A stretch of 64,000 bases of DNA, taken from NCBI GenBank assembly GCA_963974765.1, contig CAXBEI010000002.1, positions 588,450 through 652,449 on the forward strand, in the 5' to 3' direction. The notes beneath the pieces were generated by a model. The model made no database searches and had not been told where the DNA came from. It saw nothing but the letters and a program-made list of their open reading frames with translations. Source of the DNA: an uncultured Sphingorhabdus sp. Its GTDB lineage: Bacteria > Pseudomonadota > Alphaproteobacteria > Sphingomonadales > Sphingomonadaceae. The translations under genes and the position numbers were made by a program. Below, piece after piece: positions 1-64,000 of the stretch; within the stretch, counting starts at the first letter, position 1; the number at the start of each line of letters is the position of its first letter.

Positions 1-1
1 T

Positions 2-895
2 GACGACTATAATGTCGAAGATCTGAAGGGCAAAGACGCGACGTTCGACGTTGTCGTCGCCGAAGTTCAGAAGCCTAAGGAAGCCAAGGCGGACGACGAA
101 ATGGCGAAATCCATGGGTCTCGAAGGCATCGACCAGCTGACCGAACTGCTCAAGGGGCAGATCGAACAGGAACTCAACGGCCTGACCCGCACCCATATGA
201 AGCGCAAGCTGCTCGACCAGCTCGCCGCCAGCCATGATTTCGAAGTACCACCGGGCATGGTCGAAGCCGAGTTCAACCAGATCTGGCAGCAACTCGAGCA
301 GGAAGCCGAGCAGGAAGAAGATTCCGAAGCCGCGCGCAAGGAAATGGAAGACGAGAAGGACGAATATCGCGATATCGCCGTTCGTCGCGTTCGTCTCGGA
401 TTGCTGCTTTCGGAAATCGGCCAGGCCAATGGCGTTGAAGTCAGCCAGCAGGAAATGGGCATGCTGATCCAGCAAGCGGCGCAGCAATATCGCGCGGAAG
501 ATCGTGAGCGGTTTGTTCAGTATATCCAGCAGGACCAGATGGCCGCGGCTCAGCTTCGTGCGCCAATGTACGAAGACAAGGTTGTCGACTTCCTGTTTGA
601 TAAGGCAGACGTCACCGACCGCAAGGTAACGCGCGAAGAACTGGAAGCGGCGATCGAGGCAGAAGACGAAGCTGAAGCCAAGCCAGCTGCCAAGAAAAAG
701 GCTCCGGCGAAGAAGGCTGCTGCCAAGAAACCTGCCGCGAAAAAAGACGACGCTGAAAAGGCGCCAGCCAAGAAAGCCGCAGCGAAAAAGGCTCCGGCCA
801 AAACTGCTGCGGAAAAGGCACCTGCGAAAAAGCCGGCGGCCAAGAAGCCCGCAGCCAAGAAGCCTGCTGCCAAAAAGGCTGCAGCCAAGAAATAA
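2..895 (+). CDS. tig: Trigger factor, 5'-truncated by the window edge, with a Lys/Ala/Pro-rich C-terminal tail
   Basis: The frame is open from base 2 (DDYNVEDLKGKDATFDVVV...). It shows trigger factor C-domain motifs (RTHMKRKLLDQL, RRVRLGLLLSEIG, LRAPMYEDKVVDF) and lies upstream of clpP-clpX, the usual synteny. Confidence 0.95.
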   Translation, partial: DDYNVEDLKGKDATFDVVVAEVQKPKEAKADDEMAKSMGLEGIDQLTELLKGQIEQELNGLTRTHMKRKLLDQLAASHDFEVPPGMVEAEFNQIWQQLEQEAEQEEDSEAARKEMEDEKDEYRDIAVRRVRLGLLLSEIGQANGVEVSQQEMGMLIQQAAQQYRAEDRERFVQYIQQDQMAAAQLRAPMYEDKVVDFLFDKADVTDRKVTREELEAAIEAEDEAEAKPAAKKKAPAKKAAAKKPAAKKDDAEKAPAKKAAAKKAPAKTAAEKAPAKKPAAKKPAAKKPAAKKAAAKK

Positions 896-913
896 GCCTT
901 CTGACTTGATTAT

Positions 914-950
914 AAAAAAGCCGGGCAGGGAGGACCTGTCCGGCTTTTTT
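914..950. terminator. Bidirectional intrinsic terminator between convergent tig and the clpP paralogue
   Basis: AAAAAAGCCGGGCAGG-loop-CCTGTCCGGCTTTTTT. Confidence 0.85.
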
Positions 951-1001
951 ATATATTGCTTTCAGCAGATGCCCGTCGGCATCTGGCGGTTTTAGCCAAT
1001 C

Positions 1002-1658
1002 TTAAAAGGTGACTTCGCTAGCCCTGTCGATGACCGTACCGAGAATGCCATATTCCTTGGCTTCGTCCGTACCCATCCAGTAATCGCGATCAATATCCTT
1101 GCGGACGCGTTCAACATCCTGTCCGGTTTCTTCGGCGATAATTCGAGCGAGCCGCTCGCGCATCTTTACGATTTCCTGCGCCTGAATGGCGATATCCGAG
1201 GCCTTGCCACCAGCACCGCCGGATGGCTGATGGATCAGAAATCTTGTGTTTGGCAGGCAGAAGCGCCGCTCCTTGGGCACGCCCAGGAAAATATGGGTGC
1301 CGGCGCTGGCCACCCATCCGGTTCCGATCATCGCGACTGGCGAACTGATGTAGCGGACCAGATCATGGATCGTGTCACCCGATTCGACATGACCGCCGGG
1401 AGAGTTCAGAAAAATGCGGATAGGGTCATGATTGACATGGTCGAGATAGAGCAATTGCGTGGCCACGCGTTCGGCCAGCTTCTGGTCAATTCCGCCGAAT
1501 ATCATGATCGTGCGGGCTTCCAGAAATTTTGTCATCATGGCACCCGGTAGGCCGCCGGACTTATTCTCTTCGTCCTCTTCGTCATTGTTAAATGTGGGAG
1601 AGATTGGGCTGTTGTTGGTTGTCATTCTGGACTCCGCTAATGGAATTTTGAGAAGCAC
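1002..1658 (-). CDS. clpP: ATP-dependent Clp protease proteolytic subunit, second paralogue (start uncertain, possibly MTTNN)
   Basis: FLNSPGG, WVASAG (catalytic Ser), IHQPSGG (His) and DIDRDYWM (Asp), plus EAKEYGILGTVI. Confidence 0.9.
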   Translation of the reverse strand: MLLKIPLAESRMTTNNSPISPTFNNDEEDEENKSGGLPGAMMTKFLEARTIMIFGGIDQKLAERVATQLLYLDHVNHDPIRIFLNSPGGHVESGDTIHDLVRYISSPVAMIGTGWVASAGTHIFLGVPKERRFCLPNTRFLIHQPSGGAGGKASDIAIQAQEIVKMRERLARIIAEETGQDVERVRKDIDRDYWMGTDEAKEYGILGTVIDRASEVTF

Positions 1659-1786
1659 CGATCACCGGATGATCAGCATTGTCTTGATCAACATGTAGGG
1701 ATAGCGCGCATGGTGCGCAATGATCGTCGTATCGGAGACGTGATTTTTACAGATGACATTCCTTCCTATGGAACATCGTTAAAGCC

Positions 1787-1815
1787 CTTGAACAATTCCG
1801 CGATAATCCCGATGT
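1787..1815 (+). promoter_or_regulatory. Putative sigma-32 (RpoH) promoter of clpP
   Basis: CTTGAA-N15-CCCGATGT, close to the heat-shock consensus CTTGAA-N13-15-CCCCATnT, about 33 nt upstream of clpP. Confidence 0.55.
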
Positions 1816-1848
1816 AGTATCGAAGCCAAAAACAGGACAATTTTCAAG

Positions 1849-2472
1849 ATGCATGATCCGATTACAAACGCTCTAATCCCTATGGTTGTAGAACAATCCA
1901 ACCGGGGCGAGCGCAGTTTCGATATTTTTTCCCGGCTGCTGCGTGAACGGATCGTTTTCGTCACCGGTCCGGTCGAGGACGGGATGGCTTCGATCATCAC
2001 CGCGCAATTGCTCTTTCTGGAATCGGAAAACCCGAAGAAGGATATCTATCTCTATATCAACTCGCCCGGCGGCGTTGTGACTGCCGGCATGGCGATCCAT
2101 GATACGATGCAGTATATCCGCCCTCGCGTCGGTACGGTGTGCGTCGGCCAGGCGGCCTCTATGGGCAGCTTCCTGCTTGCGGCGGGCGAACCCGGCATGC
2201 GGATGGCGACGACCAATGCCCGGATCATGGTGCATCAACCCTCCGGCGGTGCGCAGGGTATGGCATCGGATATCGAAATCCAGGCCAAGGAAATATTGCG
2301 TATTCGCAGCAGTATGAATGACCTTTATGCGAAATATACCGGCAAACCTTTGGCAGAAATCGAAGCGGCCATGGACCGGGATACATTCATGGAAGCCGAC
2401 GAAGCCAAGGCATTCGGCATTGTTGACGAAGTTTATGACAAGCGTCCGGTGCCATCAGAAGATAATAAATAA
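1849..2472 (+). CDS. clpP: ATP-dependent Clp protease proteolytic subunit ClpP
   Basis: [50 protein letters not shown]; adjacent to clpX. Confidence 0.97.
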
Positions 2473-2611
2473 GCGGTTAGCGCGGCCCTAAATGAAATTT
2501 AAGCCATATTTGATAGACTTGGCTATTCGCTAGGAAAGCTGCGAAAAAAGCGGTGGCAATTTGCAATATGACGGTTAGATATACAATATTGGCCGGTTTA
2601 AAGGACTTTTT

Positions 2612-3883
2612 ATGACGAAATTGACGGGATCTGATTCGAAGAGCACATTATATTGCTCTTTCTGTGGCAAATCCCAACATGAAGTCCGCAAGCTGATTGC
2701 CGGACCCACCGTTTTCATCTGCGATGAATGCGTCGAGCTGTGCAATGACATCATTCGCGAGGAAACCAAGGGCGCCGCTACCGGCCGTAAAGACGGTGAA
2801 GTGCCAACACCGCAGGAAATTTGCGATGTGCTGAACGATTATGTGATCGGCCAGAAACGCGCGAAACGCGTGCTGTCGGTCGCTGTTCACAATCATTACA
2901 AGCGCCTCAACCACGCCGCAAAATCCGGTGATATCGAACTGGCGAAGTCTAACATCCTGCTCGTGGGTCCGACTGGCTGCGGTAAAACGCTTTTGGCGCA
3001 GACTCTGGCGAAGACATTTGATGTGCCGTTCACCATGGCCGATGCCACGACATTGACCGAGGCCGGCTATGTCGGTGAAGACGTCGAGAATATCATCCTC
3101 AAGCTGTTGCAGGCGTCCGACTATAATGTCGAGAAAGCCCAGCGCGGCATTGTCTATATCGATGAAATCGACAAGATCAGCCGCAAGGCGGAAAATCCGT
3201 CGATCACCCGCGATGTATCGGGAGAAGGCGTTCAGCAGGCCCTGCTGAAGCTGATGGAAGGCACAACCGCCAGTGTTCCGCCACAGGGCGGTCGCAAGCA
3301 TCCGCAGCAGGAATTTCTGCAGGTTGATACCACCAATATATTGTTCATCTGCGGAGGCGCATTTGCTGGTCTGGAAAAGATCATCGGTGACCGTCTGGAA
3401 GGCAAGTCGATCGGTTTCGGCGCCCATGTCGCTGCTCCCGAAGAACGCCGTATCGGAGAACTGCTGGCACAGGGCGAGCCCGAAGATTTGTTGAAATTCG
3501 GTTTGATCCCGGAATTTGTCGGTCGTTTGCCGGTGATCGCCACGCTCGAAGATCTCGATGTCGATGCGCTTGTGACAATTCTTCAGGAACCGAAAAACGC
3601 GCTGGTGAAGCAATATGCCAAATTGTTCGAACTGGAAGACGTCGGCTTGACCTTCACCGATGACGCACTGGTAGCGGTTGCCAATAAGGCGATCGAACGG
3701 AAAACCGGTGCGCGTGGCCTGCGGTCCATCGTCGAGAATATCCTGCTCGACACCATGTTCGACCTGCCCGATTTTGAAGGCGTCGACGAGATTGTGATCG
3801 ACAAGGATGTCATTGCCGGCACCAAAGAACCGGTCAAGGTGATCGCGAAAAGCAGCAAGGCGAAGAAGGAAGACGCCGCTTAG
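2612..3883 (+). CDS. clpX: ATP-dependent Clp protease ATP-binding subunit ClpX
   Basis: Zinc finger CSFCGK...CDECVELC, Walker A GPTGCGKT, Walker B IDEIDK, IGF loop, GARGLR. Confidence 0.98.
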
Positions 3884-3939
3884 AAAATCCGGCTCTTTCC
3901 TTGGTCCTGCGTTGCAATCCCGACGAATGGCTTAGGCAT

Positions 3940-4440
3940 CTAGATATTAAAACGGTCGTGGCAGTTTACCGGCTGCCCACGGTCATTTTTGACCTTAATA
4001 ATCCTGGATATGTCTGCCCAGAAAACACCATCAGTTTGTCGAGGGTTTGTTGCATCTACTAATGCGACGAAGCAGATTCCATTTGAAGCCAGCGCCCTGA
4101 TTGTCTCGATATAGGCTGTAGTGCCGGCCTTCTTTTCGAGGCGCACTACCACATATCTGCCCACGCTATCAGGTCCGACGTCGTCAGGATCATCGTCGAC
4201 CAGCTCAGTCGCAATGTCTCTCACCTCAACACCATTTTTAATCCAAGCGGCTTGAGCTTGGTCATAGTACGGTAATTTATCGATGAATGCTTTGTCGGAA
4301 AAAGTTAAAGCCGCAATCGTTGTGCCCAATTGAACATCAGCAGATTGATCAGTACTTCGGTTGAAACTGTACCAACACAAATTGGCAAGGATAAGCGCAA
4401 GGCAGATGCCGACAAGAATTTTGCGTTCAATTTTTAACAC
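3940..4440 (-). CDS. Hypothetical membrane-anchored protein (GTG start at 4440 assumed; the ORF is open further upstream into mtgA)
   Basis: Open frame with an N-terminal hydrophobic segment (ILVGICLALILANLCWY); visibly more AT-rich than its neighbours. Confidence 0.55.
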   Translation of the reverse strand: MLKIERKILVGICLALILANLCWYSFNRSTDQSADVQLGTTIAALTFSDKAFIDKLPYYDQAQAAWIKNGVEVRDIATELVDDDPDDVGPDSVGRYVVVRLEKKAGTTAYIETIRALASNGICFVALVDATNPRQTDGVFWADISRIIKVKNDRGQPVNCHDRFNI

Positions 4441-4459
4441 AGTAGATGTGCGTACATAT

Positions 4460-5125
4460 TCAATTGTAAATACAGCTATCCAGCCCCTCGTTGGCCACCA
4501 CATTGATCCGCGCCGCAATCGTATTGCCATAGCGACGGGTGAAGCCGCTGACGCCGTTGACAGCGCGTTTCTTGGGCAAGGGCAGGGCAGCCGCGATGCG
4601 TGCTGCCTCAATCTTGGTTAGATCCTTCGCGTCTTTGTTGAAATAGCGCTGTGCGCCCGCCTGCACGCCATAGGTGCCGATGCCGGTTTCCGCGATATTG
4701 AGATAGACTTCCATGATCCGGTGCTTGCTCCAGATCGTCTCGATCAGGAATGTGAAATAGGCTTCCAGACCTTTGCGGAAGAAGCCGCCGCCCTGCCAGA
4801 GAAAGGCATTTTTCGCGACTTGCTGCGAAATGGTTGAGCCGCCGCGTATCCGACCTCCCTGGGCATTGCGCTGGATTGCTTTCTGGATCGCTTCCGTATC
4901 AAACCCATTATGGCTGCAAAACTTGCTATCCTCGGCAGCGATCACCGCCCGCGCCATATTCGGGGATATGTCGCTGAAACTCGTCCAGTCCTTGGTGATC
5001 CCGTTTCCGTCCATGATCATCGTCGCAGTAATCGGGGGAGGCACAATTGCGTAAATGCCAACCCAGGCGACAGTGATCAGGATGAAATAGACGATGAATT
5101 TGAGGAGAAACTTGATTGCCCGCAT
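4460..5125 (-). CDS. mtgA: Monofunctional biosynthetic peptidoglycan transglycosylase
   Basis: GT51 motifs AAEDSKFCSHNGFD, RGGSTISQQVAKN, RKGLE, EVYLNIAETG. Confidence 0.93.
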   Translation of the reverse strand: MRAIKFLLKFIVYFILITVAWVGIYAIVPPPITATMIMDGNGITKDWTSFSDISPNMARAVIAAEDSKFCSHNGFDTEAIQKAIQRNAQGGRIRGGSTISQQVAKNAFLWQGGGFFRKGLEAYFTFLIETIWSKHRIMEVYLNIAETGIGTYGVQAGAQRYFNKDAKDLTKIEAARIAAALPLPKKRAVNGVSGFTRRYGNTIAARINVVANEGLDSCIYN

Positions 5126-5142
5126 CGCAGCAGTCTAAATGG

Positions 5143-5178
5143 AAAACGCCCCGAAAACAAATTATGTTTCGGGGCGCT
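5143..5178 (-). terminator. Intrinsic terminator downstream of rpoH
   Basis: Minus strand reads CGCCCCGAAA-loop-TTTCGGGGCG followed by TTTT. Confidence 0.7.
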
Positions 5179-5209
5179 TGCCAATAGTTTTTAGAGTGGT
5201 CTTCGAGAC

Positions 5210-6121
5210 CTAGCTTGCTGCCAGTAGCTGCTTTTCTCCCGCAATGCGAAGCATCGCCTTTTGCAGTTTCTCGAAAGCGCGGACTTCAATCTGTCTGATG
5301 CGTTCGCGGCTGACTTCATAGACCTTGCTCAGATCCTCGAGCGTCTTCGGATCTTCCGACAAGCGGCGTTCAGCCAAAATATGCTGTTCGCGTTCGTTCA
5401 GCGAGCCCATGGCTTCGGTCAGCATTTCATGGCGGAAGTTGGCTTCCTGGGCAGCAGCGATGGATTCATCGTGCAGCGGGCCGTCGTCTTCCAATATGTC
5501 CTGCCACTGCCCGCCATCGCCATCTTCGGACGAAAGCGAGACGTTCAGCGAAGCATCGCCACCCATCGACATGCGGCGGTTCATATTGACCACTTCATGC
5601 TCGGCAACGCCGAGATCGGTGGAAATTTTCTGGACATCTTCTGGCGACAGATCGCCATCCTCGAAGGCATCGAGATTATTCTTCATCCGGCGCAGGTTGA
5701 AGAAAAGCTTCTTCTGTGCGGCGGTTGTCCCCATTTTGACGAGGCTCCAGCTGCGCAGCACATATTCCTGTATAGACGCACGGATCCACCACATCGCGTA
5801 GGTCGCGAGGCGAAAACCGCGTTCAGGTTCAAATTTCTTCACGCCCTGCATCAGACCGACATTGCCTTCGGAAATGAGATCCGAGACCGGCAGGCCATAG
5901 CCGCGAAAGCCCATCGCGATCTTGGCGACGAGTCGCAGATGCGACGTAACCAACTGGGCTGCTGCTTCCTGATCCTTGTGTTCAGAATAGCGTTTCGCCA
6001 GCATATATTCTTGTTCTGGGGTCAATAACGGAAATTTACGAACTTCCGAGAGATATCGGTTCAGGCTCGCGTCCCCCCCTAAGGCAGGGATTTTTGCCGG
6101 AACATTGCTACCATTAGCCAT
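5210..6121 (-). CDS. rpoH: RNA polymerase sigma-32 factor RpoH
   Basis: SHLRLVAKIA, LISEGNVGLMQGVKKFEP, RpoH box region WSLVKMGTTAAQKKLFFNLR, region 4 VSRERIRQIE; start taken at MANGS. Confidence 0.96.
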   Translation of the reverse strand: MANGSNVPAKIPALGGDASLNRYLSEVRKFPLLTPEQEYMLAKRYSEHKDQEAAAQLVTSHLRLVAKIAMGFRGYGLPVSDLISEGNVGLMQGVKKFEPERGFRLATYAMWWIRASIQEYVLRSWSLVKMGTTAAQKKLFFNLRRMKNNLDAFEDGDLSPEDVQKISTDLGVAEHEVVNMNRRMSMGGDASLNVSLSSEDGDGGQWQDILEDDGPLHDESIAAAQEANFRHEMLTEAMGSLNEREQHILAERRLSEDPKTLEDLSKVYEVSRERIRQIEVRAFEKLQKAMLRIAGEKQLLAAS

Positions 6122-6196
6122 TTTCGTTCCTTCTTTGTTGCGCCTCCGGGCCTCATTAAGCACCCTTTGGTCAAAAGCGGATATAAGGTGTATTAC

Positions 6197-7150
6197 CTAT
6201 ACACGCAACTTCATGAATAGTTCCTGCATATCGTCCGGAAAACCGATAGAAAACATCAATTTTTCATCCGTTATGGGGTGAACAAATCCAAGACTAGCAG
6301 CATGAAGCGCCTGGCGTCCAAATTGAATATCTTTCCGACGGGAAAGCATTGATTTTCGACGAGTGCCATAGAGCGGGTCACCAATCAGACTATGCCCAAT
6401 ATGGGTCATATGGACCCGGACCTGATGGGTGCGTCCTGTTTCCAGCGTACATTCGACCAGAGCAGCTCCGTCGAGCATTTCCTTCACCGTATAATGAGTC
6501 ATCGCCGACTTGCCCCGGTCATCGCCGACAACCGCCATTTTCTTGCGATTGACATTGCTACGGCCGATGCTGCCCTCGATGGTTGCCATCGGAGGATTGG
6601 GCCGGCCGTTGACGATCGCCATATAGCGGCGTTCGATGTCATGTTCGGCGAACAGCGCGCTCAGGCCCTGGTGCGCGGCATCGGTTTTGGCCGCGACCAT
6701 TAGTCCCGACGTATCCTTGTCGATCCGGTGGACAATCCCCGGTCTGGTCACGCCGCCAATGCCCGATAACTGCCCCCGACAATGGTGCAGCAGCGCGTTG
6801 ACCAGAGTACCATCGGCATGACCGGCTGCCGGATGAACCACCAGGCCCGCCGGTTTGTTGATGACGATCAGATGCGTGTCTTCGAATATCACATCGAGCG
6901 CTATGTCCTGCGCCAGGGCAGGGCCGGCAATCGGTTCCGGGATGGTCAGCTCAAATGGCTTGCCGCCGATTTTCTTCGCTGACGGATCGGTAAATTTCGC
7001 GCCATCCAGCACAAGGTTGCCGCTCGAGATAAGCGATTTAACCCGCTCGCGCGAAAGCCCGTCCACCGCTTCTGTCAAAGCCGCATCGAGACGCTGTTTT
7101 TTCTCAGTTTCCGGTAATGTTCCGGATATTGTGGATTGCCCCGCATTCAT
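6197..7150 (-). CDS. rluD: RluA-family 23S rRNA pseudouridine synthase (RluD-like)
   Basis: S4-like N-terminus, VINKPAGLVVHP, RPGIVHRIDKDTSG (catalytic Asp), LETGRTHQVRVH, GDPLYG; upstream of rpoH. Confidence 0.88.
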   Translation of the reverse strand: MNAGQSTISGTLPETEKKQRLDAALTEAVDGLSRERVKSLISSGNLVLDGAKFTDPSAKKIGGKPFELTIPEPIAGPALAQDIALDVIFEDTHLIVINKPAGLVVHPAAGHADGTLVNALLHHCRGQLSGIGGVTRPGIVHRIDKDTSGLMVAAKTDAAHQGLSALFAEHDIERRYMAIVNGRPNPPMATIEGSIGRSNVNRKKMAVVGDDRGKSAMTHYTVKEMLDGAALVECTLETGRTHQVRVHMTHIGHSLIGDPLYGTRRKSMLSRRKDIQFGRQALHAASLGFVHPITDEKLMFSIGFPDDMQELFMKLRV

Positions 7151-7166
7151 CGCGTAGATGTGGGCC

Positions 7167-7598
7167 ATGCAACTGTTTATATCAAGCGCCATGTTGGCCG
7201 AACTCCAGCGCCTGGCCCTTGCGGCCGTGCCGCAGGAAGTCTGCGGGATCTTGTTTGGCCGCGATGGCAAGGTCAGCACCTATCGCGCAGCGGCAAATGT
7301 GGCCGATGATCCGGTCCGGCATTTCGAGATTGATCCCGCCATATTGATCGCGGCGGAGCGCGACGCGCGAGACGGCGGCGAGGCGATCCTCGGCTATTAT
7401 CACTCGCATCCCGGGGGAATCGTGAAGCCTTCGATGACCGATGCCGGAAGCGCCGCGCCGGACGGGCGGCTCTGGCTGATATTGAACGGGCAGGAGGCAG
7501 CAGCATGGCACGCAGTTGAAAAGGGCGAACTTTATGGTCGTTTCAACGCGATCACCCTTGATTGCTCGGGTGCAAAAGGCCAAACAGCCGCGGAATGA
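7167..7598 (+). CDS. JAB/MPN (Mov34, peptidase M67) domain protein
   Basis: EVCGILFG plus the JAMM motif YHSHPGGIVKPSMTD (HxH-x7-S-x2-D). Confidence 0.88.
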   Translation: MQLFISSAMLAELQRLALAAVPQEVCGILFGRDGKVSTYRAAANVADDPVRHFEIDPAILIAAERDARDGGEAILGYYHSHPGGIVKPSMTDAGSAAPDGRLWLILNGQEAAAWHAVEKGELYGRFNAITLDCSGAKGQTAAE

Positions 7599-7622
7599 AA
7601 TTACAGTTAAGGGCGCGTTTAT

Positions 7623-8264
7623 ATGTCGAATAGTGAAGTTGACCTGGCATCACTGCTTTGTTCGAAAATATGCCATGATCTGCTCAGCCCGGTCGGAGCG
7701 CTCAACAACGGACTGGAACTGCTGGAAGGCGAAACCGATCCGGTGATGCGCGATCGCTGCATGGACTTGCTGGCGGACAGTGCCAGAGCATCGGCCGACA
7801 AATTGAAATATTTCCGGCTCGCTTTTGGTGCCGCCGGTGGCTTCGGCGACAATGTCGATCCGGCAGAGGCGCGCCAGCTGATCGAATCGTTGCTTGGCGA
7901 TTCGGGCAAAATCACTCTGGGATGGGCCTTGCAGGGCGAGGCATTGCCGAAAAAGGCGATCAAGATCCTTCTCAATCTCGCGTTGATTGCAAAAGAATCC
8001 CTCGTCCGCGGCGGTCGACTGGACGTTGGTGCCGAGCAGGGTGAACTGGGCGTCGAAGTCGTCATCAGGGCAGAAGGCGCAAAAATCGCGCTTGATGAAG
8101 GCATCCGGACCGCTCTGGACGGCACAATAGCACCGGCCGATCTCAGCGCGCGAACAGCGGGCGCGTGGATGACCCGTGAACTGACGTTGAAAAATGGCGG
8201 CGATTTGCGGATTTCGCCACCGTCCACGACAGAATTGCTTTTGGGTGCTATCGTCACCGCTTGA
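7623..8264 (+). CDS. chpT: Histidine phosphotransferase ChpT family
   Basis: LASLLCSKICHDLLSPVGALNNGLELL and LKYFRLAFGAAG are characteristic of ChpT. Confidence 0.9.
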   Translation: MSNSEVDLASLLCSKICHDLLSPVGALNNGLELLEGETDPVMRDRCMDLLADSARASADKLKYFRLAFGAAGGFGDNVDPAEARQLIESLLGDSGKITLGWALQGEALPKKAIKILLNLALIAKESLVRGGRLDVGAEQGELGVEVVIRAEGAKIALDEGIRTALDGTIAPADLSARTAGAWMTRELTLKNGGDLRISPPSTTELLLGAIVTA

Positions 8265-8286
8265 GCTTTAAAAGGAGAGGTCTTTC

Positions 8287-8979
8287 ATGGATGTGATATG
8301 GACGCCGTCTCCGAATTTTGACGATCGCCAGTTGCCGATCAGCATTCTCGTCATGCATTATACCGGGATGAAGGATGCGGCGTCGGCGATCAACTGGCTG
8401 GCCAATCCCGAAGCCAAGGTCTCGGCCCATTATGTCGTGACCGAGGACGGCCAGATCGTACAGATGGTCGACGAGGAAAAGCGGGCCTGGCACGCAGGGC
8501 GCGGTTATTGGCGCGGAATCACCGATGTGAACAGCGCCAGCATCGGTATCGAGATCGTCAATCCCGGCCATGAATGGGGCTATGTTCCGTTTCCCGAAGA
8601 GCAAATGGATGCGGTGACCCGGCTTGCCCATTCGATCGTCCAGCGGCACGATATTTCGGCATCCAATGTGATCGGGCACAGCGATCTGGCGCCGGCGCGC
8701 AAGCAGGACCCGGGCGAATTGTTCGACTGGGATCGACTGGCCCGTCACGGCATTGCTTTGAAAAAACCGGCTGTGAAGCCGAACGAACCGCCCTGGACCG
8801 ATGGCGGTTTCATGCTGGCACTGGAACGGTTCGGCTATGATATTTCCGACCAGACCGCCGCCGTTGTCGCTTTTCAACGGCGCTTCCGGCCAAAAAATAT
8901 CGACGGCGTGATCGATGGCGAATGCCGCTCGCTGCTTTTGTCTTTAATGTTGGACAGAGAGCGCGGAATCACTAAATAG
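8287..8979 (+). CDS. N-acetylmuramoyl-L-alanine amidase (Amidase_2, AmpD/AmiD-like) with C-terminal PG-binding segment
   Basis: LVMHYTG, VSAHY, RAWHAG, SIGIEIVN, IGHSDLAPARKQDPG, AFQRRFRP. Confidence 0.92.
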   Translation: MDVIWTPSPNFDDRQLPISILVMHYTGMKDAASAINWLANPEAKVSAHYVVTEDGQIVQMVDEEKRAWHAGRGYWRGITDVNSASIGIEIVNPGHEWGYVPFPEEQMDAVTRLAHSIVQRHDISASNVIGHSDLAPARKQDPGELFDWDRLARHGIALKKPAVKPNEPPWTDGGFMLALERFGYDISDQTAAVVAFQRRFRPKNIDGVIDGECRSLLLSLMLDRERGITK

Positions 8980-8984
8980 GGCGC

Positions 8985-9340
8985 ACCAGAGGGTCGGCCA
9001 GCCGCGGCATTTATGTCGAGGAAAGTCCGGGCTCCACGATTAAAAGGTGCCGGATAACGTCCGGCGGGGGCAACCCTAGGGAAAGTGCAACAGAAAGCAG
9101 GTCGCGACGACTTCGGTCACGTGACAATGAAAGGGTGCGGTAAGAGCGCACCGCGGGACTGGCAACAGGCCTGGCATGGTAAACCCCACCTGGAGCAAAA
9201 CCAAATAGGGGCGGCATATGGCTTTTTCGGCTTGCTGCCCGGGTTGGTTGCTTGAGCCACGCAGCAATGCATGGCCTAGATGAATGGCTGGCTATTTCGC
9301 TTCGGCGGATGGACAGAACCCGGCTTACAGACCCTCTGGT
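8985..9340 (+). ncRNA. rnpB: RNase P RNA, bacterial type A
   Basis: Conserved GAGGAAAGTCCGGGCTCC, GGAAAGTGCAACAGAAA, GGTAAACCCCAC..GAGCAA and ACAGAACCCGGCTTA; terminal ACCAGAGGGTC pairs with GACCCTCTGGT. Confidence 0.96.
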
Positions 9341-9389
9341 ATTATCTTTGCGGTGGAACTCGCCGGGTTCCTCTGTTAGAATAGAGACT

Positions 9390-9926
9390 ATGCCAAAAGC
9401 AAAACGATCAGATAACTGGGGTTTCCCGAGATGGGGAAGCTACGAAAGCTCGCGCGAAACACAGCAGGTCAAGATTTGTGACCGGCACGGATGCGACGAA
9501 GCGGGCAGCTGTCCTGCGCCCAAATCCCCCAATAGTCCGGAACGCTGGCATTTCTGCCAGACTCACGCGGCCGAATATAACCGGGGCTGGGACTATTTCG
9601 AAGGCCTCGACAAGGAAGAGCGCAAGAAGCGCGAAGCCGACGAGCAACGCGATGCCAATGCCTATCAGGAAGCGGCGCATTACAGCTGGATGGGTTCCGG
9701 AGACGGCAGCCGTTCGCGCGACGAAATGACCGCGCTGGAAATTTTCGACCTGACGCCCGACGTTGAATTTGACACGGTGAAAAAGGCATGGCGGACGATG
9801 GCCAAGGAATATCATCCCGATGTCAATCCGGGCGATGCCGAGGCGGCCAAGAAATTCCAGGCGGCCCAGGCGGCTTATGATGTGTTGCGGATCGCCGAAG
9901 AACGGCGGGTCTGGAAACCGATTTAG
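9390..9926 (+). CDS. J-domain (DnaJ type III) protein with C-terminal J domain
   Basis: C-terminal VKKAWRTMAKEYHPD...KKFQAAQAAYDVL; Cys/His-rich N-terminus. Confidence 0.88.
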   Translation: MPKAKRSDNWGFPRWGSYESSRETQQVKICDRHGCDEAGSCPAPKSPNSPERWHFCQTHAAEYNRGWDYFEGLDKEERKKREADEQRDANAYQEAAHYSWMGSGDGSRSRDEMTALEIFDLTPDVEFDTVKKAWRTMAKEYHPDVNPGDAEAAKKFQAAQAAYDVLRIAEERRVWKPI

Positions 9927-9934
9927 CTTCTTTT

Positions 9935-9952
9935 TTCCTGCAAAGGCAGGAA
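9935..9952. repeat. Short REP-like palindrome (TTCCTGC-AAAG-GCAGGAA)
   Basis: Perfect 7-bp inverted repeat just after the J-domain gene; related to 50626-50658. Confidence 0.45.
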
Positions 9953-10076
9953 TGCGTCTCCCACCATTGCGGCAACCATAGCCTTTCGAAATGGCACCAG
10001 ACGATAGTCGAGTGTGAACCTCTACGAATATTTTGGACTGACGAGTCGGAGATGGATCCGTGCCGTCGCAGGGGGA

Positions 10077-10487
10077 CTAGTTGCTCTGCAACCGCGACGC
10101 GGTCTGTTGAATAAGCGCGATCATATTCGGAATGCCCTGGGTGCGGTTTGAACTCAGCTGGTTTTTCAGATCAAAAGGCTCGAGCACGGCAGCAATATCG
10201 GTGCCTGTGATCTGCTCGGCTGCCTGATCCTGTACCGTTTCCAGCACCAGCGCGATAATGCCCTTGGTGATCGCAGCATTGCTGTCGGCCAGAAAATGCA
10301 GGCGACCGTCATCCAGTTGCGTCGGATAGACCCAGACCGAGGCAGAGCATCCGCGCACCAGCGTCGCATCGGTTTTCAGCGCGTCCGGCATCGGATCAAG
10401 CTCTTTGCCCAGATCGATCAGCAGCCGGTAGCGGTCATCGGGTTCGAGAAATTCATATTCTTCGATCAGTTCGTCAATTTTGCTCAT
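10077..10487 (-). CDS. sufE: SufE family Fe-S cluster assembly sulfur acceptor
   Basis: DRYRLLIDLGK, VRGCSASVW (conserved Cys), ADSNAAITKG, LSSNRTQG. Confidence 0.9.
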   Translation of the reverse strand: MSKIDELIEEYEFLEPDDRYRLLIDLGKELDPMPDALKTDATLVRGCSASVWVYPTQLDDGRLHFLADSNAAITKGIIALVLETVQDQAAEQITGTDIAAVLEPFDLKNQLSSNRTQGIPNMIALIQQTASRLQSN

Positions 10488-10539
10488 GGGCAGGGCGGTT
10501 AGCAGGGCTTTGTTGAAAGGTCATCTGTTTAAAAGAAAT

Positions 10540-10612
10540 CCGTTCGCCCTGAGCCTGTCGAAGGGTTGGTTGCGCGCAATGATCGGCATTTCGACAGGCC
10601 CGGCACGAACGG
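10540..10612. repeat. REP/MITE-like palindromic element, intergenic copy
   Basis: CCGTTCGCCCTGAGCCTGTCGAAGG...TTTCGACAGGCCCGGCACGAACGG; its left arm is nearly identical to the element inside trmD. Confidence 0.8.
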
Positions 10613-10619
10613 CGCGTGA

Positions 10620-10853
10620 CTAAAGTTCGACGCCCGCCGCAATCGCTTCCAGTTTCCGAATACGCTCTTTGAGATCCGCCACCTCGATCCGAGATGTGGC
10701 GGTCGGCGGATTATCTTCGCGCCGCTGCTCGATCTCGCGGGATTTGAGGGCGATCCAGTCGCGCCAACCCCGTAGGGTCACGAGTGCGACCACCGTCAAT
10801 CCAATCAGCGAAAAAGCCGCGGTGATCATATAAAAAGCAGGTTCTTGCATCAT
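10620..10853 (-). CDS. Small single-TM coiled-coil protein, PspB-like paralogue 5
   Basis: N-terminal TM segment and C-terminal DLKERIRKLEAIAAG. Confidence 0.8.
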   Translation of the reverse strand: MMQEPAFYMITAAFSLIGLTVVALVTLRGWRDWIALKSREIEQRREDNPPTATSRIEVADLKERIRKLEAIAAGVEL

Positions 10854-10880
10854 GCTTGTCCTTCCACTTTCTGGACCGGC

Positions 10881-11141
10881 TTAGCGGTCGCGCAATTTTT
10901 CGATCTCGTTTTCCAGTTCCCGGGCACCACGATCGTCGGTGGCGATTTTCTCGAGCACGGCGACGCGTTCTTTGAGATATTTTACTTCTTCCTGAAGGCG
11001 GTCAGAATCCCGATTCTGCGCGGCAATCTCATTGCCGTGCTGATCTTCGATAATTCCATTTTGCGCCCGGTAACGGGTGCTGAGCACCTTCCCGATTGTG
11101 ACAACGATGATGATGGCTACAACCATTTCAAACGGATTCAT
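10881..11141 (-). CDS. Small single-TM coiled-coil protein, PspB-like paralogue 4
   Basis: TM segment and EEVKYLKERVAVLEKIATD...LENEIEKLRDR. Confidence 0.85.
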   Translation of the reverse strand: MNPFEMVVAIIIVVTIGKVLSTRYRAQNGIIEDQHGNEIAAQNRDSDRLQEEVKYLKERVAVLEKIATDDRGARELENEIEKLRDR

Positions 11142-11173
11142 CTAGATATTCCCTCCAGGCTTCGCGGACCCAA

Positions 11174-11428
11174 TCAACGGTCGCGCAATTGTTCGATTTC
11201 GCTTTCCAGTTGCCGTGTGCTGTGACCATCGGTTGTGATCTTTTCCAGCACCGCGACTCGGTCCTTGAGATATTTCATCTCTTCACGCATCCGTTCCGCA
11301 TCGGCGTCATGGGTTGCGGGAAATTCTCCGCGCATCTTGATCAGCTTTCTTTGATGACCTGTCCATATTGCGAACCCGGCAACGGCAAAGGCTCCGAACG
11401 GGATGAGTAGCGCGATTATGCCTTCCAT
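11174..11428 (-). CDS. Small single-TM coiled-coil protein, PspB-like paralogue 3
   Basis: TM segment and EEMKYLKDRVAVLEKITTD...LESEIEQLRDR. Confidence 0.85.
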   Translation of the reverse strand: MEGIIALLIPFGAFAVAGFAIWTGHQRKLIKMRGEFPATHDADAERMREEMKYLKDRVAVLEKITTDGHSTRQLESEIEQLRDR

Positions 11429-11440
11429 GATTGTGTCCCC

Positions 11441-11770
11441 TTAATTCGCGCGCTTGTCGCGCAGCTGTTCGATTTCCTGCGTAAGCCTATGGCTGTCATC
11501 AGTGACAATCCGTTCGACATTGGCGAGCCGGTCTTTGACAGATCCTAACTCGGCGCGCAGTTCGGCGTTCTCGTTGGTCAGCAATTTGACGCGTTCGACC
11601 GCTTCCTGATCGGTTTTGGGATAGACGGACTTGCCCCACTGGTTTTCCAAGGGATAGCCGTTCTTGATCCGCATCCAGGTGGTGACGACCCATCCGGCGA
11701 CTGTAATCGCTGCTACAGTGGCGATTATCGGAGCCAGCTCGGTGATCATGGCGATCTTTTCCGGATCCAT
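11441..11770 (-). CDS. Small single-TM coiled-coil protein, PspB-like paralogue 2
   Basis: TM segment, WMRIKNGYPLENQWG, KDRLANVERIVTD...LTQEIEQLR; start overlaps the upstream stop. Confidence 0.85.
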   Translation of the reverse strand: MDPEKIAMITELAPIIATVAAITVAGWVVTTWMRIKNGYPLENQWGKSVYPKTDQEAVERVKLLTNENAELRAELGSVKDRLANVERIVTDDSHRLTQEIEQLRDKRAN

Positions 11771-12069
11771 CAGTTCTTCTCCCTCAGTGCTTCGATTTCG
11801 TCCGCGGTACGTTTGGCGGGATCGGTGGCGATCCGCTCGAGCACTTGCAGGCGTTCCTGCAGGCGGTCGATCTTGCCGACCAGTTCTTCATTCTCACTGG
11901 AAAGCAGTTCTATTTTCCGCTGCTCGTCCGGGCTGGTCTTGGAGGATTTTCCGCCCCATTCGTCTTCCAGCTCATAGCCATGTTTGGCTCGGATCCAGTT
12001 GTTGATGATCCATCCTCCGTAGCTGACGGCGATGATGGCGATAACAAATTCGGGGCCTCCGAAATCCAT
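11770..12069 (-). CDS. Small single-TM coiled-coil protein, PspB-like paralogue 1
   Basis: TM segment, WIRAKHGYELEDEWG, ERLQVLERIATD...DEIEALR. Confidence 0.85.
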   Translation of the reverse strand: MDFGGPEFVIAIIAVSYGGWIINNWIRAKHGYELEDEWGGKSSKTSPDEQRKIELLSSENEELVGKIDRLQERLQVLERIATDPAKRTADEIEALREKN

Positions 12070-12092
12070 ATCGATTCTCCCTGTTCAGGCGC

Positions 12093-12476
12093 TTAGCGCA
12101 GATTTTCTATTTCGTTGGACAACGTCGTGTTCTTGCTGGTGTAGTAAAGCTCCATATCGGCCAGCTTGCGATCGATTTCCCGGAAGCGTGATTTGATATC
12201 CCGCGTTGTGCGGCGCGGTGACTGGCGCACGCCTTGCCAGAATTTGGTATCCTCCGGATCGCTCAGATACATGCCGATCGGTTTGGGCTCGGAAATTTTG
12301 GCCGCGATCCAATAGGCTATCAGCGTCCAGGGGAAGGCAAATGTTACCGTCGCGATGATGGCTGCCAGCCGAACCCAGGCTACATTGATCCCGGTATAAT
12401 CAGCGATCCCGGCACAGACCCCGCTCCATTTTGCGCGTTGCTTGTCGAGATAGAATTTGGTGCGTGAGGAGCTCAT
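12093..12476 (-). CDS. pspC: Envelope stress response membrane protein PspC
   Basis: FYLDKQRAKWSGVCAGIADY (PspC domain), one TM segment, C-terminal DRKLADMELYYTS. Confidence 0.93.
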   Translation of the reverse strand: MSSSRTKFYLDKQRAKWSGVCAGIADYTGINVAWVRLAAIIATVTFAFPWTLIAYWIAAKISEPKPIGMYLSDPEDTKFWQGVRQSPRRTTRDIKSRFREIDRKLADMELYYTSKNTTLSNEIENLR

Positions 12477-12781
12477 GAGGGATGCCTTTCTTTCTTCAGA
12501 AGCTCGTCAAAATTTTCGAGCGATGGGGCGGGGTCAGTCGACGGGCTTGGCAGTCCGGACTGACGCCAGTCCGGATTGTCAGCAGCCATGATGCGTTCAA
12601 TGGTTTCCATCCGGTCATCCAGTCGACGCGCCATATGGTGCAATTCTTCCAGCAGATTTTCATCTTCGTTGGTGATCGTCGCGGCGGTTTTCCATTTCGT
12701 GACATAATGAAATATCAACCAGGGTAGACCGATGAACAGGGTTCCCATTACGATGGGAATGATGATGAGTTCTTCCTGCAT
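12473..12781 (-). CDS. pspB: Envelope stress response membrane protein PspB
   Basis: LFIGLPWLIFHYVTKWK and RRLDDRMETIERIMAADNPDWR; lies between pspA and pspC. Confidence 0.92.
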   Translation of the reverse strand: MQEELIIIPIVMGTLFIGLPWLIFHYVTKWKTAATITNEDENLLEELHHMARRLDDRMETIERIMAADNPDWRQSGLPSPSTDPAPSLENFDELLKKERHPS

Positions 12782-13455
12782 TATGCGTCACCTTTTTTCA
12801 TAGCTGCCTTCATGGCTTCGAGTTCTTCATCAACCTTGTCGCTGGATTCCAGCGCGGCGATCTGGTTTTCCAGGCTCTGCGGCTCTCCGCCCATGCCCAT
12901 CGAGTCGGCGCGACCTTCGGCGAAATCGACTTGCCGTTCGAGATATTCGAACCGCGAGAAGGCATCGTGCACCTTTTCGCCATTGTACATTTCGCGCAAT
13001 TTCACGCGATTTTCAGCACTTTCGAGACGATTGACCAGGCTGCTCTGACGCGAGCGGGCTTCCTGCAATTTCTTCTGCAGTTTTGCGATGTCACCTTCAG
13101 ACGCCCGAAGCGTGTCATCCAGAACCTTGATTTCCGCTTTTAGCTCGTCGGCCATGTCGGCCGCCTTGCGCTTCTCTACCAGAGCCGCCTTGGCGAGGTC
13201 TTCCCGATCCTTGGAAAGGGCCAGCTGGGCTTTTTCGCTCCAGTCTTCGGTCAGATGATCAAGCTTGTCGATATGACGACGCATTTCCTTCTGGTCGGCA
13301 ATCGTGCGAGCTGCAGAGGCGCGCACCTCGACCAGGGTCTCTTCCATTTCTAGAATGATCATGCGGATCATTTTGGAAGGGTCCTGGGCCTTGTCCAGCA
13401 TGTCGGTAACGTTGGCGGCGATGATGTCGCGCGTTCTTGAAAAAATACCTGCCAT
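12781..13455 (-). CDS. pspA: Phage shock protein PspA
   Basis: MAGIFSRTRDIIAANVTDMLDKAQDPSKMIRMIILEMEETLVEVR followed by a long coiled coil; a GGAG SD precedes this start. Confidence 0.95.
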   Translation of the reverse strand: MAGIFSRTRDIIAANVTDMLDKAQDPSKMIRMIILEMEETLVEVRASAARTIADQKEMRRHIDKLDHLTEDWSEKAQLALSKDREDLAKAALVEKRKAADMADELKAEIKVLDDTLRASEGDIAKLQKKLQEARSRQSSLVNRLESAENRVKLREMYNGEKVHDAFSRFEYLERQVDFAEGRADSMGMGGEPQSLENQIAALESSDKVDEELEAMKAAMKKGDA

Positions 13456-13604
13456 GTACATACTCCGGTTACGTCTGTGGTTGTGTGTGAACCTGTTCGA
13501 GCCGTCGCTCCAGTCCTGTTCTACATCAACCTGGTGAATTTCGAAAGGTGGCCGGGACCTGACTTCGGCAAGGGGAAAAGAAGGGGTCCCGGCCATTTTG
13601 TCTG

Positions 13605-13781
13605 TCATGCTCGATAACCTAAGTTAACGAAAACGACAGCGGGGGAATCGTTCTGGGTTTTGGCCATCGTGCCTTCGGCCTGTGCCGGTCCGACAGCGCT
13701 GATCAAAATCGTCACGCCAAAAAGCAGGATCGAGATGATTGCGGAAATGTCGATGCGGCTCAATTTGTTCAGTGCTGGCAT
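13605..13781 (-). CDS. 58-aa small protein with signal-peptide-like N-terminus, probable first gene of the psp operon (absent from the ORF track)
   Basis: Hand translation MPALNKLSRIDISAIISILLFGVTILISAVGPAQAEGTMAKTQNDSPAVVFVNLGYRA*; GGAG SD 6 nt before ATG; directly downstream of the sigma-54 promoter. Confidence 0.7.
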   Translation of the reverse strand: MPALNKLSRIDISAIISILLFGVTILISAVGPAQAEGTMAKTQNDSPAVVFVNLGYRA

Positions 13782-13825
13782 GATGTGCTCCAGAAGTTGG
13801 TTTGTTTCGTATCTGAAACCTACTT

Positions 13826-13841
13826 TGCAGAACTCGTGCCA
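13826..13841 (-). promoter_or_regulatory. Sigma-54 -24/-12 promoter of the psp operon
   Basis: Minus strand TGGCACGAGTTCTGCA; GG and GC are separated by exactly 10 nt. Confidence 0.85.
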
Positions 13842-13848
13842 AACTGAT

Positions 13849-13861
13849 TAACATATTGATA
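13849..13861 (-). promoter_or_regulatory. IHF binding site
   Basis: Minus strand TATCAATATGTTA matches WATCAANNNNTTR; lies between the sigma-54 site and the putative UAS. Confidence 0.65.
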
Positions 13862-13914
13862 TATATGGAAATACTGAATTTCCCGGCATGTTGCATATAG
13901 TATTAATTGCTATT

Positions 13915-13932
13915 TAGTGGGATTTTGCACTA
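13915..13932. promoter_or_regulatory. Putative PspF upstream activating sequence
   Basis: Palindrome TAGTG-N8-CACTA about 75-90 bp upstream of the -24 element. Confidence 0.45.
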
Positions 13933-13942
13933 TATGTTGGCC

Positions 13943-14989
13943 ATGGAACGCGAAAGTCAATTTGTCGGGGAATCGGGCGCTTTTCTCGATGCAGTAGAAA
14001 AAGCCAGCCGGGCGGCGCAATTGCACCGTCCGGTCCTTGTAGTCGGAGAACGCGGGACCGGCAAGGAACTCATCGCAGAGCGGCTTCATCGGCTCAGCCT
14101 CCGTTGGGACGGTCCGTTCATAACGCTCAATTGTGCAGCCATGCCCGAGACGCTGATCGAAGCGGAATTATTCGGCCACGAAGCCGGTGCCTTCACCGGT
14201 GCAACGAAGGCGCGGGTAGGGCGGTTCGAGGAAGCCGACGGCGGCACATTATTTCTCGACGAACTCGGGACATTGTCGACCGGCGCGCAGGAGCGACTGT
14301 TGAGAGCGGTCGAATATGGCGAAATCACCAGGATCGGATCCTCGCGGCCGCAGCGGGTCGATGTTCGGATTGTCGCCGCGACCAACGCCGACCTGCCGAA
14401 AATGGCAGCAGAAAACAGATTTCGCGCCGACTTGCTCGACCGACTTTCCTTCGAAGTGGTCACGTTGCCGCCGTTGCGCGTTCGCGAAGGCGATATCCCC
14501 GTGCTGACAGATTATTTCGGCCGACGCATGGCGGCGGAACTGGATTGGCCATCATGGCCCGGCTTTGGCCGGCTCGCTTCAGAAGCGCTCAATCGTCACG
14601 ACTGGCCGGGCAATGTCCGGGAATTGCGCAATGTGATCGAGCGCGCGGTCTATCAATGGAATGACCACAGCAGGCCGGTCGACCATGTCGTGTTCGATCC
14701 TTTTGAATCGCCCTGGAAACCTCGGGAAACAAAACCCCAGCAGGAAGCCGAGCCGGATGCCCAGTCGGCAGCAGAAGCCTCGCCAGCGCCCGCTGCACCC
14801 GCTTCGTCCGAACCTGCGTTCCAGGATGTCGACGATATGAAAGCGGCGGTCGAAGCCTTCGAGAAACGGATATTGGAAGCTGCCTTGGCCAAATCGCGCT
14901 ACAATCAGCGGCAGACGGCCAAGGCATTGAACCTGACCTATGATCAGTTGCGCCATTCGCTGAAAAGGCATGATCTGCTCGGAACATGA
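13943..14989 (+). CDS. pspF: Phage shock operon sigma-54 activator PspF
   Basis: Walker A GERGTGKE, GAFTGA loop, GGTLFLDE, WPGNVRELRN, C-terminal Fis-type HTH; no N-terminal sensor domain; divergent from pspA. Confidence 0.95.
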   Translation: MERESQFVGESGAFLDAVEKASRAAQLHRPVLVVGERGTGKELIAERLHRLSLRWDGPFITLNCAAMPETLIEAELFGHEAGAFTGATKARVGRFEEADGGTLFLDELGTLSTGAQERLLRAVEYGEITRIGSSRPQRVDVRIVAATNADLPKMAAENRFRADLLDRLSFEVVTLPPLRVREGDIPVLTDYFGRRMAAELDWPSWPGFGRLASEALNRHDWPGNVRELRNVIERAVYQWNDHSRPVDHVVFDPFESPWKPRETKPQQEAEPDAQSAAEASPAPAAPASSEPAFQDVDDMKAAVEAFEKRILEAALAKSRYNQRQTAKALNLTYDQLRHSLKRHDLLGT

Positions 14990-15017
14990 AAAAGGGGGCC
15001 GCCAAGCCCCCTTTTTT
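14989..15017. terminator. Bidirectional intrinsic terminator
   Basis: AAAAAGGGGG-loop-CCCCCTTTTTT between convergent genes. Confidence 0.8.
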
Positions 15018-15043
15018 CTTTTATGCTTCCAATTCTTCCAGTC

Positions 15044-15607
15044 TTATCCGGCGTTGGCGTTTACCATCGCGTAGAACATGGGCAGTGACAGCAGGACATT
15101 GGTGCGCGAGGCCATCAGCGCGATTTTGCCTGCGGCTGCTTTTTCATCGGCTGTCGCCTCAACGATGCCCAGAACCTTTTTCTGTTTCGGCCAGATGATG
15201 AACCAGACGTTGGCAGCCATCACAATGGCGATCCACATTCCGACACCAATCAGCGTGAACGGTTGTTGCAGCGTCATCGCCTGATGAACCCAGCCGCTCG
15301 CCCAAGCGACATAAAGGCCGGTTACTACCGTGAGCAAAGCGGCCCAGCGGAAATAGAACAATACTTTGGGTGCAATATGTTTGCCGACAGCGGGTTTTAG
15401 CTCGTCCGGAATGGTCGGCATCAGCGGCACCTGAACGAAGTTCAGATAATAGAGTAGACCGATCCACAGCACACCGAAGAACAGGTGCAGCCAGCGGCCG
15501 ATTGCATTGCCGGTGACCATATCGCCATCCAGGCCAAACATCAGCGCGATTGCCGCAATCAAGCCGACAATCATCACCGCATTCAGATTTCCAAAAAATT
15601 TCGCCAT
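15044..15607 (-). CDS. Urate hydroxylase PuuD-like membrane protein
   Basis: RWLHLFFGVLWIGLLYYLNFVQVP, YFRWAA, NVWFIIWPKQK, ASRTN; four TM segments. Confidence 0.75.
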   Translation of the reverse strand: MAKFFGNLNAVMIVGLIAAIALMFGLDGDMVTGNAIGRWLHLFFGVLWIGLLYYLNFVQVPLMPTIPDELKPAVGKHIAPKVLFYFRWAALLTVVTGLYVAWASGWVHQAMTLQQPFTLIGVGMWIAIVMAANVWFIIWPKQKKVLGIVEATADEKAAAGKIALMASRTNVLLSLPMFYAMVNANAG

Positions 15608-15788
15608 TATATTCCCCCCAAGAGTTGATCCCCATTTAGAACATAACTTTATGCCCGCACCCTCAGGATGTCACGAAAAAATAGGTTTTTGACAATGCCG
15701 GGCGATCAAAGTGACAATTGTCCTTGCATCTTTTTCGCTATTGGTGCGTTTAGCCACCGTATCTCGACAAAAATGGAGAAAAGAGAAA

Positions 15789-16394
15789 ATGGCTTTTGAA
15801 CTTCCCCCGCTCCCATATGCGAAAACCGCTTTCGGAGATTTGATTTCCGAGGAAACATTCAACTATCATCACGGCAAGCATCACAATGCTTATGTCAGCA
15901 AGACCAATGACGCGATCAAGGGCACCGATAACGAAGGCAAAAAGCTTTCGGAAGTCATCGAAGCTGCTGAAGGCGGCCTGTTCAATAATGCGGCTCAGGT
16001 CTGGAACCACAGCTTTTACTGGTTGTGCCTGTCGCCGGAGAAAAAGGAAATCACCGGCGAATTGAAAGACCGTCTGAAAACCACCTTCGGTTCAATTGAA
16101 GACTTCAAAAGCAAGTTTAAAGATGAAGCGACCGGCCATTTCGCCAGTGGCTGGGCCTGGCTGGTACTCGACGGTGAAGAACTGAAAATCACATCCTATC
16201 ACGACGCCGACACACCAGTCGTTCACGGTGTCAAACCTGTGTTTACGCTTGATGTCTGGGAACATGCTTATTATCTGGATTACCAGAATGCGCGTCCGGA
16301 CTATGTCTCCGCGTTGCTCGACAATGCGATCGACTGGGACTTTGTTGCGCTGAACCTCGACGGAGACGGCGTCAGCCGCGCCGATCAGGGCTAA
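15789..16394 (+). CDS. sodB: Fe/Mn superoxide dismutase
   Basis: FELPPLPY, HHGKHHNAY, NNAAQVWNH, FASGWAWL, DVWEHAYY. Confidence 0.93.
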   Translation: MAFELPPLPYAKTAFGDLISEETFNYHHGKHHNAYVSKTNDAIKGTDNEGKKLSEVIEAAEGGLFNNAAQVWNHSFYWLCLSPEKKEITGELKDRLKTTFGSIEDFKSKFKDEATGHFASGWAWLVLDGEELKITSYHDADTPVVHGVKPVFTLDVWEHAYYLDYQNARPDYVSALLDNAIDWDFVALNLDGDGVSRADQG

Positions 16395-16415
16395 GCAGGC
16401 CGACGATGAAGAATT

Positions 16416-17054
16416 TTAAGCCGCGTCCTGACTTTCGGGGCGCGGCTTTTCTTCTACCGAAAAGCCGTGCTTCATCAGCATCGGAATATTCGCCATCGCG
16501 AAAATGAACGACGTGGTGGTTACACCCCAGACTTTTACGGTCAGCCACCAGTCGAAGCTGAGCGTTGCGACCATCAGTTCGTTGATCACCGCCATGGCTG
16601 TAAAAAACAGGGCCCAGTTGCGGGAGAGTTTCAGCCAGCCTTCGTCGGACAGACCTTCGAACGCTGCTTGTAGCAGGCTTTTCAGCATCGCTTTGCCGCG
16701 CAGCAACCCGCCGAATAATATGATCGCAAATCCGGCATAAATTATCGTTGGCTTGTGCTGGATGAAACGAGGGTCGTTAAAATAAATGGTGAGCGCACCA
16801 AAACCGAGGATCAGGATCGCCGACATCCACATCATCGGCGAAACCTTGCCCAGTTTCCACTTGGAAACGATCATCGCTACGACAATCGCTATCATGAAGG
16901 CGACTGTGCCGTAGATCGCTGATGTGACCGGGTTGCCTTCGGGAGCCCCGAATTTATATACGAGGAAAAATACCAGCAGCGGCCCGAAATCGAGCGCGAA
17001 GCTGAGACCTCTATGTTCTTTCGGAATTTCTTCAATTGCTGTGGCTTCGGTCAT
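16416..17054 (-). CDS. yciB: Inner membrane-spanning protein YciB (IspZ)
   Basis: DFGPLLVFF, FIQHKPTIIY, WLKLSRNWALFF, WLTVKVWG. Confidence 0.9.
   Translation of the reverse strand: MTEATAIEEIPKEHRGLSFALDFGPLLVFFLVYKFGAPEGNPVTSAIYGTVAFMIAIVVAMIVSKWKLGKVSPMMWMSAILILGFGALTIYFNDPRFIQHKPTIIYAGFAIILFGGLLRGKAMLKSLLQAAFEGLSDEGWLKLSRNWALFFTAMAVINELMVATLSFDWWLTVKVWGVTTTSFIFAMANIPMLMKHGFSVEEKPRPESQDAA
16418..16450 (+). terminator. Intrinsic terminator of sod, overlapping the 3' end of yciB
   Basis: AAGCCGCGTCC-loop-GGGGCGCGGCTTTT. Confidence 0.7.
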
Positions 17055-17980
17055 GTTTCTATCCCGGCTATGGCTGCGGCCAAATCTTCGGCCTTGAACG
17101 GCCTCAAGTCTTCTACGGTTTCACCGATCCCGATCGCGTGAATCGGCAATCCAAATTGTTTTGCTGCTGCCACCAGCACGCCGCCGCGTGCGGTGCCGTC
17201 CAGCTTGGTCATGATCAGTCCCGTGACCTTGGCCACGTCCTGAAACACTTCTATCTGGGACAAGGCATTCTGTCCGGTCGTTGCATCCAGTACCAGCACC
17301 ACATTATGCGGAGCCGCCGGATTGAGCCGACCCAGTACCCGCCGAATCTTGTCCAGTTCGTCCATCAACTCGGTTCGGTTTTGCAACCGACCGGCTGTAT
17401 CGACGATTAACACGTCGATACCGGTCGCTGTCGCCTGCTTCACACCTTCATAGACAATGCTGGCGCTGTCGCCGCCCTGTGGCCCGCTGATAATCGGAAC
17501 GCCCAGTCTCTCGGCCCAGACCTTCAACTGCCCGATGGCCGCTGCGCGGAACGTATCGCCCGCCGCCAGCATAACGCCATAATCCTGTTCGAGAAACAGA
17601 TGGGCAAGCTTGGCAATCGTGGTGGTCTTGCCGGAGCCATTGACCCCGATCACCAGAATTACCTGCGGACGAGGAAAGGCATCGATTTCCAGCGGAATCG
17701 CCACCGGTTCCAATATCGCGGCGATTTCGCGCTGAATGATTTCCTTTACCGCATGCTCGGTCAGGCCTTTTTCAAAACGTTCGACGGCAAGCTTTGCGCG
17801 GATCGAAGCAGCCGTTGCCGGGCCAAGGTCCGACATGATCAGCGCGTCTTCAATCTCGTCGAGCGTAGCCTCGTCCAGCTTGGCCTTGGTAACCAGGCCC
17901 GCCAGATTTTCGGTCAGCCGCGATGATGTCTTGCTGAAGCCGCCAAACAGACGATCTTTCCAACTATTTTTCTCGGTCAC
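17051..17980 (-). CDS. ftsY: Signal recognition particle receptor FtsY
   Basis: GVNGSGKTTT, AAGDTFRAAA, DTAGR, TKLDGTARGG. Confidence 0.97.
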   Translation of the reverse strand: MTEKNSWKDRLFGGFSKTSSRLTENLAGLVTKAKLDEATLDEIEDALIMSDLGPATAASIRAKLAVERFEKGLTEHAVKEIIQREIAAILEPVAIPLEIDAFPRPQVILVIGVNGSGKTTTIAKLAHLFLEQDYGVMLAAGDTFRAAAIGQLKVWAERLGVPIISGPQGGDSASIVYEGVKQATATGIDVLIVDTAGRLQNRTELMDELDKIRRVLGRLNPAAPHNVVLVLDATTGQNALSQIEVFQDVAKVTGLIMTKLDGTARGGVLVAAAKQFGLPIHAIGIGETVEDLRPFKAEDLAAAIAGIET

Positions 17981-19242
17981 GCTAACACCCTGCCAATCAA
18001 TTGCTTGTCCTGAACGTCGATAATCTCGACCGGAACTATCTGACCCTTGTTCGCGGAACCATCAAAGCGAACGCGGGCGAAATTTTCGGAATAGCCGGTA
18101 TCACCGGAGATCTCCGCGAGAATATTCTGCCGGGATCCGACCAGCGAATGTCGCCACGACCGTGCGCGCCGGCTGACTGCCTCCCGCAATATTTTTGCTC
18201 TTTGCTTGATCACCTGACCGTCAACCTGCGGCATTTTCGCTGCCGGCGTGCCCTGCTTCGGCGAATAGGGAAAAATATGACCATGAACAATGTCGCATTG
18301 ATCGATTATCGACAGGCTGTTTGCAAACATGGCCTCATCTTCAGTCGGGAAACCGGCGATGATGTCAGCGCCTATCACTATTTCCGGTCTTTTGGATTTC
18401 AGCCTTTCGACCAGAGCAATCGCCTGGTCCCGGCTGTGCCGCCGCTTCATCCGCTTGAGGATCATATTGTCGCCCGACTGGAGCGACAAATGCACATGCG
18501 GCATGAGCCGCGCTTCTCCGGTGAGCAGGTCGAACAACCGGTCATCAATCTCGATACCATCGAGCGAGGAGAGCCTCAGCCGCGGTAGCTCGGGGACATG
18601 TTTCAATATCCGTTCGATCAACATGCCCAGGGTCGGCTCGCCGGGCAGGTCGGGGCCATAGCTGGTAACATCCACGCCGGTCAGCACAACTTCCTGAAAG
18701 CCCTTGTCGACCAAAGCCTGCACCTGTTCGACGATCAGGCCCGCCGGCACTGACCGGCTGTTACCACGGCCAAAGGGGATGATACAAAAAGTACAGCGAT
18801 GATCGCAGCCATTCTGGATCTCGACAAAGGCGCGGGACCTGTCGGCGAAAGAACTGACCATATGCGGAGCGGTTTCGGTGATCCGCATGATATCGGAAAC
18901 CCGGATATCGGGACGGTTGCTTTGCAGGCCGAGCTTGAAATTGGCTGCGTCATATTTGTCGGAATTGCCCACGACCGCGCTGGTTTCAGGCATATCCGCG
19001 AACATTGCCGGATCGACCTGAGCGGCACAGCCCGTGACGATGATATTCTTTTCCGGATTGTCTTTCTTTGCCCGTCGTATCGCTTGCCGGGTCTGCCGGA
19101 CCGCTTCGTTGGTCACGGCACAGCTGTTGACGATGATCAGATTGTCACCGTCGATATTGTTTGCCGCCAGATTCTGCCGCAACGTCTCGCTCTCGGCGAT
19201 GTTGAGCCGGCATCCCATGCTGATCATTTCCGGAGCGTTCAT
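17977..19242 (-). CDS. mtaB: tRNA t6A37 methylthiotransferase MtaB (radical SAM)
   Basis: MGCRLNIAESE, VNSCAVT, VTGCAAQ, radical SAM motif GCDHRCTFCIIP, HIFPYSPKQGTPAA. Confidence 0.9.
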   Translation of the reverse strand: MNAPEMISMGCRLNIAESETLRQNLAANNIDGDNLIIVNSCAVTNEAVRQTRQAIRRAKKDNPEKNIIVTGCAAQVDPAMFADMPETSAVVGNSDKYDAANFKLGLQSNRPDIRVSDIMRITETAPHMVSSFADRSRAFVEIQNGCDHRCTFCIIPFGRGNSRSVPAGLIVEQVQALVDKGFQEVVLTGVDVTSYGPDLPGEPTLGMLIERILKHVPELPRLRLSSLDGIEIDDRLFDLLTGEARLMPHVHLSLQSGDNMILKRMKRRHSRDQAIALVERLKSKRPEIVIGADIIAGFPTEDEAMFANSLSIIDQCDIVHGHIFPYSPKQGTPAAKMPQVDGQVIKQRAKILREAVSRRARSWRHSLVGSRQNILAEISGDTGYSENFARVRFDGSANKGQIVPVEIIDVQDKQLIGRVLA

Positions 19243-20045
19243 CCGAACTGGGTCCAGTCTGCTTCGCCGGAATAGACATAGGCAGTTGGACCCTGCATCT
19301 GGATATTCTCGCCGTCTTTCCAGCTGATCACCAGTGATCCGCCCGGCAAATCGACCTGCACGGGGCTGCTGACCAGACCGCGCTTGATGGCGGCGACCGC
19401 GGTGGCGCAGGCTCCGGTACCGCAAGCACGAGTGAGGCCCACGCCCCGCTCCCAGACACGTAAATGGATCGTGCCATCTCTGATATGCGCCACATTGACG
19501 TTCACCTTTTCGGGGAACAGCGGATCGACCTCGATCATCGGGCCCAGCCGATCCAGCTCGACGATATCGCTGTCTTCGACAAAGAAGATTACATGCGGAT
19601 TGCCGACATTGACGGCGGCAGGATTTTGCAAATCCTCCCAGCCAAGCGGCATGTTGAGCGTATCCATGGCATAGGCGAGGGGGATGGACTGCCACTCGAA
19701 ACGGGGCTTGCCCATGTCGACGATGGCGCCGTCCTCAGTCGCGCTGCCGATAATGATGCCGCCGGCGGTTTCAATCCGGGTTTCATCGCCGATCAGTTTT
19801 GCGACGCAGCGGGAGGCATTGCCACAGGCTTCGACCTCGCTGCCGTCCGCGTTATAGATCTGCATCCTGACGTCGGCTTTGTCGGATGGGCGCAGGATGA
19901 TCAGTTGGTCGCAGCCAATCCCGCTGCGCCGGTCCGCAATAGCGGTCGCTTTCGCGCTGGACAGTTCCATTTCTTCTTCGCGCGCATCGATGATGACAAA
20001 ATCATTGCCCAATCCGTGCATTTTGTGGAAGCGTCCTGTGGTCAT
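19239..20045 (-). CDS. dapF: Diaminopimelate epimerase
   Basis: KMHGLGNDF, GIGCDQ, EACGNASRC, VGNPH, ERGVGLTRACGTGA. Confidence 0.97.
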   Translation of the reverse strand: MTTGRFHKMHGLGNDFVIIDAREEEMELSSAKATAIADRRSGIGCDQLIILRPSDKADVRMQIYNADGSEVEACGNASRCVAKLIGDETRIETAGGIIIGSATEDGAIVDMGKPRFEWQSIPLAYAMDTLNMPLGWEDLQNPAAVNVGNPHVIFFVEDSDIVELDRLGPMIEVDPLFPEKVNVNVAHIRDGTIHLRVWERGVGLTRACGTGACATAVAAIKRGLVSSPVQVDLPGGSLVISWKDGENIQMQGPTAYVYSGEADWTQFG

Positions 20046-20116
20046 GACTGGCGATTTAGGGATGCCGTTCGCGGGAGTCCAGCAATTCGGCTCGCAATTG
20101 CTTGCGGCAAGCAGGT

Positions 20117-21790
20117 CTAACTTGCTTTCTGCATGAGATCTTTTTCAATGGAGGAGGGCCCCGGGTCGGCTTGAAGAGCCGCCGCGTCTTCCAGATCGCC
20201 GGCTTGCAGCAAATTGCGTTTTGCCAGCATCTTCCGTGTCTCCAGAAAGGTCAAGGGGCGTCCGTAATGCCAGCCTTGACCCTGAGCGCAGCCGATGCTG
20301 CGCAGTTCGTTCTCGGTATCCTTGTCTTCGATGCCTTCTGCAGTGATCGGCAGGCCGAGGCTCTCGCCAAGGCCGTTGATTGCTTTCACGATAGCCTTGC
20401 TTTCCGGGTTAGCGAGAAGCGATGAAACAAAGCTGCGATCGATTTTTATCCGGTCAAACGGCAATGCGCGCAGATGTGCGAGAGAACTGTAGCCGGTACC
20501 GAAATCGTCCAATGCGATTCTAATGTCCTGATTTTTCAAGCTGCCGACGATGGATTGCGCCAGGCTGAGATTTTCAAACAGTGCGCTCTCGGTGATTTCG
20601 ATTTCCAGACGGCTTGGCGGAAATCCGGTTTCGACGAGCAATTTGACAATTTTTTGTGCCAGCCACGGATCGAGCAACTGGACCGGTGAAATATTGACGG
20701 AGATCGTCAGGCCCGCGTCCCAATATTTTGCATGGTTGAACGCCTGCCGCATGATGCTGAGCGAGAGATCGCCGATCATGCCGGTTTCTTCGGCAATCGG
20801 GATGAATATTTCGGGAGAGATCAATCCCTGTGTCGGAGATTCCCAACGGGCAAGAACCTCAAAACCGGTCAATTTGCCGGTTGCGAGATCTATCTGCTGC
20901 TCGAAATAGGGTGCAAATTCCCCGTTGGGTATGCCCATTCGCATACCTGTTTCCAGTAAACTCCGCGTCTGCAGTTCCTTTTCCATGTTCGCATCAAACC
21001 AGCAATGGCGGTTTCGGCCCTGCTTTTTCGAGCTGTACATGGCAATGTCGGCGCGGCGCATCAGCAGATCGACGCCTTCCGACTCTGAATCATATCGCGA
21101 CATGCCGATGGAAGTGGTCACAACAAGCTGATTGCCATTTTCGACGATTGGTGTTGCGATAGCTTCTATGAGATCGTCGGCAATCCGTTCGACCATTTTC
21201 GGCTGTTCGGGATCAAAAACAAATGCGCAGGCAAATTCGTCGCCACCAAGGCGGGCGAGCAGATTATGGGGTGGCAAGACTTGCTGAAGGCGGGCTGCCA
21301 CCTGTTTTAGCACGGCATCGCCGGCGCTGTGGCCGTGCACGTCGTTGATGGTTTTGAAATTGTCGAGATCGAGCATCATGACTGTGATGCTTTTTTGTTG
21401 CCGCTGCGCGAGGCTGATCATCTCAGCTGTTTTTTCACCAATCGTACGACGATTCAGCAAGCCGGTGAGTGGATCGGTAACGGCAAGAGAGTGGGCAAGC
21501 TGTTCGGCAGCGGCCCGTTCTTCAACTTCCTTGGTCAGATCGTTGTAACGGCGCCAGCCGAACAGAATCAGGGCAATATTCAGCAGAAATGCGGAGACCA
21601 GCACGTTGTCAGCGGCTCTGGCCTGACCGGTAATGGAGTCGATGGCATCGGACAGCACCGTGCCGCCGGTGCCGGCAAACATGAGTATCGCCAGAATGAC
21701 GATGATGCCGGTCACAACATCACGGCCAACGGATATCTTATACCCGTTTTTCATCACCCTGAGATGTTGGTCGGCTGCTGGTCGAGCCAT
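20117..21790 (-). CDS. Membrane-anchored GGDEF-EAL protein (diguanylate cyclase/phosphodiesterase)
   Basis: Two TM segments, DPLTGLLNR, DLDNFK, RLGGDEF (no RxxD I-site), FEVLARW, DDFGTGYSSL, IKIDRSF. Confidence 0.93.
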   Translation of the reverse strand: MARPAADQHLRVMKNGYKISVGRDVVTGIIVILAILMFAGTGGTVLSDAIDSITGQARAADNVLVSAFLLNIALILFGWRRYNDLTKEVEERAAAEQLAHSLAVTDPLTGLLNRRTIGEKTAEMISLAQRQQKSITVMMLDLDNFKTINDVHGHSAGDAVLKQVAARLQQVLPPHNLLARLGGDEFACAFVFDPEQPKMVERIADDLIEAIATPIVENGNQLVVTTSIGMSRYDSESEGVDLLMRRADIAMYSSKKQGRNRHCWFDANMEKELQTRSLLETGMRMGIPNGEFAPYFEQQIDLATGKLTGFEVLARWESPTQGLISPEIFIPIAEETGMIGDLSLSIMRQAFNHAKYWDAGLTISVNISPVQLLDPWLAQKIVKLLVETGFPPSRLEIEITESALFENLSLAQSIVGSLKNQDIRIALDDFGTGYSSLAHLRALPFDRIKIDRSFVSSLLANPESKAIVKAINGLGESLGLPITAEGIEDKDTENELRSIGCAQGQGWHYGRPLTFLETRKMLAKRNLLQAGDLEDAAALQADPGPSSIEKDLMQKAS

Positions 21791-22048
21791 AGTTGTTTTC
21801 CCGCTGTTGCCGGAAGCTTTTGCCCAACACTTCTCAATTTCTGGTTAACAATCGTTCATATTTGTGAAAAATCCGGGCTTGCGAAATCGGCGGAACTGCA
21901 CTAATAGGCTGCCAAGTCAGGCAATGCTTGTATTGCCAATCCAGTTTAGAGTTCGAAAAACTCACACGTCGGTCAGCGAGGTTTCGCCCACCGGCGCTTT
22001 TTGCGTTGGCCTGAATTCGGGCTGTTTTGAAGAAGGAAAGGCGGTAAC

Positions 22049-23503
22049 ATGTTTGATAAGTTAAGCGATCGCCTTGGCGGAGTCTTCGACAAGCTGCGCG
22101 GGCGCGGTGCGCTCAGGGAAGAAGATGTTCGCGGCGCTATGCGCGAAGTGCGGATCGCCTTGCTCGAAGCCGATGTCGCGCTCCCCGTCGTCAAGGATTT
22201 CGTTGAAAAGGTAACCGAAAAGGCCGTTGGCCAATCGGTTCTGAAATCAGTGACCCCCGGCCAGCAAGTGGTCAAGATCGTCAATGACGGTATTGCCGAA
22301 ATGCTGGGCTCTGAGGTCAGCGCGCTTGAACTCTCCGTCGCGCCGCCTGCCATCATCATGATGGTCGGTCTGCAGGGCTCCGGTAAAACGACCACCACCG
22401 CCAAAATTGCCAAGCGGCTTAAAGACAAAGAGAACAAGAAGGTCATGATGGCCTCGCTTGACGTCAATCGCCCGGCTGCACAGGAACAATTGGCTGTATT
22501 GGGCGAGCAGATTGGTGCCGCCACCTTGCCGATTGTTACAGGTCAGCAACCGGTCGAGATTGCCCGTCGCGCTCTGCAAGCCGCCAAATTGCAAGGCTTT
22601 GACGTATTGCTTCTGGATACCGCCGGTCGGCTCCACGTCGATCAGCAATTGATGGACGAGATGAAGGCCGTCGCCGATATCTCGCAGCCACAGGAAATCC
22701 TGCTGGTTGTCGACGCGCTAACTGGCCAGGATGCCGTCAATGTTGCACAGAATTTCTCCGATCAGGTCCCGCTGACCGGTGTCGTACTTACCCGCATGGA
22801 CGGTGATGCACGTGGCGGCGCGGCCCTGTCGATGCGCGCGGTTACCGGCAAGCCGATCAAATTTGTCGGTGTCGGCGAAAAGATCGATGCATTGGAAGAA
22901 TTCCACCCCGAACGCGTTGCGGGCCGAATATTGGGCATGGGCGACGTCGTCAGTCTGGTCGAAAAAGCGGCCCAGGTTGTCGACAAGGAAGAATCCGAAG
23001 CGCTTGCAGAGAAGATGCTCAAGGGGCAGTTCGATCTTAACGATCTGCGCTCCCAGCTCAATCAGATGACCAAAATGGGTGGTCTCGGTGCAATGGCATC
23101 GATGATGCCGGGCATGAAAAAAGCCAAGGCAGCAATGGCTGGCGGAGCGATGGACGACAAGGTTCTGGTCCGCATGGATGCCATCATTGGCTCGATGACC
23201 AGGGAAGAGCGGACACGGCCCGGACTGCTCAATGCCAAGCGCAAACGGCGGGTCGCTATTGGCTCCGGCACCACGGTGCAGGACGTCAACAAGCTGCTCA
23301 AGATGCATCAGGAAATGGCCAAGGCGATGAAGCGCATCAAGAAGATGGGTGGAATCAAGGGGCTGATGTCGATGTTCGGTGGAGGCGGCGGAGCCGCTGG
23401 CGCCGGAATGGGCGGTCAGGGCGGCGGCATGCCCGGCCTTCCCGATATGTCCTCGGGTGGCCTTCCTCCTGATCTGGCAAATTTATTGAATAAGAAGAAA
23501 TAG
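22049..23503 (+). CDS. ffh: Signal recognition particle protein Ffh
   Basis: [31 protein letters not shown], Met-rich M domain. Confidence 0.98.
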
Positions 23504-23547
23504 TCGTAACAATTAGAATTTTTGTATTTTTAGAAAGGTTTATTACA

Positions 23548-24012
23548 ATGGCAGTAGCAATGAGAATGTCCCGCGGCGGATCCAAGAAACGCCCTTATTA
23601 CAAGATCGTTATCGCTGACGTCCGCGCACCACGCGACGGCAAGTTCATCGAACGGATCGGCAGCTACAACCCGCTGCTCGCAAAAGATGACGAGAAGCGC
23701 GTTGTTCTCGACACCGAGCGTGCGAAACATTGGCTTGAAATGGGCGCGCAGCCTTCCGACCGCGTTGCTCGTTTCCTGGACGTAGCCGGTCTGATGAAGC
23801 GCGAAGCGCGCAACAATCCGAACAAGGGCAAGCCAGGCGAGAAAGCCACCGAGCGTGTTGAAGAGAAAGCTGAAAAAGCGGCTGCTGCTGAAGAAGCAGC
23901 GAAAGAAGCTGCTGCGGCTCCTGCGCCGGTTGAAGAAGCTCCGGCTGAAGAAGCTGCTGCCGAAACATCCGCTGCTGAAGAAGCCAAGGCTGAAGACAAA
24001 GCCGAAGGTTAA
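23548..24012 (+). CDS. rpsP: 30S ribosomal protein S16 with Ala/Glu-rich tail
   Basis: [37 protein letters not shown]. Confidence 0.97.
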
Positions 24013-24027
24013 TCGACCAATGATAAC

Positions 24028-24075
24028 GCGCACCGTTCTTCCCGACTTTGTCGAAGAGGAACGGTGCGCTTTTTT
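24028..24075 (+). terminator. Intrinsic terminator between rpsP and rimM
   Basis: Perfect 11-bp stem GCGCACCGTTC/GAACGGTGCGC followed by TTTTTT. Confidence 0.75.
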
Positions 24076-24123
24076 GTGGTCGGCCTGTCATCATCACAGG
24101 CTCGGCCCGATCGGAATTGATCA

Positions 24124-24606
24124 ATGACCCCGGACAAACCCGTCCCGCTCGCCGTCATCATCGGCGCTCACGGGATCGCTGGCGAGGTCCGGCTCAAGCT
24201 ATTCTGTGACAGTATAGACAGCCTGGCTGTGCACAAGGATTTCAATGGCGGCGCGTTGACGCTGAAATCCGTCAAACCCCATAAGATGGGTGCAATTGCA
24301 AGGATTGCCGAAATCACCGACCGCAACGGCGCTGAAGCGGCCCGCGGCACCGAACTCACCGTCCCGCGCTCCGCCTTGCCGGAACTGGACGAGGATGAAT
24401 TTTACCATATCGACATCATCGGCTTGCGCTGCGTCTCCGATACCGGCGAGGAACTGGGCAAGATATTCGCCATCTACGAATTTGGCGCCGGCGATGTCAT
24501 CGAGATAGAACGGGCAAATGGCAAAAAGTTCATGGTTCCGGTGATCGCGATTGATATGCGGAATGATCCGGCAATCGTACAGGCCGATTTTGTCGAGCCG
24601 CAATGA
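24124..24606 (+). CDS. rimM: 16S rRNA processing protein RimM
   Basis: GAHGIAGEVRL, DRNGAEA, DEFYHIDIIG, FGAGDVIEI. Confidence 0.95.
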   Translation: MTPDKPVPLAVIIGAHGIAGEVRLKLFCDSIDSLAVHKDFNGGALTLKSVKPHKMGAIARIAEITDRNGAEAARGTELTVPRSALPELDEDEFYHIDIIGLRCVSDTGEELGKIFAIYEFGAGDVIEIERANGKKFMVPVIAIDMRNDPAIVQADFVEPQ

Positions 24607-24917
24607 TCCTGATTGTCATCATTTTCCTGATAGCAGGGCTGACCATAGCGATTATAGAAATTGCGAAACGGCTCAAGCCCGAAATAAGCCTCGCGTGGCT
24701 GCCATTCTGGGCCAGTCTTCCGATACCCGGATTGCTTGTGCTATATTGGCTATTCAACCTTTGGTGGCTGCAATCTGCTAACTGCCTGGATGGTCAGGTT
24801 TGTGGCCGGGAAGGCATCATGTACATGTCGGTTGGCGCTGCCGTCGGTATGTTTGGCAGTTTCTTCGTCGGCATGACAACGGCGATATTGTGGATAAACT
24901 GGCGCAAGAAGAAATGA
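24603..24917 (+). CDS. Hypothetical three-TM membrane protein between rimM and trmD
   Basis: 104-aa ORF overlapping the rimM stop and the trmD start by 4 nt each (ATGA junctions). Confidence 0.7.
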
Positions 24918-25774
24918 CCTTCACCGCCCAGATCCTGACCCTCTACCCGGAAATGTTTCCCGGACCGCTCGGCACGTCGCTGGCGGGCAGGGCGATGGCG
25001 GAGGGGAAGTGGACCTGTGACCCGATAAACCCCCGCGATTTTACCACCGACAAGCATCGCAGCGTCGATGACACGCCAGCGGGTGGAGGTGCGGGTATGG
25101 TGCTCAGGGCTGACATCATGGCCGCAGCGGTGGATCATGCGGTGGCCCGGATGGCAGAAACGATCGCGGCACAAAACTCCGTTCGTCCTGAGCCTGTCGA
25201 AGGACCTGGTGCCGAGCAAAGCGATGCCTCGACAACCCCGGATCAAGTCCGGGGACGAACGGTTGTGCCCGAAAAAACTCCCATCCTCGCCATGACCCCG
25301 CGCGGAAAGCCGCTGACACAGGCGCGTGTCCGCGAAATTGCCTCCGGTCCCGGCGTCACCATAATCTGCGGCCGTTTCGAAGGATTTGACGAGCGCCTGT
25401 TCGATGCCCGCGATATCGAGGAAGTCTCGATCGGCGACTATGTGCTTTCCGGCGGAGAAATGGGCGCTCTGGTGCTTTTAGACGCTTGCATTCGGCTGCT
25501 TCCCGGGGTAATGGGCGCGTCTTCTAGCGGAGATGACGAGAGTTTCGAGCACGGAATACTCGAATATCCGCAATATACCCGACCTCAAATATGGGAAGGG
25601 CGCATAATCCCTGAAGTCTTGCGATCGGGGGATCATGCGAAAATAGCTGCTTGGCGGAAACAAAGGGCAGAGGAAGATACACGGCTAAGGCGGCCGGATT
25701 TATGGGAGCGTCACAGGGACACTCCGGATCAGTCGCCCTCTGGTGCGCAGGAAAAAGATAAAGATAAGGAATAG
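24914..25774 (+). CDS. trmD: tRNA (guanine-N1)-methyltransferase TrmD with an in-frame repeat insertion
   Basis: [61 protein letters not shown]. Confidence 0.96.
25179..25262. mobile_element. 84-bp palindromic element (REP/MITE-like) inserted in frame in trmD
   Basis: Perfect 10-bp terminal inverted repeat CCGTTCGTCC/GGACGAACGG, internal CCCCGGATCAAGTCCGGGG hairpin, related to 10540-10612. Confidence 0.8.
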
Positions 25775-25777
25775 GTC

Positions 25778-26167
25778 ATGAACCTGATTCAAACACTCGA
25801 AAAAGAAGCCGTAGACGCATTTATCGCGTCGAAAGAAATCCCCGAATTCCGTGCTGGTGATACAGTGCGTATCGGTGTTCGCGTCGTTGAAGGCGAGCGC
25901 GTTCGTACCCAGAATTTCGAAGGTGTGTGCATCGCACGGACCAATCGCGGCATGGGCTCCAACTTCACCGTGCGCAAAATGTCGTTCGGCGAAGGCGTTG
26001 AGCGTGTGTTCCCGCTTTACTCTCCTAACATCGACAGCATCACCGTGGTTCGCCGCGGTATCGTGCGTCGTGCGAAACTTTACTATCTGCGTGGGCGGAC
26101 TGGTAAACGGGCCCGTATTGCGGAACGCCGTTTGAACCAGCCTGCGAAAGGCACAGAAGCAAAATAG
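25778..26167 (+). CDS. rplS: 50S ribosomal protein L19
   Basis: [48 protein letters not shown]. Confidence 0.98.
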
Positions 26168-26188
26168 ACTTCGCTTCATCAAAGTTTC

Positions 26189-26228
26189 AAACAGCCGGTT
26201 CTCCATCCAAGGATAACCGGCTGTTTTA
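26189..26228 (+). terminator. Intrinsic terminator after rplS
   Basis: AAACAGCCGGTT-loop-AACCGGCTGTTT followed by T. Confidence 0.75.
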
Positions 26229-26251
26229 ATATCAGGAACAGGAAAAGTTTC

Positions 26252-27277
26252 ATGGGTTACAAAATTGTAGTTGTCGGTGCGACGGGTAACGTCGGTCGCG
26301 AAATGCTCAACGTCCTCGCAGAGCGCGAATTTCCCTATGACGAGATTGCCGCAGTGGCATCCTCGCGGTCGCAAGGTAGCGAGATCGAGATTGGCGACAC
26401 CGGCAAGATGCTCAAGGTCCAGAATATCGAGAATTTCGATTTTTCGGGATGGGATATGGCTTTGTTCGCTGCAGGCTCCGGGCCGACCAAGGAATATGCG
26501 CCAAAGGCAGCCGCTGCCGGTTGTGTCGTAATTGACAACAGCTCGCTTTACCGGATGGACCCGGACGTGCCATTGATCGTGCCGGAAGTGAATCCGGAAG
26601 CGATCAGCGGCTATACCAAGCGCAATATCATCGCCAACCCCAATTGCTCGACCGCCCAGATGGTCGTGGCTTTGAAACCGCTGCATGATGCGGCAAAGAT
26701 CAAGCGTGTCGTTGTCTCGACCTATCAGTCGGTCTCCGGCGCAGGCAAGGGCGGCATGGACGAACTGTTCGAACAGTCCCGCGCGATTTTCGTCGGCGAC
26801 CCCAAGGAAAATCACGTCTTCACCAAGCAGATCGCGTTCAACGTGATCCCGCATATCGACGTGTTCCTCGACGACGGCTCGACCAAGGAAGAGTGGAAAA
26901 TGGTGGTCGAGACCAAGAAAATTCTCGATTCCAAGATCAAGGTCACCGCGACTTGCGTCCGCGTTCCGGTCTTTGTCGGCCACAGCGAGTCGATCAACAT
27001 CGAGTTTGAAAACGAGCTGTCTGCCAAGGACGCGCAAAAGATTCTACGCGACGCGCCCGGCATCATGCTGGTCGATAAGCGTGAGGACGAAGGCTATGTG
27101 ACGCCAGTCGAATGTGTCGGCGATGGCGCAACGTTCATCAGCCGCGTACGCGAAGATCCGACGGTTGAAAACGGCCTGAACATCTGGTGCGTCAGCGACA
27201 ATTTGCGCAAGGGTGCTGCGCTCAACGCCGTGCAGATCGCGGAATTACTAGGGCGCAAGCATCTGAAAAAGGGATGA
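26252..27277 (+). CDS. asd: Aspartate-semialdehyde dehydrogenase
   Basis: VGATGNVG, IDNSS, ANPNCST, STYQSVSGAG, CVRVPVFVGH, DNLRKGAALNAVQIAE. Confidence 0.97.
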   Translation: MGYKIVVVGATGNVGREMLNVLAEREFPYDEIAAVASSRSQGSEIEIGDTGKMLKVQNIENFDFSGWDMALFAAGSGPTKEYAPKAAAAGCVVIDNSSLYRMDPDVPLIVPEVNPEAISGYTKRNIIANPNCSTAQMVVALKPLHDAAKIKRVVVSTYQSVSGAGKGGMDELFEQSRAIFVGDPKENHVFTKQIAFNVIPHIDVFLDDGSTKEEWKMVVETKKILDSKIKVTATCVRVPVFVGHSESINIEFENELSAKDAQKILRDAPGIMLVDKREDEGYVTPVECVGDGATFISRVREDPTVENGLNIWCVSDNLRKGAALNAVQIAELLGRKHLKKG

Positions 27278-27321
27278 TTTTCCGGTTTGGAACGTGAGAA
27301 TGCTGTGTTAGTTCATCTCTA

Positions 27322-28089
27322 ATGGGATGGGCTTCCAAAATATATCAGTGGATGATGCGTTTTAATACCGTAGCGCTAACGTTTATCTTGGCGTCGATCA
27401 TCGTCTTCTTCATTTACGACCAATACCGGCACTGGACCTTTCCAAGTGAAGGTCGGTTGGGCAACGGGATGTCGAGCGAAAGCTACGGTGCGGGAGCCGC
27501 ACCTGCAACTCCTATGAGTGGACAGGAAATCAGGACTCCGGGCGGAGACCTAGTTAGCTATTACGTCGCGGAAGATGCAGACAGTTTCGAATGGGACGAA
27601 GGGCAGAATATTTCAATTGTGAACCTGAGCAATGGAAATTCATACAAGATTCTGGCCGACGATGACCCACGCGCCGTGTTAGATTGGAAGCTGATCAGAA
27701 AGGATGGCGAAAACCCAGTTGTCTACGTCGGATACGTGGCCTGGGCCGCTACAAAAGAACAATATGATCAAGGTCGCGCAGATTTGCTGGTTTCGGCACT
27801 CCCCAATGTAAAGCAGCATACGCTCGGGACAAATGTTAAATACGCATATCTGCCGAAAGTCATGGGTGACGAGAGCATGGCAATCATCATGTGGCCTGAA
27901 GAAGATGAAGCCAACTTCGTTTCGTTGGACCTTGAGACTGGTATGATCATCGAAAGAAAGGAAATAGATTTACCAAAGTTCAAGAAAAATTTCCTCTCGA
28001 TGAATCATGGCTTGCCAGTATCGAAATTTGCAAGGCTCGATCACATCAGGAATTCCGCCCCGGTTAATGTTTTTGGATATCAGGAATAA
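27322..28089 (+). CDS. Hypothetical protein with N-terminal TM anchor
   Basis: 255-aa ORF, hydrophobic TVALTFILASIIVFFIY, lower GC than its flanks, no recognised motif. Confidence 0.7.
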   Translation: MGWASKIYQWMMRFNTVALTFILASIIVFFIYDQYRHWTFPSEGRLGNGMSSESYGAGAAPATPMSGQEIRTPGGDLVSYYVAEDADSFEWDEGQNISIVNLSNGNSYKILADDDPRAVLDWKLIRKDGENPVVYVGYVAWAATKEQYDQGRADLLVSALPNVKQHTLGTNVKYAYLPKVMGDESMAIIMWPEEDEANFVSLDLETGMIIERKEIDLPKFKKNFLSMNHGLPVSKFARLDHIRNSAPVNVFGYQE

Positions 28090-28214
28090 CTTTGAGAATA
28101 GACATATGGCGGGCTTTCGAGCCCTCATGGTAATCTGATTCGGCGCCTGAATGTTCCGCTGATCATGCTATGCCATCTCGATTGTTGGAACCTGATCAAG
28201 CATCTGAAGAAGGG

Positions 28215-29765
28215 CTAGTGCGCCGCACTGGCCGCTTCGGCTGAATCGACTTTCATCCGCTGGGGTTTCTTCATCAGGAACACCAGCGGAACACATAATG
28301 CGGTTACCACCGACATCAGCCAGAAATCTCCCAGATAGGCGATCATCAGGGCTTGCCGGTTCACTTCTCCATCAATCATCGTCATCGCCTGCTCGCCATA
28401 TTGTCCCAACCGGCTGATGCTGGTGGGGCTGAGCGGTGACAGTCTCGCTTCGGTTACATTGGCGGAAAGGTCTGCGTGACTGGTCTGCCAGTTGCGGCCC
28501 AACAGGCCGACGAATACCGCGATCCCGACCGACGCGCCGATGGTGCGCGCGAGGTTGAGCAAGCTGGCGCCATCGGTCCGCAAAGCTGGCGACAGCGTGG
28601 AAAATGCCAATATATTCATCGTCACGAACAGTGCTCCCATGCCCAGACCCTGGACAACGCCGCTGGTAATCACCGGCCATCGGTCCATCTCGAGGCTCCA
28701 TCCTGTCATCATCCAGGCCGAGTAAGAGGCCAGCGCCATACCCACTGCAACGACATATCTGGCGTCTACAAGCGTGGCGAGACGGCTGCCGATCGCCATG
28801 CCAAAGAAGACACCGACGCCGCGCGGGGCCAATATCAGGCCGGCATCAATCGGCGTATAATGATAGATGTTCTGCAGCATCGGCGGCAGCAGCGCCATGG
28901 TCGAGAACATCGATACGCCGGCAACGATCATCAATAGCATGGCGGTGATCAAATTCCGGTCTTTGAACAAATCGCGGGACAGAAACGGGTTTTTTGCCGT
29001 CGCCATATGGATTGCGAATATCCACAAGGCTGCTGCCGATATCCCGAATTCTATGATGATTTCCCAGCTGTCGAACCAGTCTTCGCTATTGCCCCGATCG
29101 AGCATGAGCTGGAAGGTGGCGATAAAGATAGCGAACAGAAGAAATCCCGGCATATCGAACTTCCGGCGGGCGATCGGCCGCGAGGGCAGCAGCGTCCAGA
29201 GCATGATAAAGGTGATGATGCCAAGCGGCACATTGATCAGGAAAATCCACTCCCAGCTGTAATTCTCGGTCAGATAGCCACCAATAATCGGACCCATGAT
29301 CGGTGCGATCATGATGCCCATGCCCCATATCGCCATGGCCCGCGGATGGTTTTTCGGCGGATTGATGTCGAGCATCACCGTTTGCGAAAGCGGCATCACG
29401 AACGCGCCTGACATTCCCTGAATCACGCGGTAAAAGACCAGCATCTCAAGGCTTGATGCTGTGGCGCAGAGCAAGGACGACGCGGTGAATCCGGCGATCG
29501 ACAACAGAAACAGGTTGCGGGAACCGATACGGTCGGCGACCCACCCGGTAATCGGGATAGCCACTGCCGAAGCCAATATATAACTGGTCAATACCCAGGT
29601 CACTGTATCGAGCGTGGCTCCGAGGCCCGATTGCATGTGCGGCAGGGCGACATTGGCAATGGTGGAGTCCAATATCTGCATGATATTGCCGAGCATGACA
29701 GCAATTGTGAGCAGCAGCCGGTTGTTCACCGGCAGGGCTGCTACATCAGGATTTGGTGTGTTCAC
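28215..29765 (-). CDS. DHA2-family MFS efflux permease (EmrB/QacA)
   Basis: LDSTIANVALP, WVLTSY, GWVADRIG, GGYLTENYSWEWIFLINVP; about 14 TM segments. Confidence 0.93.
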   Translation of the reverse strand: MNTPNPDVAALPVNNRLLLTIAVMLGNIMQILDSTIANVALPHMQSGLGATLDTVTWVLTSYILASAVAIPITGWVADRIGSRNLFLLSIAGFTASSLLCATASSLEMLVFYRVIQGMSGAFVMPLSQTVMLDINPPKNHPRAMAIWGMGIMIAPIMGPIIGGYLTENYSWEWIFLINVPLGIITFIMLWTLLPSRPIARRKFDMPGFLLFAIFIATFQLMLDRGNSEDWFDSWEIIIEFGISAAALWIFAIHMATAKNPFLSRDLFKDRNLITAMLLMIVAGVSMFSTMALLPPMLQNIYHYTPIDAGLILAPRGVGVFFGMAIGSRLATLVDARYVVAVGMALASYSAWMMTGWSLEMDRWPVITSGVVQGLGMGALFVTMNILAFSTLSPALRTDGASLLNLARTIGASVGIAVFVGLLGRNWQTSHADLSANVTEARLSPLSPTSISRLGQYGEQAMTMIDGEVNRQALMIAYLGDFWLMSVVTALCVPLVFLMKKPQRMKVDSAEAASAAH

Positions 29766-30844
29766 TCTTTACCATTGCGCAGATCGACGGTCACTTCCGC
29801 CGAAATCCCGGCGATCAGCTGTCGTGGGGATTTGTCCAATATCCTGATCCGTACCGGCACCCGCTGGGTAACCTTGACCCAGTTGCCATTGGCATTTTGT
29901 GCCGGTAGCACGGAAAACTCCGACCCGGTGCCCGCGCCGATACTGTCGACCCGGCCGTTGAGCTCCAGATCGGGATAGGCGTCAAAAGTGATTTTGGCTT
30001 GCTGTCCGACCTTCATCTTGGCCAGATCGGTTTCCTTGAAATTGGCCTCTATCCAGCTATTCTGGTCATTCACGATCGAAACGACCGGCAAGCCGGAAAC
30101 CATCATTTGCCCGACCTGTAACCGGGTTGACTGGGCAATGCGTCCGGCGACGGGCGCTACCACTCGCGTGCGCGCGAGATCGAGCAAGGACTGGTCTCGC
30201 GCCACCTTGGCGTCGGCGATATCCGGATTTTCTCCGGGTGCTGCGGAACCCGTTGACAGTCGTGCCTTGGCCGCGACCACATCGGATTGCGCAGACTTCA
30301 GTTTCGCACGGGCCAGATCTACCTCATGCTGGGCGGCATCAAGTCGCGCTCTGGTGGTGAAGCCTTTTTCCATCAACGCCGCCTGTCGCTGATAGTTGGA
30401 CAGAGCGAAGGCGATATCCTGCTGCGCCACCTCGATATCGACTCCGCTTACCTGATAGTCGGCCTGGAGATTTTGCACCTCGACCTGCGCGGCGGCGATA
30501 CGGGCATTGCTCTGGGCAACCGCCAGTTCAAAGGGAACCGGATCAATGGCAAAAAGCAGATCGCCTGCTGCAACCAGCTGATTCTCGCTCACCCCCACTT
30601 CGACAATTTTCCCGCCAATCTCGGGTGAGACGGAAACAATATCCTGCTGGACATAGGCATTGTCGGTGGACGCGTAATGATCGCTGACAATCCAGTAATA
30701 GGTGCCGGCGCCCGCCAATATCAGCGGAACCGAGAGCATCAACAGCCAACGGCCGATGCGCCGTGCCGGTGAACGCGGCGCAGGCACTTCCTCTATTGGC
30801 TGGCTTGCGGCTGTTTCCATTTGCGGATTCGGGTTATCAGCCAT
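29762..30844 (-). CDS. HlyD/EmrA-family membrane fusion protein
   Basis: STDNAYV, lipoyl-like halves, ANFKETDL, LPAQNANGNWVKVTQRVPVRI. Confidence 0.92.
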   Translation of the reverse strand: MADNPNPQMETAASQPIEEVPAPRSPARRIGRWLLMLSVPLILAGAGTYYWIVSDHYASTDNAYVQQDIVSVSPEIGGKIVEVGVSENQLVAAGDLLFAIDPVPFELAVAQSNARIAAAQVEVQNLQADYQVSGVDIEVAQQDIAFALSNYQRQAALMEKGFTTRARLDAAQHEVDLARAKLKSAQSDVVAAKARLSTGSAAPGENPDIADAKVARDQSLLDLARTRVVAPVAGRIAQSTRLQVGQMMVSGLPVVSIVNDQNSWIEANFKETDLAKMKVGQQAKITFDAYPDLELNGRVDSIGAGTGSEFSVLPAQNANGNWVKVTQRVPVRIRILDKSPRQLIAGISAEVTVDLRNGKE

Positions 30845-31295
30845 TGGCGGCCCGTTTCTCTTGTGAATCCCCGTCATCGATGGACTGCAAATTGCGGCGG
30901 AACTGCTCGAGCAGATGATGAAGCTGTTCCTGCTCCTTCTTCGGCACGTCGTGCAACGCCTCCTGCAACAATTCTTCCCCGATCGGTTGCAGCTGTTCGG
31001 TCAAGGCAATGCCTTTGGGCGTCAGATAAAGTTTCCACGCCCGCCGGTCAGCGGGGTCAGGACGGCGCTCTACCATATCTGCAGCCTGCAACCGGTCGAC
31101 CATCCGGCACAGCGTCATCGCATCCAGTTCCAGCATGTCGGCCAGCGCACTCTGGTTGATCCCTTCGTGCCGCTGCAACCAGGTCAGGACCCGCCACTGC
31201 GGACGGGTCACGCCGATCGCCTTGGCACGCTGGTCAAATGTCCGCCGGATCAGGCGTGAAATGTCACCGATCATAAATCCGATATTATCGCTCAT
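30837..31295 (-). CDS. MarR-family transcriptional regulator
   Basis: GVTRPQWRVL, INQSALA, VDRLQAADMVERRPDPADRRA. Confidence 0.93.
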   Translation of the reverse strand: MSDNIGFMIGDISRLIRRTFDQRAKAIGVTRPQWRVLTWLQRHEGINQSALADMLELDAMTLCRMVDRLQAADMVERRPDPADRRAWKLYLTPKGIALTEQLQPIGEELLQEALHDVPKKEQEQLHHLLEQFRRNLQSIDDGDSQEKRAANG

Positions 31296-31305
31296 CGAGC
31301 CAATT

Positions 31306-31323
31306 TAATAACATATTTTATTA
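31306..31323. promoter_or_regulatory. Putative MarR operator
   Basis: Perfect palindrome TAATAA-N6-TTATTA about 10 nt upstream of the marR start. Confidence 0.5.
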
Positions 31324-31375
31324 TATGCAATGATTAGCTTTGAAAATTATGGAAGCGGACTGATGATTGTGCCAT

Positions 31376-32032
31376 ATGACCGCCATGACATTGAAAGCAG
31401 ACGTATATTGGTCCTTCCGCTCACCCTATAGCTATCTGGCTACGCGGCGTTACGTCGCGCTGACGGAGGCATATGACCTGAAAATCAACCAGCGGTTCGT
31501 GTACCCGCTGGCGATCCGCGAACCGGATTTCTTCGAGAAGAACCATCCCAACTGGCTGGGCTATGTGTTCAAGGATATATTCCGGGTGGCTCAACATATG
31601 GGCATACCGATGGCACCGCCCAATCCCGATCCGATCGTTCAGGATATTGCCACCCGCAAGATTGCAGCCGAGCAGCCCTATATTTTCGAACTGACCCGGA
31701 TGGGGCAGGCGGCTTCGCGGCGCGGCAAGGGGCTCGAATTTGCCAATGAAGTCTCGCAGATGATATGGGGTGGCACCGCTGGCTGGAACGAAGGTGACCA
31801 TCTGGAAAAAGCGACTGAGCGCGCCGGGCTGGATCTGACCGAGCTACGAGTAGAGGCGTCAACCCAGTCAGAAGGACTGGACGCCGAAATCGCGGAGAAT
31901 CAGCAAGCACTCGAAGCCGCGGGCCATTGGGGCGTTCCGTCGCTCGTCTTCGAAGGCGAGCCGTTTTTCGGGCAGGACCGGATTGATCTGGCGGTATGGC
32001 GGATGAAGCAAAAGGGTCTTGTTGAACGATAG
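31376..32032 (+). CDS. 2-hydroxychromene-2-carboxylate isomerase / DsbA-like (GST-kappa) family protein
   Basis: YWSFRSPYSYL and WGVPSLVFEGEPFFGQDRI. Confidence 0.88.
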   Translation: MTAMTLKADVYWSFRSPYSYLATRRYVALTEAYDLKINQRFVYPLAIREPDFFEKNHPNWLGYVFKDIFRVAQHMGIPMAPPNPDPIVQDIATRKIAAEQPYIFELTRMGQAASRRGKGLEFANEVSQMIWGGTAGWNEGDHLEKATERAGLDLTELRVEASTQSEGLDAEIAENQQALEAAGHWGVPSLVFEGEPFFGQDRIDLAVWRMKQKGLVER

Positions 32033-32201
32033 ATTTATGGGGCTTTTCTACATTGATTTGATGCTTCAGGCTGCACCTGACGTCCATATTCCACCCGAAT
32101 TTAGCCGGACTTTTCTTAGAATTAGAATATTGTGCCGATGGACTTAACCGGGCCTCCTTCATTGGGCCCAACTTTGACAAACTTTGGATTAAGAGAGTCG
32201 A

Positions 32202-32957
32202 TTGATGACCGCAAATAACTGGGACTTTTCATCCTTTGACGGTGTGACCCTCAAAATCCACGAAATGGGGGAGGGGCGCCCTGTCATCCTGCTCCACGGC
32301 CTATTCTCCAACGCTCACACCAACTGGATCAAATTTGGCCAGGCGCAGGCGCTGGTTGATGCCGGCTTGCGGGTGATCATGCCCGACCTGCGCGCCCATG
32401 GTGAAAGCGAAGCGCCGCATGAGCCGGCAGCCTATCCCGATGATGTGCTGGTGCAGGACGCGCTGGCACTGATCGCGCATCTGGAATTGACCGATTATGA
32501 TCTCGGCGGCTTCTCGCTCGGTGCCCGGACCACGGCACGGCTGCTGGTCACCGGTGCCAATCCGGCCAAGGCGATACTCGCCGGCATGGGGCTCCAGGGG
32601 CTTGCCGGATGGGAACAGCGACAGGAATTTTTCCAGGAGGCGATCCGGCTCAAGGACAGTGCCAAACGCGGCGACCCGCACTGGTTCGCCATCCAGTTTA
32701 TGAAAAGCCAGAAAATCGACCCGGTGGCAGCAAGTTTGTTGCTCGCGACATTTTCCGATATGGATCCCGCTGATGCAGCAAGCATAGAAACCGAAACCTT
32801 GGTTCTGTGCGGCAGTGAAGACCGGGACAACGGCGATCCGGAAGAACTGGCGGCGATTTTGCTCAACGGCCACCATGTCGCGATTCCGGGAACCCATATG
32901 AGCAGTGTGACCAAAGCGGAGATGGGCCAGGAAATGGTGCGCTTTCTGGTCGGATAG
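32202..32957 (+). CDS. Alpha/beta fold hydrolase
   Basis: LLHGLFS, PDLRAHGES, nucleophile elbow GFSLG, C-terminal His (PGTHM). Confidence 0.9.
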   Translation: MMTANNWDFSSFDGVTLKIHEMGEGRPVILLHGLFSNAHTNWIKFGQAQALVDAGLRVIMPDLRAHGESEAPHEPAAYPDDVLVQDALALIAHLELTDYDLGGFSLGARTTARLLVTGANPAKAILAGMGLQGLAGWEQRQEFFQEAIRLKDSAKRGDPHWFAIQFMKSQKIDPVAASLLLATFSDMDPADAASIETETLVLCGSEDRDNGDPEELAAILLNGHHVAIPGTHMSSVTKAEMGQEMVRFLVG

Positions 32958-32965
32958 GAGGAACA

Positions 32966-33493
32966 ATGCCGAAACTCTATAGCTGGCGCAATTTCTGGAT
33001 ATTCTGGGGCAGCGGCTTGGCGCTGTTTCTCTATCTGGTCGCTACCGGCGGGGTACTCGAAACGGCTGTCGCGCCTGGAGGCATATTGGATCACCAGAGC
33101 GCAGCGACAGCGGCACGGGTGAACGCAATCCAGCAAAGCTGGGTCGCCGCAGGGGTGCTGGATCTCGCCCGCTGGGGCATGATCGCCGATCTTGTTTTCA
33201 TCACTCTCTATATGTCCGGCGGCATCATCGGCGGACGATTGATCTGGCAACGGGCCAATTCACCCACATTGAAAAAAGTCGGGCTGCTATGCGTTCTGAG
33301 CTATTTTGTCTTTGGCCTGACTGATTATATCGAAACCGTCAGCCAATTGATCCAGCTGATCAACGAACAGGGCAGTGACATTCTCGCCGGGACGGCGGCG
33401 CTGGCGAAACCGGTAAAAACCCTGAGCTGGATCATCGGTACCGTCGCGATGATCGGCGCGCTTATCTGGCGATGGCGCGAAACACGGGCTTGA
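32966..33493 (+). CDS. Hypothetical multi-TM membrane protein
   Basis: 175-aa ORF with about four hydrophobic segments; GGAGG SD upstream. Confidence 0.75.
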   Translation: MPKLYSWRNFWIFWGSGLALFLYLVATGGVLETAVAPGGILDHQSAATAARVNAIQQSWVAAGVLDLARWGMIADLVFITLYMSGGIIGGRLIWQRANSPTLKKVGLLCVLSYFVFGLTDYIETVSQLIQLINEQGSDILAGTAALAKPVKTLSWIIGTVAMIGALIWRWRETRA

Positions 33494-33550
33494 CCGGCAG
33501 GCAATAAAGTTTCAATTCTAACCAAAGTCAAAACAGTTGAGGATCAACAT

Positions 33551-35389
33551 ATGAAAACCGCCGCTTCGATCGTCGCAATCGCTACTATGGCCCTGACAAG
33601 CCCGGCCTTGGCCCAGCATCACGAGAATGATGATGTGGAAGCAACTGCTGCCCCAACCGCCGAGGATGCCAAGCAATTCGTCGACGATACGGAACAGCAA
33701 TTGTACGACTTTTCGTTAGATGCTTCCCGGATCTACTGGATAAACGCGAATTTCATTACCGATGATACCGACGCTTTGGCCGCCAAGGTCGGCGCAGAGG
33801 GAACGACGATGTCGGTACAGGCTGCCATTGATGCAGCGATGTTCAACGATGTTCAAGGTCTTGACGCGGTCACACGGCGCAAGCTGGACAAATTGCGCGG
33901 CGGGATTGTGCTTCCTGCACCAACCACAGAGGGCGCCGCCACCGAACTGAACGAGATCGCCACCAAGCTGAACTCGGCTTACGGCAAGGGCAAGGGTACG
34001 CTCAACGGCAAGGAAATCAACGGTTCCGATATCGAAGCGGCGATGGGCACCAATCGCAATCCCGAAGAACTTTCCGAAATGTGGGCCAGCTGGCACAGCA
34101 ATGTCGGCGCGCCGATGAAGGATGATTATGCCCGCATGGTCGAGATTGCCAATGAAGGTGCCCGGGAGCTCGGCTTCGCCGATGTAGGCGCAATGTGGCG
34201 GTCCGGCTATGATATGCCGGCCGACGATTTCGCCAAGCTGACCGATAAATTATGGGCGCAGGTCAAACCGCTATACGACCAGCTCCACTGCTACACCCGC
34301 GACAAGCTCAACGAAAAATATGGCGACGCCGTCCAGCCGGAAGCGGGCCCGATCCGCGCGGACCTGCTTGGCAATATGTGGGCGCAGGAATGGGGCAATA
34401 TCTATGATATCGTCGCACCGGAAGGAGCTGGCGATATTGGTTTCGATACGACCGAATTACTGGTCGCCAATGATTATGATGCGATGAAGATGGTCAAAAC
34501 AGGCGAAGGATTCTTCTCCTCGCTCGGCTTCGACCCGCTGCCGGAAACTTTCTATGAGCGGTCTTTGTTCACCAAACCTGCTGACCGGGAAGTCGTGTGC
34601 CACGCCAGCGCCTGGGATATCGACAACAAGGACGACATTCGGATCAAGATGTGCATCAAGGTCAATGGTGACGATTTCACCACCATCCACCATGAACTGG
34701 GTCATAATTATTATCAGCGCGCCTATAACAAGCAGAGCTATTTGCATCTCGACGGCGCCAATGACGGTTTCCACGAAGCCATCGGCGACGCGATCGCACT
34801 GTCGATCACACCGGAATATCTGGTTCAGGTCGGCTTGCTTGACGCTGACAAGGTTCCGAGCGCCGACAAGGATGTCGGTCTGTTGCTGCGTCAGGCGATG
34901 GACAAGGTCGCGTTCCTGCCATTCGGCCTGCTGGTTGACAAATGGCGCTGGGAGGTATTCTCCGGCGACATCACGCCCGATAATTACACCCAGGCCTGGC
35001 ATGACTTGAAGCTCGAATATCAGGGGATCACACCGCCGGTCGACCGGCCCGACGATGCCTTCGATCCGGGTGCCAAATATCATATCCCGGGCAACACGCC
35101 TTATTCACGCTATTTCCTCGCCCGAATCCTGCAGTTCCAGTTCTACAAGGCGGCCTGCGACGAAGCCGGATGGAAGGGGCCGCTGCACCGCTGTTCTTTC
35201 TATGGCAACGAGCAGGTTGGCGCTAAGCTGAACGCGATGCTGGAAATGGGTGCATCCAAACCCTGGCCCGACGCGCTGGAAGCCTTTACCGGCAAGCGTG
35301 AAATGGATGGCTCGGCGATGATCAGCTATTTCGCGCCGCTTATGGACTGGCTGAAGGAAGAGAATAAAGGCAAGTCCTGCGGATGGTAG
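33551..35389 (+). CDS. Peptidase M2 (angiotensin-converting-enzyme-like peptidyl-dipeptidase), secreted
   Basis: Signal peptide (ALA-Q), LLGNMWAQEW, VCHASAWD, HHELGH, GFHEAIGD, FDPGAKYHIP. Confidence 0.93.
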   Translation: MKTAASIVAIATMALTSPALAQHHENDDVEATAAPTAEDAKQFVDDTEQQLYDFSLDASRIYWINANFITDDTDALAAKVGAEGTTMSVQAAIDAAMFNDVQGLDAVTRRKLDKLRGGIVLPAPTTEGAATELNEIATKLNSAYGKGKGTLNGKEINGSDIEAAMGTNRNPEELSEMWASWHSNVGAPMKDDYARMVEIANEGARELGFADVGAMWRSGYDMPADDFAKLTDKLWAQVKPLYDQLHCYTRDKLNEKYGDAVQPEAGPIRADLLGNMWAQEWGNIYDIVAPEGAGDIGFDTTELLVANDYDAMKMVKTGEGFFSSLGFDPLPETFYERSLFTKPADREVVCHASAWDIDNKDDIRIKMCIKVNGDDFTTIHHELGHNYYQRAYNKQSYLHLDGANDGFHEAIGDAIALSITPEYLVQVGLLDADKVPSADKDVGLLLRQAMDKVAFLPFGLLVDKWRWEVFSGDITPDNYTQAWHDLKLEYQGITPPVDRPDDAFDPGAKYHIPGNTPYSRYFLARILQFQFYKAACDEAGWKGPLHRCSFYGNEQVGAKLNAMLEMGASKPWPDALEAFTGKREMDGSAMISYFAPLMDWLKEENKGKSCGW

Positions 35390-35394
35390 GCATG

Positions 35395-35432
35395 AAAAAG
35401 CCGGCGGGAACCTGAGTTCTCGCCGGCATTTT
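35395..35432. terminator. Bidirectional intrinsic terminator
   Basis: GCCGGCGGGAAC-loop-GTTCTCGCCGGC flanked by A and T tracts. Confidence 0.75.
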
Positions 35433-35448
35433 ATTCGATTGATTTCGC

Positions 35449-35925
35449 TTAAAGCTGATCGAGCATATATTCTGCTGTGCTGACCTTGAAGTCACCCGGC
35501 GCTTCGACGTTTAGTTCCTCAACCACACCGTCATTGACGATCATCGAGAAGCGCTGGCCGCGCTGGCCCAGACCAAAGCCTGAACCGTCCATGGTCAGGC
35601 CGACCGCCTGAGCAAATTCGCCATTGCCGTCGGCGAGCATGGTGACGTCTTCTGAACCCGATGCATCATTCCACGCGCCCATGACGAACGCGTCATTAAC
35701 GGCGGTGCAGGCAATTTCATCAACGCCCTTGGCTTTCAGATCGGCAGCCTTGTCAACATAGCCGGGCAGATGCTTCGCGGAGCAGGTCGGGGTGAACGCG
35801 CCGGGAACGGAAAACAGCGCCACTTTCTTGCCGGCGAAATATTCGCTGGAACTCACTTGCTGTGGGCCTTCTGCGGTCGCTTTGACCAGTTTTACTTCGG
35901 GAATCTTGTCGCCTATATTGATCAT
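35449..35925 (-). CDS. Peroxiredoxin, Prx5/Redoxin family
   Basis: VPGAFTPTCSAKHLPG (peroxidatic Cys), VNDAFVM, ADGNG, RGQRFSMIV. Confidence 0.93.
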   Translation of the reverse strand: MINIGDKIPEVKLVKATAEGPQQVSSSEYFAGKKVALFSVPGAFTPTCSAKHLPGYVDKAADLKAKGVDEIACTAVNDAFVMGAWNDASGSEDVTMLADGNGEFAQAVGLTMDGSGFGLGQRGQRFSMIVNDGVVEELNVEAPGDFKVSTAEYMLDQL

Positions 35926-36079
35926 GTCTTGCTCCTGGTTTTGATTGGGCTGTGAACGCCTGCCTCTACAGTTGATAGTGGTGACAGAGGCGCGAAATTG
36001 CAAGCTGGCAAAACGACCAGGAATGGGACTTTTGACATTTGCCATGGGAAGTTCAGATTTGCGGCGCTATGCTGCCTTC

Positions 36080-36640
36080 ATGAATGATCCCGTCTTTTTC
36101 TCCGGACAATTTCTCCTCGCCACACCCGGAATGGCAGACCCGCGCTTTGCACGATCGGTGGTGGCTATCTGCTCCCACGATGAAAACGGTGCTTTGGGTA
36201 TCAATATCGGCGAGACGATGGAGGGCATCCGTTTTCACGATATTCTTCAACAGTTTGACATCGATACCGCTGAAGCGCCGAACTGCGACGTCTTCCTGGG
36301 TGGCCCGATGGAAACACAGCGCGGCTTCATCCTTCACAGCCTTGATATCAATATGTCGGACACACTCCAGGTGGGAGACAGCTGGGGTCTCAGCAGCTCG
36401 ATTGATATGCTGAAAGCAATTGCCCAGGGCCGCGGTCCTGAAAAATGGATCATCGCGCTTGGCTATTCCGGATGGGGTGAAGGCCAGCTGGAAGGCGAAC
36501 TGACCCAGAATGGCTGGACGATCGCTGAGGGGGCTCCCGACTGGTTGTACGAGACCGAATCCGGCGACAAATGGCTGATGGCGTGGGAAGCTCTGGGCAT
36601 TGACCCGGCCAAACTGTCGAGTGGATTCGGCAGCGCCTGA
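36080..36640 (+). CDS. YqgE/AlgH family protein
   Basis: LLATPGMADPRFARSVV, FLGGPM, GYSGWGEGQLEGEL..NGW. Confidence 0.92.
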   Translation: MNDPVFFSGQFLLATPGMADPRFARSVVAICSHDENGALGINIGETMEGIRFHDILQQFDIDTAEAPNCDVFLGGPMETQRGFILHSLDINMSDTLQVGDSWGLSSSIDMLKAIAQGRGPEKWIIALGYSGWGEGQLEGELTQNGWTIAEGAPDWLYETESGDKWLMAWEALGIDPAKLSSGFGSA

Positions 36641-36686
36641 CCTTCTGATTATTACGGCCTGCGGCGCGCCAGACTCACAAAATATC

Positions 36687-36710
36687 AAATATAAAGACAT
36701 CTTTATATTT
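36687..36710. promoter_or_regulatory. Palindromic operator upstream of ahcY (SahR-like candidate)
   Basis: Perfect AAATATAAAG-N4-CTTTATATTT. Confidence 0.6.
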
Positions 36711-36797
36711 GCTTCCAAGGCCACAAGCCTCTATTGAAAAGCCATGTTGTCGCACCGGATTGCCCGTGCGGCATTTCGTTTTTCAAGGAGACAAGAC

Positions 36798-38198
36798 GTG
36801 GCCACCGGTACCCAGGATTATGTAATCAAGGATATTTCTCTCGCCGATTTCGGACGCAAAGAGATTGAAATAGCCGAAACCGAAATGCCGGGCCTGATGG
36901 CTCTGCGTGAAGAATTTGGCGCAGACAAGCCTCTCAAAGGCGCCCGGATCACCGGATCGCTGCACATGACCATCCAGACGGCGGTGTTGATCGAAACCCT
37001 GCTCGACCTTGGCGCAGACGTACGTTGGGCGTCCTGCAACATTTTCTCGACCCAGGATCACGCCGCAGCCGCTATCGCCGCTGGCGGAACCCCGGTTTTC
37101 GCTATAAAGGGCGAAACGCTGGAAGAATATTGGGCCTATGTTGAGCGTATCTTCGACTGGGGCACGGATGAAACCTGCAACCTGATCCTCGACGATGGCG
37201 GCGATGCCACCATGTTCGCGCTATGGGGCGCACGGGTTGAAGCCGGTGAAGAATTGTTCAAGCCGGAAAACGAGGAAGAAGAAGTCTTCGTTGCCACCCT
37301 GACCCGTTTTCTTGCAGAACGCCCTGGTTATCTGACCAAGACGGTAGCAGCGATCAAGGGCGTTTCGGAAGAAACCACCACCGGTGTTCATCGTCTTTAT
37401 GAACTGGCCAAGATCGGCAAGCTTCCTTTTCCGGCGATCAACGTCAACGACAGCGTTACCAAGTCCAAGTTCGACAATCTCTATGGTTGTAAAGAGTCGC
37501 TGGTTGATGCGATCCGTCGCGCAACCGACGTCATGCTGGCTGGCAAGGTCGCTGTTGTCGCCGGTTTCGGTGATGTCGGCAAGGGTTCTGCCCAGTCGCT
37601 CCGCAACGGCGGTGCTCGCGTACTGGTAACGGAAATCGATCCGATTTGCGCGCTTCAGGCAGCGATGGAAGGCTTCGAGGTCGTGACCATGGAAGAAGGC
37701 ACGAAACGGGGCGATATTTTCGTCACCACAACCGGCAACAAGGATGTGATCACCGTCGATCACATGCGGGCCATGAAAGACCGTGCGATTGTCTGCAACA
37801 TTGGTCACTTTGACAGCGAGATTCAGATTGGTGCGCTGAAGAACATGCAATGGACCGAAATCAAGCCACAGGTTGACGAAGTGAAATTCCCGGATGGCAA
37901 GAAGCTGATCGTTCTGGCCCAGGGTCGCTTGGTCAATCTTGGTTGTGCAACCGGCCACCCTAGCTTCGTGATGTCTGCAAGCTTCACCAACCAGGTGCTG
38001 GCGCAGATCGAATTGTGGCTGCGTCCGGAGCAATATGAAAATGATGTCTATGTTCTGCCGAAGCATCTCGACGAGAAAGTCGCCGAACTGCATCTCGCGA
38101 AACTGGGCGTGAAACTGGACACGCTCAGCCAGGATCAGGCTGATTATATCGGTGTACCGGTCGAAGGCCCGTTCAAGCCGGACCATTACCGCTACTAG
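36798..38198 (+). CDS. ahcY: Adenosylhomocysteinase
   Basis: GTG start after AGGAG; [53 protein letters not shown]. Confidence 0.98.
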
Positions 38199-38218
38199 GC
38201 GATAAATATTCTGAAATG

Positions 38219-38257
38219 AAAAAGCCGGGCAGTGCACAAAGCATTGCCCGGCTTTTT
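38219..38257. terminator. Bidirectional intrinsic terminator
   Basis: AAAAAGCCGGGCAGTGC-loop-GCATTGCCCGGCTTTTT. Confidence 0.85.
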
Positions 38258-38274
38258 AATGCGCCACGCTGTTG

Positions 38275-40017
38275 TCAGCGGGAAGTGAACTGGGTCTTGC
38301 GGCCATCCGGATTACCCGGAAATTGCGGCCAGTGATTTTGCGATAGCGCACGGGCGCTGACCGACTGGATGCCGGCCTGCTTTTCATACATCCAGTAGTT
38401 GCGCAGGATGATCGAGACATATCCGCGCGTTTCTACATAGGGAATGCTTTCCATGAACAATAGCGGATCGTCATTATCCCTTATTTCGCTGTTCCAGCGC
38501 TGCACCGCACCCGGTCCGGCATTATAGGCAGCCGCAATTTTCGGCAACTTGCCGCCGGTGATCGATGATTTGCCGAGATATTCCAGATAGGATTGGCCAT
38601 ATTCGAGGTTGGTCGAAGGCCGGTAGAGATCGGATTCACTGAAGTTCAGGCCATTGGCTCTCGCTATATCGCCGGCCGTGCCGGGGCGGACCTGCATCAG
38701 GCCGATGGCGTTGGCCGGGCTCACCACCTTGCTGCGGAAAGCCGATTCCTGCAAGGTATGCGCATAGATAAGGGCGGGATCGACACGCCAGCCGCCGTCG
38801 GGCTTCCATTTAGGTGCCGGGAAACGGGCCTGGACATCGGGTTTCATGCCGCGCGGCGCATTATGGGCCAGCCAGAGCTGGGTGCGTGGCAGATCCAGCT
38901 CCCGAGCCAGTTTGATCAGGGCAGGGTGGTCACCGCCGTCGCCGATAGTGGCCTGATGCCGAAGCACTTCATCTGCCAATTGTTCTTCGCCAATTTCAAC
39001 CAGTGCGATGGCAGCCCGGACATTTTCATGCCGCTCGAGCGCCCGCCAGTCCGATTTTTCAAATGACTCGCTCTGCCTGGATTTGTTCGGCTCCATGCCC
39101 AGTGTCTGCGCGGCTAGCATGCCATAGAAACTGTCGTCGAGACGAGCCGCAGCCTGCAGCTTGCCTTGTACCCTCTCCGGTTGGCCGCATTTCAGATCGG
39201 ACCGGGCGCTCCAGTAAAGACCGGCGGCTTGCAGGTCGACGTTGGAGGCCGACCGGCCAACGGATTCGAAAGCACTGCTCGCTGACCGGCAGTCATTCAG
39301 CCGCCAGGCAGCCAGTCCAGCAACCCAATTGGCGTGGCCGACCCATTCGCCGGAGCCGTTTTGCGCTTGCCGGGCGAGACGCAGGGCCGAAGCGTCATCA
39401 TTCTCGATATAATAAGACCAAGCTACGCGCTGTTCCAGTTCCGTACGCCCTTCGGACGACATTTGCATTGCGTTGGCGCTGAGCAATGACTCGGCGCCTT
39501 GCGGATTGTCATGTTTGATAAAGTCGATGATCTGGCCGCGCACACCATTTGCCGCGCTGTCTGAACTTACATCCTTTGGCTTTGACCGGATCGGGGAGCC
39601 GGGAACCCAGGATAGATTGCGACGCTGTGGCAGGTCCGGCAGCAACTGGGCGCCGCGTTTCTGTGCCAGGCGACCCAATTGGGCGGCCTGTGGTATTTGC
39701 GGTGCTTCATTGACCAGAGTCAGCAGCGGCCCGAGTTCGGCTCTTGGGCTATTGGCGGCCAGAAAATATTCGGCTTGAGCGATCGATCTGAGCGGACCGG
39801 TCGGCGCCGTATCCATCAGGTTTTTTGCAACATCCCAGTGATCGGTACTCATTGCCGAGAACAAGGCCCGATAATGGTCGGATTGTCGTTGCTTCAGCTG
39901 CGAGGGGACATATTTCGCGATTGAAGCGCTATTGTAGAGAACCGCTCCATCATCGGCCAGCGCCGGCGTTGCAACGAGGGTGAGAAGCGAAGCGGTCAGT
40001 GCAAATTTCAGTTTCAC
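38275..40017 (-). CDS. Soluble lytic transglycosylase (SLT domain) with helical N-terminal region
   Basis: Signal peptide, LQESAF (catalytic Glu), AIGLMQVRP, AAYNAGPG, ETRGYV; GTG start overlaps the upstream stop. Confidence 0.92.
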   Translation of the reverse strand: MKLKFALTASLLTLVATPALADDGAVLYNSASIAKYVPSQLKQRQSDHYRALFSAMSTDHWDVAKNLMDTAPTGPLRSIAQAEYFLAANSPRAELGPLLTLVNEAPQIPQAAQLGRLAQKRGAQLLPDLPQRRNLSWVPGSPIRSKPKDVSSDSAANGVRGQIIDFIKHDNPQGAESLLSANAMQMSSEGRTELEQRVAWSYYIENDDASALRLARQAQNGSGEWVGHANWVAGLAAWRLNDCRSASSAFESVGRSASNVDLQAAGLYWSARSDLKCGQPERVQGKLQAAARLDDSFYGMLAAQTLGMEPNKSRQSESFEKSDWRALERHENVRAAIALVEIGEEQLADEVLRHQATIGDGGDHPALIKLARELDLPRTQLWLAHNAPRGMKPDVQARFPAPKWKPDGGWRVDPALIYAHTLQESAFRSKVVSPANAIGLMQVRPGTAGDIARANGLNFSESDLYRPSTNLEYGQSYLEYLGKSSITGGKLPKIAAAYNAGPGAVQRWNSEIRDNDDPLLFMESIPYVETRGYVSIILRNYWMYEKQAGIQSVSARALSQNHWPQFPGNPDGRKTQFTSR

Positions 40018-40790
40018 GAGGCAGAAATCCTTGTCAGCATTTGCAGATCTTTCCAAGCTTCGGCCTTGAACAATGGCCGCTCGATCAGGATCCGCGGGTG
40101 AAATGTCACGATCGCCTCTGTTTTTGATGAACTATGGTTAATAAATTGCTTATTTTTGCGCGCAGTCAGCAGATCTTCGCCGAACAGGATCTTTGCCGCC
40201 ATGTCGCCGAGGCAGATGACGCGTTTCGGACGGACCAGTGCGATGTGATGCAAGAGCCGCTTTTTAAAGGTGGGCCAATGCTGTTCGTCAATCCTGCCGT
40301 CATAGGGAATAGATACGGCAATATTCGCGAGATAGGACTGCTGCGAATCACATCCGATTGCCGCCAGCATCTTCTCCAGCAACTTCTGATTGTCCGGATT
40401 GAACAACTGGACTTCGCCATTGCGATTTTTTTCCGGTAGCGCGGAAATCACCATGATCTCCGGTTCCAGCGCGCCTTGCGGGGACACTCTTTGCTTCGAC
40501 CAGCTTGTTTCGATCAGACTGTCGCCATTGGCCAGCCATTCGAGAAAGTCCGGATAGGCGGCAGGTAGAGGTTCGTCCTGTACCGGCCTTTTGGCCTGCT
40601 CCGGCACGCGTTCCGTAACGGTTGCCGTCGGCGGCGCTTCTTTTGCCCGAGATACAGTCTCGACAGCCAAAAGCGCTGCCGGTTGATCGGCATAATCCAG
40701 CTCGACGCCAGCGAGCGACCACCAGTCTTGCAGACTGTGGATCATCGACTCAGCGGACGGATTAGTCGTTGGTGCGGAGATTAAATTCAT
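40014..40790 (-). CDS. Uracil-DNA glycosylase family-4-like protein, divergent
   Basis: LLEKMLAAIG, HIALVRPKRVICLG, TFHPRILIERP..KAEAWKDL resemble family-4 UDG. Confidence 0.7.
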   Translation of the reverse strand: MNLISAPTTNPSAESMIHSLQDWWSLAGVELDYADQPAALLAVETVSRAKEAPPTATVTERVPEQAKRPVQDEPLPAAYPDFLEWLANGDSLIETSWSKQRVSPQGALEPEIMVISALPEKNRNGEVQLFNPDNQKLLEKMLAAIGCDSQQSYLANIAVSIPYDGRIDEQHWPTFKKRLLHHIALVRPKRVICLGDMAAKILFGEDLLTARKNKQFINHSSSKTEAIVTFHPRILIERPLFKAEAWKDLQMLTRISAS

Positions 40791-40918
40791 TTATGCATAG
40801 AGTCATGAGTTGACGAATAGGTCAATTGGCGGGAAAGCAGGTTTCTGCCCAGCGGGTTGCGGTTTACGACAGACCGAATGTACAAGAGAATAAAAGCAAG
40901 AATTGTAGGAAAAGCGAC

Positions 40919-42574
40919 ATGAGCGAACGAGAGTCAATGCCATATGATCTGGTGATAGTCGGGGGTGGCCCCGCCGGTCTCAGTGCAGCCATAAGGTTCA
41001 AGCAACTCGCCGACGAGGCAGGCAAGGACCTCTCGGTATGCATATTGGAAAAAGGCTCCGAAATCGGCGCGCACATCCTGTCCGGCGCGGTCGTTGATCC
41101 CAAAGGTCTCGACGAGCTTTTTCCTGCTTGGCGGGACGAGGATTGTCCGCTCGCAAAAACGCCCGTGACCGAGAATCATCACTGGATTTTGACCAAGAAG
41201 AAAAAATTCGCCTTCCCCCATTTCATGACGCCCTCGTTCATGCACAACAAGGGTACCTACACCGGATCTCTCGGCAATCTCTGCCGCTGGCTCGGCGAAC
41301 GGGCCGAGAATATGGGCGTCGAGATTTTTCCGGGCTTTGCTGCTGCGGAGATTTTGTACAATGAAGATGGCTCGGTAAAGGGCGTCGCCACCGGCGATAT
41401 GGGCGTTGCCCGCGATGGCAGCCACAAGCCGGACTACGAGCCTGGTCTCGAACTGCACGCAAAATATACGTTCTTCGCCGAAGGCGCGCGGGGCCATCTG
41501 ACCAAGATTCTCAAAAACCAGTTCGCGCTTGATGCCGAGAGCCAGCCGCAAATTTATGGCCTCGGGGTCAAGGAATTGTGGGATATTGATCCGGCGAAAC
41601 ATAAAGCCGGCCGCGTTATCCATACGCAAGGCTGGCCACTGAGCGAAGGTGCTAATGGCGGCGGATTTCTCTATCATCAGGCAGATAACCAGGTCGCACT
41701 CGGCTTTGTCACCTGGCTGAACTATGAAAATCCCTATCTCTCGCCATTTGAAGAAATGCAGCAGTGGAAACTGCATCCGGAAATTCGCAAGATATTGGAA
41801 GGCGGCAAGCGGGTTTCCTATGGAGCACGTGCGATTAACGATGGCGGCTTTCAGGCCGTGCCGAAACTATTTTTCCCCGGTGGCGCGCTGATCGGTTGTT
41901 CTGCCGGTTTCGTGAATGTGCCGCGTATCAAGGGTACGCATACCGCGATGAAGACCGGCATGATGGCCGCAGAAGCCGCTTATGAGGCGATCGTGGCTGA
42001 ACGCACGAGCGACGAGCTCACCGCTTATGGAACAGCCTATGAGAATAGCTGGGTCCGCGAAGAATTGCGCGTGGTTCGCAATGTCCTGCCGGCGGTAGAG
42101 AAATATGGTGATTTCCTCGGCACGATCATTTCCGGCATCAACATGTGGGCCGAGCATCTGAAGATCAAAATGCCGTTCACGATGAAATTGCACCCCGACT
42201 GGTCGCGACTGAAACGGGCGGAACATTGTGTGAAGATCGAATATCCGAAACCCGATGGGAAGCTCACTTTCGATCGCCTGTCTTCGGTATTTCTGTCGAA
42301 CACCAACCACGAAGAAGACCAGCCGGTGCATCTTCAGCTGAAAGACCCGAATATTCCGGTTGATGTCAATTTGCCGGTGTTCGCCGGTCCTTCGGCACGC
42401 TATTGCCCGGCGGGTGTTTACGAATTTATCGAGGACGAGGCCGGCAAGCCGAAATTCCAGATCAACGCGCAAAATTGTGTGCATTGCAAGACCTGTGATA
42501 TCAAGGATCCGGCTCAGAATATCAATTGGGTCGTACCGGAAGGCGGCGGAGGTCCAAATTATCCGAATATGTAG
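40919..42574 (+). CDS. Electron transfer flavoprotein-ubiquinone oxidoreductase
   Basis: IVGGGPAGL, EKGSEIGAHILSGA, KGTHTAMKTG, 4Fe-4S motif CPAGVYE...NCVHCKTCDIKDP. Confidence 0.97.
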   Translation: MSERESMPYDLVIVGGGPAGLSAAIRFKQLADEAGKDLSVCILEKGSEIGAHILSGAVVDPKGLDELFPAWRDEDCPLAKTPVTENHHWILTKKKKFAFPHFMTPSFMHNKGTYTGSLGNLCRWLGERAENMGVEIFPGFAAAEILYNEDGSVKGVATGDMGVARDGSHKPDYEPGLELHAKYTFFAEGARGHLTKILKNQFALDAESQPQIYGLGVKELWDIDPAKHKAGRVIHTQGWPLSEGANGGGFLYHQADNQVALGFVTWLNYENPYLSPFEEMQQWKLHPEIRKILEGGKRVSYGARAINDGGFQAVPKLFFPGGALIGCSAGFVNVPRIKGTHTAMKTGMMAAEAAYEAIVAERTSDELTAYGTAYENSWVREELRVVRNVLPAVEKYGDFLGTIISGINMWAEHLKIKMPFTMKLHPDWSRLKRAEHCVKIEYPKPDGKLTFDRLSSVFLSNTNHEEDQPVHLQLKDPNIPVDVNLPVFAGPSARYCPAGVYEFIEDEAGKPKFQINAQNCVHCKTCDIKDPAQNINWVVPEGGGGPNYPNM

Positions 42575-44231
42575 TCTCGGCCTATGTGCGCTGCTTGTCG
42601 CCGGACAAGCAGCTTCACCGGCGCTTGCCAGCCGCGGCGACAGTGCAGCGGCGCTCAACCGTTTTGTCGAAGCCCGGCTGGCTCAATCGTCTGACGAATT
42701 GCAGACTGCGTCTGCAATTTATGGCGAGAGCCTGAAAGAACAGCCGGACAATGAGCTGCTGGCCGGGAAAGCCTATGTCAGCGCCATCGAAACGGGTGAT
42801 TTTGATCTGGCGGCGAAAGCCGTCCGGGTCCTGCAATTGCGTGGCAAAGCGGAACCGGAAATGCCGCTGGTGCTCTTCGCGGCGGCTTTTGCGCAGCGCG
42901 ACTGGAACGGCGCTGATCTGGCGACCGTCGAACTGGAGGCGCTGAAGAATTTTGCCTTTCTCCAGCCCTATCTCGAGGCATGGCTGGAAACAGCGCGAGG
43001 CCGGGACGGCACGGCCACTCTTTCGCGGTCAAAAACCAATTCGACCGCTCAATATTATCTCGAAGAAAATCTCATATTGAACAGTCTGGCCAATCAGCAG
43101 GAAAGCAAAGCGATTCGCATGCTGACCGCGATGGTCGAGCGCAACGAATCGCGCATGGCGCCGGTACGGATAATCGCTGCCCAGCATTTCTGGGCAAAAA
43201 ACGACGTGGAGACGGCCAAGGCAATTCTGAAATTCCGGCCTTCGGCACCGGAGCAGCTACTATATCAGCATATCGAGGCCGGCCGGAAAAAGGGCGTTGC
43301 ACAAAAGGTCACGCCTTCAATCGGGCTGGCATTTCTCTTTCAGAGACTTTCGAACGATCTGGCGGCGCAGCGGGCCGAGTTCCTCTCGCAGGTGTCGGCC
43401 CAGGCCAGCACGCACGTCGCCGGCAAATCCGACTATGCCCGTCTGACGCTTGGACGATCCTATGCGATTGCGGGAAACCATGATCTGGCGGTAGCGGAAT
43501 ATTCACGGATCGGTCGTGACAGTCCCTATTTTCTGGTCGGACTGAGTTCCGAGATCGCGAGTCTCGTGGCAAATAATCACCACGACCAGGCGGTTGCACG
43601 GCTCGACGCGGCCCTGGAATATAATCCGGAGGCTCCCGAACTATACATATTGAAGGGGCAATCGCTGCAAGCGCATGGTGACAATAAAGCAGCGGCCAGC
43701 GCTTTTGAATCGGCGATCCAACTGGGCGAGAAACTGGGCCGGTCCGATGTGATCATGGCCAATTACTGGCTCGCGTTGGGTGGCGCACAGGAGCAGGCCG
43801 GTATCTGGCCGGCGGGACTGGAATCTTTGCGCAAAGCCAATGAACTGCTGCCAAATTCGCCGACGATCCTGAACTATCTCGGCTACGCCCAACTTGAACG
43901 GCGCGAAAATGAAGCGGAAGCGATTGCCGCGATCAAGCAGGCGCATGAATTACGCTCGACGTCGCCAGCAATCACCGATTCCCTCGGCTGGGCCTATTTC
44001 ATCACCGGCGAGCATGATCGTGCTGTTGCCTATCTGGAAAGCGCGCTCGAAGGCCAGCCGCAGGACCCGACGATCAACGAACATCTCGGCGATGCTTACT
44101 GGACCGTTGGCCGTCTCTATGAAGCGCGCTATGCTTGGAAATCTGCAAAATTATTCGCAGAGGATGAGGATGCGCAACGTCTCGCCAGCAAAATAGACCT
44201 GGGTCTCCGGCCCGATCTTATATCGCCCTGA
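42558..44231 (+). CDS. Exported tetratricopeptide repeat protein (start uncertain)
   Basis: Signal-like CSLGLCALLVAGQAASPALA; TPRs LNYLGY, DSLGW, EHLGDAYW; upstream of ispE. Confidence 0.82.
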   Translation: MIRICSLGLCALLVAGQAASPALASRGDSAAALNRFVEARLAQSSDELQTASAIYGESLKEQPDNELLAGKAYVSAIETGDFDLAAKAVRVLQLRGKAEPEMPLVLFAAAFAQRDWNGADLATVELEALKNFAFLQPYLEAWLETARGRDGTATLSRSKTNSTAQYYLEENLILNSLANQQESKAIRMLTAMVERNESRMAPVRIIAAQHFWAKNDVETAKAILKFRPSAPEQLLYQHIEAGRKKGVAQKVTPSIGLAFLFQRLSNDLAAQRAEFLSQVSAQASTHVAGKSDYARLTLGRSYAIAGNHDLAVAEYSRIGRDSPYFLVGLSSEIASLVANNHHDQAVARLDAALEYNPEAPELYILKGQSLQAHGDNKAAASAFESAIQLGEKLGRSDVIMANYWLALGGAQEQAGIWPAGLESLRKANELLPNSPTILNYLGYAQLERRENEAEAIAAIKQAHELRSTSPAITDSLGWAYFITGEHDRAVAYLESALEGQPQDPTINEHLGDAYWTVGRLYEARYAWKSAKLFAEDEDAQRLASKIDLGLRPDLISP

Positions 44232-45085
44232 TGTCCGATCAAGACTGGGGCGCGGCGAATAGTGAAACGGCCTATGCAAAAATCAATCTGGCTCTCCATG
44301 TCCGCAAGCGACTGCCCGATGGCTATCACGAGCTCGAGACGATATTCGCGTTTCTCGACCAGGGCGATCTGATTTCGGTGCAGCCGGGCGAGGGCATTAC
44401 TCTGGAAATAGGCGGTCGCTTTGCGCAAGGGCTGAGCAGGACAGACAATCTGGTTGTGCAGGCTGCGACGCGGCTTGCTGAGCTATCCGATGTGAAACAC
44501 GGCGCCCGCCTTCATCTCGACAAGCGTCTGCCGATCGCTTCGGGGATCGGCGGAGGTTCGGCCGATGCCGCGGCGACATTGCGGCTGCTCAACCGCTTCT
44601 GGGGACTTGATCATTCGATTGCAGATCTGGCAGAAATCGCGAAGCCGCTGGGTGCCGATGTCCCCGCCTGCGTAGCCAGCCTGACCTGTCGCGGCACCGG
44701 TATCGGTCAGGATCTCGAGGTGATATCCGATAAGGATCTGCCGGGCTGCACGGCCCTTCTGATCAATCCGCTCGTGCCAGTGTCTACCGCGGACATATTC
44801 CGCGCCTGGGATGGTGTTGATCGTGGCGCTCTAGAAAGCGGACCGGTCATCACCGCCGCCCGCAACGGCAGAAACGATCTCGAGAAACCGGCCATCGCCA
44901 TGGTGCCGCTATTGTCGGATGTGCTGCAAATGCTGGAAGAGTGCCAGCCTGTCATCGCGCGGATGTCAGGATCCGGCGCGACATGTTTTGCCTTGTTTCA
45001 ATCACTCGCCGAGGCCAGAAATGCCGAGAGCCACTGCCAGAATATGACAGACGGCCTATGGACGATGACTGGGGAAATTCGATGA
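44231..45085 (+). CDS. ispE: 4-diphosphocytidyl-2C-methyl-D-erythritol kinase
   Basis: AKINLALHV, KRLPIASGIGGGSADAAA, LGADVP, RMSGSGATCF. Confidence 0.96.
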   Translation: MSDQDWGAANSETAYAKINLALHVRKRLPDGYHELETIFAFLDQGDLISVQPGEGITLEIGGRFAQGLSRTDNLVVQAATRLAELSDVKHGARLHLDKRLPIASGIGGGSADAAATLRLLNRFWGLDHSIADLAEIAKPLGADVPACVASLTCRGTGIGQDLEVISDKDLPGCTALLINPLVPVSTADIFRAWDGVDRGALESGPVITAARNGRNDLEKPAIAMVPLLSDVLQMLEECQPVIARMSGSGATCFALFQSLAEARNAESHCQNMTDGLWTMTGEIR

Positions 45086-45810
45086 CCGAAGCTTTTGAAA
45101 TATCCGGCGTTCCCTCAGAAGGAGGCGTGCTGATCGTGGTCGATCATGCTTCCAGCCACGTACCGGACGATATTAATCTGGGTATTTCACCGCAATATCA
45201 GCAAGACCATATCGCCTTTGATCCCGGTATCGCGCCGATCGCCCGTCTGATGACCGAACATAGCGGCTATCTTGCCATTCTCAGCACGGCTTCCCGGCTG
45301 ATCGTCGATCTCAACCGCTATCCTGATGAAGCGGCCGTTATCGTCGAACGCAGCGATGGCGTGGAAATCCCGGGCAATCATCTGTCCGCCGAAGAGCGGC
45401 AAGCGAGGCTGGATCGCTTCTTCACCCCCTATCACGACCGGGTAGCGGCCTTGATCGCGGACCTGAAGCCAGCGCTCGTTGCATCGCTGCACAGCTTCTC
45501 GCCGACGTTGCGCACCAACCCGCAACTGAAACGCCCGTGGGATATGGGCATCATGTATAACGAACATCAGACGGCCCCGCGCTTGGCGCTCCAGTACCTC
45601 GGCGAAGAGGAAGGACTGATCGTCGGTGATCAGATGCCCTATTCCGGCAAAGATCTGAACGCGACGATGAACCGCCAGTGCGAAGCCATCGGTCAGCCCT
45701 ATATCGGCGTCGAGGTCCGTCAGGATCTGATCCGGGAAGAGGCAGGACAGCGCCGTTTCGCTGATATTTTATTGTGTAGTTGCGATAAAATAAGAACAGC
45801 CCTTGCTTAA
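45082..45810 (+). CDS. N-formylglutamate amidohydrolase family protein
   Basis: VDHAS, HIAFDPG, SRLIVDLNR, LHSF, YIGVEVRQDLI. Confidence 0.88.
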   Translation: MTEAFEISGVPSEGGVLIVVDHASSHVPDDINLGISPQYQQDHIAFDPGIAPIARLMTEHSGYLAILSTASRLIVDLNRYPDEAAVIVERSDGVEIPGNHLSAEERQARLDRFFTPYHDRVAALIADLKPALVASLHSFSPTLRTNPQLKRPWDMGIMYNEHQTAPRLALQYLGEEEGLIVGDQMPYSGKDLNATMNRQCEAIGQPYIGVEVRQDLIREEAGQRRFADILLCSCDKIRTALA

Positions 45811-45861
45811 CCGGCGGACTTTTGAAAGGACGATCCGGAAATTGCCATATTGGAAGCCAGA

Positions 45862-47583
45862 ATGACCAACAGATTCGATAAGTCCCGTTTGCCAAGCCGT
45901 CATGTCAGTGTCGGACCGGAGCGCGCGCCCCAGCGCAGCTATTATTATGCGATGGGCATGACCGAAGAAGATATCGCAAAGCCGTTCGTCGGCATCGCCT
46001 CTGCGGGCAATGACAGCGCCCCGTGCAACACTTTGCTCGACGGGCAGGCGGATATCGCGCGCGAAGGCGTGATCGAAGCTGGCGGTACGCCCCGGCGATT
46101 CAACACGATCACCGTCACCGACGGCATTGCCATGGGCCATCAGGGTATGAAGGCGTCGCTGGTCTCCCGCGAAGTCATCGCCGACAGTGTCGAACTGAGC
46201 GTCCGTGGCCACTGTTATGACGCTGTGATCGGCTATGCCGGTTGCGACAAGAGCCTGCCCGGCATGATGATGGCGATGCTGCGGCTCAATGTCCCGTCGA
46301 TCTTTGTCTATGGTGGTTCGATCCTTCCGGGCCGCTTTCATGACCATGACGTAACCGTCGTCGACGTGTTTGAAGCCGTTGGTCAGCATAGTGCCGGCAA
46401 TTGCCCCCTGCAGGAACTGATCGAACTGGAAAAAGTCGCCTGTCCCGGACACGGCGCCTGCGGCGGTCAATTTACCGCCAACACCATGGCCTGCGTCGCC
46501 GAAGCCATCGGCCTGTCCTTGCCAAACAGCAATATGGCCCCCGCGCCTTATGAAACCCGCGACGATATGGCGCGGGCTGCGGGCCGTCAGATTATGAACC
46601 TGATTGAGCTCAATCTGCGGCCGCGCGATATTTGCACAAAGGATGCATTCATCAACGCCGCGCGCGTCGTCGCCGCCACCGGTGGTTCGACCAACGCCGC
46701 CTTGCATCTGCCTGCGATGGCCAGCGAAGCCGGGATCGATTTCGACCTGTTCGATGTCGCCGAAATCTTTAAAACCACGCCCTATCTCGCCGACCTGAAG
46801 CCGGGCGGAAAATATGTCGCCAAGGACATGCACGATGCCGGCGGCGTCTACATGCTGATGAAGACGATGATGGATAACGGCCTGATCAATGGCGATTGCA
46901 TCACCGTAACCGGCAAGACTCTAGGCGAGAATATCGAGGAAATCGTCTGGAACCCGGACCAGAAGGTCATCTATGACGTCCAGCACGCGATTACCGCAAC
47001 CGGCGGCGTTGTCGGCCTGCGCGGTTCGCTGGCACCGGAAGGCGCGATCGTCAAAGTTGCCGGCATGGACCGTCTGCAGTTCCGCGGTCCGGCCCAGGTG
47101 TTCGAATGCGAGGAAGATGCCTTCGCGTCCGTCGAAAAACGCGAAATCAAGGAAGGCGCCGTTGTCGTCATCCGCAACGAAGGACCAAAAGGCGGTCCCG
47201 GCATGCGCGAAATGCTGGCCACCACCGCTGCGCTTTACGGTCAGGGCATGGGCGAGAAAGTCGCGCTGATCACCGATGGCCGTTTCTCCGGCGCAACCCG
47301 GGGATTCTGCATCGGCCACGTCGGTCCGGAGGCCGCTGATGGCGGTCCTATCGGACTGATCGAGGAAGGCGACATGATCAATATCGATGCCGAGAAGGGT
47401 ATCATTGATCTGGAAGTCGACGAGGCTATTCTGGCAGAACGTAGAGAAAAATTTACGCGACGCGAAACCGATTATGGTTCAGGAGCATTGTGGCGCTATG
47501 CGCAAAATGTGGGGCCGGCCTATCAGGGGGCGGTAACCCATCCGGGAGCCAAGGCTGAAAAACATGTCTATGCGGATATCTAG
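45862..47583 (+). CDS. ilvD: Dihydroxy-acid dehydratase
   Basis: [52 protein letters not shown]. Confidence 0.96.
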
Positions 47584-48007
47584 CACTGTTGCCTGTATTT
47601 TATTGCTGACGGCCTGCGATAACAGGCCGGATAATAGTGTGCTCGCGGAAGCGGAACAACGGGCAGCGGATCAGGCGGTCGATGACGGAAAGATCGAATG
47701 CGCGATCAATGGTGACAGCAATTTCACCCGCGACTGTTTCACCGAACGTTTGAGCGGCGAGGGCAGGGTGACGATGATCATCCGTCATCCCGATGGCGGC
47801 TTTCGCCGGTTCAATGTGCTGACCGACGGTCACGGGCTGGAAGCCGCCGACGGTTTTGACAAGGCCCATGTCTCGATTGTCGAGGATGGCAAGATACAGG
47901 TCAGCGTCGGACCGGATAAATATCTGCTGCCAGCACAGATCAAACCCGGTGCCAATGCAAGTGCAGCACCCGTTGTCGAAAAAGACCCGGCGCAAGCCGG
48001 AAACTAG
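47570..48007 (+). CDS. Hypothetical lipoprotein
   Basis: Lipobox LLTAC after a hydrophobic leader; HPDGGFRRF motif. Confidence 0.75.
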
Positions 48008-48015
48008 AGGCGCGC

Positions 48016-49419
48016 TTGATCAATCACGGGAATATATTGACCGCCGCTGAAATGAAGCTGGCGGAACAGCGGCTGATCGACTCCGGCATTTCGGTTCAGG
48101 AACTGATGCGCCGGGCCGGGCAGGGTGCTGCGCAGATGATCTGGCGGATCGCTGCCGATATGCCGACTCTGGTGCTCTGCGGTCCGGGCAATAATGGTGG
48201 CGATGGCTATGTCATCGCCCAGTGGTTGCTCGAAAAAGATGTCGATGTCAGCATTGCCGCACCGCTCGAACCGACGACCGAGGCAGCGCAACATGCGAAA
48301 TCGCTGTGGCGCGGCAGAACGATTGCACTGACCGACGCGCAGCCCGCTGCGCAATTGGTCGATTGCCTCTTTGGCACAGGGTTGACCCGCTCTGTTGGTG
48401 ACGAGTGGTTCGGCCATTTCTCGCGCCTGTTTGCAGGCGCAAAGCGGCGGGTCGCGATCGATCTGCCCAGCGGTGTCGAATCCGACCATGGCACGCTGCT
48501 CAACGATATCCCGGCATTTGATACAACCATTGCCCTCGGTGCGTTCAAGCCGTCCCATCTTCTGGAACCGACGCGATCAATAATGGGCAATCTGGTCGGG
48601 ATCGATATCGGTATCGCCGCCGACAGCGATCTCGAAATTTTGTCCAAGCCCGAAATTTCCGCGCCGACATCGCAAGACCATAAATATAGCCGCGGCCTGG
48701 TTGCCGTGGTCGCCGGTGCGATGCCGGGTGCAGCGCAGCTAACTGCGATGGCGGCCCAGAAATCGGGGGCAGGCTATGTCAAAATATTTGCATCCTCCGG
48801 TTTCGAATCCCCGCATCCCAGTATCGTGGTCGAGGCAGTGCAGGACATGGCCGATCTACAACAAAAGCTTTCCGACAAGCGCATCTCGGCGATCATTCTT
48901 GGTCCGGGCCTCGGCCGGGATCAGCGAGCGAAAGATCTTTTGACGACCGCGTTAGCGGTGGATGCACCTTTGGTGATCGATGCCGATGCGCTGACCGTCG
49001 CCGGCACGCAATTCAGCGATCTGGTAAAAGAGCGCTCCGCCGAGACGATCGCGACACCCCATGCCGGAGAATTTGCCTCTCTGACAAAGGAGGCGCTGCA
49101 ATATAAATTCGATGATAGTCGTAAACTCGCCAAACAAGCGGAATGCAGCATATTGCTGAAAGGCTCCGATACGGTCATCGTAAGCCCGGAGGGCAAAGCC
49201 TTCATTTCCGCGCAAACCTGTCCATGGCTGTCCACAGCCGGGAGCGGCGACGTGTTGACCGGGATCATCGCAAGTCGCTTGGCAACGGGCGTCAGTGGTT
49301 ATAAGGCGGCGTGCGAAGGCCAATGGCTGCACAGCCGGGCCGGACAATTGGCCGGCCCCGCTTTCACGCCGGAAATGCTTATCGACCAACTCCCCGCCAC
49401 ATTGCAGGAATGTTTATGA
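48016..49419 (+). CDS. nnr: Bifunctional NAD(P)H-hydrate epimerase/dehydratase (NnrE-NnrD)
   Basis: LMRRAG, LCGPGNNGGDG, DCLFGTG, HKYSRG, GPGLG, DADAL, TPHAGEF, TAGSGDVLTG. Confidence 0.92.
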   Translation: MINHGNILTAAEMKLAEQRLIDSGISVQELMRRAGQGAAQMIWRIAADMPTLVLCGPGNNGGDGYVIAQWLLEKDVDVSIAAPLEPTTEAAQHAKSLWRGRTIALTDAQPAAQLVDCLFGTGLTRSVGDEWFGHFSRLFAGAKRRVAIDLPSGVESDHGTLLNDIPAFDTTIALGAFKPSHLLEPTRSIMGNLVGIDIGIAADSDLEILSKPEISAPTSQDHKYSRGLVAVVAGAMPGAAQLTAMAAQKSGAGYVKIFASSGFESPHPSIVVEAVQDMADLQQKLSDKRISAIILGPGLGRDQRAKDLLTTALAVDAPLVIDADALTVAGTQFSDLVKERSAETIATPHAGEFASLTKEALQYKFDDSRKLAKQAECSILLKGSDTVIVSPEGKAFISAQTCPWLSTAGSGDVLTGIIASRLATGVSGYKAACEGQWLHSRAGQLAGPAFTPEMLIDQLPATLQECL

Positions 49420-50624
49420 CCGCGACTGCCGATCCCGACCTGATCATTCGCGTTGCCGCGAAGGGCGATGGTGTGACCTCCGATGGCCGCCATATCGCCT
49501 TTTCCGCGCCGCTGGACCGGTTGAATGACGAAGGTGGGCTGATCAAGGGGCCGCATCATGTCGACCCGCCGTGCCAGCATTTTCAGTCCTGCGGCGGTTG
49601 CAGCCTGCAGCATCTGGATGACGAGAGCTACTGCCGTTTCCTGAGCGAGCGCGTGGCCTACGCACTGGAAGGACAGGGGCTGGCAGCAGAAATCCTGCAC
49701 CCGCCCCAGGTCTCTGCGCCCAAAACCCGTATTCGCGCCAGCCTGCGCGCGGCCAAACTGGGCGACCAATTCAAACTCGGGTTCAGTGGCGCCGGCAGCC
49801 ACCGGATCGTCGATCTCAAACAATGCGAGATCATGGCACCTGAATTATTCGCTCTTCTATCGCCTTTGCGGGCTTTTCTCAAAAATTCGTCCCGCCGCAA
49901 GCATGACATGAATATCGAAATGACGCTGGTGGATCAGGGAATCGACCTGCTGATCAGCAATTACGAGCCTGAGGGCCTGGAGCAACGCGAAGCCTTGTCC
50001 GCCTTTGCCAAGACCAACGGGCTGGCGCGCCTTTCTGTCGACGGCGGCTATGGCCCGGAAACCCAGTGGGAACCGGAGCCGGTGACGGTCACTTTGGGTG
50101 GAATTCCGGTCAGCTTCCCGCATAGCGCTTTCTTGCAGCCGACTCGCGATGGCCAGCAGGTGCTGGTTTCGGCGATGCTGGAGGCCGTTGGCGATGCGCG
50201 GCTTGTCGCCGATCTGTTCGCCGGACTGGGCACATTCACTCTGGCTCTCGGCGCCGACAAGAAAGTCTATGCCGCAGAAGGCGCTCGCGACACGATGGGC
50301 GCGCTGAAAATGGTGGCCAATCATTCCAAACGCCAGATATTCTGCGAACATCGCGATCTTTTTCGCCGGCCGCTCAGCGCCGAAGAGCTCAACCGCTTCG
50401 ATGCTGTCATTCTCGATCCGCCACGGGCTGGTGCGCGCGAACAGATCTTGCAGCTTGCGCAATCAGAGGTCGAGAAAATCTGCTATATCAGCTGCAATCC
50501 GGCCAGCTTTGCGCGCGATGCCAAACAGCTTTGCGACGCCGGATACAAGCTCCGGCAGGTCTGGCCGGTCGGGCAGTTCCTATGGTCGACCCATGTCGAG
50601 ATCGTGTCCAGCTTCAGTCGCTAG
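49416..50624 (+). CDS. RNA (uracil-C5)-methyltransferase, RlmD/TrmA family
   Basis: Fe-S motif PPCQHFQSCGGCSLQH, AFLQ, DLFAGLG, LDPPRAG, YISCNP, HVE. Confidence 0.9.
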   Translation: MTATADPDLIIRVAAKGDGVTSDGRHIAFSAPLDRLNDEGGLIKGPHHVDPPCQHFQSCGGCSLQHLDDESYCRFLSERVAYALEGQGLAAEILHPPQVSAPKTRIRASLRAAKLGDQFKLGFSGAGSHRIVDLKQCEIMAPELFALLSPLRAFLKNSSRRKHDMNIEMTLVDQGIDLLISNYEPEGLEQREALSAFAKTNGLARLSVDGGYGPETQWEPEPVTVTLGGIPVSFPHSAFLQPTRDGQQVLVSAMLEAVGDARLVADLFAGLGTFTLALGADKKVYAAEGARDTMGALKMVANHSKRQIFCEHRDLFRRPLSAEELNRFDAVILDPPRAGAREQILQLAQSEVEKICYISCNPASFARDAKQLCDAGYKLRQVWPVGQFLWSTHVEIVSSFSR

Positions 50625-50625
50625 C

Positions 50626-50658
50626 GGGCCCCTGCGAAAGCAAAGGCCTTCGCAGGAA
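50626..50658. repeat. REP-like palindrome between convergent genes
   Basis: CCTGCGAA-N10-TTCGCAGG; minus strand TTCCTGCGAAGGC resembles 9935-9952. Confidence 0.45.
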
Positions 50659-50666
50659 CGCCGGAG

Positions 50667-51098
50667 CTAATGGAATACTGCAATCGCCGCATGGATTGCC
50701 AGGGCAATGATGCACAGGCTGGACAGCGAAAATAGCATGAACCGAAAGAGCACGCGGTTGATCGTCACCTGAACGAGACTGTGTAGCACCCGCAGGCCGA
50801 CATAGATCCAGGCGATGGTCAGATTCAGTCCATAATCCTGACCGGAAAGGATCAAAACGACACAAATTGCATAAAAAAGCGTCGGTTCTGTAAGCAAATG
50901 GTTATAATTATGCGCCTTCCACTGCACTTCCGGCGGCAAAAGCTCGTCCAGGTCACCGCCCTTGCCGCCAACCAGATTGGCGGAATCTATCTTCGCTTTG
51001 TTCATCGCCGGAATCCGCGTGACATACATCCAAAGCCAGATCAGCATCGTCCATAAAATGAGCGCAACCATCGGCTGCAGCAACAGGCTATTCTCCAT
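50667..51098 (-). CDS. MAPEG family membrane protein
   Basis: QWKAHNYNHLLTEPTLFYA and AWIYVGLRVLHS. Confidence 0.85.
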   Translation of the reverse strand: MENSLLLQPMVALILWTMLIWLWMYVTRIPAMNKAKIDSANLVGGKGGDLDELLPPEVQWKAHNYNHLLTEPTLFYAICVVLILSGQDYGLNLTIAWIYVGLRVLHSLVQVTINRVLFRFMLFSLSSLCIIALAIHAAIAVFH

Positions 51099-51128
51099 AA
51101 AATTCCCTCCCAATATAATATTATAACT

Positions 51129-51560
51129 CTAGAAAAGCGTGGCCCACAGGGCGTTTGTCGCCATAATCAGTAGGCAGACGGTCGACGCTATGAACAGCAT
51201 GAAGCGGACATTGACCAGATTGACGGTCGCCTGCCAGATGCTGTGAATGATCCGGATTATCGCATAGGCCCAGGCGAGATAGAGGTTCAGTCCATGACCC
51301 GCATTGACGAGCGCAAGAATGACAACCGTGGCGTAAAACAGCGTCGGCTGCTCCATCAAATGGGTGTAATTATGGGATTTCCAGTTTACCTTGTCGGGGA
51401 TCACACCTTCCAGGTCGCTACCCCGACCGCCGGGAGGCGCCTTGGCAAGGTCTGCCCCTGATTTGGCCATGGCCGGAAATCTTGTGGCGGCCATCCAGAA
51501 CAACATGATCAGCGACCAGACGATCAACACCGCAGCGGGTGCCAAAATAGCAATATCCAT
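51129..51560 (-). CDS. MAPEG family membrane protein, tandem paralogue
   Basis: NWKSHNYTHLMEQPTLFYA and AWAYAIIRIIHS. Confidence 0.85.
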   Translation of the reverse strand: MDIAILAPAAVLIVWSLIMLFWMAATRFPAMAKSGADLAKAPPGGRGSDLEGVIPDKVNWKSHNYTHLMEQPTLFYATVVILALVNAGHGLNLYLAWAYAIIRIIHSIWQATVNLVNVRFMLFIASTVCLLIMATNALWATLF

Positions 51561-51635
51561 GATTCTTATTCTCCCAAAACCCGGGAGAAACTGCTTCAAC
51601 TGCAAAGGATTGTCAATTGCAACCTAGTTTAAGGT

Positions 51636-52835
51636 CTATGCGCTTGGGAAAGATACCACATTGTCGCGGTCGGACCGGTCGAGATTGTCACCGACATAGA
51701 GGCTGGCCATCGGCTCGTCTGAGACATCATATTCGTGGCTGCTGCCATAACCATTGAACTTGGTCCGCATAGCCGATCCATAGGCACCGATCATACCGAT
51801 CTCGATATAGTCATCGGCCTTGATGCAGTCGGGCAGGTTGAACGGACCGGCCATGAAATCCATGTCGTCGCAGGTCGGGCCGTAGAAGCTGAAGCCGGTG
51901 GTCGCTCCGGCTTCCGCATCCGCACCAACCTGGCGAACCGGGAACCGCCATCCGATATGCGCGGCGTCGAACAATGTGCCATAGGCTCCATCATTGATAA
52001 ACAGTTCGTTGCCGCGGCGGCGTTCGACCTTGACCACCAGCGAGCTATATTCGGCTGACAGCGCGCGTCCGGGTTCGCACCAGAGTTCGGCGGAATAGCT
52101 GATCGGCAAATCCTCGAACGTGCGGTCGATAGCGGTGAAATAATGATTGAGTGAAACCGGTTCCAGATCGGGATAGATTGACGGAAATCCGCCACCGACA
52201 TTGACAATGTCGACGGTCACTGACGCGCCGACAATGGCCGTGCGCACCCGTTCCAGAGCGTGGACATAGGCAAGCGGCGTCATCGCCTGGCTGCCAACAT
52301 GGAAGCAGATACCGAGGCAGTCGGCCCGCTGCCGTGCCCGCTGAAGCAATTCCGCCGATTCATCAACATCGATACCGAATTTCGAAGCTAGGCTGATTTC
52401 TGCAAATTCGGAAGCAACGCGAATCCGGACGCAAAGCGTCAGGTCTTCGGCAAGCTCGGTTCCCAGTTCAATCTTTTCCAGCTCTTCGAGACTGTCGAGC
52501 GAGAAAATCCGCACGCCATGTTCGTGATAGGCTTCTCGCACAGACGCGAGCTGTTTCACCGGATTCATGTAGCAGAGCGTCGCGTCGGGCAATGCCGCGC
52601 GAACGATGCGGACTTCGTCTATCGAAGCCACGTCAAAATGGGTCACGCCTTCTTCCCACAGCAGCTGCAGCAACGCAGGCGAGGGATTCGCTTTGACAGC
52701 GTAAAGCGATTTGCCGGGAAATTGCTCGACAAAATAACGCGCGGCACGGCGTGCTGCATGTGGCCGGTTAAGCAAAACTGGAATGTCTGGGCTTAGAGCC
52801 TTCGTCAGCTCCTCAGCATCAAGATAATGGTGCAA
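51636..52835 (-). CDS. Fold-type III PLP-dependent ornithine/lysine decarboxylase (TTG start)
   Basis: YAVKANP (PLP Lys), FDVAS, SKFG, FHVGSQ, NVGGGF, EPGR, GPTCD, GAY. Confidence 0.9.
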   Translation of the reverse strand: MHHYLDAEELTKALSPDIPVLLNRPHAARRAARYFVEQFPGKSLYAVKANPSPALLQLLWEEGVTHFDVASIDEVRIVRAALPDATLCYMNPVKQLASVREAYHEHGVRIFSLDSLEELEKIELGTELAEDLTLCVRIRVASEFAEISLASKFGIDVDESAELLQRARQRADCLGICFHVGSQAMTPLAYVHALERVRTAIVGASVTVDIVNVGGGFPSIYPDLEPVSLNHYFTAIDRTFEDLPISYSAELWCEPGRALSAEYSSLVVKVERRRGNELFINDGAYGTLFDAAHIGWRFPVRQVGADAEAGATTGFSFYGPTCDDMDFMAGPFNLPDCIKADDYIEIGMIGAYGSAMRTKFNGYGSSHEYDVSDEPMASLYVGDNLDRSDRDNVVSFPSA

Positions 52836-52935
52836 CTCAAGGGACCCCCTTATAGGCTAAGATCGATTGAGCTGCCTTGCGGATACGCAAGCGGCCATGG
52901 GGCAGCAAGGCGCGGCTATATGGCCACTTGAGGGC
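52836..52935 (-). ncRNA. Structured 5' leader of the decarboxylase gene (speF-like cis-regulatory RNA candidate)
   Basis: 5' CTCAAG can pair with CTTGAG next to the TTG start; nested alternative stems CCTTGC/GCAAGG, GCTGCC/GGCAGC and CTTGCG-TATC-CGCAAG. Confidence 0.5.
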
Positions 52936-52980
52936 TCTGTAAAGACCGAAGTCCTTACAGAAGCTGAACAAAAGCATTTT

Positions 52981-54150
52981 TTAGCTGAGCCGATCCATGA
53001 ACGCCGTCCAGTCGAAGCTTTTGACGCATTTCAGCTCATCTTTTTCACTGTTCCACATCCAGATCGACGGCAGCGGAACGCCATTGAACGTGTTGGTCTT
53101 GACCATCGAATAATGCGCCTGATCGAGAAACGCGATACGCTGGCCGATATGCGGGGCTTCGGGCAGGATATAATCACCGATAATATCGCCGGCCAGGCAG
53201 CTGGGACCACCGAGTCGAATTGCCTGGCCCTCGGAGCGCTCTCCCAGCATCGCCGGGCGATAGGGCGCCTCGATAACGTCCGGCATATGACAGGTTGCGG
53301 AAATATCGGTGATCCCGACCGGCATGCCATTGTCGAACACATCCAGTATCTCGCCCACCAATATGCCCGCGTCCAGCGCGACGGCTTCACCGGGCTCCAG
53401 ATAGATTTCGCAGCCTGAACGGGCTTTCAGGTCTTTCAGAAAGGCAACGAGCGCCTCGCGATCATAATCGTCGCGCGTAATGTGGTGACCGCCGCCAAGA
53501 TTGATCCATTTCAACATGCTGAAATGCGGCGCGATAATTGGTTCGACTTTCTCCCAGGTCTGTTGCAGTGCTTCGAATCCCTGTTCGCACAAATTGTGAA
53601 AGTGGATGCCGGACAAATGTTGGAAATGTTCGGATGCCAACTGGCTGATCGGGAAACCCAGCCGGCTATGCGGTTGGCTCGGATCATATTTCTCCGTCTC
53701 GCCAAGCGCGATCTCCGGATTAATTCTTAAGCCAATTTCTGAACTATCCAGCATAATATTTTGATTGGACATGCTTTTCCATCGCTCAATCTGCGACGGA
53801 TTGTTGAACGTGATATGCTCTGAAATCTGGCTTAGCTCGGCCAAGTCGTCAGCTTTATATGCCGGAGAATATGTGCTGATCGGCCCGCGAAAATGCTCCT
53901 TTGCAAGCCGCGCCTCCCACAGTCCAGAAGCGCAATAGCCATCAAGATATTCGTCGATCAGCGGAGCGAGCGACCACATGGAAAAGGCCTTGAGCGCCAG
54001 CAGAACCTTGGCGCCCGACCGTTCCTTGATATCCGCCAAAATCGCTAGATTCCGGCGCACCGCGACTTCATCCACAACAAAGGCAGGCGAGGGGACCCGC
54101 GCCAGATCAAAATGCGCGAAAGCGCCGGGATCGCCTGCCTTGGTCTCCAT
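52981..54150 (-). CDS. nspC: Carboxy(nor)spermidine decarboxylase
   Basis: LLALKAFS, GYCASGLWEA, GLRINP, YDPS...SRLG, NLGGGHHIT, EPGEA, SATCHMPD, GGPSCLAGD, YSMVKTNTFNG. Confidence 0.92.
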   Translation of the reverse strand: METKAGDPGAFAHFDLARVPSPAFVVDEVAVRRNLAILADIKERSGAKVLLALKAFSMWSLAPLIDEYLDGYCASGLWEARLAKEHFRGPISTYSPAYKADDLAELSQISEHITFNNPSQIERWKSMSNQNIMLDSSEIGLRINPEIALGETEKYDPSQPHSRLGFPISQLASEHFQHLSGIHFHNLCEQGFEALQQTWEKVEPIIAPHFSMLKWINLGGGHHITRDDYDREALVAFLKDLKARSGCEIYLEPGEAVALDAGILVGEILDVFDNGMPVGITDISATCHMPDVIEAPYRPAMLGERSEGQAIRLGGPSCLAGDIIGDYILPEAPHIGQRIAFLDQAHYSMVKTNTFNGVPLPSIWMWNSEKDELKCVKSFDWTAFMDRLS

Positions 54151-54151
54151 C

Positions 54152-55369
54152 CTAAAAGGCCAAAGGTGCTTCCAATTCTTCCAGTTTCCATGGCAATCCA
54201 TGCTCGTTAAGCATTGCCATGAACGGGTCTGGATCGAACTCTTCCATATTGAATACGCCGTCGCCTTTCCACTGGCCAGACAAGATCATCGCCGCGCCGA
54301 TCATCGCCGGAACGCCAGTGGTATAGCTCACGCCCTGATTGCCGGTTTCCTCGAAAGCCGCTTCATGGCTGCAGATATTCTTGACGTAGAGCGTCTTCTC
54401 GACGCCGTCTTTGACGCCGGTCGCAATCACCCCGATATTGGTATTGCCCTTGGTCGTTTCGCCAAGGCTCGCAGGTTCTGGCAACACCGCTTTCAGGAAC
54501 TGCAGCGGAATGATTTCGCGGCCCTCGTACATTACAGGGTCAATCCGGGTCATGCCGACATTCTGCAACACTTCGAGATGGGTCAGATAAGCGTCACCAA
54601 AGGTCATCCAGAAGCGAATCCGCTGGATTTCCGGGAGATGTGTCTTGAGCGATTCAATTTCCTCGTGATACATCAGATACATATTCTTCGGACCGACCGC
54701 CTCGAAATCAAATTCCTGCTTTTGCGTCAGCGGTGGACCTTCGACCCAGTCGCCATTTTCCCAGTGACGCGAATTGGCAGTGACTTCCCGGATATTGATC
54801 TCGGGATTGAAATTGGTCGCGAAATGCTGGCCATGGTCGCCGCCATTGCAGTCGAGAATGTCGAGTGTGTCGATCCGGTCGAAATGATGTTTCTTCAGCC
54901 AGCACGTAAATACACTGGTGACACCCGGATCGAAACCCGAACCCAGCAGCGCCATGATCCCCGCGTCCTTGAACCGGTCCTGATAATCCCACTGCCATTT
55001 ATATTCGAATTTCGCTTCGTCTCGCGGTTCGTAATTGGCGGTGTCGAGATAGTCGGTCTTGGTCGCAAGGCAGGCATCCATGATCGGCAGATCCTGATAG
55101 GGCAGCGCCAGATTGACCACGAGATCGGGCTTTTCCTTTTCGATCAGCGCAGTCAGGGCCGGAACATCGTCGGCATCGATCTGGGCAGTGGAAATCGCAA
55201 CGCCGGTCCGCTCTTTGACCGACTCGGCAATCGCTTCGCATTTCGACAAGGTGCGACTGGCCAAGATGATCTCGGTGAAGGGCCCGTTACCCGCTGCAAT
55301 CAACTGCGCCATTTTATGCACCGCTACCGAACTGACGCCGCCTGCGCCGATCACCAATATTTTACCCAT
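54152..55369 (-). CDS. Carboxy(nor)spermidine synthase/dehydrogenase (saccharopine dehydrogenase family)
   Basis: IGAGGV, NLALPYQD, YLDTANYE, GSGFDPG, DCNGGDHG..FATNFNPEINIRE; adjacent to nspC. Confidence 0.9.
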   Translation of the reverse strand: MGKILVIGAGGVSSVAVHKMAQLIAAGNGPFTEIILASRTLSKCEAIAESVKERTGVAISTAQIDADDVPALTALIEKEKPDLVVNLALPYQDLPIMDACLATKTDYLDTANYEPRDEAKFEYKWQWDYQDRFKDAGIMALLGSGFDPGVTSVFTCWLKKHHFDRIDTLDILDCNGGDHGQHFATNFNPEINIREVTANSRHWENGDWVEGPPLTQKQEFDFEAVGPKNMYLMYHEEIESLKTHLPEIQRIRFWMTFGDAYLTHLEVLQNVGMTRIDPVMYEGREIIPLQFLKAVLPEPASLGETTKGNTNIGVIATGVKDGVEKTLYVKNICSHEAAFEETGNQGVSYTTGVPAMIGAAMILSGQWKGDGVFNMEEFDPDPFMAMLNEHGLPWKLEELEAPLAF

Positions 55370-55422
55370 GATTTCCACTCTAAATGCTGGAGAAATGAAA
55401 GTCCCGCATATAGGGAGAGACT

Positions 55423-56406
55423 ATGACAGAGCAAGACCTGATGGAACCGGACCGGCAACCAACATTGGCCGGCGTTGAGCGAGCGGCGGAGAAAATTGCA
55501 GCTATTTTACCGCCCACACCGCTGTTGCCGCTCGAAATCGATGGCACGACAATCTGGTGCAAGGCAGAATGCCTGCAGCCAATCGGCGCGTTCAAAATTC
55601 GCGGTGGCTGGCACCGCCTGACCGATCTGACCGACGATCAACGCAAGCGTGGCGTCATCGGATTCTCCAGCGGTAATCACGCACAAGGAGTTGCCTGGGC
55701 TGCCCGCAGGCTTGGCGTGCCCGCAACGATCATCATGCCGGAGGACGCGCCCAGAGCGAAACTGGAGAACACCAGAGCATTGGGTGCCAATGTCATTACC
55801 TATGACCGGATGAGCGGCAATCGCGAGCAATTGGCCGCTGAGTTGTCACAGGAAACCGGAGCGGTTGTCGTTCCCAGCTTCGATGATCCGTGGATCGTCG
55901 AAGGGCAGGGCAGTTGTGGTATCGAGATCCGGGAGCAGATGCTGGCGCGAACCGGATTTGCGGCGGATAAGCTCGTCATCTGCTGTGGCGGCGGTGGTCT
56001 GGCCAGCGGGACGGCTCTGGCCAATCCTGATGCAAAAATCGTGATCGTCGAACCGGAAGGCTGGGACGACATGAAACGCTCGCTGGAAGGCGGAGCAATC
56101 GTGCCGGTAGGGGAAAACCCGCCCGCGACCGAATGTGACGCACTGCAGACGCTCCGCGTCGCCCCGATCACGTTCAATATTTTAAAAGACCGTAACGCAA
56201 CAGGAATCGCGGTTTCCCGCGCTGAAGTGCATCACGCCATGCGGGTTGCATTTGAAAAATTGCGTCTGGTCGTGGAACCGGGCGGCGCGGTTGCTCTGGC
56301 AGCAGCTTTGGCCGGTAAGGTAAAGCTTACGGATCGCACTGCTATCACGCTTTCCGGTGGCAATGTCGACAATCAGCTATTTGCGAAAATTATCGCCGGC
56401 CTTTAG
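55423..56406 (+). CDS. Threonine/serine dehydratase family PLP enzyme
   Basis: [46 protein letters not shown]. Confidence 0.9.
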
Positions 56407-57623
56407 GCCGCGATGGCCAGTTCCAAGTCCATCCGGCTCCAGATTTCCACCAAAGCCTTGGTCAGATCGACCATCATGGTTTCGCTATGTGCCGGGCCCG
56501 GTGTGAAGCGCAGGCGTTCTGTCCCGCGCGGCACCGTTGGATAGTTGATCGGCTGCACATAGACGCCATATTCGGCCAGCAGAACATCGCTGATCTTCTT
56601 TGCCTTGACCGGATCGCCAACCCGCAGAGGCACGATATGGGTCGTTGAGTCCATGACCGGCAGGCCTGCGTCGGCGAACAGGTCCTTGAGCGTCTGCGCG
56701 GCGGCCTGTTGACCATCACGTTCGGCAGTCGACTGTTTCAGATGCCGGATGCTGGCCAATGCACCGGCAACAAGCACCGGAGACAGGCTGGTCGTGAAGA
56801 TGAAGCCAGGAGCATAGGACCGGATAACATCGACGATCTTCTGGTCTGCGGTAATATAACCACCCATGACACCGACGGCCTTGGCCAGTGTTCCCTCGAT
56901 GATCGTAATTCTCTCGGCCGCTTTGTCACGTTCCGAAATCCCGCCCCCGCGCTCTCCGTACATGCCAACAGCATGAACTTCGTCGCAATAGGTGAGGGCG
57001 TTATATTTGTCTGCCAGATCGCAGATTGCATGCAATGGTGCTATATCGCCATCCATCGAATAGATGCTTTCAAAGGCAATCAGCTTTGGCACTTCCGGAT
57101 CTTCGACAGCCAGCAATTCTTCCAGATGTTCCAGATCATTATGCCGGAAAACCCGCTTCTCGCAGCCGCTGTTCTTGATTCCGGCAATCATCGAAGCATG
57201 GTTCAGCTCGTCGGAAAAAATAATGCAGCCCGGCAGAATCTTGGTCAGCGTTGAAAGCGTTGCTTCATTCGACACATAGCCGGATGTGAACAGCAGCGCG
57301 CCGGATTTGCCGTGCCAGTCGGCCAGTTCCCGCTCGAGCTGGATATGATAATGGGTGTTGCCGCCGATATTGCGGGTTCCGCCAGAGCCGGCGCCGACAT
57401 CGTGCAACGCTTCTTCCATAGCGGCAATCACATCGGGATGCTGGCCCATCGCCAGATAGTCGTTCGAGCACCAGACCGTGACCGGTTGCGGTCCGTTGTG
57501 ATGCGCGAAACAGCGGGCGTTCGGGAACGAACCCTTGTTGCGCAAAATGTCGATGAATACCCGATAGCGTCCCTCGGCATGAAGCCGGTCAATCGCTTGC
57601 GAAAAAATTTTATCGTAGTCCAC
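56403..57623 (-). CDS. hemA: 5-aminolevulinate synthase
   Basis: [47 protein letters not shown]. Confidence 0.96.
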
Positions 57624-57740
57624 TGTGCACCAAATCCTGCTTCAAATCTGTTCTTGCGATCATCTCGGAATGGCCTTTAGCGGCCTTTTCCCAGAATTTC
57701 CAGCGCGAACCACTCGCAATAAGAGTTGTTCGCCATAGGC

Positions 57741-58553
57741 TTACAACTTTTCAAACCGTCTTATGCCATATTCCGCGAAGGCCGGGCGATAGGGTTCGAT
57801 ATCGGCGATATCGCCTGTCGTAACAAATATCCCGTCTCTGCTGTCGCCGGGCCATATTGTGTTTTTCGTCAAATAGGCGATCCGGCGAGCGATACCCTGC
57901 GCGCCATCGATAAACTGAATAGGCGTTCGCGCTGCATCGGCCAGTTCGTCGCGCAACAAAGGAAAATGGGTGCAGGCGAGAATGACCGTGTCTATTTGTT
58001 CGGCTTCCGGCTGACTGATCAGTCCCGACATCGCTTCTTCGATAATCCGGATATCCGGCTTTTCTCCGCGCAGCTTGGCCTCTGCTGCATAGACGAGTTC
58101 GGGAGCTGCATGGCGGAGCAATATCTTGTCGGCGGCAAAATCGGCGGCTAGCCGGTCAACATAGGGCTGCCGGATGGTTGCCCGCGTGCCAAGAAGTCCG
58201 ATGACGCCGGTCTTGGAAAGTTCGCTGGCCGGTTTGATCGCCGGCACGGTCCCGACAACCGGGATATCCAGGGCAGAGCGAACGTGATCAAGCGCAATTG
58301 TCGAGGCAGTGTTGCAGGCAATGGTAACCAATTGCGGCTTGTATCGTTCGACCAGGCGGCCAAGAAGCGCCGGAACGCGCGCTGCCAATTCCGCTTCGGA
58401 TTTCATGCCATAAGGCAGGCCCGCATAATCTGCGGCATAGACAATCGGCGCGCGCGGCAGCAATTTTATCGTCTCTTTCAACACCGATAGTCCACCGACG
58501 CCGGTATCGAAAAATAACAAGGGAGGGCATTCGCCAGTCTGCTCTTCGGTCAT
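57741..58553 (-). CDS. murI: Glutamate racemase
   Basis: FDTGVGGLS, PYG, IACNTAS, LACTHFP. Confidence 0.95.
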   Translation of the reverse strand: MTEEQTGECPPLLFFDTGVGGLSVLKETIKLLPRAPIVYAADYAGLPYGMKSEAELAARVPALLGRLVERYKPQLVTIACNTASTIALDHVRSALDIPVVGTVPAIKPASELSKTGVIGLLGTRATIRQPYVDRLAADFAADKILLRHAAPELVYAAEAKLRGEKPDIRIIEEAMSGLISQPEAEQIDTVILACTHFPLLRDELADAARTPIQFIDGAQGIARRIAYLTKNTIWPGDSRDGIFVTTGDIADIEPYRPAFAEYGIRRFEKL

Positions 58554-58697
58554 ATTTTTCCCATAGCCAGAATAGCATAGATACGGCAACCGCTTCGGTT
58601 CGTCTGACAGGCGTTTGGCCTTGGCCGTTTTTTCGCTCGTGATACTTGCTCATCATCGTCTGTGAATATAGCGCGGATCGAAATAGGGGTATTTTAA

Positions 58698-59300
58698 GTG
58701 CAGTCTATGTGGATAGAACCAATATTGGCGTTATTGCTCGGCTATTTGCTGGGCTCGGTCCCTTTTGGCCTTGTTTTGACACGCCTTTCCGGCGGTGGTG
58801 ATCTGCGTCAGACGGGCTCCGGCAATATCGGCGCTACCAACGTATTGCGCACCGGTAACAAAGGGCTGGCTGCGCTGACCCTGTTGCTCGATATGGGGAA
58901 GGGATATGCTGCGGTCTATATTGCACTGCAGATTTCCGACGGACTGGGCGTTTTAGCCGGTCTGGGCGCCTTTCTCGGCCATCTTTACCCTGTCTGGCTC
59001 CGGTTCAACGGTGGTAAAGGCGTCGCGACCCTGCTCGGCGTTGTGACCGCCCTGATTCCCATGGCGGGGTTGATATTTGCGGTCACATGGCTTGGTTCGC
59101 TGGCGATCTGGCGCTATTCTTCGGTCGGGGGCATGCTTGCGGCCATTTCGGTGCCGATAGCGGCCTTCGTTCTGGGAGAATATGCCATGATGCCCATGTT
59201 CATCGGCTTGGCGCTGCTGGTATTGTGGAAGCACCGCTCCAACATCGAACGGTTGATCGCTGGCGAAGAGCCGAAAGTCGGAGCATCAAAAAAGGTCTGA
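58698..59300 (+). CDS. plsY: Glycerol-3-phosphate 1-O-acyltransferase PlsY
   Basis: GSVPFG, GSGNIGATNVLR, GHLYP, GGKGVAT, HRSNI. Confidence 0.96.
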   Translation: MQSMWIEPILALLLGYLLGSVPFGLVLTRLSGGGDLRQTGSGNIGATNVLRTGNKGLAALTLLLDMGKGYAAVYIALQISDGLGVLAGLGAFLGHLYPVWLRFNGGKGVATLLGVVTALIPMAGLIFAVTWLGSLAIWRYSSVGGMLAAISVPIAAFVLGEYAMMPMFIGLALLVLWKHRSNIERLIAGEEPKVGASKKV

Positions 59301-59305
59301 AGTGA

Positions 59306-60424
59306 ATGGAAGAAAGCCAGGAAGCGTTTGACCGGCTCCGGCTTATCCGATCCGAGAATATCGGACCCGTCACCTACCGGCAATTGATCAGAAGATTTGG
59401 TTCTGCAGCGCGTGCGCTGGAAGCTATTCCCGATTTGGCAGCGCGTGGTGGCGGCCGCTCGCCACGAATTGCCGACGAGCGTCAAATTGCATCCGAAATA
59501 AAGGCGATACAGGGTATCGGTGCGGGATTGCTGTTTATCGATGATACCGAATATCCGGCCTTGCTGACGGGACTGGGAAATCCACCGCCCATATTGCTGT
59601 GGCAGGGGCGACTGGAGCTTATGCGACAGCCGATGGTCGCAATGGTCGGCGCGCGAAACGCTTCTGCCGCAGCCTGCCGCTTTGCCCGTGATCTGGCTAA
59701 CAGTCTGGCCGAGGCGGGCGTCTCGGTAGTTTCGGGGCTTGCCAAAGGCATCGACACAGCGGCCCATCAGGGCTCGCTTAAAAAGGCGACAATTGCTGTC
59801 ATTGCCGGCGGACTGGATGTTTTCTATCCGCCGGAGAATGAAGAGATACAGCGAAAGATAGCCGAGCACGGATTGTTATTGGCAGAACAGCCACCCGGAA
59901 CGGAACCCCGCGCCCGGCATTTTCCCTATCGCAACCGGATCATCGCCGGACTGGCCAGAGGCACGGTCGTCATCGAAGCTGCGCCACGTTCCGGATCGTT
60001 GATTACAGCACGGCTGGCCGCAGAGGCTGGCCGACAGGTTATGGCGGTCCCCGGCTCTCCACTCGATCCCCGGTCAAGGGGCTGCAACATGCTGATCCGC
60101 GAGGGGGCGACCTTGATCCAGTCGGCCGACGACATATTGGAGATGATTCTTCATTTCGACGATCGCGCGGAATCAGCGACTCGAGGCCATGAATTGCGGG
60201 CAGTACGGGACAATGCGATCACCCATGAAGCAGGGCAGACGGATATCCACATCACGGAGCGGGCACCGGTGGTAGACCTGCTCAGCATCACGCCGGTGAC
60301 CGTCGATGAACTGGTTAGACAATCGGGACTGGCCGCACCTTCGGTGCAATTGGCGCTGCTCGAACTGGAACTCGCCGGTCGGCTGACCCGCCATGCGGGT
60401 GCCCGGGTGAGCTTGTTGAACTGA
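59306..60424 (+). CDS. dprA: DNA-processing protein DprA
   Basis: IGPV, VGARNAS, VSGLAKGID, FPYRNRIIAG, SGSLITA, VPGSP. Confidence 0.96.
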   Translation: MEESQEAFDRLRLIRSENIGPVTYRQLIRRFGSAARALEAIPDLAARGGGRSPRIADERQIASEIKAIQGIGAGLLFIDDTEYPALLTGLGNPPPILLWQGRLELMRQPMVAMVGARNASAAACRFARDLANSLAEAGVSVVSGLAKGIDTAAHQGSLKKATIAVIAGGLDVFYPPENEEIQRKIAEHGLLLAEQPPGTEPRARHFPYRNRIIAGLARGTVVIEAAPRSGSLITARLAAEAGRQVMAVPGSPLDPRSRGCNMLIREGATLIQSADDILEMILHFDDRAESATRGHELRAVRDNAITHEAGQTDIHITERAPVVDLLSITPVTVDELVRQSGLAAPSVQLALLELELAGRLTRHAGARVSLLN

Positions 60425-60547
60425 ACTTTGGTAGACAGGCTAATTTTCAATCGCCATTGACAAAAAACTTCATTCAGGGCCTTGACCTAAGCCCAGTCCT
60501 TGCCACAGCCTCGCGCGTATGCGTGAGAACAAAGAAAATCGGAACAT

Positions 60548-63142
60548 ATGCAGCTAGTTATCGTCGAGTCCCCCGCTAAAGCCAAAACCATTGAAAAATA
60601 TCTGGGATCGGATTTCAAGGTTTTGGCATCCTACGGCCATATCCGCGACCTTCCGCCAAAGGATGGCTCGGTCGATCCGGACGAGGGTTTTGCTATGACC
60701 TGGCAGAATTATCCCGACAAGGCGAAGCAGCTCAAAGAGATCACCGCCGAATCGAAAAAAGCAACGCGATTAATCCTCGCGACCGACCCTGACCGCGAAG
60801 GAGAGGCGATCAGCTGGCATGTTCAGGAAGTGTTGCGGAATAAAAAAGCGCTGCCGGATAAAGTCGACCGGGTGACGTTCAACGCGATTACAAAAGCCGC
60901 CGTAACGGATGCCATGGCGCATCCCCGGGCGCTGGATGAGGATCTTATCGATGCCTATCGCGCACGCCGGGCCTTGGATTATCTTGTAGGTTTTACCCTG
61001 TCCCCGGTTTTGTGGCGCAAGCTTCCGGGCGCGAAATCTGCCGGTCGTGTACAGTCGGTTTCGCTCAGGCTGATCGTCGAGCGGGAGCGGGAAATCGAGG
61101 CCTTCAGACCGCAGGAATATTGGTCGGTTACGGCTCAAATGGAGCAGGGCGGTCAGGCTTTTGAAGCACGACTGACGATCCATGACGGCAAGAAGCTCGG
61201 CAAGATGGATCTGGCCAATGAAGATCAGTCCATGCTCGCCAAGGCTGCGGTTGAAAATGGTCTGTTCACGATAGAATCGATCGAAACAAAACCGCTTACC
61301 CGCAATCCGCCACCTCCATTTACAACGTCTACCCTGCAGCAGGAAGCCGCGCGCAAGCTCGGCTATTCCGCCAGTCACACTATGCGGATTGCCCAGCAAT
61401 TATATGAAGATGGCGCAATAACCTATATGCGTACCGATGGCGTGCAAATGGACGGCAGCGCCATTTCAGCTGCGCGCAAGGCGATCGCGGATCGTTATGA
61501 TGCGAGCTATGTTCCCGACAGCCCGCGAATCTATAAATCCAAGGCCAAGAATGCGCAGGAAGCGCATGAAGCGATCCGTCCAACCAGTTTCACCAAGCGC
61601 ACCGCCGGTAGCGGGGATCATGCCAAGCTTTATGATCTCATTCTGAAGCGGGCGATGGCCAGCCAGATGGCGTCGGCACGGCTCGAACGCACCACCGTGG
61701 AGATGCTCGATGGTACCGGTAAAACCGGTCTCAGGGCTAACGGACAGGTCGTGAAATTCCCCGGATTCCTGGCGCTTTATGAAGAAGGTCGTGATGACGA
61801 CAAGGATGATGACGGCGGCTTGTTGCCAGCTATGTCCAAAGGCGACAGCCCGGCGAAGAAATCTGTCGACGCTTCCCAGCATTTCACCCAGCCTCCACCG
61901 CGCTACAGCGAAGCCAGCCTGGTCAAGAAGATGGAAGAACTGGGTATTGGGCGGCCATCGACCTATGCATCAATTATCAAGACGCTAAAAGATCGCGCCT
62001 ATGTGCGGATCGAGAAAAACCGCTTCTTCGCCGAGGAAAGCGGGCGGTTGCTGACCGGATTTCTCGAGCGCTTTTTCGACCGTTACGTAGCCTATGACTA
62101 TACCGCTGGTCTCGAAGATGAACTCGACGAAGTCAGCGGCGGTCGCGCCCAATGGCAGGCTATTCTCGAAGCCTTCTGGCATGATTTTAAACCGAAAACC
62201 GTTGAAGTGATGGAGAAATTGCCTTCGGAAGTGACCGCAGAGCTGGACACTTTTCTCAGCGATTATCTTTTCCCGGAAAAAGAAGACGGCACCGATCCGC
62301 GTCTTTGCCCGCGCTGCAACGAGGGCAAGCTGGCCCTGCGCGGTGGCCGCTTTGGCGCCTTTGTTGCCTGCTCCAACTATCCGGAATGCAAATTCACCCG
62401 GCGTTTTGCGCAGGGCGGCGGTGCCAATGGCGACGAGGATGAAGGCCCGCAGGAACTGGGCGTTGATCCCGACAGCGATGAAAAAATCACCAAGAAAGTC
62501 GGTCGCTTCGGACCCTATGTCGAAAAAGGGGAGGGCAAGGAAGCCAAACGCTCTTCGATCCCAAAGGATATTCCGGCGGAAGATTTCGGGCTGGAATGGG
62601 CCGTGAAGCTGTTGTCGCTCCCTCGCGAAGTTGGCAAGCATCCCGAAACCAGCGAACCCGTGATGGCGCAAATCGGCCGCTACGGCCCGTATCTGAGTCA
62701 TAATGGCAAATCTGCGCGCCTTGAAAATACGGCAGAAGTTTTCGAAATCGGCATGAACGCTGCCGTCGCCAAACTCGCAGATGCTGCGAAAAACGGTGGC
62801 GGTCGTGGCCGTGGCAAGATGGAACCGCTCAAGATCATGGGCAACCATCCGCGTACCGAGTCCGAGATCAAGCTGATGGACGGCCGCTATGGTCCATATG
62901 TTACCGACGGTACGACCAATGCGTCGTTGCCTAAGACGGTCGACAAGGATCAGCTGACTCTGGAAGAAGCCGCGCAGTTGATTGATGATCGCGCTGCCAA
63001 GGGCCCAGCCAAAAAACGGGCTAAAAAAGCTGCACCGAAAAAGAAGCCGGCTGCCAAGAAAAAGCCTGCTGCGAAGAAAAAGCCAGCGGCGAAAAAGAAA
63101 CCGGCAGCCAAGAAGGCTCCAGCAAAGGCGAAGACCGAATAG
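60548..63142 (+). CDS. topA: DNA topoisomerase I with Lys/Ala-rich tail
   Basis: IVESPAKA, TDPDREGEAI, SAGRVQS, ITYMRTD (catalytic Tyr), EAHEAIRPT, GIGRPSTY, CPRC zinc ribbon. Confidence 0.98.
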   Translation: MQLVIVESPAKAKTIEKYLGSDFKVLASYGHIRDLPPKDGSVDPDEGFAMTWQNYPDKAKQLKEITAESKKATRLILATDPDREGEAISWHVQEVLRNKKALPDKVDRVTFNAITKAAVTDAMAHPRALDEDLIDAYRARRALDYLVGFTLSPVLWRKLPGAKSAGRVQSVSLRLIVEREREIEAFRPQEYWSVTAQMEQGGQAFEARLTIHDGKKLGKMDLANEDQSMLAKAAVENGLFTIESIETKPLTRNPPPPFTTSTLQQEAARKLGYSASHTMRIAQQLYEDGAITYMRTDGVQMDGSAISAARKAIADRYDASYVPDSPRIYKSKAKNAQEAHEAIRPTSFTKRTAGSGDHAKLYDLILKRAMASQMASARLERTTVEMLDGTGKTGLRANGQVVKFPGFLALYEEGRDDDKDDDGGLLPAMSKGDSPAKKSVDASQHFTQPPPRYSEASLVKKMEELGIGRPSTYASIIKTLKDRAYVRIEKNRFFAEESGRLLTGFLERFFDRYVAYDYTAGLEDELDEVSGGRAQWQAILEAFWHDFKPKTVEVMEKLPSEVTAELDTFLSDYLFPEKEDGTDPRLCPRCNEGKLALRGGRFGAFVACSNYPECKFTRRFAQGGGANGDEDEGPQELGVDPDSDEKITKKVGRFGPYVEKGEGKEAKRSSIPKDIPAEDFGLEWAVKLLSLPREVGKHPETSEPVMAQIGRYGPYLSHNGKSARLENTAEVFEIGMNAAVAKLADAAKNGGGRGRGKMEPLKIMGNHPRTESEIKLMDGRYGPYVTDGTTNASLPKTVDKDQLTLEEAAQLIDDRAAKGPAKKRAKKAAPKKKPAAKKKPAAKKKPAAKKKPAAKKAPAKAKTE

Positions 63143-63294
63143 CAGGCTGATTGACCACTATTCACAAGTGCGGGAAAATCGGTTCTGGCCGCTGGCTTGG
63201 CGCAGCAGGGCGGATTCCCGCGGACTGCCTATGCCATTGTCTGGCGGTCAGACCGGCTCCGCTTTTGGCTTCGGGAAGCAAATAATCTCGCCGG

Positions 63295-63846
63295 CTATTC
63301 AAAGATTTTTACGATATCTTCCTCCAGTACAGCCACTCTCATGCCGAGCTTGCTGACCACCAGAATATTCCTTGCCGACTGACGGTCAGCGGCAAGAAAT
63401 ATATATTGATCAACCGGGAATCCGCCCTCCATTGTGAAGGCGATATGCATGCGGTTTCCGTCTACCGAAATGGTTACCGGACCTTTGGCATCGCTCAACG
63501 AGCCGCGGTATAATTTGCTGTCGACGCGGTGGATTCGCCAACTGCGTTTGCGTGGCGGCTTCTCGCCTTCCAGCACCTCTTGCTCCAGGGTGAGAATTCC
63601 CTCCTCGTCGACGACGCCGTGGCTGCGGACGGTGATCTGAATCGGCGACGACAGGATTTTCCTCAATTCTCCGCGTCCTTCGGTCCGGCCGGCAAAGAAT
63701 AGCAGTGGATCCAAAACCGGTGATGATGCGTTGGCCGGGAGCGGTCTAGGTAGGGAGACACAACCCGATAATGTGAGAACAAGAAGGCATATCGCGATAA
63801 CTAGAAGCAGGCGACAGGCAGCAAGTTTCGTTGCTACCTGCGCCAT
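63295..63846 (-). CDS. DUF3833-like lipoprotein
   Basis: Lipobox LSGC and FFAGRTEGRG; predicted beta-rich (lipocalin-like). Confidence 0.65.
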   Translation of the reverse strand: MAQVATKLAACRLLLVIAICLLVLTLSGCVSLPRPLPANASSPVLDPLLFFAGRTEGRGELRKILSSPIQITVRSHGVVDEEGILTLEQEVLEGEKPPRKRSWRIHRVDSKLYRGSLSDAKGPVTISVDGNRMHIAFTMEGGFPVDQYIFLAADRQSARNILVVSKLGMRVAVLEEDIVKIFE

Positions 63847-63853
63847 CTTGCAT

Positions 63854-64000
63854 TCAAGCCGCTTTGGCTTTGGAAATCATCGCCGCGACCTCGTCGAGAA
63901 TAAGCAGGCGCTGCTTTTTCAATTCCTCGGCGCGTTCATCGGAGGCGGCTTCCACTTCCGATTCAATTCGGTGAATTTCCTTGTTCACGTCGTGATAACG
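63854..64000 (-). CDS. YdcH/DUF465-like small coiled-coil protein, 5'-truncated by the window edge
   Basis: Hand translation ...RYHDVNKEIHRIESEVEAASDERAEELKKQRLLILDEVAAMISKAKAA*. Confidence 0.7.
   Translation of the reverse strand, partial: RYHDVNKEIHRIESEVEAASDERAEELKKQRLLILDEVAAMISKAKAA

Follow-up and report, generated by a model that had tools for sequence, protein, structure and literature searches.

A conserved, ordered array of PspB/PspC-tail-like membrane proteins in the psp operon of sphingomonads

The window analyzed here, a stretch of 64,000 nucleotides from the genome of an uncultured Sphingorhabdus sp., contains a phage-shock-protein (psp) locus in which pspA, pspB and pspC are followed by five small genes, P1–P5, and then by sufE (Table 1). 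The products of all four canonical genes (pspF, pspA, pspB and pspC) exceed the curated cut-offs of their respective models, and PspF combines the Sigma54_activat, AAA lid and HTH_8 domains. The promoter-like element ahead of the 58-aa ORF is a consensus match only, with a single mismatch to TGGCAC-N5-TTGC, and would serve as the sigma-54 promoter of the operon. A small hydrophobic ORF lies at the position of the 58-aa ORF in seven of the eight other loci checked, and ZMO1062 occupies it in Zymomonas mobilis. As for pspA, its longest ORF extends to 13608; nevertheless, the TIGR02977 match begins at residue 54 of that ORF and a GGAG lies 9 nt upstream of the ATG at 13455, which, as the codon opening MAGIFSR, is likely the true start.

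The original prediction had singled out five co-oriented minus-strand ORFs of 77–109 aa that directly follow pspC with tight spacing or overlaps, and our coordinates agree with it: the successive gaps from pspC–P1 through P4–P5 are 23, −1, 12, 32 and 27 nt, and each of the five genes has an ATG start with a GGAG-like Shine-Dalgarno site ahead of it. These genes are probably co-transcribed with the psp genes. The hairpin beyond P5 probably marks the operon end and might act as its terminator; it is a folding match with a whole-segment z-score of only −1.55. A 16-mer taken from the hairpin arm does not recur in the window at up to 2 mismatches, which lends no support to a repeated palindromic element at this site.

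Table 1. Genes and candidate regulatory elements of the psp locus (positions within the window)
Feature	Coordinates	Strand	Description
pspF	13907–14989	+	Divergent from the operon; sigma-54 enhancer-binding activator; TIGR02974 485.6 bits (cut-off 443.6)
Sigma-54-type promoter-like element	13827–13841	-	TGGCACGAGTTCTGC (-24/-12); upstream of the 58-aa ORF and pspA
58-aa ORF	13605–13781	-	Signal-peptide-like N-terminus; between the promoter-like element and pspA; 'X' of the published architecture
pspA	12781–13455	-	TIGR02977 276 bits (cut-off 243)
pspB	12473–12781	-	PF06667 92.6 bits; TIGR02976 93.8 bits
pspC	12093–12476	-	PspC domain PF04024 and C-terminal zipper tail ...RKLADMELYYTS..LSNEIENLR; TIGR02978 119 bits (cut-off 104)
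P1	11770–12069	-	99 aa; single-pass, PspB/PspC-tail-like; orthogroup always first after pspC
P2	11441–11770	-	109 aa; start overlaps the P1 stop; best-conserved orthogroup
P3	11174–11428	-	84 aa; long-branch family member, genus-restricted
P4	10881–11141	-	86 aa; MNPFEMVVAIII...; orthogroup also takes in solo copies from outside Sphingomonadaceae
P5	10620–10853	-	77 aa; terminal orthogroup; ends ...RIEVADLKERIRKLEAIAAGVEL; without the TD...EIExLR tail
GC-rich long hairpin, then U-run	10531–10612	-	AUUUCUUUU; in the 132-nt P5–sufE gap

An arrangement of this kind is already on record: for Erythrobacter litoralis (AOL22920.1 context), Ravi et al. (mSystems 2024, PMC11237479, text and Table S3) tabulated it under the heading 'PspB duplicates in the operon', with PspF divergent from a small ORF 'X', PspA, PspB, a PspC with a PspB-like tail and five TM/SIG+PspB-like ORFs. 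The window locus reproduces this layout gene for gene and comes from the same bacterial family in the GTDB sense; its array is an orthologous instance of those duplicates, and the initial billing of the array as an undescribed system has to be withdrawn. The published treatment is confined to a single line of text and one row of a table, to which the present analysis adds: (i) the orthogroup structure of the array; (ii) its copy-number spread; (iii) the closer likeness to the PspC tail; (iv) the register of the zipper; (v) the existence of solo homologues; and (vi) the coupling to pspB.

Each of the five proteins has a single hydrophobic N-terminal segment, as originally proposed, with a mean Kyte–Doolittle hydropathy of 1.6–2.3 over its 19-mer. 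The N-terminal flank of this segment carries 0–1 K/R residues and the C-terminal flank 2–4, a positive-inside bias that indicates an N-out/C-in orientation; hence, the predicted topology is one N-terminal TM followed by a cytoplasmic helix. In the AF2 model of P2 (pLDDT 85.7), helix 3–36 is followed by a loop and a 55-residue helix spanning 53–108. A Foldseek search with this model yielded no match, a lone long helix being uninformative for fold searches, and comparison of the sequence profile with the PDB returned weak coiled-coil or TM-plus-helix look-alikes only (the KcsA C-terminus, HA2 and GCN4; best E 0.002). The cytoplasmic helix bears the motif (K/Q)(E/D)R(V/L/I)xx(L/V)ExI in all five array proteins, as had been claimed, and its core is shared with the PspB of the window (DDRMETIERI). 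Across the family, the R and E of this zipper core are invariant in 56/56 members, with the hydrophobic a/d positions conserved at up to 100%; in the heptad register the invariant Arg falls at g and the invariant Glu at e. The further motif (A/T/V)TD-x3-6-EIExLR, ascribed to four of the proteins, does occur in P1–P4, but the spacer between TD and EIE had been put too short, since it measures 7–9 residues rather than 3–6. Finally, the element WxRxKxGYxLExxWG common to P1 and P2 was confirmed; it is invariant across the P2 orthogroup, where it takes the form of a juxtamembrane GW..TTW.RIKNGYPLE..WG motif.

To place these proteins, a family profile built from 107 sequences was compared by hhalign with alignments of PspC and PspB. 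It matched the PspC alignment over a 38-column tail that includes EIExLR with 94.8% probability (E 4.9e-8) and the PspB alignment with 87.4% probability (E 3.7e-6), bearing out the proposed resemblance to the C-termini of both. Further, P2 matches positions 39–121 of TIGR02978 (PspC), corresponding to the TM and tail, at E 1e-5; Pfam PspB (PF06667) is the top family for the array-family alignment, with eight of 56 members from other genomes reaching E<=0.01 (best 3.3e-8); and a solo relative attains 40.7 bits (E 2.2e-10) on TIGR02976. None of P1–P5 reaches any Pfam or NCBIfam threshold: against the curated PspB and PspC models they score 11.5–25 bits where the cut-offs are 25.6–104, as illustrated by P1 and P4 on PF06667 (11.5 and 12.0 bits; cut-off 25.6), the same pair on TIGR02976 (14.9 and 12.9 bits; cut-off 51.7) and P3 on NF006993 (13.5 bits; cut-off 90). 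PspB and PspC were the only families to recur across the paralogues and their distant relatives. Matches to ZapB, bZIP, SlyX, DivIC and FtsL were all below cut-off and inconsistent between paralogues, and these identities were rejected as compositional; those to ZapB, bZIP, SlyX and FtsL came at scores similar to those of PspB and PspC. Short helical zippers, we note, tend toward compositional profile matches.

Judged by these profiles, P1–P5 are related, if with much divergence, to both PspB and the PspC tail, P1–P4 lying nearer the latter (94.8% versus 87.4%). The PspB of E. coli and Yersinia enterocolitica (PF06667, TIGR02976) is likewise about 75–100 aa long and psp-operon-encoded, with one N-terminal TM and a cytoplasmic helix built on the same R-hydrophobic-xx-hydrophobic-E-x-I core; however, it is devoid of the TD...EIExLR tail that P1–P4 carry and differs in the region where P1 and P2 have a GY(P/E)LE..WG juxtamembrane insert. 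The best profile match of the family is to the PspC C-terminal domain; the E. coli PspC40-119 fragment is the counterpart of the TM-and-tail stretch to which P2 aligns. PspC additionally has the N-terminal domain PF04024, which the array proteins entirely lack (no match in any of P1–P5 at E<=1), and the family has the PspC-type C-terminal zipper tail, the distal EIExLR part of which is missing from P5. Thus described, the array proteins are best seen as putative natural 'TM + PspC-tail' modules.

The fact that all library matches of P1–P5 fall under curated thresholds might be taken to mean that these ORFs are spurious or decaying, their likeness to PspB and PspC being an artefact of low-complexity coiled coils. 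We give this next to no credence, and the conservation data refute it. Measured against same-genus orthologues at a dS of about 0.7–1, the dN/dS of P1–P5 is 0.007–0.20 (P1 0.05–0.07; P3 0.02–0.03; P5 0.007–0.03), with similar values for pspB and pspC; the five genes are under strong purifying selection. P2 has at least 7995 homologues, and the family profile retrieves 3656 clusters at 50% identity with E<=1e-3, 899 of them with E<=1e-10. The invariance of the Arg and Glu over 56 diverse members and the Shine-Dalgarno site on every ORF likewise speak against decay. These dN/dS values, and the recurrence of the array at all 100 related loci examined, put the observation of P1–P5 far beyond chance.

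In those sphingomonad loci the order pspF<->pspABC-array-sufE is maintained without exception (80/80 loci from named sphingomonads and 20/20 others), and the array between pspC and sufE comprises 2–7 copies with a mode of five; the linkage to pspABC and the copy-number variation that were to be sought are both there. The phylogenetic tree resolves P1 into a 19-row clade, P2 into a 20-row clade (support 99), P4 into a 24-row clade (support 97) and P5 into a 19-row clade (support 99) that is always last in the array, while P3 falls in a 3-row clade from the same genus only. These position-specific orthogroups are common to several genera, which rules out recent tandem duplication; the 'diversified array' of the original prediction gives way to a picture of ordered, ancient and individually conserved orthogroups rather than a rapidly diversifying cassette. 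Within this scheme, the array of the window is without the 'KPLN-tail' orthogroup found in most genera and instead has the genus-specific P3. The sister families have 1–2 copies between pspC and sufE.

As the gene after the array is sufE at every complete locus, those of the sister families with 1–2 copies among them, it could be asked if the array functionally belongs with sufE (Fe-S cluster/cysteine desulfuration) rather than with psp. We consider this highly improbable and reject sufE as the functional context of the array. Homology connects the array proteins with PspB and the PspC tail, and with no Suf component; the pspC–P1 gap is 23 nt as against the 132 nt between P5 and sufE, which hold a strong hairpin and U-run; and solo copies elsewhere do not adjoin sufE. 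Among the sphingomonads are many degraders of pollutants as well as Zymomonas, which is used industrially to make ethanol; stress from ethanol, furfural or xylose elicits a response of sphingomonad psp genes. In RNA-seq tables of Zymomonas mobilis, whose array is reduced, sufE (ZMO1067) is lowered and pspABC are raised; ZMO1066, which lies between pspC and sufE, is absent from the differential-expression lists.

A phyletic survey of a 401-genome phylum sample places the family in a wider setting. Elsewhere in Pseudomonadota it occurs as single copies unlinked to psp, and so, given the 1–2 copies of the sister families, the notion of the array as a Sphingomonadaceae-specific invention is only partly true. 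In other bacteria these solo homologues sit in unrelated gene neighborhoods; therefore, operon linkage is not universal. Nonetheless, nearly all of them share a genome with pspA and pspB, which fits a dependence on Psp partners: pspB is present in 46 of 48 family-bearing genomes versus 22 of 353 others (Fisher p 6e-41, with kinship ignored and the positives amounting to ~7 families), and in 29 of 30 family-bearing genomes outside Sphingomonadaceae versus the same 22/353. Synteny at 100/100 loci and this co-occurrence tie the family closely to psp; the proposal that the array is physically part of the psp operon is supported.

PspA is a bacterial ESCRT-III protein; to our knowledge, its membrane recruitment and release are understood only for the enterobacterial PspB–PspC pair. 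There, the PspC tail pairs with the cytoplasmic part of PspB in the OFF state; in the ON state of Yersinia, PspA is bound by the C-terminal domain of PspC (PMC5596341). The PspC leucine zipper is required for the PspA interaction in E. coli, where a fragment made up of the TM and tail, PspC40-119, both interacts with PspA and switches psp on (PMC3068692). We advance, with moderate confidence, the following reading of the array: P1–P5 are PspF/sigma-54-controlled PspB-type proteins, which pair with Psp zippers and/or dock PspA, thereby tuning the switch. Their short acidic N-terminus would face the periplasm and, beyond the single TM, the long cytoplasmic zipper helix would pair with those of PspB, the PspC tail and the other array proteins, or provide a membrane dock for PspA, or both. 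The array might thus give PspA more places to bind at the membrane and determine at what threshold, and with what gain, the PspA–PspF switch operates. The partner choice of P1–P5 and their effect on PspA are conjectured; in the same vein, the combinatorial control of PspA (ESCRT-III) recruitment envisaged in the original prediction is plausible and in essence agrees with the reading preferred here. The conserved order and the age of the orthogroups suggest that P1–P5 are subunits of a single membrane complex, each non-redundant, as opposed to interchangeable spares.

The same zipper pairing could work in the opposite direction, with PspB-like zippers holding the PspC tail (or each other) OFF, or competing with PspA for it, so as to lower basal activity or, after induction, reset the system, and not to recruit PspA. 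The array zipper core is the same as that of PspB, and in Yersinia the PspB–PspC cytoplasmic-domain interaction silences the response (Flores-Kim & Darwin 2016, as cited in PMC5596341); since the array lies in an induced operon, such a brake would give negative feedback. Against this, P1–P4 are nearer to the PspC tail, the PspA-binding element, than to PspB, and the E. coli PspC TM-plus-tail fragment activates (PMC3068692). Hence, we regard a brake or decoy function as unlikely, though deserving of attention.

An effector role independent of PspA, in which a hetero-oligomeric zipper bundle stabilizes the stressed membrane or blocks leaky complexes, is a rather doubtful alternative. The array genes do lie at the downstream end of the operon, its 'effector' position, the fixed order of non-redundant orthogroups suggests a multi-subunit assembly, the invariant GYPLE..WG specific to P2 points beyond a generic zipper function, and in Yersinia PspBC also serve as effectors (PMC5596341). 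On the other hand, the near-constant sharing of genomes between solo homologues and pspA plus pspB argues against independence, as does the want of any sequence similarity to PspD or PspG. Such a role might be likened to that of PspD/PspG, or to the action of PspBC on mislocalised secretins. LiaI of Bacillus subtilis and PspD/PspG of enterobacteria are small membrane proteins whose genes accompany, or are induced together with, that of a PspA homologue, and they act as its membrane anchor or as effectors. Their relation to the array is one of functional analogy only, as TM number and fold differ, and no sequence relationship of LiaI, PspD or PspG to the array proteins was detected; PMC11237479 describes LiaI as a small lia-operon TM protein.

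Returning to the reading of P1–P5 as partners of the Psp zippers and PspA, a bolder and decidedly speculative version, which we rate as improbable, would have P1, P2, the middle types, P4 and P5 join PspB and PspC in a single hetero-oligomeric 'Psp receptor' of fixed stoichiometry and of a non-enterobacterial kind. Its PspC-type tails, in a defined arrangement, would template or nucleate the PspA polymer at the damaged membrane, and the GYPLE..WG of P2 would be a lipid or stress sensor. Be that as it may, nearly all sphingomonads carry 2–7 extra PspB/PspC-tail modules that are without a family model and annotated as 'hypothetical protein'. Should PspA or the PspBC tails prove to be bound by these modules, nature would here have carried out an experiment in which the element docking PspA is multiplied and diversified, and the modules would offer a handle for dissecting PspC-tail recognition. 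With a Pfam or NCBIfam model of the family, several thousand proteins now called 'hypothetical' would receive a name, as gauged from its 3656 clusters at 50% identity.

The five small ORFs (P1–P5) that follow pspC in the psp operon of the window are real genes, and the observation of such an array in the original prediction is confirmed by their spacing, Shine-Dalgarno sites, dN/dS and homologues. Each starts with an ATG and has a GGAG-type Shine-Dalgarno site ahead of it; the spacing is −1 for pspA/pspB, −4 for pspB/pspC and 23 nt for pspC/P1, and then −1, 12, 32 and 27 nt for the successive junctions from P1/P2 to P4/P5. Compared with orthologues from two congeneric species, P1–P5 have dN/dS values of 0.007–0.20 at a dS of about 0.7–1.2, which makes them indistinguishable from pspB (0.02–0.06) and pspC (0.02–0.03). 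The window belongs to a genome of Sphingomonadaceae close to Parasphingorhabdus/Sphingorhabdus, with whose proteins P2 is 94–99% identical. Database homologues of P2 number at least 7995; every one is labeled 'hypothetical', and none has a Pfam domain. A family profile built from 56 members and searched against 1.84 billion representatives matched, at E≤1e-3, 3656 clusters (50% identity), 899 of them at E≤1e-10, nearly all of the proteins being 77–115 aa long.

Features of the psp locus in the window
Feature	Position	Strand	Remarks
pspF	13907-14989	+	TIGR02974, 486 bits; divergent from the other psp genes
TGGCAC-N5-TTGC-like element	13827-13841		TGGCACGAGTTCTGC; pspF-pspA intergenic, upstream of the 58-aa ORF and pspA
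58-aa ORF	13605-13781	-	signal-peptide-like N-terminus (…ISAVGPAQA/EG…); between the sigma-54-like promoter and pspA
pspA	12781-13455	-	TIGR02977, 276 bits
pspB	12473-12781	-	PF06667, 92.6 bits
pspC	12093-12476	-	TIGR02978, 119 bits
P1	11770-12069	-	
P2	11441-11770	-	
P3	11174-11428	-	
P4	10881-11141	-	
P5	10620-10853	-	
GC-rich long imperfect hairpin	10531-10612	-	CCGUUCGUGCCGGGCCUGUCGAA…UUCGACAGGCUCAGGGCGAACGG then AUUUCUUUU; directly 3′ of the P5 stop, in the P5-sufE gap
sufE	10077-10487	-	132 nt from P5
J-domain-like protein	9252-9926	+	putative assignment; beyond sufE

That P1–P5 belong to the psp operon is likely. The hairpin and the adjoining AUUUCUUUU probably form the operon terminator; a 16-mer from one hairpin arm has no second copy within the window at up to two mismatches. 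No family copy was found elsewhere in this genome beyond the operon. The longest pspA ORF (12781-13608, minus strand; 275 aa, ATG at 13608) appears over-extended: the PspA profile matches only from its residue 54, and the ATG at 13455, with a GGAG Shine-Dalgarno sequence, gives the usual MAGIFSR start and 224 aa. The 58-aa ORF has a small hydrophobic ORF of 48–110 aa at its position in 7/8 other loci checked, the sequence diverging fast.

None of the five passes a curated Pfam or NCBIfam cut-off. In these libraries, no families recur for them other than PspB and the C-terminal portion of PspC. In hhalign comparisons of alignments from 20 related loci (107 array proteins, 21 PspB, 21 PspC), the family matched PspC at 94.8% (E 4.9e-8), a match limited to the 38-column C-terminal tail (...DRRLAdvE.yyTS.n.rLa.EIE.LR), and PspB at 87.4% (E 3.7e-6). 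Pfam PspB ranked first for the 56-member alignment, matched by eight members (best E 3.3e-8), and for relatives from other classes standing alone outside psp operons the best match was almost always PspB or the PspC tail (E as low as 2.2e-10). P2 aligns with PspC model positions 39–121, i.e., the TM and tail without the N-terminal PspC domain. The PspC tail has itself been described as a divergent PspB domain (Ravi et al., PMC11237479). We assign P1–P5 to this family with high confidence. The predicted likeness to the C-termini of both PspB and PspC therefore stands, whereas the proposal of an undescribed system does not: the Erythrobacter litoralis operon in Ravi et al. (PMC11237479) resembles that of the window gene for gene, including a small 'X' ORF, of which the 58-aa ORF is a counterpart, as it is of ZMO1062 of Zymomonas mobilis. 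The layout is thus already catalogued there, without analysis. Beyond that one-line mention, the present analysis adds that the array is made of ordered orthogroups, that its kinship is closer to the PspC tail, that its zipper register has invariant g/e charges, how its copy number is distributed, that solo homologues exist and that these co-occur almost exclusively with pspB.

The profile-based check for psp linkage and copy-number variation, suggested in the original prediction, recovered the array between pspC and sufE throughout. The order pspF<->pspA-pspB-pspC-[3–7 array genes]-sufE holds in 20/20 loci from other Sphingomonadaceae genera, and the same layout recurs in 80/80 further loci retrieved by a profile of the P2 orthogroup (Parasphingorhabdus, Sphingorhabdus, Blastomonas, Sphingomonas, Allosphingosinicella, Sphingosinicella, Sphingopyxis, Novosphingobium and Aquisediminimonas). 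Among the 73 complete loci of the latter set, five genes are commonest (31 loci), followed by six (18), four (17), seven (4), three (2) and two (1). Position-specific orthogroups emerge from a maximum-likelihood tree of 113 members: the P1-type is always first after pspC; the P2-type (support 99) occurs in every locus with an invariant GW..TTW.RIKNGYPLE..WG motif; the middle types mostly end in '...DLRDKPLN'; the P4-type has support 97; the P5-type (support 99) is always last; and P3 is a long-branch type found only in this genus. By this tree, the array consists of distinct genes that are old and ordered, with gains and losses in particular lineages, and is not a recent or hypervariable duplication. 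The DLRDKPLN orthogroup (…AEKAAQYA…LEQRVRVLERI(V/I)TDKG…QIEDLRDKPLN; related loci L009:5481-5747 (-), L013:5317-5592, L015:4916-5179 and L018:6144-6410) is present in a congener and most genera, and is the type adjoining pspC in sister families; its absence from the window thus points to the loss of one member here. The array–sufE–J-domain-like order is mirrored in Z. mobilis (ZMO1065 pspC, ZMO1066, ZMO1067 sufE, ZMO1069 DnaJ-domain protein); therefore, the synteny reaches beyond the operon. In one related genome, another pspA-like gene (L012:782-1441, minus strand) lies some 3 kb past sufE, besides the copy in the operon.

The family occurs in 184/201 sampled Sphingomonadaceae genomes, with an extra dispersed copy in some; 12 of the 17 negatives have no pspB, and a few have psp operons with no member or only a P5-like one. 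In sister families of the order, one or two copies lie between pspC and sufE, whilst other Alphaproteobacteria and other classes of Pseudomonadota have one to three dispersed 76–99-aa genes in unrelated neighborhoods. In a 401-genome sample of the phylum, canonical pspB is found in 46/48 family-positive vs 22/353 family-negative genomes (Fisher p 6e-41, a test that ignores kinship, the positives falling into about seven families), and outside Sphingomonadaceae in 29/30 vs 22/353. The association shows that the family follows the Psp system even where the two are unlinked. In 16/16 solo-bearing genomes checked, pspB adjoins pspA. The solo or paired homologues (…ERV(E/Q/R)(V/I)LE(K/R)IVTD(E/S/K)…; L031:5896-6168, L028:5977-6213, L120–L127) follow immediately on rpoD or lie close to msrA/GAF genes, for example; none adjoins psp genes, pspA and pspB being elsewhere in the genome. 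Our guess, given uncertain genome assignment, is that very few Enterobacteriaceae-like or Vibrio-like genomes of the sample have members; if correct, this would account for the absence of the family from work on the model systems.

In the AF2 model of P2 (pLDDT 85.7), a helix at 3–36 is joined by a loop of 16 residues to a single helix at 53–108. With 0–1 K/R before the TM and 2–4 after it (positive-inside signals), an N-out/C-in topology is predicted, as for PspB. Family column statistics reveal a clean heptad in which the a/d positions at P2 residues 78, 82 and 85 are 100% hydrophobic and the two invariant residues, Arg81 at g and Glu86 at e, lie five apart. In parallel coiled coils such as leucine zippers, g–e′ pairs form salt bridges between the helices; we therefore infer that this core is a pairing interface, common to PspB (R-M-E-T-I-E) and conservatively to PspC (K-L-A-D-M-E). 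C-terminal to it are a conserved TD, a variable 7–9-residue linker and, except in P5, another short amphipathic stretch (L96, I100, L103; the EIExLR part).

We adopt, at slightly short of even confidence, the following mechanism. P1–P5 would be membrane-anchored copies of the PspB/PspC-tail zipper, made together with PspABC from a PspF-dependent promoter. Via the R(g)/E(e) zipper they would pair among themselves as well as with PspB and PspC, and/or they would offer PspC-type tails to PspA, all of this, from co-transcription to partners and phenotype, being inferred. The result would be more, and differentiated, membrane docking sites controlling PspA sequestration and PspF release. In E. coli, the interaction with PspA needs the PspC leucine zipper, and a PspC40-119 fragment (TM and tail) binds PspA and induces psp (PMC3068692). 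Cytoplasmic PspB–PspC interactions silence the Psp system (PMC5596341 and the Flores-Kim & Darwin papers cited there). We prefer such recruiters or tuners over a brake or decoy and over a PspA-independent effector bundle.

Full-text searches for psp in sphingomonads found no paper except Zymomonas transcriptomics, in which pspABC (ZMO1063–1065) and the small upstream ORF ZMO1062 go up under ethanol, furfural or xylose stress and sufE (ZMO1067) goes down, the intervening ZMO1066 being absent from the reported genes. Finally, two database proteins of unknown origin, P0198 (860 aa) and P0239 (608 aa), have 11–12 tandem repeats matching the family zipper core (…ERV(D/E)Y(L/V)E..LGDSADKHA.E(L/V).AL(K/R).AH.KH…), which may reflect either convergence between coiled coils or a repeat protein made from the same module.

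Follow-up and report, generated by a model that had tools for sequence, protein, structure and literature searches.

The window, a stretch of 64,000 nucleotides that was analysed here, contains a phage-shock (psp) locus in which a small open reading frame (micro-ORF) is placed between a divergently oriented pspF gene and pspABC (Table 1). The encoded micro-protein, MPALNKLSRIDISAIISILLFGVTILISAVGPAQAEGTMAKTQNDSPAVVFVNLGYRA (58 aa, translation of the minus-strand ORF), comprises a basic N-terminus carrying K6 and R9, a hydrophobic core at residues 12-31, the tripeptide AQA at residues 33-35 and, beyond it, 23 further residues. A preliminary description of this DNA had pointed out these parts together with the GGAG Shine-Dalgarno sequence, and all of them were found in place on re-reading, as was the claimed interval of 44 nt between the last base of the sigma-54 element and the ATG of the micro-ORF. 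It had also called the ORF unlisted, which holds for the earlier ORF track but not for public annotations, where a 58-aa hypothetical protein is already on record. Searches of Pfam and NCBIfam at E-values of up to 1 returned nothing beyond noise for the micro-protein. Five small one-helix coiled-coil ORFs, taken here for PspB-like paralogues, follow 3' of pspC; together with pspC they fall at window positions 10620-12476.

Table 1 Features of the psp locus, given in window coordinates.
Feature	Position	Strand	Remarks
pspF, sigma-54 activator, divergent	13943..14989	+	Pfam Sigma54_activat 1.4e-61 and HTH_8; adjoins the locus throughout the relatives examined
Conserved block containing a pair of short palindromes (TAGTG..CACTA, ATAG..CTAT)	13896..13940		Near-invariant in the 24-genome spacer alignment
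Sigma-54 promoter, TGGCAC-N5-CTGCA (-24/-12)	13826..13841	-	TGGCACG..TGC kept in 24/24 loci of the genus
Micro-ORF Shine-Dalgarno, GGAG	13788..13791	-	6 nt 5' of the ATG
Micro-protein gene, 58 aa	13605..13781	-	Predicted first psp cistron; ATG at 13781, TGA at 13607-13605
Residues 12-35 of the micro-protein, hydrophobic helix and GP-AQA, constrained core	13677..13748	-	dN/dS 0.10, pS 0.56; core motif common to several genera
Candidate N-terminal extension of long PspA, 51 codons in the pspA frame	13456..13608	-	ATG at 13608 overlaps the micro-ORF stop (ATGA)
Hairpin, GGCCGGGAC...GTCCCGGCC	13549..13595	-	Begins at extension codon 5, 9 nt past the stop
Canonical pspA Shine-Dalgarno, GGAG	13463..13466	-	CGGAG invariant in 24 genomes though inside the open upstream frame
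pspA, canonical 224-aa form (MAGIFSRTRD...)	12781..13455	-	Pfam PspA_IM30 8.4e-37; dN/dS 0.04-0.08
pspB	12781-12473	-	Pfam PspB 1.5e-26
pspC	12476-12093	-	Pfam PspC 7.8e-14

In enterobacteria, from which the Psp response is known almost entirely, the psp operon begins with pspA. The micro-ORF had been proposed to be the first gene of the operon in the window, and its position supports this reading: it lies ahead of pspA and behind the sole sigma-54 promoter of the pspF-pspA spacer, and would hence form a first cistron that is presumably co-transcribed with the genes downstream. A -24/-12 element, a divergent pspF, and a conserved upstream block are all present, as would befit a sigma-54/PspF promoter. 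The block is a candidate PspF enhancer site, judging from its position ~60-110 nt upstream of the promoter. Pattern searches returned a sigma-54 site in nearly all loci of the family. On the plus strand, a sigma-70-like sequence, TTAACA-16-AATACT, occupies window positions 13848-13875, ~70 nt before the start of pspF; it falls within the divergent control region and may serve as a promoter for pspF.

The preliminary description had hinged on a conserved ORF upstream of pspA in relatives, and a synteny check bore this out. In a six-frame search of 41 relatives, the micro-ORF was recovered, free of internal stops, from 24 of the 25 genomes of the same genus, and in all 24 Parasphingorhabdus loci it is syntenic, lying between pspF and pspA. 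Its ATG is invariant and preceded by GGAG(G) 5-7 nt upstream in every one of these 24 loci. The encoded proteins measure 54, 58 or 60 aa, with indels of whole codons only. The overall dN/dS of the micro-ORF is 0.27; in pairwise Nei-Gojobori comparisons it ranges from 0.24 to 0.38, as against 0.04-0.08 for pspA. This constraint is unevenly spread: dN/dS is 0.10 for residues 12-35 (pS 0.56), 0.25 over the final five codons, 0.36 in the N-region and 0.63 in the tail. Given the synteny, the invariant ATG and GGAG(G), the whole-codon indels and the dN/dS, the micro-ORF is a real protein-coding gene, already annotated but uncharacterised, and its presence in 24/25 genomes with a fixed start, a fixed ribosome site and a length of 54-60 aa places it far beyond a chance ORF. 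A large protein collection contained 114 clusters of 48-90 aa, the named members of which come from Parasphingorhabdus or Sphingorhabdus, are all labelled 'hypothetical protein', and carry no Pfam domain.

We next consider the spread of this gene across Sphingomonadaceae. A profile built from the genus sequences gave weak matches in other genera of the family, likewise between pspF and pspA. A broader profile matched in 57 of 301 family genomes, with 28 of the 30 loci returned being syntenic; PspA was present in 280 of the same 301 genomes. Among 20 psp loci devoid of a profile match, 17 have, in the interval from the sigma-54 promoter to pspA, a small one-helix ORF with a ribosome site, and the other three an ORF of 6-13 codons at that position. 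In total, such a first gene—a divergent homologue or an analogue—is carried by ~70 of 76 Sphingomonadaceae psp loci. The core common to the different genera reads (L/V)LF(S/G)xTx(V/I)LSAVGPAxA and is followed by a variable tail, which ends with Ala, mostly as Y/P/E/V-x-A, in 61 of 67 non-redundant sequences. In other genera, the ribosome site of the micro-ORF takes the form GGAG, GGGAG or AGGAG. An independent scan of one genome per species (185,579 species) with the peptide pattern CT[IV][LIV]FS[AT]TC yielded 35 loci, from Sphingomonas, Sphingobium, Stakelama and related MAGs, and 34 of them were flanked by pspF and pspA.

Outside the family, 12 loci have the sigma-54 promoter 45-86 nt from pspA, as in E. 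coli, and others have long leaders holding unrelated small ORFs with the helix at the C-terminus. Loci of other alphaproteobacterial families (L086, L090, L096, L102, L103 and L107) contain such an unrelated ORF type between the sigma-54 promoter and pspA, encoding 47-97 aa with a C-terminal helix such as ...ESWLFFLAGIVVGAILG. In L099 and L113, 34-aa hydrophobic ORFs are found ahead of pspA instead. Small membrane ORFs preceding pspA seem to recur within Alphaproteobacteria. One record titled Arthrobacter sp. TPD3018 (L126) holds a pspF/micro-ORF/pspA locus of the Sphingomonas type, with a layout near-identical to that of Sphingomonas aquatilis; this assembly is probably mislabelled or contaminated.

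At two loci of the family survey, L059 and L071, from two genera other than Zymomonas, the gene at the same position is considerably longer. It encodes 160-170 aa, made up of a hydrophobic segment at the N-terminus and, behind it, a TonB C-terminal domain (TonB_C; Pfam 4.7e-9, and TIGR01352 1.8e-12 for L059), a domain that is absent from the 58-aa micro-protein. A further long form was found in Zymomonas mobilis, in which a hypothetical gene between pspF (ZMO1061) and pspA (ZMO1063), ZMO1062, had been suggested to belong to the psp regulon (PMC3495753). Later papers refer to it as 'putative pspD', and RNA-seq across temperatures and in xylose medium has it rise and fall with pspA (PMC8237431, PMC8645129). 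We located the gene in Z. mobilis ZM4 (locus L114) through a published qPCR primer (PMC2651186). ZMO1062 is 172 aa long, starts with MFSFPHSRF..., has QPAFA-FS after its hydrophobic stretch, and matches TonB_C at 27.8 bits; its stop lies 4 nt before pspA, and the Zymomonas locus is devoid of the hairpin.

The three long forms (L059, L071 and ZMO1062) are homologous over their full length (E about 1e-10). The micro-protein profile scored 30.7 bits against the N-terminus of L059, and gave no match to the N-termini of ZMO1062 and L071 taken alone. Because this N-terminal segment is all that is common to the micro-protein and the TonB_C long forms at the same position, the micro-protein is best read as the retained signal or anchor of a first cistron of ~170 aa and TonB_C type, or as sharing an origin with its N-terminus. 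The PspA tree was too poorly resolved to give a direction, loss or gain of the domain, to this change. In most Sphingomonadaceae, the hydrophobic segment, the GP-AxA motif and the C-terminal Ala would be all that is still under selection.

With respect to ZMO1062 itself, the profile match is to TonB_C and not to PspD, so that its sequence identifies it as a signal-bearing TonB_C-domain protein without similarity to PspD. It is like the gene in the window in its position between pspF and pspA behind a sigma-54 promoter, in its N-terminal hydrophobic signal, and in its start, MFSF..., which recurs in several of the micro forms. It differs in its length of 172 aa with TonB_C, its 4-nt distance to pspA, and its lack of both the hairpin and a PspA extension, the gene in the window corresponding to the signal or anchor part only. 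Neither of the two proteins has a match in the PspD family.

From the micro-ORF stop to the canonical pspA ATG there are 149 nt, and their conservation exceeds that of the micro-ORF. An earlier reading had taken them for a spacer and had missed both the in-frame extension of pspA and the conserved hairpin they contain. The pspA frame is open across this gap in 24 of 24 genomes, whereas the other two sense frames have stops in 22 of 24, and the gap lengths within the genus (137, 149, 167 and 170 nt) differ by multiples of three. An ATG or GTG overlaps the micro-ORF stop (GCATGA or GCGTGA) in all 24 genomes. Starting there, PspA would be 275 aa long, with a 51-residue extension, MTDKMAGTPSFPLAEVRSRPPFEI..., of which MAGTPSFPLAEVR is an example peptide; some JGI gene calls use this long form. 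No Pfam match was found for the PspA extensions, and the extension is probably disordered. Downstream of the hairpin, the extension has a dN/dS of 0.46. The start of the long form (ATGA/GTGA) is without a ribosome site of its own, whereas the Met and an invariant CGGAG are retained at the canonical one, for which reason both pspA starts are probably used.

Similar arrangements were found in other genera. In 41 of their loci, the gap holds 9 stops in the pspA frame, as compared to 28 and 32 in the other two frames. The pspA frame is open for 40-95 codons upstream of the MGIF start in L001-L024, L025, L040, L043, L066 and L079-L085, and starts at ATGA/GTGA. In a subgroup that is sister to Parasphingorhabdus in the PspA tree (98/96 support), the extension again begins at ATGA/GTGA and carries the conserved peptide (N/D)PLGPER...SR(L/I)EEEVERLRR(S/T)PTPT...FFSNGAPL-MGIF. 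The segment SR(L/I)EEEVERLRR(S/T)PTPT (L079, L080, L081, L082, L083 and L085) is similar to the C-terminal ...EIExLR of PspC and the five PspB-like paralogues. Loci L075, L078 and L080 are left with an upstream ORF of 6-13 codons that encodes no hydrophobic helix (MSSFNFNEARNVQ and MRTVMR, each followed by a stop), yet retain the overlap and the extension. Between some close relatives (L041 vs L050, L054 vs L056), a 1-nt change breaks the upstream pspA frame, and the predicted long isoform is for this reason not universal. The open frame, the overlap and the hairpin together suggest a long PspA that is translationally coupled to the micro-ORF.

The hairpin in the gap has a minimum free energy of about -27 to -30 kcal/mol, and in nearly every genus a GC-rich hairpin is found 0-13 nt after the micro-ORF stop. 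RNAalifold on 32 sequences from many genera returned eight consensus pairs, six of which are backed by compensatory double changes; no Rfam family was hit at E-values of up to 1. The pspA GGAG lies outside the structure. A motif in the loop and 3' arm, CCCCTTGCC, is kept across the family (~30 other genera) and, in 14 of 18 loci from outside the genus, codes for Pro-Leu-Ala when translated in the pspA frame. Constraints at the RNA level and at the coding level probably overlap at CCCCTTGCC, although none of the explanations considered (an RNA element, Pro-Leu-Ala coding, or the two combined) fully accounts for the motif. The first 20 codons of the PspA extension, which are conserved with a pS of only 0.18, coincide with the hairpin, implying that part of what looks like conservation of the extension peptide is RNA-level. 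Two other identities of the hairpin were considered and rejected. As for a dispersed REP-like repeat, the pattern has five genomic sites and the loop motif occurs at this one only; as for an additional sigma-54 promoter within the hairpin (loop TTGC), its GG-N10-GC spacing is not retained from genus to genus and does not occur in Parasphingorhabdus.

We consider it reasonably probable, on the comparative evidence, that the micro-ORF encodes a membrane micro-protein that, as the first psp cistron, serves as an accessory or feedback component coupled to downstream expression, and that it is of TonB_C-related origin. In such a scheme, PspF would activate a transcript starting ~34 nt before the micro-ORF, and the product would be induced together with PspA, PspB and PspC, as expected from co-transcription. 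The micro-protein would have one membrane helix, with its short basic N-terminus facing the cytoplasm and its short tail, which is loosely constrained, facing the periplasm. Through its helix it would most likely act within the membrane in an accessory or feedback capacity for the Psp response, PspB, PspC or the PspB-like paralogues being the candidate partners. Ribosomes finishing the micro-ORF may open the hairpin and re-initiate at the ATGA/GTGA to yield long PspA, and short PspA would be made from its own ribosome site.

Part of the same evidence could be explained by a purely cis-acting leader ORF, the translation of which would open the hairpin for re-initiation of long PspA or tune read-through of the hairpin, with a peptide devoid of function. 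Such a leader would fit the ATGA/GTGA overlap and the closely following hairpin in nearly all genera, as well as the nearly unconstrained tail, and the shrunken ORFs of L075, L078 and L080, which retain the overlap, favour a role in cis over one in trans in those lineages. However, the dN/dS of 0.10 over the 24 helix codons goes along with high synonymous change, and the core motif persists across genera whose PspA proteins are only 60-75% identical. A leader that merely has to be translated would not preserve residues in this manner, and the last 10-20 residues, where an arrest motif would be located, are the most variable ones. We therefore view a purely cis-acting leader as unlikely.

A related idea, and one we hold to be speculative and distinctly improbable, regards the micro-ORF as a 'signal-anchor only' gene retained for sensing and targeting. 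SRP-dependent insertion of its helix would bring the psp mRNA to the membrane during translation, only those ribosomes that complete the micro-ORF would open the hairpin and re-initiate at the overlapping ATGA to produce the extended PspA there, and the ratio of long to short PspA would report on the efficiency with which small proteins are inserted. If true, this would amount to a translational layer of the phage-shock response and to a PspA isoform, both undescribed.

For the membrane micro-protein that we favour, charge distribution is informative as to topology. The N-region bears a net positive charge in 56 of 67 family sequences, and the net charge of the tail is zero or below in 56 of 67. 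The TonB_C domain is located in the periplasm, and an orientation with the N-terminus inside and the tail outside would fit both the charges and the TonB_C homologues. We also considered whether the micro-ORF and the extension might be a frameshifted PspB-like gene, which this topology speaks against: the basic end is N-terminal, placing the next segment in the periplasm. A lipoprotein was rejected as well, as there is no lipobox and the helix Cys of other genera is absent in this genus.

In addition to a membrane micro-protein, the preliminary description had raised a secreted mature peptide of ~23 aa, which would be released as the active product once a Sec signal peptide is cleaved after AQA. 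Small residues occupy the -3/-1 positions after GP or AP in 56 of 68 sequences (GP-AQA in the window), for which reason cleavage by signal peptidase is possible, with the chances for and against roughly even; in the long homologues, moreover, the same segment precedes a periplasmic domain. Nonetheless, AxA is missing in some members (GPAIT, GPAQV), and with a median of 20 residues the uncharged hydrophobic stretch is as long as a membrane helix (the h-region of a typical signal peptide spans ~7-15). The tail is nearly unconstrained (dN/dS 0.63, as opposed to 0.10 for the helix and AxA), varies in length and sequence between genera, and is absent in one genus (L070), where the protein ends with ...AAVGPALS. 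As the helix is the constrained part, a membrane micro-protein offers the better fit, and a functional secreted 23-mer appears very unlikely.

There is a slim chance that the micro-ORF is an independent monocistronic gene, with the hairpin acting as its terminator and pspA being transcribed from another promoter. The hairpin is strong, GC-rich and placed right after the stop, and in many genera a short U run follows a few bases later; the hairpin and the ensuing ACC-UUUU could terminate part of the transcripts. Against full termination, no U tract abuts the stem, and scans of the interval between micro-ORF and pspA, which are on the same strand, detected neither a canonical intrinsic terminator nor a sigma-70-like promoter nor a second sigma-54 site. 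The upstream pspA frame passes through the hairpin, in many genera the hairpin is a mere 25-50 nt away from where pspA starts, and in Zymomonas the spacer is down to 4 nt with no hairpin. That the micro-ORF is a functionless, decaying relic of a TonB_C gene, as might be suggested by its homology to the N-terminal part of the longer proteins encoded at this position, is hardly credible in view of an intact gene in ~70/76 loci, the retention of start, ribosome site and frame, and the purifying selection.

Several known systems bear resemblance to the proposed membrane micro-protein and its coupling to pspA. Like E. coli PspG and PspD, which are small proteins under PspF/sigma-54 control made together with PspA, it would belong to the psp regulon; unlike them, it is encoded ahead of pspA, and it has no sequence relation to either in Pfam and NCBIfam. 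PspD is a peripheral protein encoded after pspC, and PspG is polytopic and genetically unlinked. Membership in either family was rejected for want of a profile match. Feedback micro-proteins of the MgrB type are small one-helix membrane proteins induced by the very system they modulate. By analogy, the micro-protein is like them in its size, its single helix with a short periplasmic tail, and its membership in a membrane-stress regulon, yet it is not homologous to MgrB, and its partners are only candidates.

The SecM-secA, MifM-yidC2 and VemP-secDF2 pairs likewise place a small ORF with an N-terminal signal or membrane helix, and then a hairpin in the mRNA, ahead of a gene for membrane homeostasis. 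In the micro-protein, however, the C-terminal 10-20 residues are not conserved save for the final Ala, the micro-ORF is too short for its helix to exit the tunnel far enough to pull on the chain, and the hairpin does not include the pspA ribosome site. An arrest peptide was rejected on the grounds that conservation in the C-terminal region is confined to the last residue, that the tail has a dN/dS of 0.63, and that the pspA GGAG is outside the hairpin. With classical ATGA-coupled cistrons, the locus shares the fused stop and start, a downstream start without a ribosome site, and a hairpin in the region of that start. It differs in what the downstream start would produce, namely a longer isoform encoded by a gene with an independent start of its own 51 codons on, the coupling here being deduced from sequence.

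A 2024 survey of Psp systems reported PspB duplicates and other variants, and mentioned no gene ahead of pspA in Sphingomonadaceae (PMC11237479). ZMO1062 has been noted only in passing in the Zymomonas papers, and the coupled long PspA is a new lead. The reading given here would, if confirmed, also put right the 'pspD' label of ZMO1062 in Zymomonas mobilis, an industrial organism. The micro-protein itself would provide a clear case of a gene reduced to its signal or anchor and yet kept under selection. At the level of the family, a conserved one-helix micro-protein, or a long form bearing TonB_C, is put ahead of pspA, and in several genera the end of this gene is tied to a second, longer PspA start by an ATGA overlap and a covarying hairpin. 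Should this be confirmed, a much-studied membrane-stress system would gain a component and perhaps also a step of control at the level of translation.

Follow-up and report, generated by a model that had tools for sequence, protein, structure and literature searches.

An 84 bp palindromic sequence (positions 25179-25262, + strand) is found in frame inside trmD, the gene for tRNA m1G37 methyltransferase, in a 64,000-nucleotide stretch of a Parasphingorhabdus genome (the window). With a probability of about 0.85, this sequence is a non-autonomous, gene-less member of a repeat family, here termed family A, that entered trmD in the ancestor of a subclade, was tolerated there and was later remodelled, and whose full form is a cassette carrying a GIY-YIG nuclease gene. 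The sequence belongs to the family and was gained at this site, the reading frame is open in every carrier and insertions recur at the same loop. The process itself is known and the trmD element is a clear further instance of it; what drives it is less familiar.

The host gene and the inserted element

TrmD is essential and its fold is knotted. In the window trmD spans 24914-25774 on the + strand (286 codons, from the open reading frame and its translation). The gene is the sole trmD copy (one match in a genome search) and is found in the operon order ffh-rpsP-rimM-(small membrane ORF)-trmD-rplS. Both sequence and fold place the product with TrmD of the SPOUT family. It matches Pfam PF01746 with E = 1e-45, TrmDs in the PDB match on both sides of the insert with E-values down to 1e-86, and the conserved motifs GGGxGM, S/TPxG, GRxEGxDER and IGDxxLxGGE are intact as invariant alignment columns. 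The AlphaFold2 model has a mean pLDDT of 70, with the core above 85, and the best 50 Foldseek matches of this model are all TrmD (TM 0.6-0.73 relative to target).

A first, sequence-only reading of the window had described an in-frame element with perfect inverted repeats between the TrmD motifs GGGAGMV and MTPRG. Its coordinates hold, and the ends CCGTTCGTCC and GGACGAACGG are complementary at 10 of 10 positions, which gives a perfect 10 bp terminal inverted repeat; translation and alignment confirm the position between the two motifs. The element runs from the second base of codon 89 to the first base of codon 117 and encodes TrmD residues 89-116, i.e., (S) and 27 further residues, followed by (V). 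The left arm (25179-25205, + strand) displays CCGTTCG and a GTCC/GGAC stem around the loop TGAGCCTGTCGAA. A variable spacer (25206-25227, + strand) differs among species; the arms are constant. The right arm (25228-25262, + strand) is modified and consists of CTCGACAA, a CGTC-type hairpin CCCCGGATCAAGTCCGGGG and (GG)ACGAACGG.

The same reading had considered the element chimeric, with a different hairpin as its right arm. This is partly correct. The hairpin CCCCGGATCAAGTCCGGGG (25236-25254) does take the place of the usual GCTCAGC in the right-arm loop, but the arm retains both CTCGACAA and GGACGAACGG. This hairpin comes from a CGTC-type family of low copy number, about five in the genome, and when read on the minus strand it fits the published CGTC REP format (CGTC + CCCGGAC...). 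Four congeners (G001, G016, G005 and G009) have the canonical right arm GCTTCGACAAGCTCAGCACGAACGG at the same trmD site, in an element of 72 bp with its right arm unmodified; the modified form is also found in G012 and G003. The element would first have been 72 bp in length, and entry of the CGTC-type hairpin into the right arm would then have produced the 84 bp form.

The element stretch has a predicted RNA fold of -39.5 kcal/mol (z = -2.2). A scan of positions 24000-26500 against Rfam at permissive E-values places no family on the element. A GGCACAA/TTGTGCC pairing that extends beyond the 84 bp was left out of the element because it is absent from relatives.

An insert of 28 codons had been proposed. 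This is the size of the element, but in comparison with insert-free TrmDs the protein is longer here by about 40-44 residues. The whole extra region (25142-25276, + strand; codons ~77-121) comprises an extension of helix 3, the element and VVPEK. About 12 residues ahead of the element lengthen helix 3 and about five more come after it; these ~17 flanking residues match no recognisable repeat. Empty-site orthologues differ by ~17 further residues around the element, and exact boundaries of the trmD insertion are not definable.

Family A in the genome

Family A is represented genome-wide by about 44 complete hairpin-pair copies and about 40 single arms. An arm displays CCGTTCG, a covarying 4 bp stem and a conserved 13-nt loop, TGAGCYTGTCGAA. 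The loop core has about 90 exact copies in the genome, compared with 0 for the reversed control, so the objection that the repeat might have no other genomic copies fails. The left arm is found in 19 identical 25-nt copies and in about 119 copies at up to five mismatches. Stem covariation is evident in the counts of GTCC/GGAC (42), GTGC/GCAC (17) and GCCC/GGGC (11). The 44 doublets, with a modal length of 71-72 nt, are dispersed and mostly intergenic, and their two inverted hairpin units are about 17 nt apart; the family ranges in size from 65 to 90 bp. Only one other copy is in the window, an intergenic element at 10540-10612 (+ strand) with a left arm and a diverged right arm. The resemblance of the trmD left arm to this copy, noted earlier from sequence, is real: there are 3 mismatches in 27 positions (10540-10566), and no such match is found in 100 shuffles.

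Target-site duplications beyond chance are not seen in the 44 doublets, and no datable recent insertion was found. Doublet flanks are A/T-rich on both sides, which may reflect either a target preference or intergenic composition. Many doublet spacers retain the CTATCG of the cassette 5′ UTR; the trmD spacer does not.

The exact 15-nt loop core is present in 36 of 201 sampled genomes, which represent about 197 genera. A literature search with the repeat DNA core and typical peptide translations returned nothing relevant, and the repeat sequence has neither name nor partner in the literature searched.

Gain and turnover at the trmD site

Nine congeners are insert-free and display 13-17 residues where the present genome has 52. 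The loop is also short in other Sphingomonadaceae, in outgroups and in all solved TrmDs, in agreement with the earlier assumption that TrmD is normally short-looped here. In the PDB alignments, query residues 2-75 and 120-262 align with chain residues 2-75 and 80-222, leaving about four residues between the two blocks at the insert site. As repeat-free orthologues are short-looped, the possibility that they have an equally long loop fails. The element was gained at the trmD site and does not represent an ancestral loop. As with Rickettsia palindromic elements (RPEs), insert-free orthologues exist and the frame is kept in carriers.

Thirteen congeners have one to three elements at the site, always in frame, and these are from families A, B, C or D, alone or stacked. 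Close relatives differ in content (A, A+B, C+B and D), and nested and half elements are present in L008, L012 and L013. Inserts are found in the same TrmD loop in 17 of 78 other Sphingomonadaceae, where they represent at least four repeat types and bring the segment from its norm of 20-24 residues to 44-70. Within the genus, TrmD varies from 244 to 334 residues. In all of about 30 carriers the frame is open, with an insert length that is a multiple of three and no stop codon.

The element would have entered trmD in the ancestor of one Parasphingorhabdus subclade, and in sister species further family B and C elements would have been added or swapped in. Another reading is that of a single ancestral insertion, whereby the diversity at the site arose by recombination or gene conversion and slippage and not by repeated insertion, and recurrence in other genera reflects one permissive loop. 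In its favor, one well-supported clade of the locus tree (97/98) holds A72, A72, A+B and C+B, the arms hardly differ from copies elsewhere in the genome, and nested and half elements occur. It nevertheless appears rather unlikely, as families C and D have little sequence in common with family A and need their own entry, and unrelated families occupy the site in different genera. It is in any case compatible with the entry of a family A element into trmD and concerns the later steps only. In the insert-bearing group of the locus tree 10 of 19 forks are open, so the number of events within the genus is not fixed.

Both the trmD and the lhr site thus form a natural series within the genus, in which empty sites, single elements, stacks and swaps are all represented, and the genus is suited to the study of element entry and turnover.

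Predicted structure, tolerance and probable translation of the loop

Modelling of the loop had been suggested from the sequence. The AlphaFold2 model of TrmD displays a helix at residues 66-88, a coil at 89-123 and a strand at 124-133; pLDDT is below 50 over residues 96-119, and the flanking helix and strand are confident. The model predicts that the insert is a disordered surface loop that connects helix 3 to strand 4. The insertion point would be in the codons of this surface loop, in the methyltransferase domain. The insert peptide has a mean hydropathy of -1.2, and four of the six reading frames of the 72-nt element are open. Since 72 bp is a multiple of three and 4/6 frames are stop-free, the element would be read through. 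The product would be a hydrophilic, disordered loop of 24-28 residues that the enzyme probably tolerates. At this one loop TrmD appears to tolerate 24-90 extra repeat-encoded residues. From the conserved open frame only, we infer that the insert is translated; it is also considered to be neutral.

It is scarcely credible that the 84 nt are absent from the mature protein through ribosomal bypassing or removal from the mRNA. Hairpin-mediated bypassing is described for phage T4 gene 60 and for relatives linked to mobile elements (bioRxiv 10.1101/2022.08.31.505936), but bypassing would not need the stop-free inserts in multiples of three that all of the carriers display, and neither a take-off/landing codon pair nor a stop at the start of the insert is present.

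The insert might instead be kept because it is useful, either as a loop that modifies TrmD (e.g., by contacts with tRNA or a partner) or as an mRNA hairpin that tunes the stability or translation of trmD-rplS. The 27-nt arm has a mean pairwise identity of 97% in six species, compared with 70-88% at trmD third codon positions. This conservation above synonymous sites could result from selection on the hairpin (DNA or RNA) or from gene conversion, and not from pure neutrality. Persistence of the insert through speciation of the whole subclade, the repeated hits on the same TrmD loop and the stable RNA fold would also agree with a function, and REPs have been proposed as post-transcriptional control elements (PMC3733652). 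However, peptide sequence, length and repeat family all vary among close relatives, sister species thrive without the insert and disorder is predicted for the region. Gene conversion from the about 90 other copies explains the conserved arms equally well, and the same family is found in unrelated proteins and linkers. Usefulness is considered improbable, and a tolerated, neutral insert is the preferred reading.

Family A inside other proteins

Family A is also fused in frame in at least four further genuine proteins of the genome, namely UvrA, TrpE, the linker of the pyruvate dehydrogenase E2 component and the DEAD domain of Lhr helicase. In these four hosts Pfam domains flank the insert on both sides. 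The Lhr site is polymorphic: in the 28 congeners in which it could be read, it is empty in 14, singly occupied in 10 and doubly occupied in four. An insertion process similar to that of the Rickettsia repeats had been proposed from the trmD element. The abundance of the family, its gain at the trmD site, the four other host proteins and the Lhr polymorphism all support this proposal. Selfish hairpin DNA would then be a continuing source of variation in protein length in free-living marine bacteria, beyond Rickettsia.

A GIY-YIG gene between family A arms

The initial reading had also called for a search for a mobilizing nuclease, either a RAYT or a GIY-YIG. A profile search of the genome detects no RAYT, but in relatives a GIY-YIG gene is bracketed by the same arms. 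The cassette (arm-gene-arm) is about 376 bp, and its single gene encodes a GIY-YIG nuclease of the UPF0213 type, about 95-105 residues long. The gene is situated between family A cores, at constant spacing, in 11 of 30 congeners. In nine genomes of nine other alphaproteobacterial families, family A cores are on both sides of the gene in seven and on one side in two. The cassette arms of G016 (CCGTTCGTCCTGAGCTTGTCGAAGGAC on the left, CTTCGACAAGCTCAGCACGAACGG on the right) are identical to those of the element in trmD of G016 and G001.

The cassette-linked nucleases form a subfamily that scores at least 110 bits on its own profile, compared with at most 77 for other GIY-YIGs and Ssn-like paralogues. 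It is closest to UPF0213 structures (PDB 1zg2, 1ywl), and no NCBIfam model names it. The subfamily gene is found in 10 of 24 genomes with at least four family A cores versus 9 of 177 others (Fisher p = 4e-6); several A-rich genomes (G144, G202, G197 and G065) are without it. The repeat and the gene are linked both by these cassettes and statistically.

The present genome has no A-type gene. At the orthologous locus the A cassette is truncated to 60 nt of its 5′ end, and an intact sister cassette is found in which family C brackets its own GIY-YIG gene. The A-type gene would have been lost and the sister cassette kept. Three Ssn-like genes are also present in this genome, each flanked by its own hairpin family. 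The nuclease genes are at syntenic loci and do not jump. In relatives the GIY-YIG gene is resident at fixed loci, in a relation to the repeats that resembles that of a RAYT and its REPINs.

A GIY-YIG nuclease acting on the single-stranded hairpin may spread the repeats. As there is neither a target-site duplication nor a datable insertion, and the nuclease genes are syntenic, mobility driven by the nuclease is argued by analogy. The UPF0213-type gene is a concrete candidate driver of a very widespread alphaproteobacterial repeat. To our knowledge, no strand-transfer activity is on record for the GIY-YIG domain. Like a MITE, family A has termini in common with a longer, gene-carrying element; it differs in that no target-site duplication is seen and the parent encodes a nuclease and no known transposase.

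It is very unlikely that a RAYT spread family A as a classical REP/REPIN population and that the GIY-YIG link is incidental. The REPIN-like build, with inverted units about 17 nt apart, mostly intergenic and lacking target duplications, would suit such a population, and a Y1_Tnp gene is present in the genome. This gene, the only Y1 transposase found (PF01797), is however an IS200/IS605 TnpA (148 bits with NF033573). It scores 44.5 bits with REP_Tyr_transpos, for which the cut-off is 80, and hairpins of its own accompany it, with family A copies missing from its surroundings. In addition, the arms bracket the GIY-YIG subfamily gene in 20 genomes. The GIY-YIG cassette remains the preferred full-length form.

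Five family A copies surround yraN in the present genome, and its nuclease-like product YraN (UPF0102) was considered as a partner. The partnership was rejected because family A copies are missing from all 13 yraN loci of other A-rich genomes (0/13); the five copies were deemed a coincidence.

Comparison with known repeat systems

RPEs are palindromic repeats found in genes, and the first described were about 150 bp (Ogata et al., 2000, as summarized in PMC10969869). RPEs and family A have in common that palindromic repeats are in frame in unrelated housekeeping genes of an alphaproteobacterium, that the added peptide segment is compatible with the fold and that several families are present per genome. 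They differ in that the RPE-1 type is about 150 bp while family A is 65-90 bp and of other sequence, that the host is a free-living marine sphingomonad and not a reduced intracellular genome, and that a gene-carrying full-length form (arm-GIY-YIG-arm) is identifiable for family A. The trmD element is treated as an analogue of RPEs and not as a member, set apart by length and host.

Intragenic REPs of Sphingopyxis alaskensis include those in uvrA and the pyruvate dehydrogenase E2 gene (Di Nocera et al., 2013; PMC3733652). The CGTC- and GTAG-tagged REPs resemble family A in forming head-to-head hairpin dimers, in being found inside genes and in that the dimers encode 20-30 residues (PMC3733652), and the small hairpin in the trmD right arm is itself of the CGTC type. 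The published units, however, have an 8-9 bp stem, a 4-5-nt loop and a terminal CGTC tag, and TrmD is missing from the published list of intragenic REPs (PMC3733652). Family A, with its 4 bp inner stem, 13-nt loop TGAGCYTGTCGAA and CCGTTCG outer stem, is not of this type.

In the Ssn/SRM system, a small single-domain GIY-YIG gene is likewise bracketed by a dispersed hairpin repeat of tens to hundreds of copies, and a conserved unpaired 5′ tag orients the repeat (PMC11893778). Families A and C are nevertheless linked to a separate nuclease subfamily, which is more than 30 bits from Ssn-like paralogues and appears to fall outside the Ssn clade (cd10448). Read by eye, the arm sequence CGTCCT also misses the motif HGTCWY..., with C where position 5 is A/T (PMC11893778). 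Ssn repeats are seldom found inside genes (2% in Neisseria meningitidis), and SsnA has been reported to cleave ssDNA and to affect transformation, not transposition (PMC11893778).

The REPIN-RAYT system shares with family A a single-copy, vertically inherited gene that keeps to one locus and has its repeats on either side (Bertels and Rainey; PMC8049555). It also shares gene-less hairpin doublets, the lack of target duplications and repeats that outlive loss of the gene (PMC8049555). The resident gene differs: it is a GIY-YIG nuclease and not an HUH/Y1 transposase. It is tentatively proposed, at somewhat less than even odds, that families A and C and their relatives (hairpin loops TGAG...TCGAA), together with the resident UPF0213-type GIY-YIG, represent a second REPIN-RAYT-like system with a different nuclease chemistry, spread through the Alphaproteobacteria. 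The gene would be kept at fixed loci while gene-less doublets multiply. Essential proteins would receive these doublets mainly in a small number of permissive loops (TrmD helix 3/strand 4, Lhr, UvrA, TrpE and E2 linkers), which would serve as landing pads that collect more elements. In that case DNA hairpins would be copied through the action of a minimal GIY-YIG domain, by a route for which there is as yet no description.

Family A repeats also affect genome annotation, in that they yield many spurious 'PFVLSLSK / FDRLRTNG / LRQAQGER' open reading frames and inflate gene lengths.

The insert in trmD

The window spans C2:588450-652449 of the source genome (3.44 Mb, 57% G + C). This genome has one TrmD match only, an open reading frame at window positions 24914 (ATG) to 25774 on the + strand. 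It lies in an operon of the usual order, ffh-rpsP-rimM-trmD-rplS, with one additional small hydrophobic open reading frame preceding trmD. As had been read from the sequence alone, an 84 bp element at 25179-25262 (+ strand) has the perfect inverted repeat CCGTTCGTCC/GGACGAACGG at its ends and is in frame within trmD, where it encodes 28 residues. Folded as RNA, the element gives -39.5 kcal/mol (z = -2.2); an Rfam scan found no family match for it. The element had also been called chimeric. This impression comes from the right arm, where CCCCGGATCAAGTCCGGGG, a CGTC-type hairpin with about 5 genomic copies, stands in place of GCTCAGC. This is the sole difference between the 84 bp form and the 72 bp form of the same repeat, termed here family A.

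Two other features of the operon were noted. The additional open reading frame (24603-24917, + strand; 104 codons, very hydrophobic) occupies the rimM-trmD gap, with its start overlapping the rimM stop and its stop overlapping the trmD start (ATGA); an additional small membrane protein within this conserved operon is unusual. The rpsP gene (23548-24012, + strand) encodes a ribosomal protein S16 of 154 residues with a C-terminal tail of ~70 residues rich in Ala, Glu and Lys.

Repeat family A

That the insert is one copy of a dispersed repeat is borne out by the genome. The 15-nt loop core, CTGAGCYTGTCGAAG, has 90 exact genomic copies (0 for the reversed control), 19 copies are identical to the 25-nt left arm of the trmD element, and about 119 match it with five mismatches or fewer. 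Each unit consists of CCGTTCG, a 4 bp stem, the loop TGAGCYTGTCGAA and a closing stem. The two middle pairs of the stem covary (GTCC/GGAC 42, GTGC/GCAC 17, GCCC/GGGC 11, GCAC/GTGC 6), which argues for the single-stranded hairpin as the relevant form. Most units are paired in inverted orientation, with a gap of about 17 nt; the genome has 44 such doublets, most often 71-72 nt long (CCG to CGG), plus ~40 single or diverged arms. The only other copy in the window is intergenic (10540-10612).

Both flanks of the 44 doublets are A/T-rich over about 5 nt genome-wide, with A at positions -5 to -3 in 40-48% compared to 21.5% in the genome, and G nearly missing at -2. The left flank is CACAAAACT in trmD and GAGAAAC in lhr. 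This may represent a target preference. No target duplication was seen around the 44 doublets genome-wide.

The exact loop core is found in 36 of 201 alphaproteobacterial genomes (about 197 genera), in up to ~100 copies, with surrounding stems that vary by lineage: CCGTTCGTCC in the source genome and CCTCATCC elsewhere. Conservation of a loop across a whole class is unusual for selfish DNA and suggests that a conserved protein recognizes the loop.

Gain and remodelling at the TrmD loop

Solved TrmD structures align to query residues 2-75 and to 120-262, and have about 4 residues of their own between these two blocks. Among 22 Parasphingorhabdus species with a readable trmD, the segment was measured in residues from the conserved AGMVLR(A/V)D(I/V)MA motif to the P(I/V)(L/V)AM strand. 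Orthologues without the repeat do not have an equally long loop: the site is empty in nine species (13-17 residues) and measures 48-53 residues in the six that carry family A alone, as the 72 bp form in four and the 84 bp form in the source genome and congener G012. One species has family A with a nested sub-type B element (62 residues), one has family D, an unrelated G-rich palindrome (46 residues), and in five a family C element (SRAQSRD...STSLDTNG) precedes A or B elements (75-101 residues). TrmD length across the genus thus ranges from 244 to 334 residues.

In the locus tree, the nine empty-site species fall into two clades that contain no carriers, and the carriers into a poorly resolved bush. 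A clade supported at 97/98 holds A72, A72, A+B and C+B, so the site has been remodelled since the first gain.

Outside the genus, loop length was counted between GMV(L/M)(R/K) and (T/S)PRG in 78 Sphingomonadaceae TrmDs. The loop is short (20-24 residues) in 60, 27 residues in one and 44-70 residues in 17. The inserts of these 17, like those within the genus, are all open and in frame. At least four repeat types are recognizable in the 17: PEPVEG/STSSGRT, SRAQSRD/STSLDTNG, GVGVG/PTPNPS and GTGRW/GPPPRxGE. By sequence comparison, the TrmD element is a true insertion, and its site appears to be a hot spot.

Predicted effect on TrmD

An AlphaFold2 model of TrmD (54 sequences) has a helix at residues 66-88, coil at 89-123 and a strand at 124-133; pLDDT falls below 50 at residues 96-119 and is high to either side. 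The top 50 hits of a Foldseek search with the model are all TrmDs, and the conserved TrmD motifs are all present. With a mean hydropathy of -1.2, the insert is hydrophilic. TPRG, at the C-terminal end of the strand after the loop, contributes to the AdoMet pocket of TrmD. The insert loop precedes the N-terminal end of this strand, and from the topology of the fold it is predicted to point away from the active site. Four of the six frames of the 72-nt element are stop-free, so most such insertions leave a gene unbroken. The 84 bp insert is probably translated as part of TrmD and is presumably neutral for it.

Candidate drivers and GIY-YIG cassettes

A search for a mobilizing nuclease (RAYT or GIY-YIG) had been suggested. 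No RAYT was found in the source genome (G000). Its one Y1_Tnp gene scores 44.5 against a RAYT cut-off of 80 and was rejected as such; it is an IS200/IS605 tnpA (148 bits; G000:C2:1063466-1063819, - strand) whose upstream hairpin, CACTATCCTCCAGAAAATGAC...GTCATTTTCTGGAGGATAGTG, is typical. Its terminal hairpins are its own and unrelated to the repeat families, and there is no family A copy near it. The yraN (UPF0102) locus (L123; G000:C1:1730600-1731700) has five family A copies around it, but none of 13 yraN control loci in other A-rich genomes has family A cores; yraN was rejected as a partner, and its surroundings in the source genome are probably just a repeat-rich intergenic cluster.

A GIY-YIG gene bracketed by family A arms is present in relatives. 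The A-type cassette, two hairpin arms around one small GIY-YIG gene, occurs in 11 of 30 congeners at two syntenic loci, with arms 336-344 nt apart. In congener G016 it measures about 376 bp: CCGTTCGTCCTGAGCTTGTCGAAGGAC is followed by a leader of 22 nt and a gene of 94 codons, then by 13 nt and GTACTTCGACAAGCTCAGCACGAACGG. Its arms are the same as those of the trmD element. At the orthologous locus of the source genome the nuclease gene is deleted and only a remnant is kept (C1:126288-126347, the first 60 nt, 95% identical). The trmD insert is thus a hairpin-ended GIY-YIG cassette without its gene, and family A is now an orphan in the source genome.

The association extends beyond the genus. 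Of 30 GIY-YIG loci read in 14 A-rich genomes that belong to other families, 6 are closely flanked on both sides by family A cores. A profile of the A-flanked proteins, run on 201 genomes of the class, separates a subfamily (at least 110 bits) from other GIY-YIGs (77 or less). Of 24 genomes with four or more A cores, 10 carry the subfamily, vs 9 of the remaining 177 (Fisher p = 4e-6). A cores flank the gene in nine of the ten A-rich carriers; the tenth, the source genome, has family C there. In A-free genomes the flanks of the subfamily gene carry CCTCATCCTGAGGAGC-(small hairpin)-CGTCTCGAAGGATGAGG, a related hairpin. The nearest structures are the UPF0213 proteins 1zg2 and 1ywl. By analogy with other nuclease/hairpin systems, the resident GIY-YIG nuclease is a candidate driver of family A spread.

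The source genome has five small GIY-YIG genes apart from uvrC, four of which are each bracketed by a hairpin family of its own. The C-type gene (G000:C2:414953-415219, - strand) lies between family C arms (CCGTTCG-TGTC-GAGCGAAGTCGA-GACA), which share the outer CCGTTCG and the GAGC...GTCGA loop with family A. Its 3' end runs into these arms, and the protein tail (ERLSTSLETNG...VRVERSRD) is therefore repeat-encoded. This cassette is found in seven congeners and the source genome at one locus directly upstream of dnaG, with arms 320 nt apart. Three of the bracketed genes look Ssn-like, with CGTC-type or other hairpins, and encode proteins of 96-101 residues: G000:C1:1547306-1547530 with CGTCATCCTGAACTCGTTTCAGGA (69 copies), G000:C1:400477-400698 with GTTCCCTGCCGCAGGGCAGGG (9 copies) and G000:C2:881723-881941 with CGTCATGCCAGCGCAGGCTGGCATC (13 copies). 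As each has its own hairpin family, the genome holds several parallel nuclease/hairpin pairs.

Relation to known systems

Rickettsia RPEs are characterized by in-frame palindromes (PMC10969869), and the proposal of an analogous repeat-driven protein insertion is supported. In-frame insertion itself is already a known phenomenon and no new category. Di Nocera et al. catalogued intragenic REPs, among them REPs in uvrA of other phyla and in E1/E2 of Sphingopyxis alaskensis (PMC3733652); TrmD is not present in their table. Family A is not one of their CGTC REPs, whose units have an 8-9 bp stem and a 4-5-nt loop. Small GIY-YIG proteins of clade cd10448 (Ssn) are flanked by dispersed hairpins, which are cut as single-stranded DNA; an IS-like architecture of Ssn loci was noted, and mobility was not demonstrated (PMC11893778). 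The family A system resembles Ssn/SRM in pairing a GIY-YIG gene with dispersed hairpins, and would be similar in working to REPIN-RAYT. On sequence grounds it falls outside both, because its GIY-YIG clade and repeat motif differ from those of Ssn/SRM and it is without a RAYT. No paper giving the family A sequence was found in the literature searched. What is new is that the repeat is linked to a resident UPF0213-type GIY-YIG cassette and that one TrmD loop has been used again and again by at least four repeat families; both points merit specialist attention.

The same process in other proteins

Family A is found in frame in four further proteins of the source genome, with Pfam domains on either side: within the DEAD domain of an Lhr-type helicase, between the interaction and DNA-binding domains of UvrA (where it adjoins a family C element), between the two domains of TrpE (anthranilate synthase) and in the linker of pyruvate dehydrogenase E2. 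The Lhr site, read in 28 congeners, is empty in 14 (21 residues), has one element in 10 (46-49 residues) and two in four (79 residues), an accretion pattern that matches the one at trmD. Across the two arms, the trmD element shows 97% mean pairwise identity among six species, and trmD third codon positions 70-88%. The high arm identity fits either gene conversion by other copies of the repeat or a constraint acting on the hairpin.

An open reading frame of 461 codons without a Pfam match (G000:C1:1164150-1165532, - strand) has an N-terminal half in which translated repeats from at least three families are strung together (HPEFISGP...VLKRVQDDE, SVRLERSRE...RLRSTRTDG and TVRPELVEG...STGSGRT). 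It may represent a protein derived in large part from repeat DNA, or be spurious.
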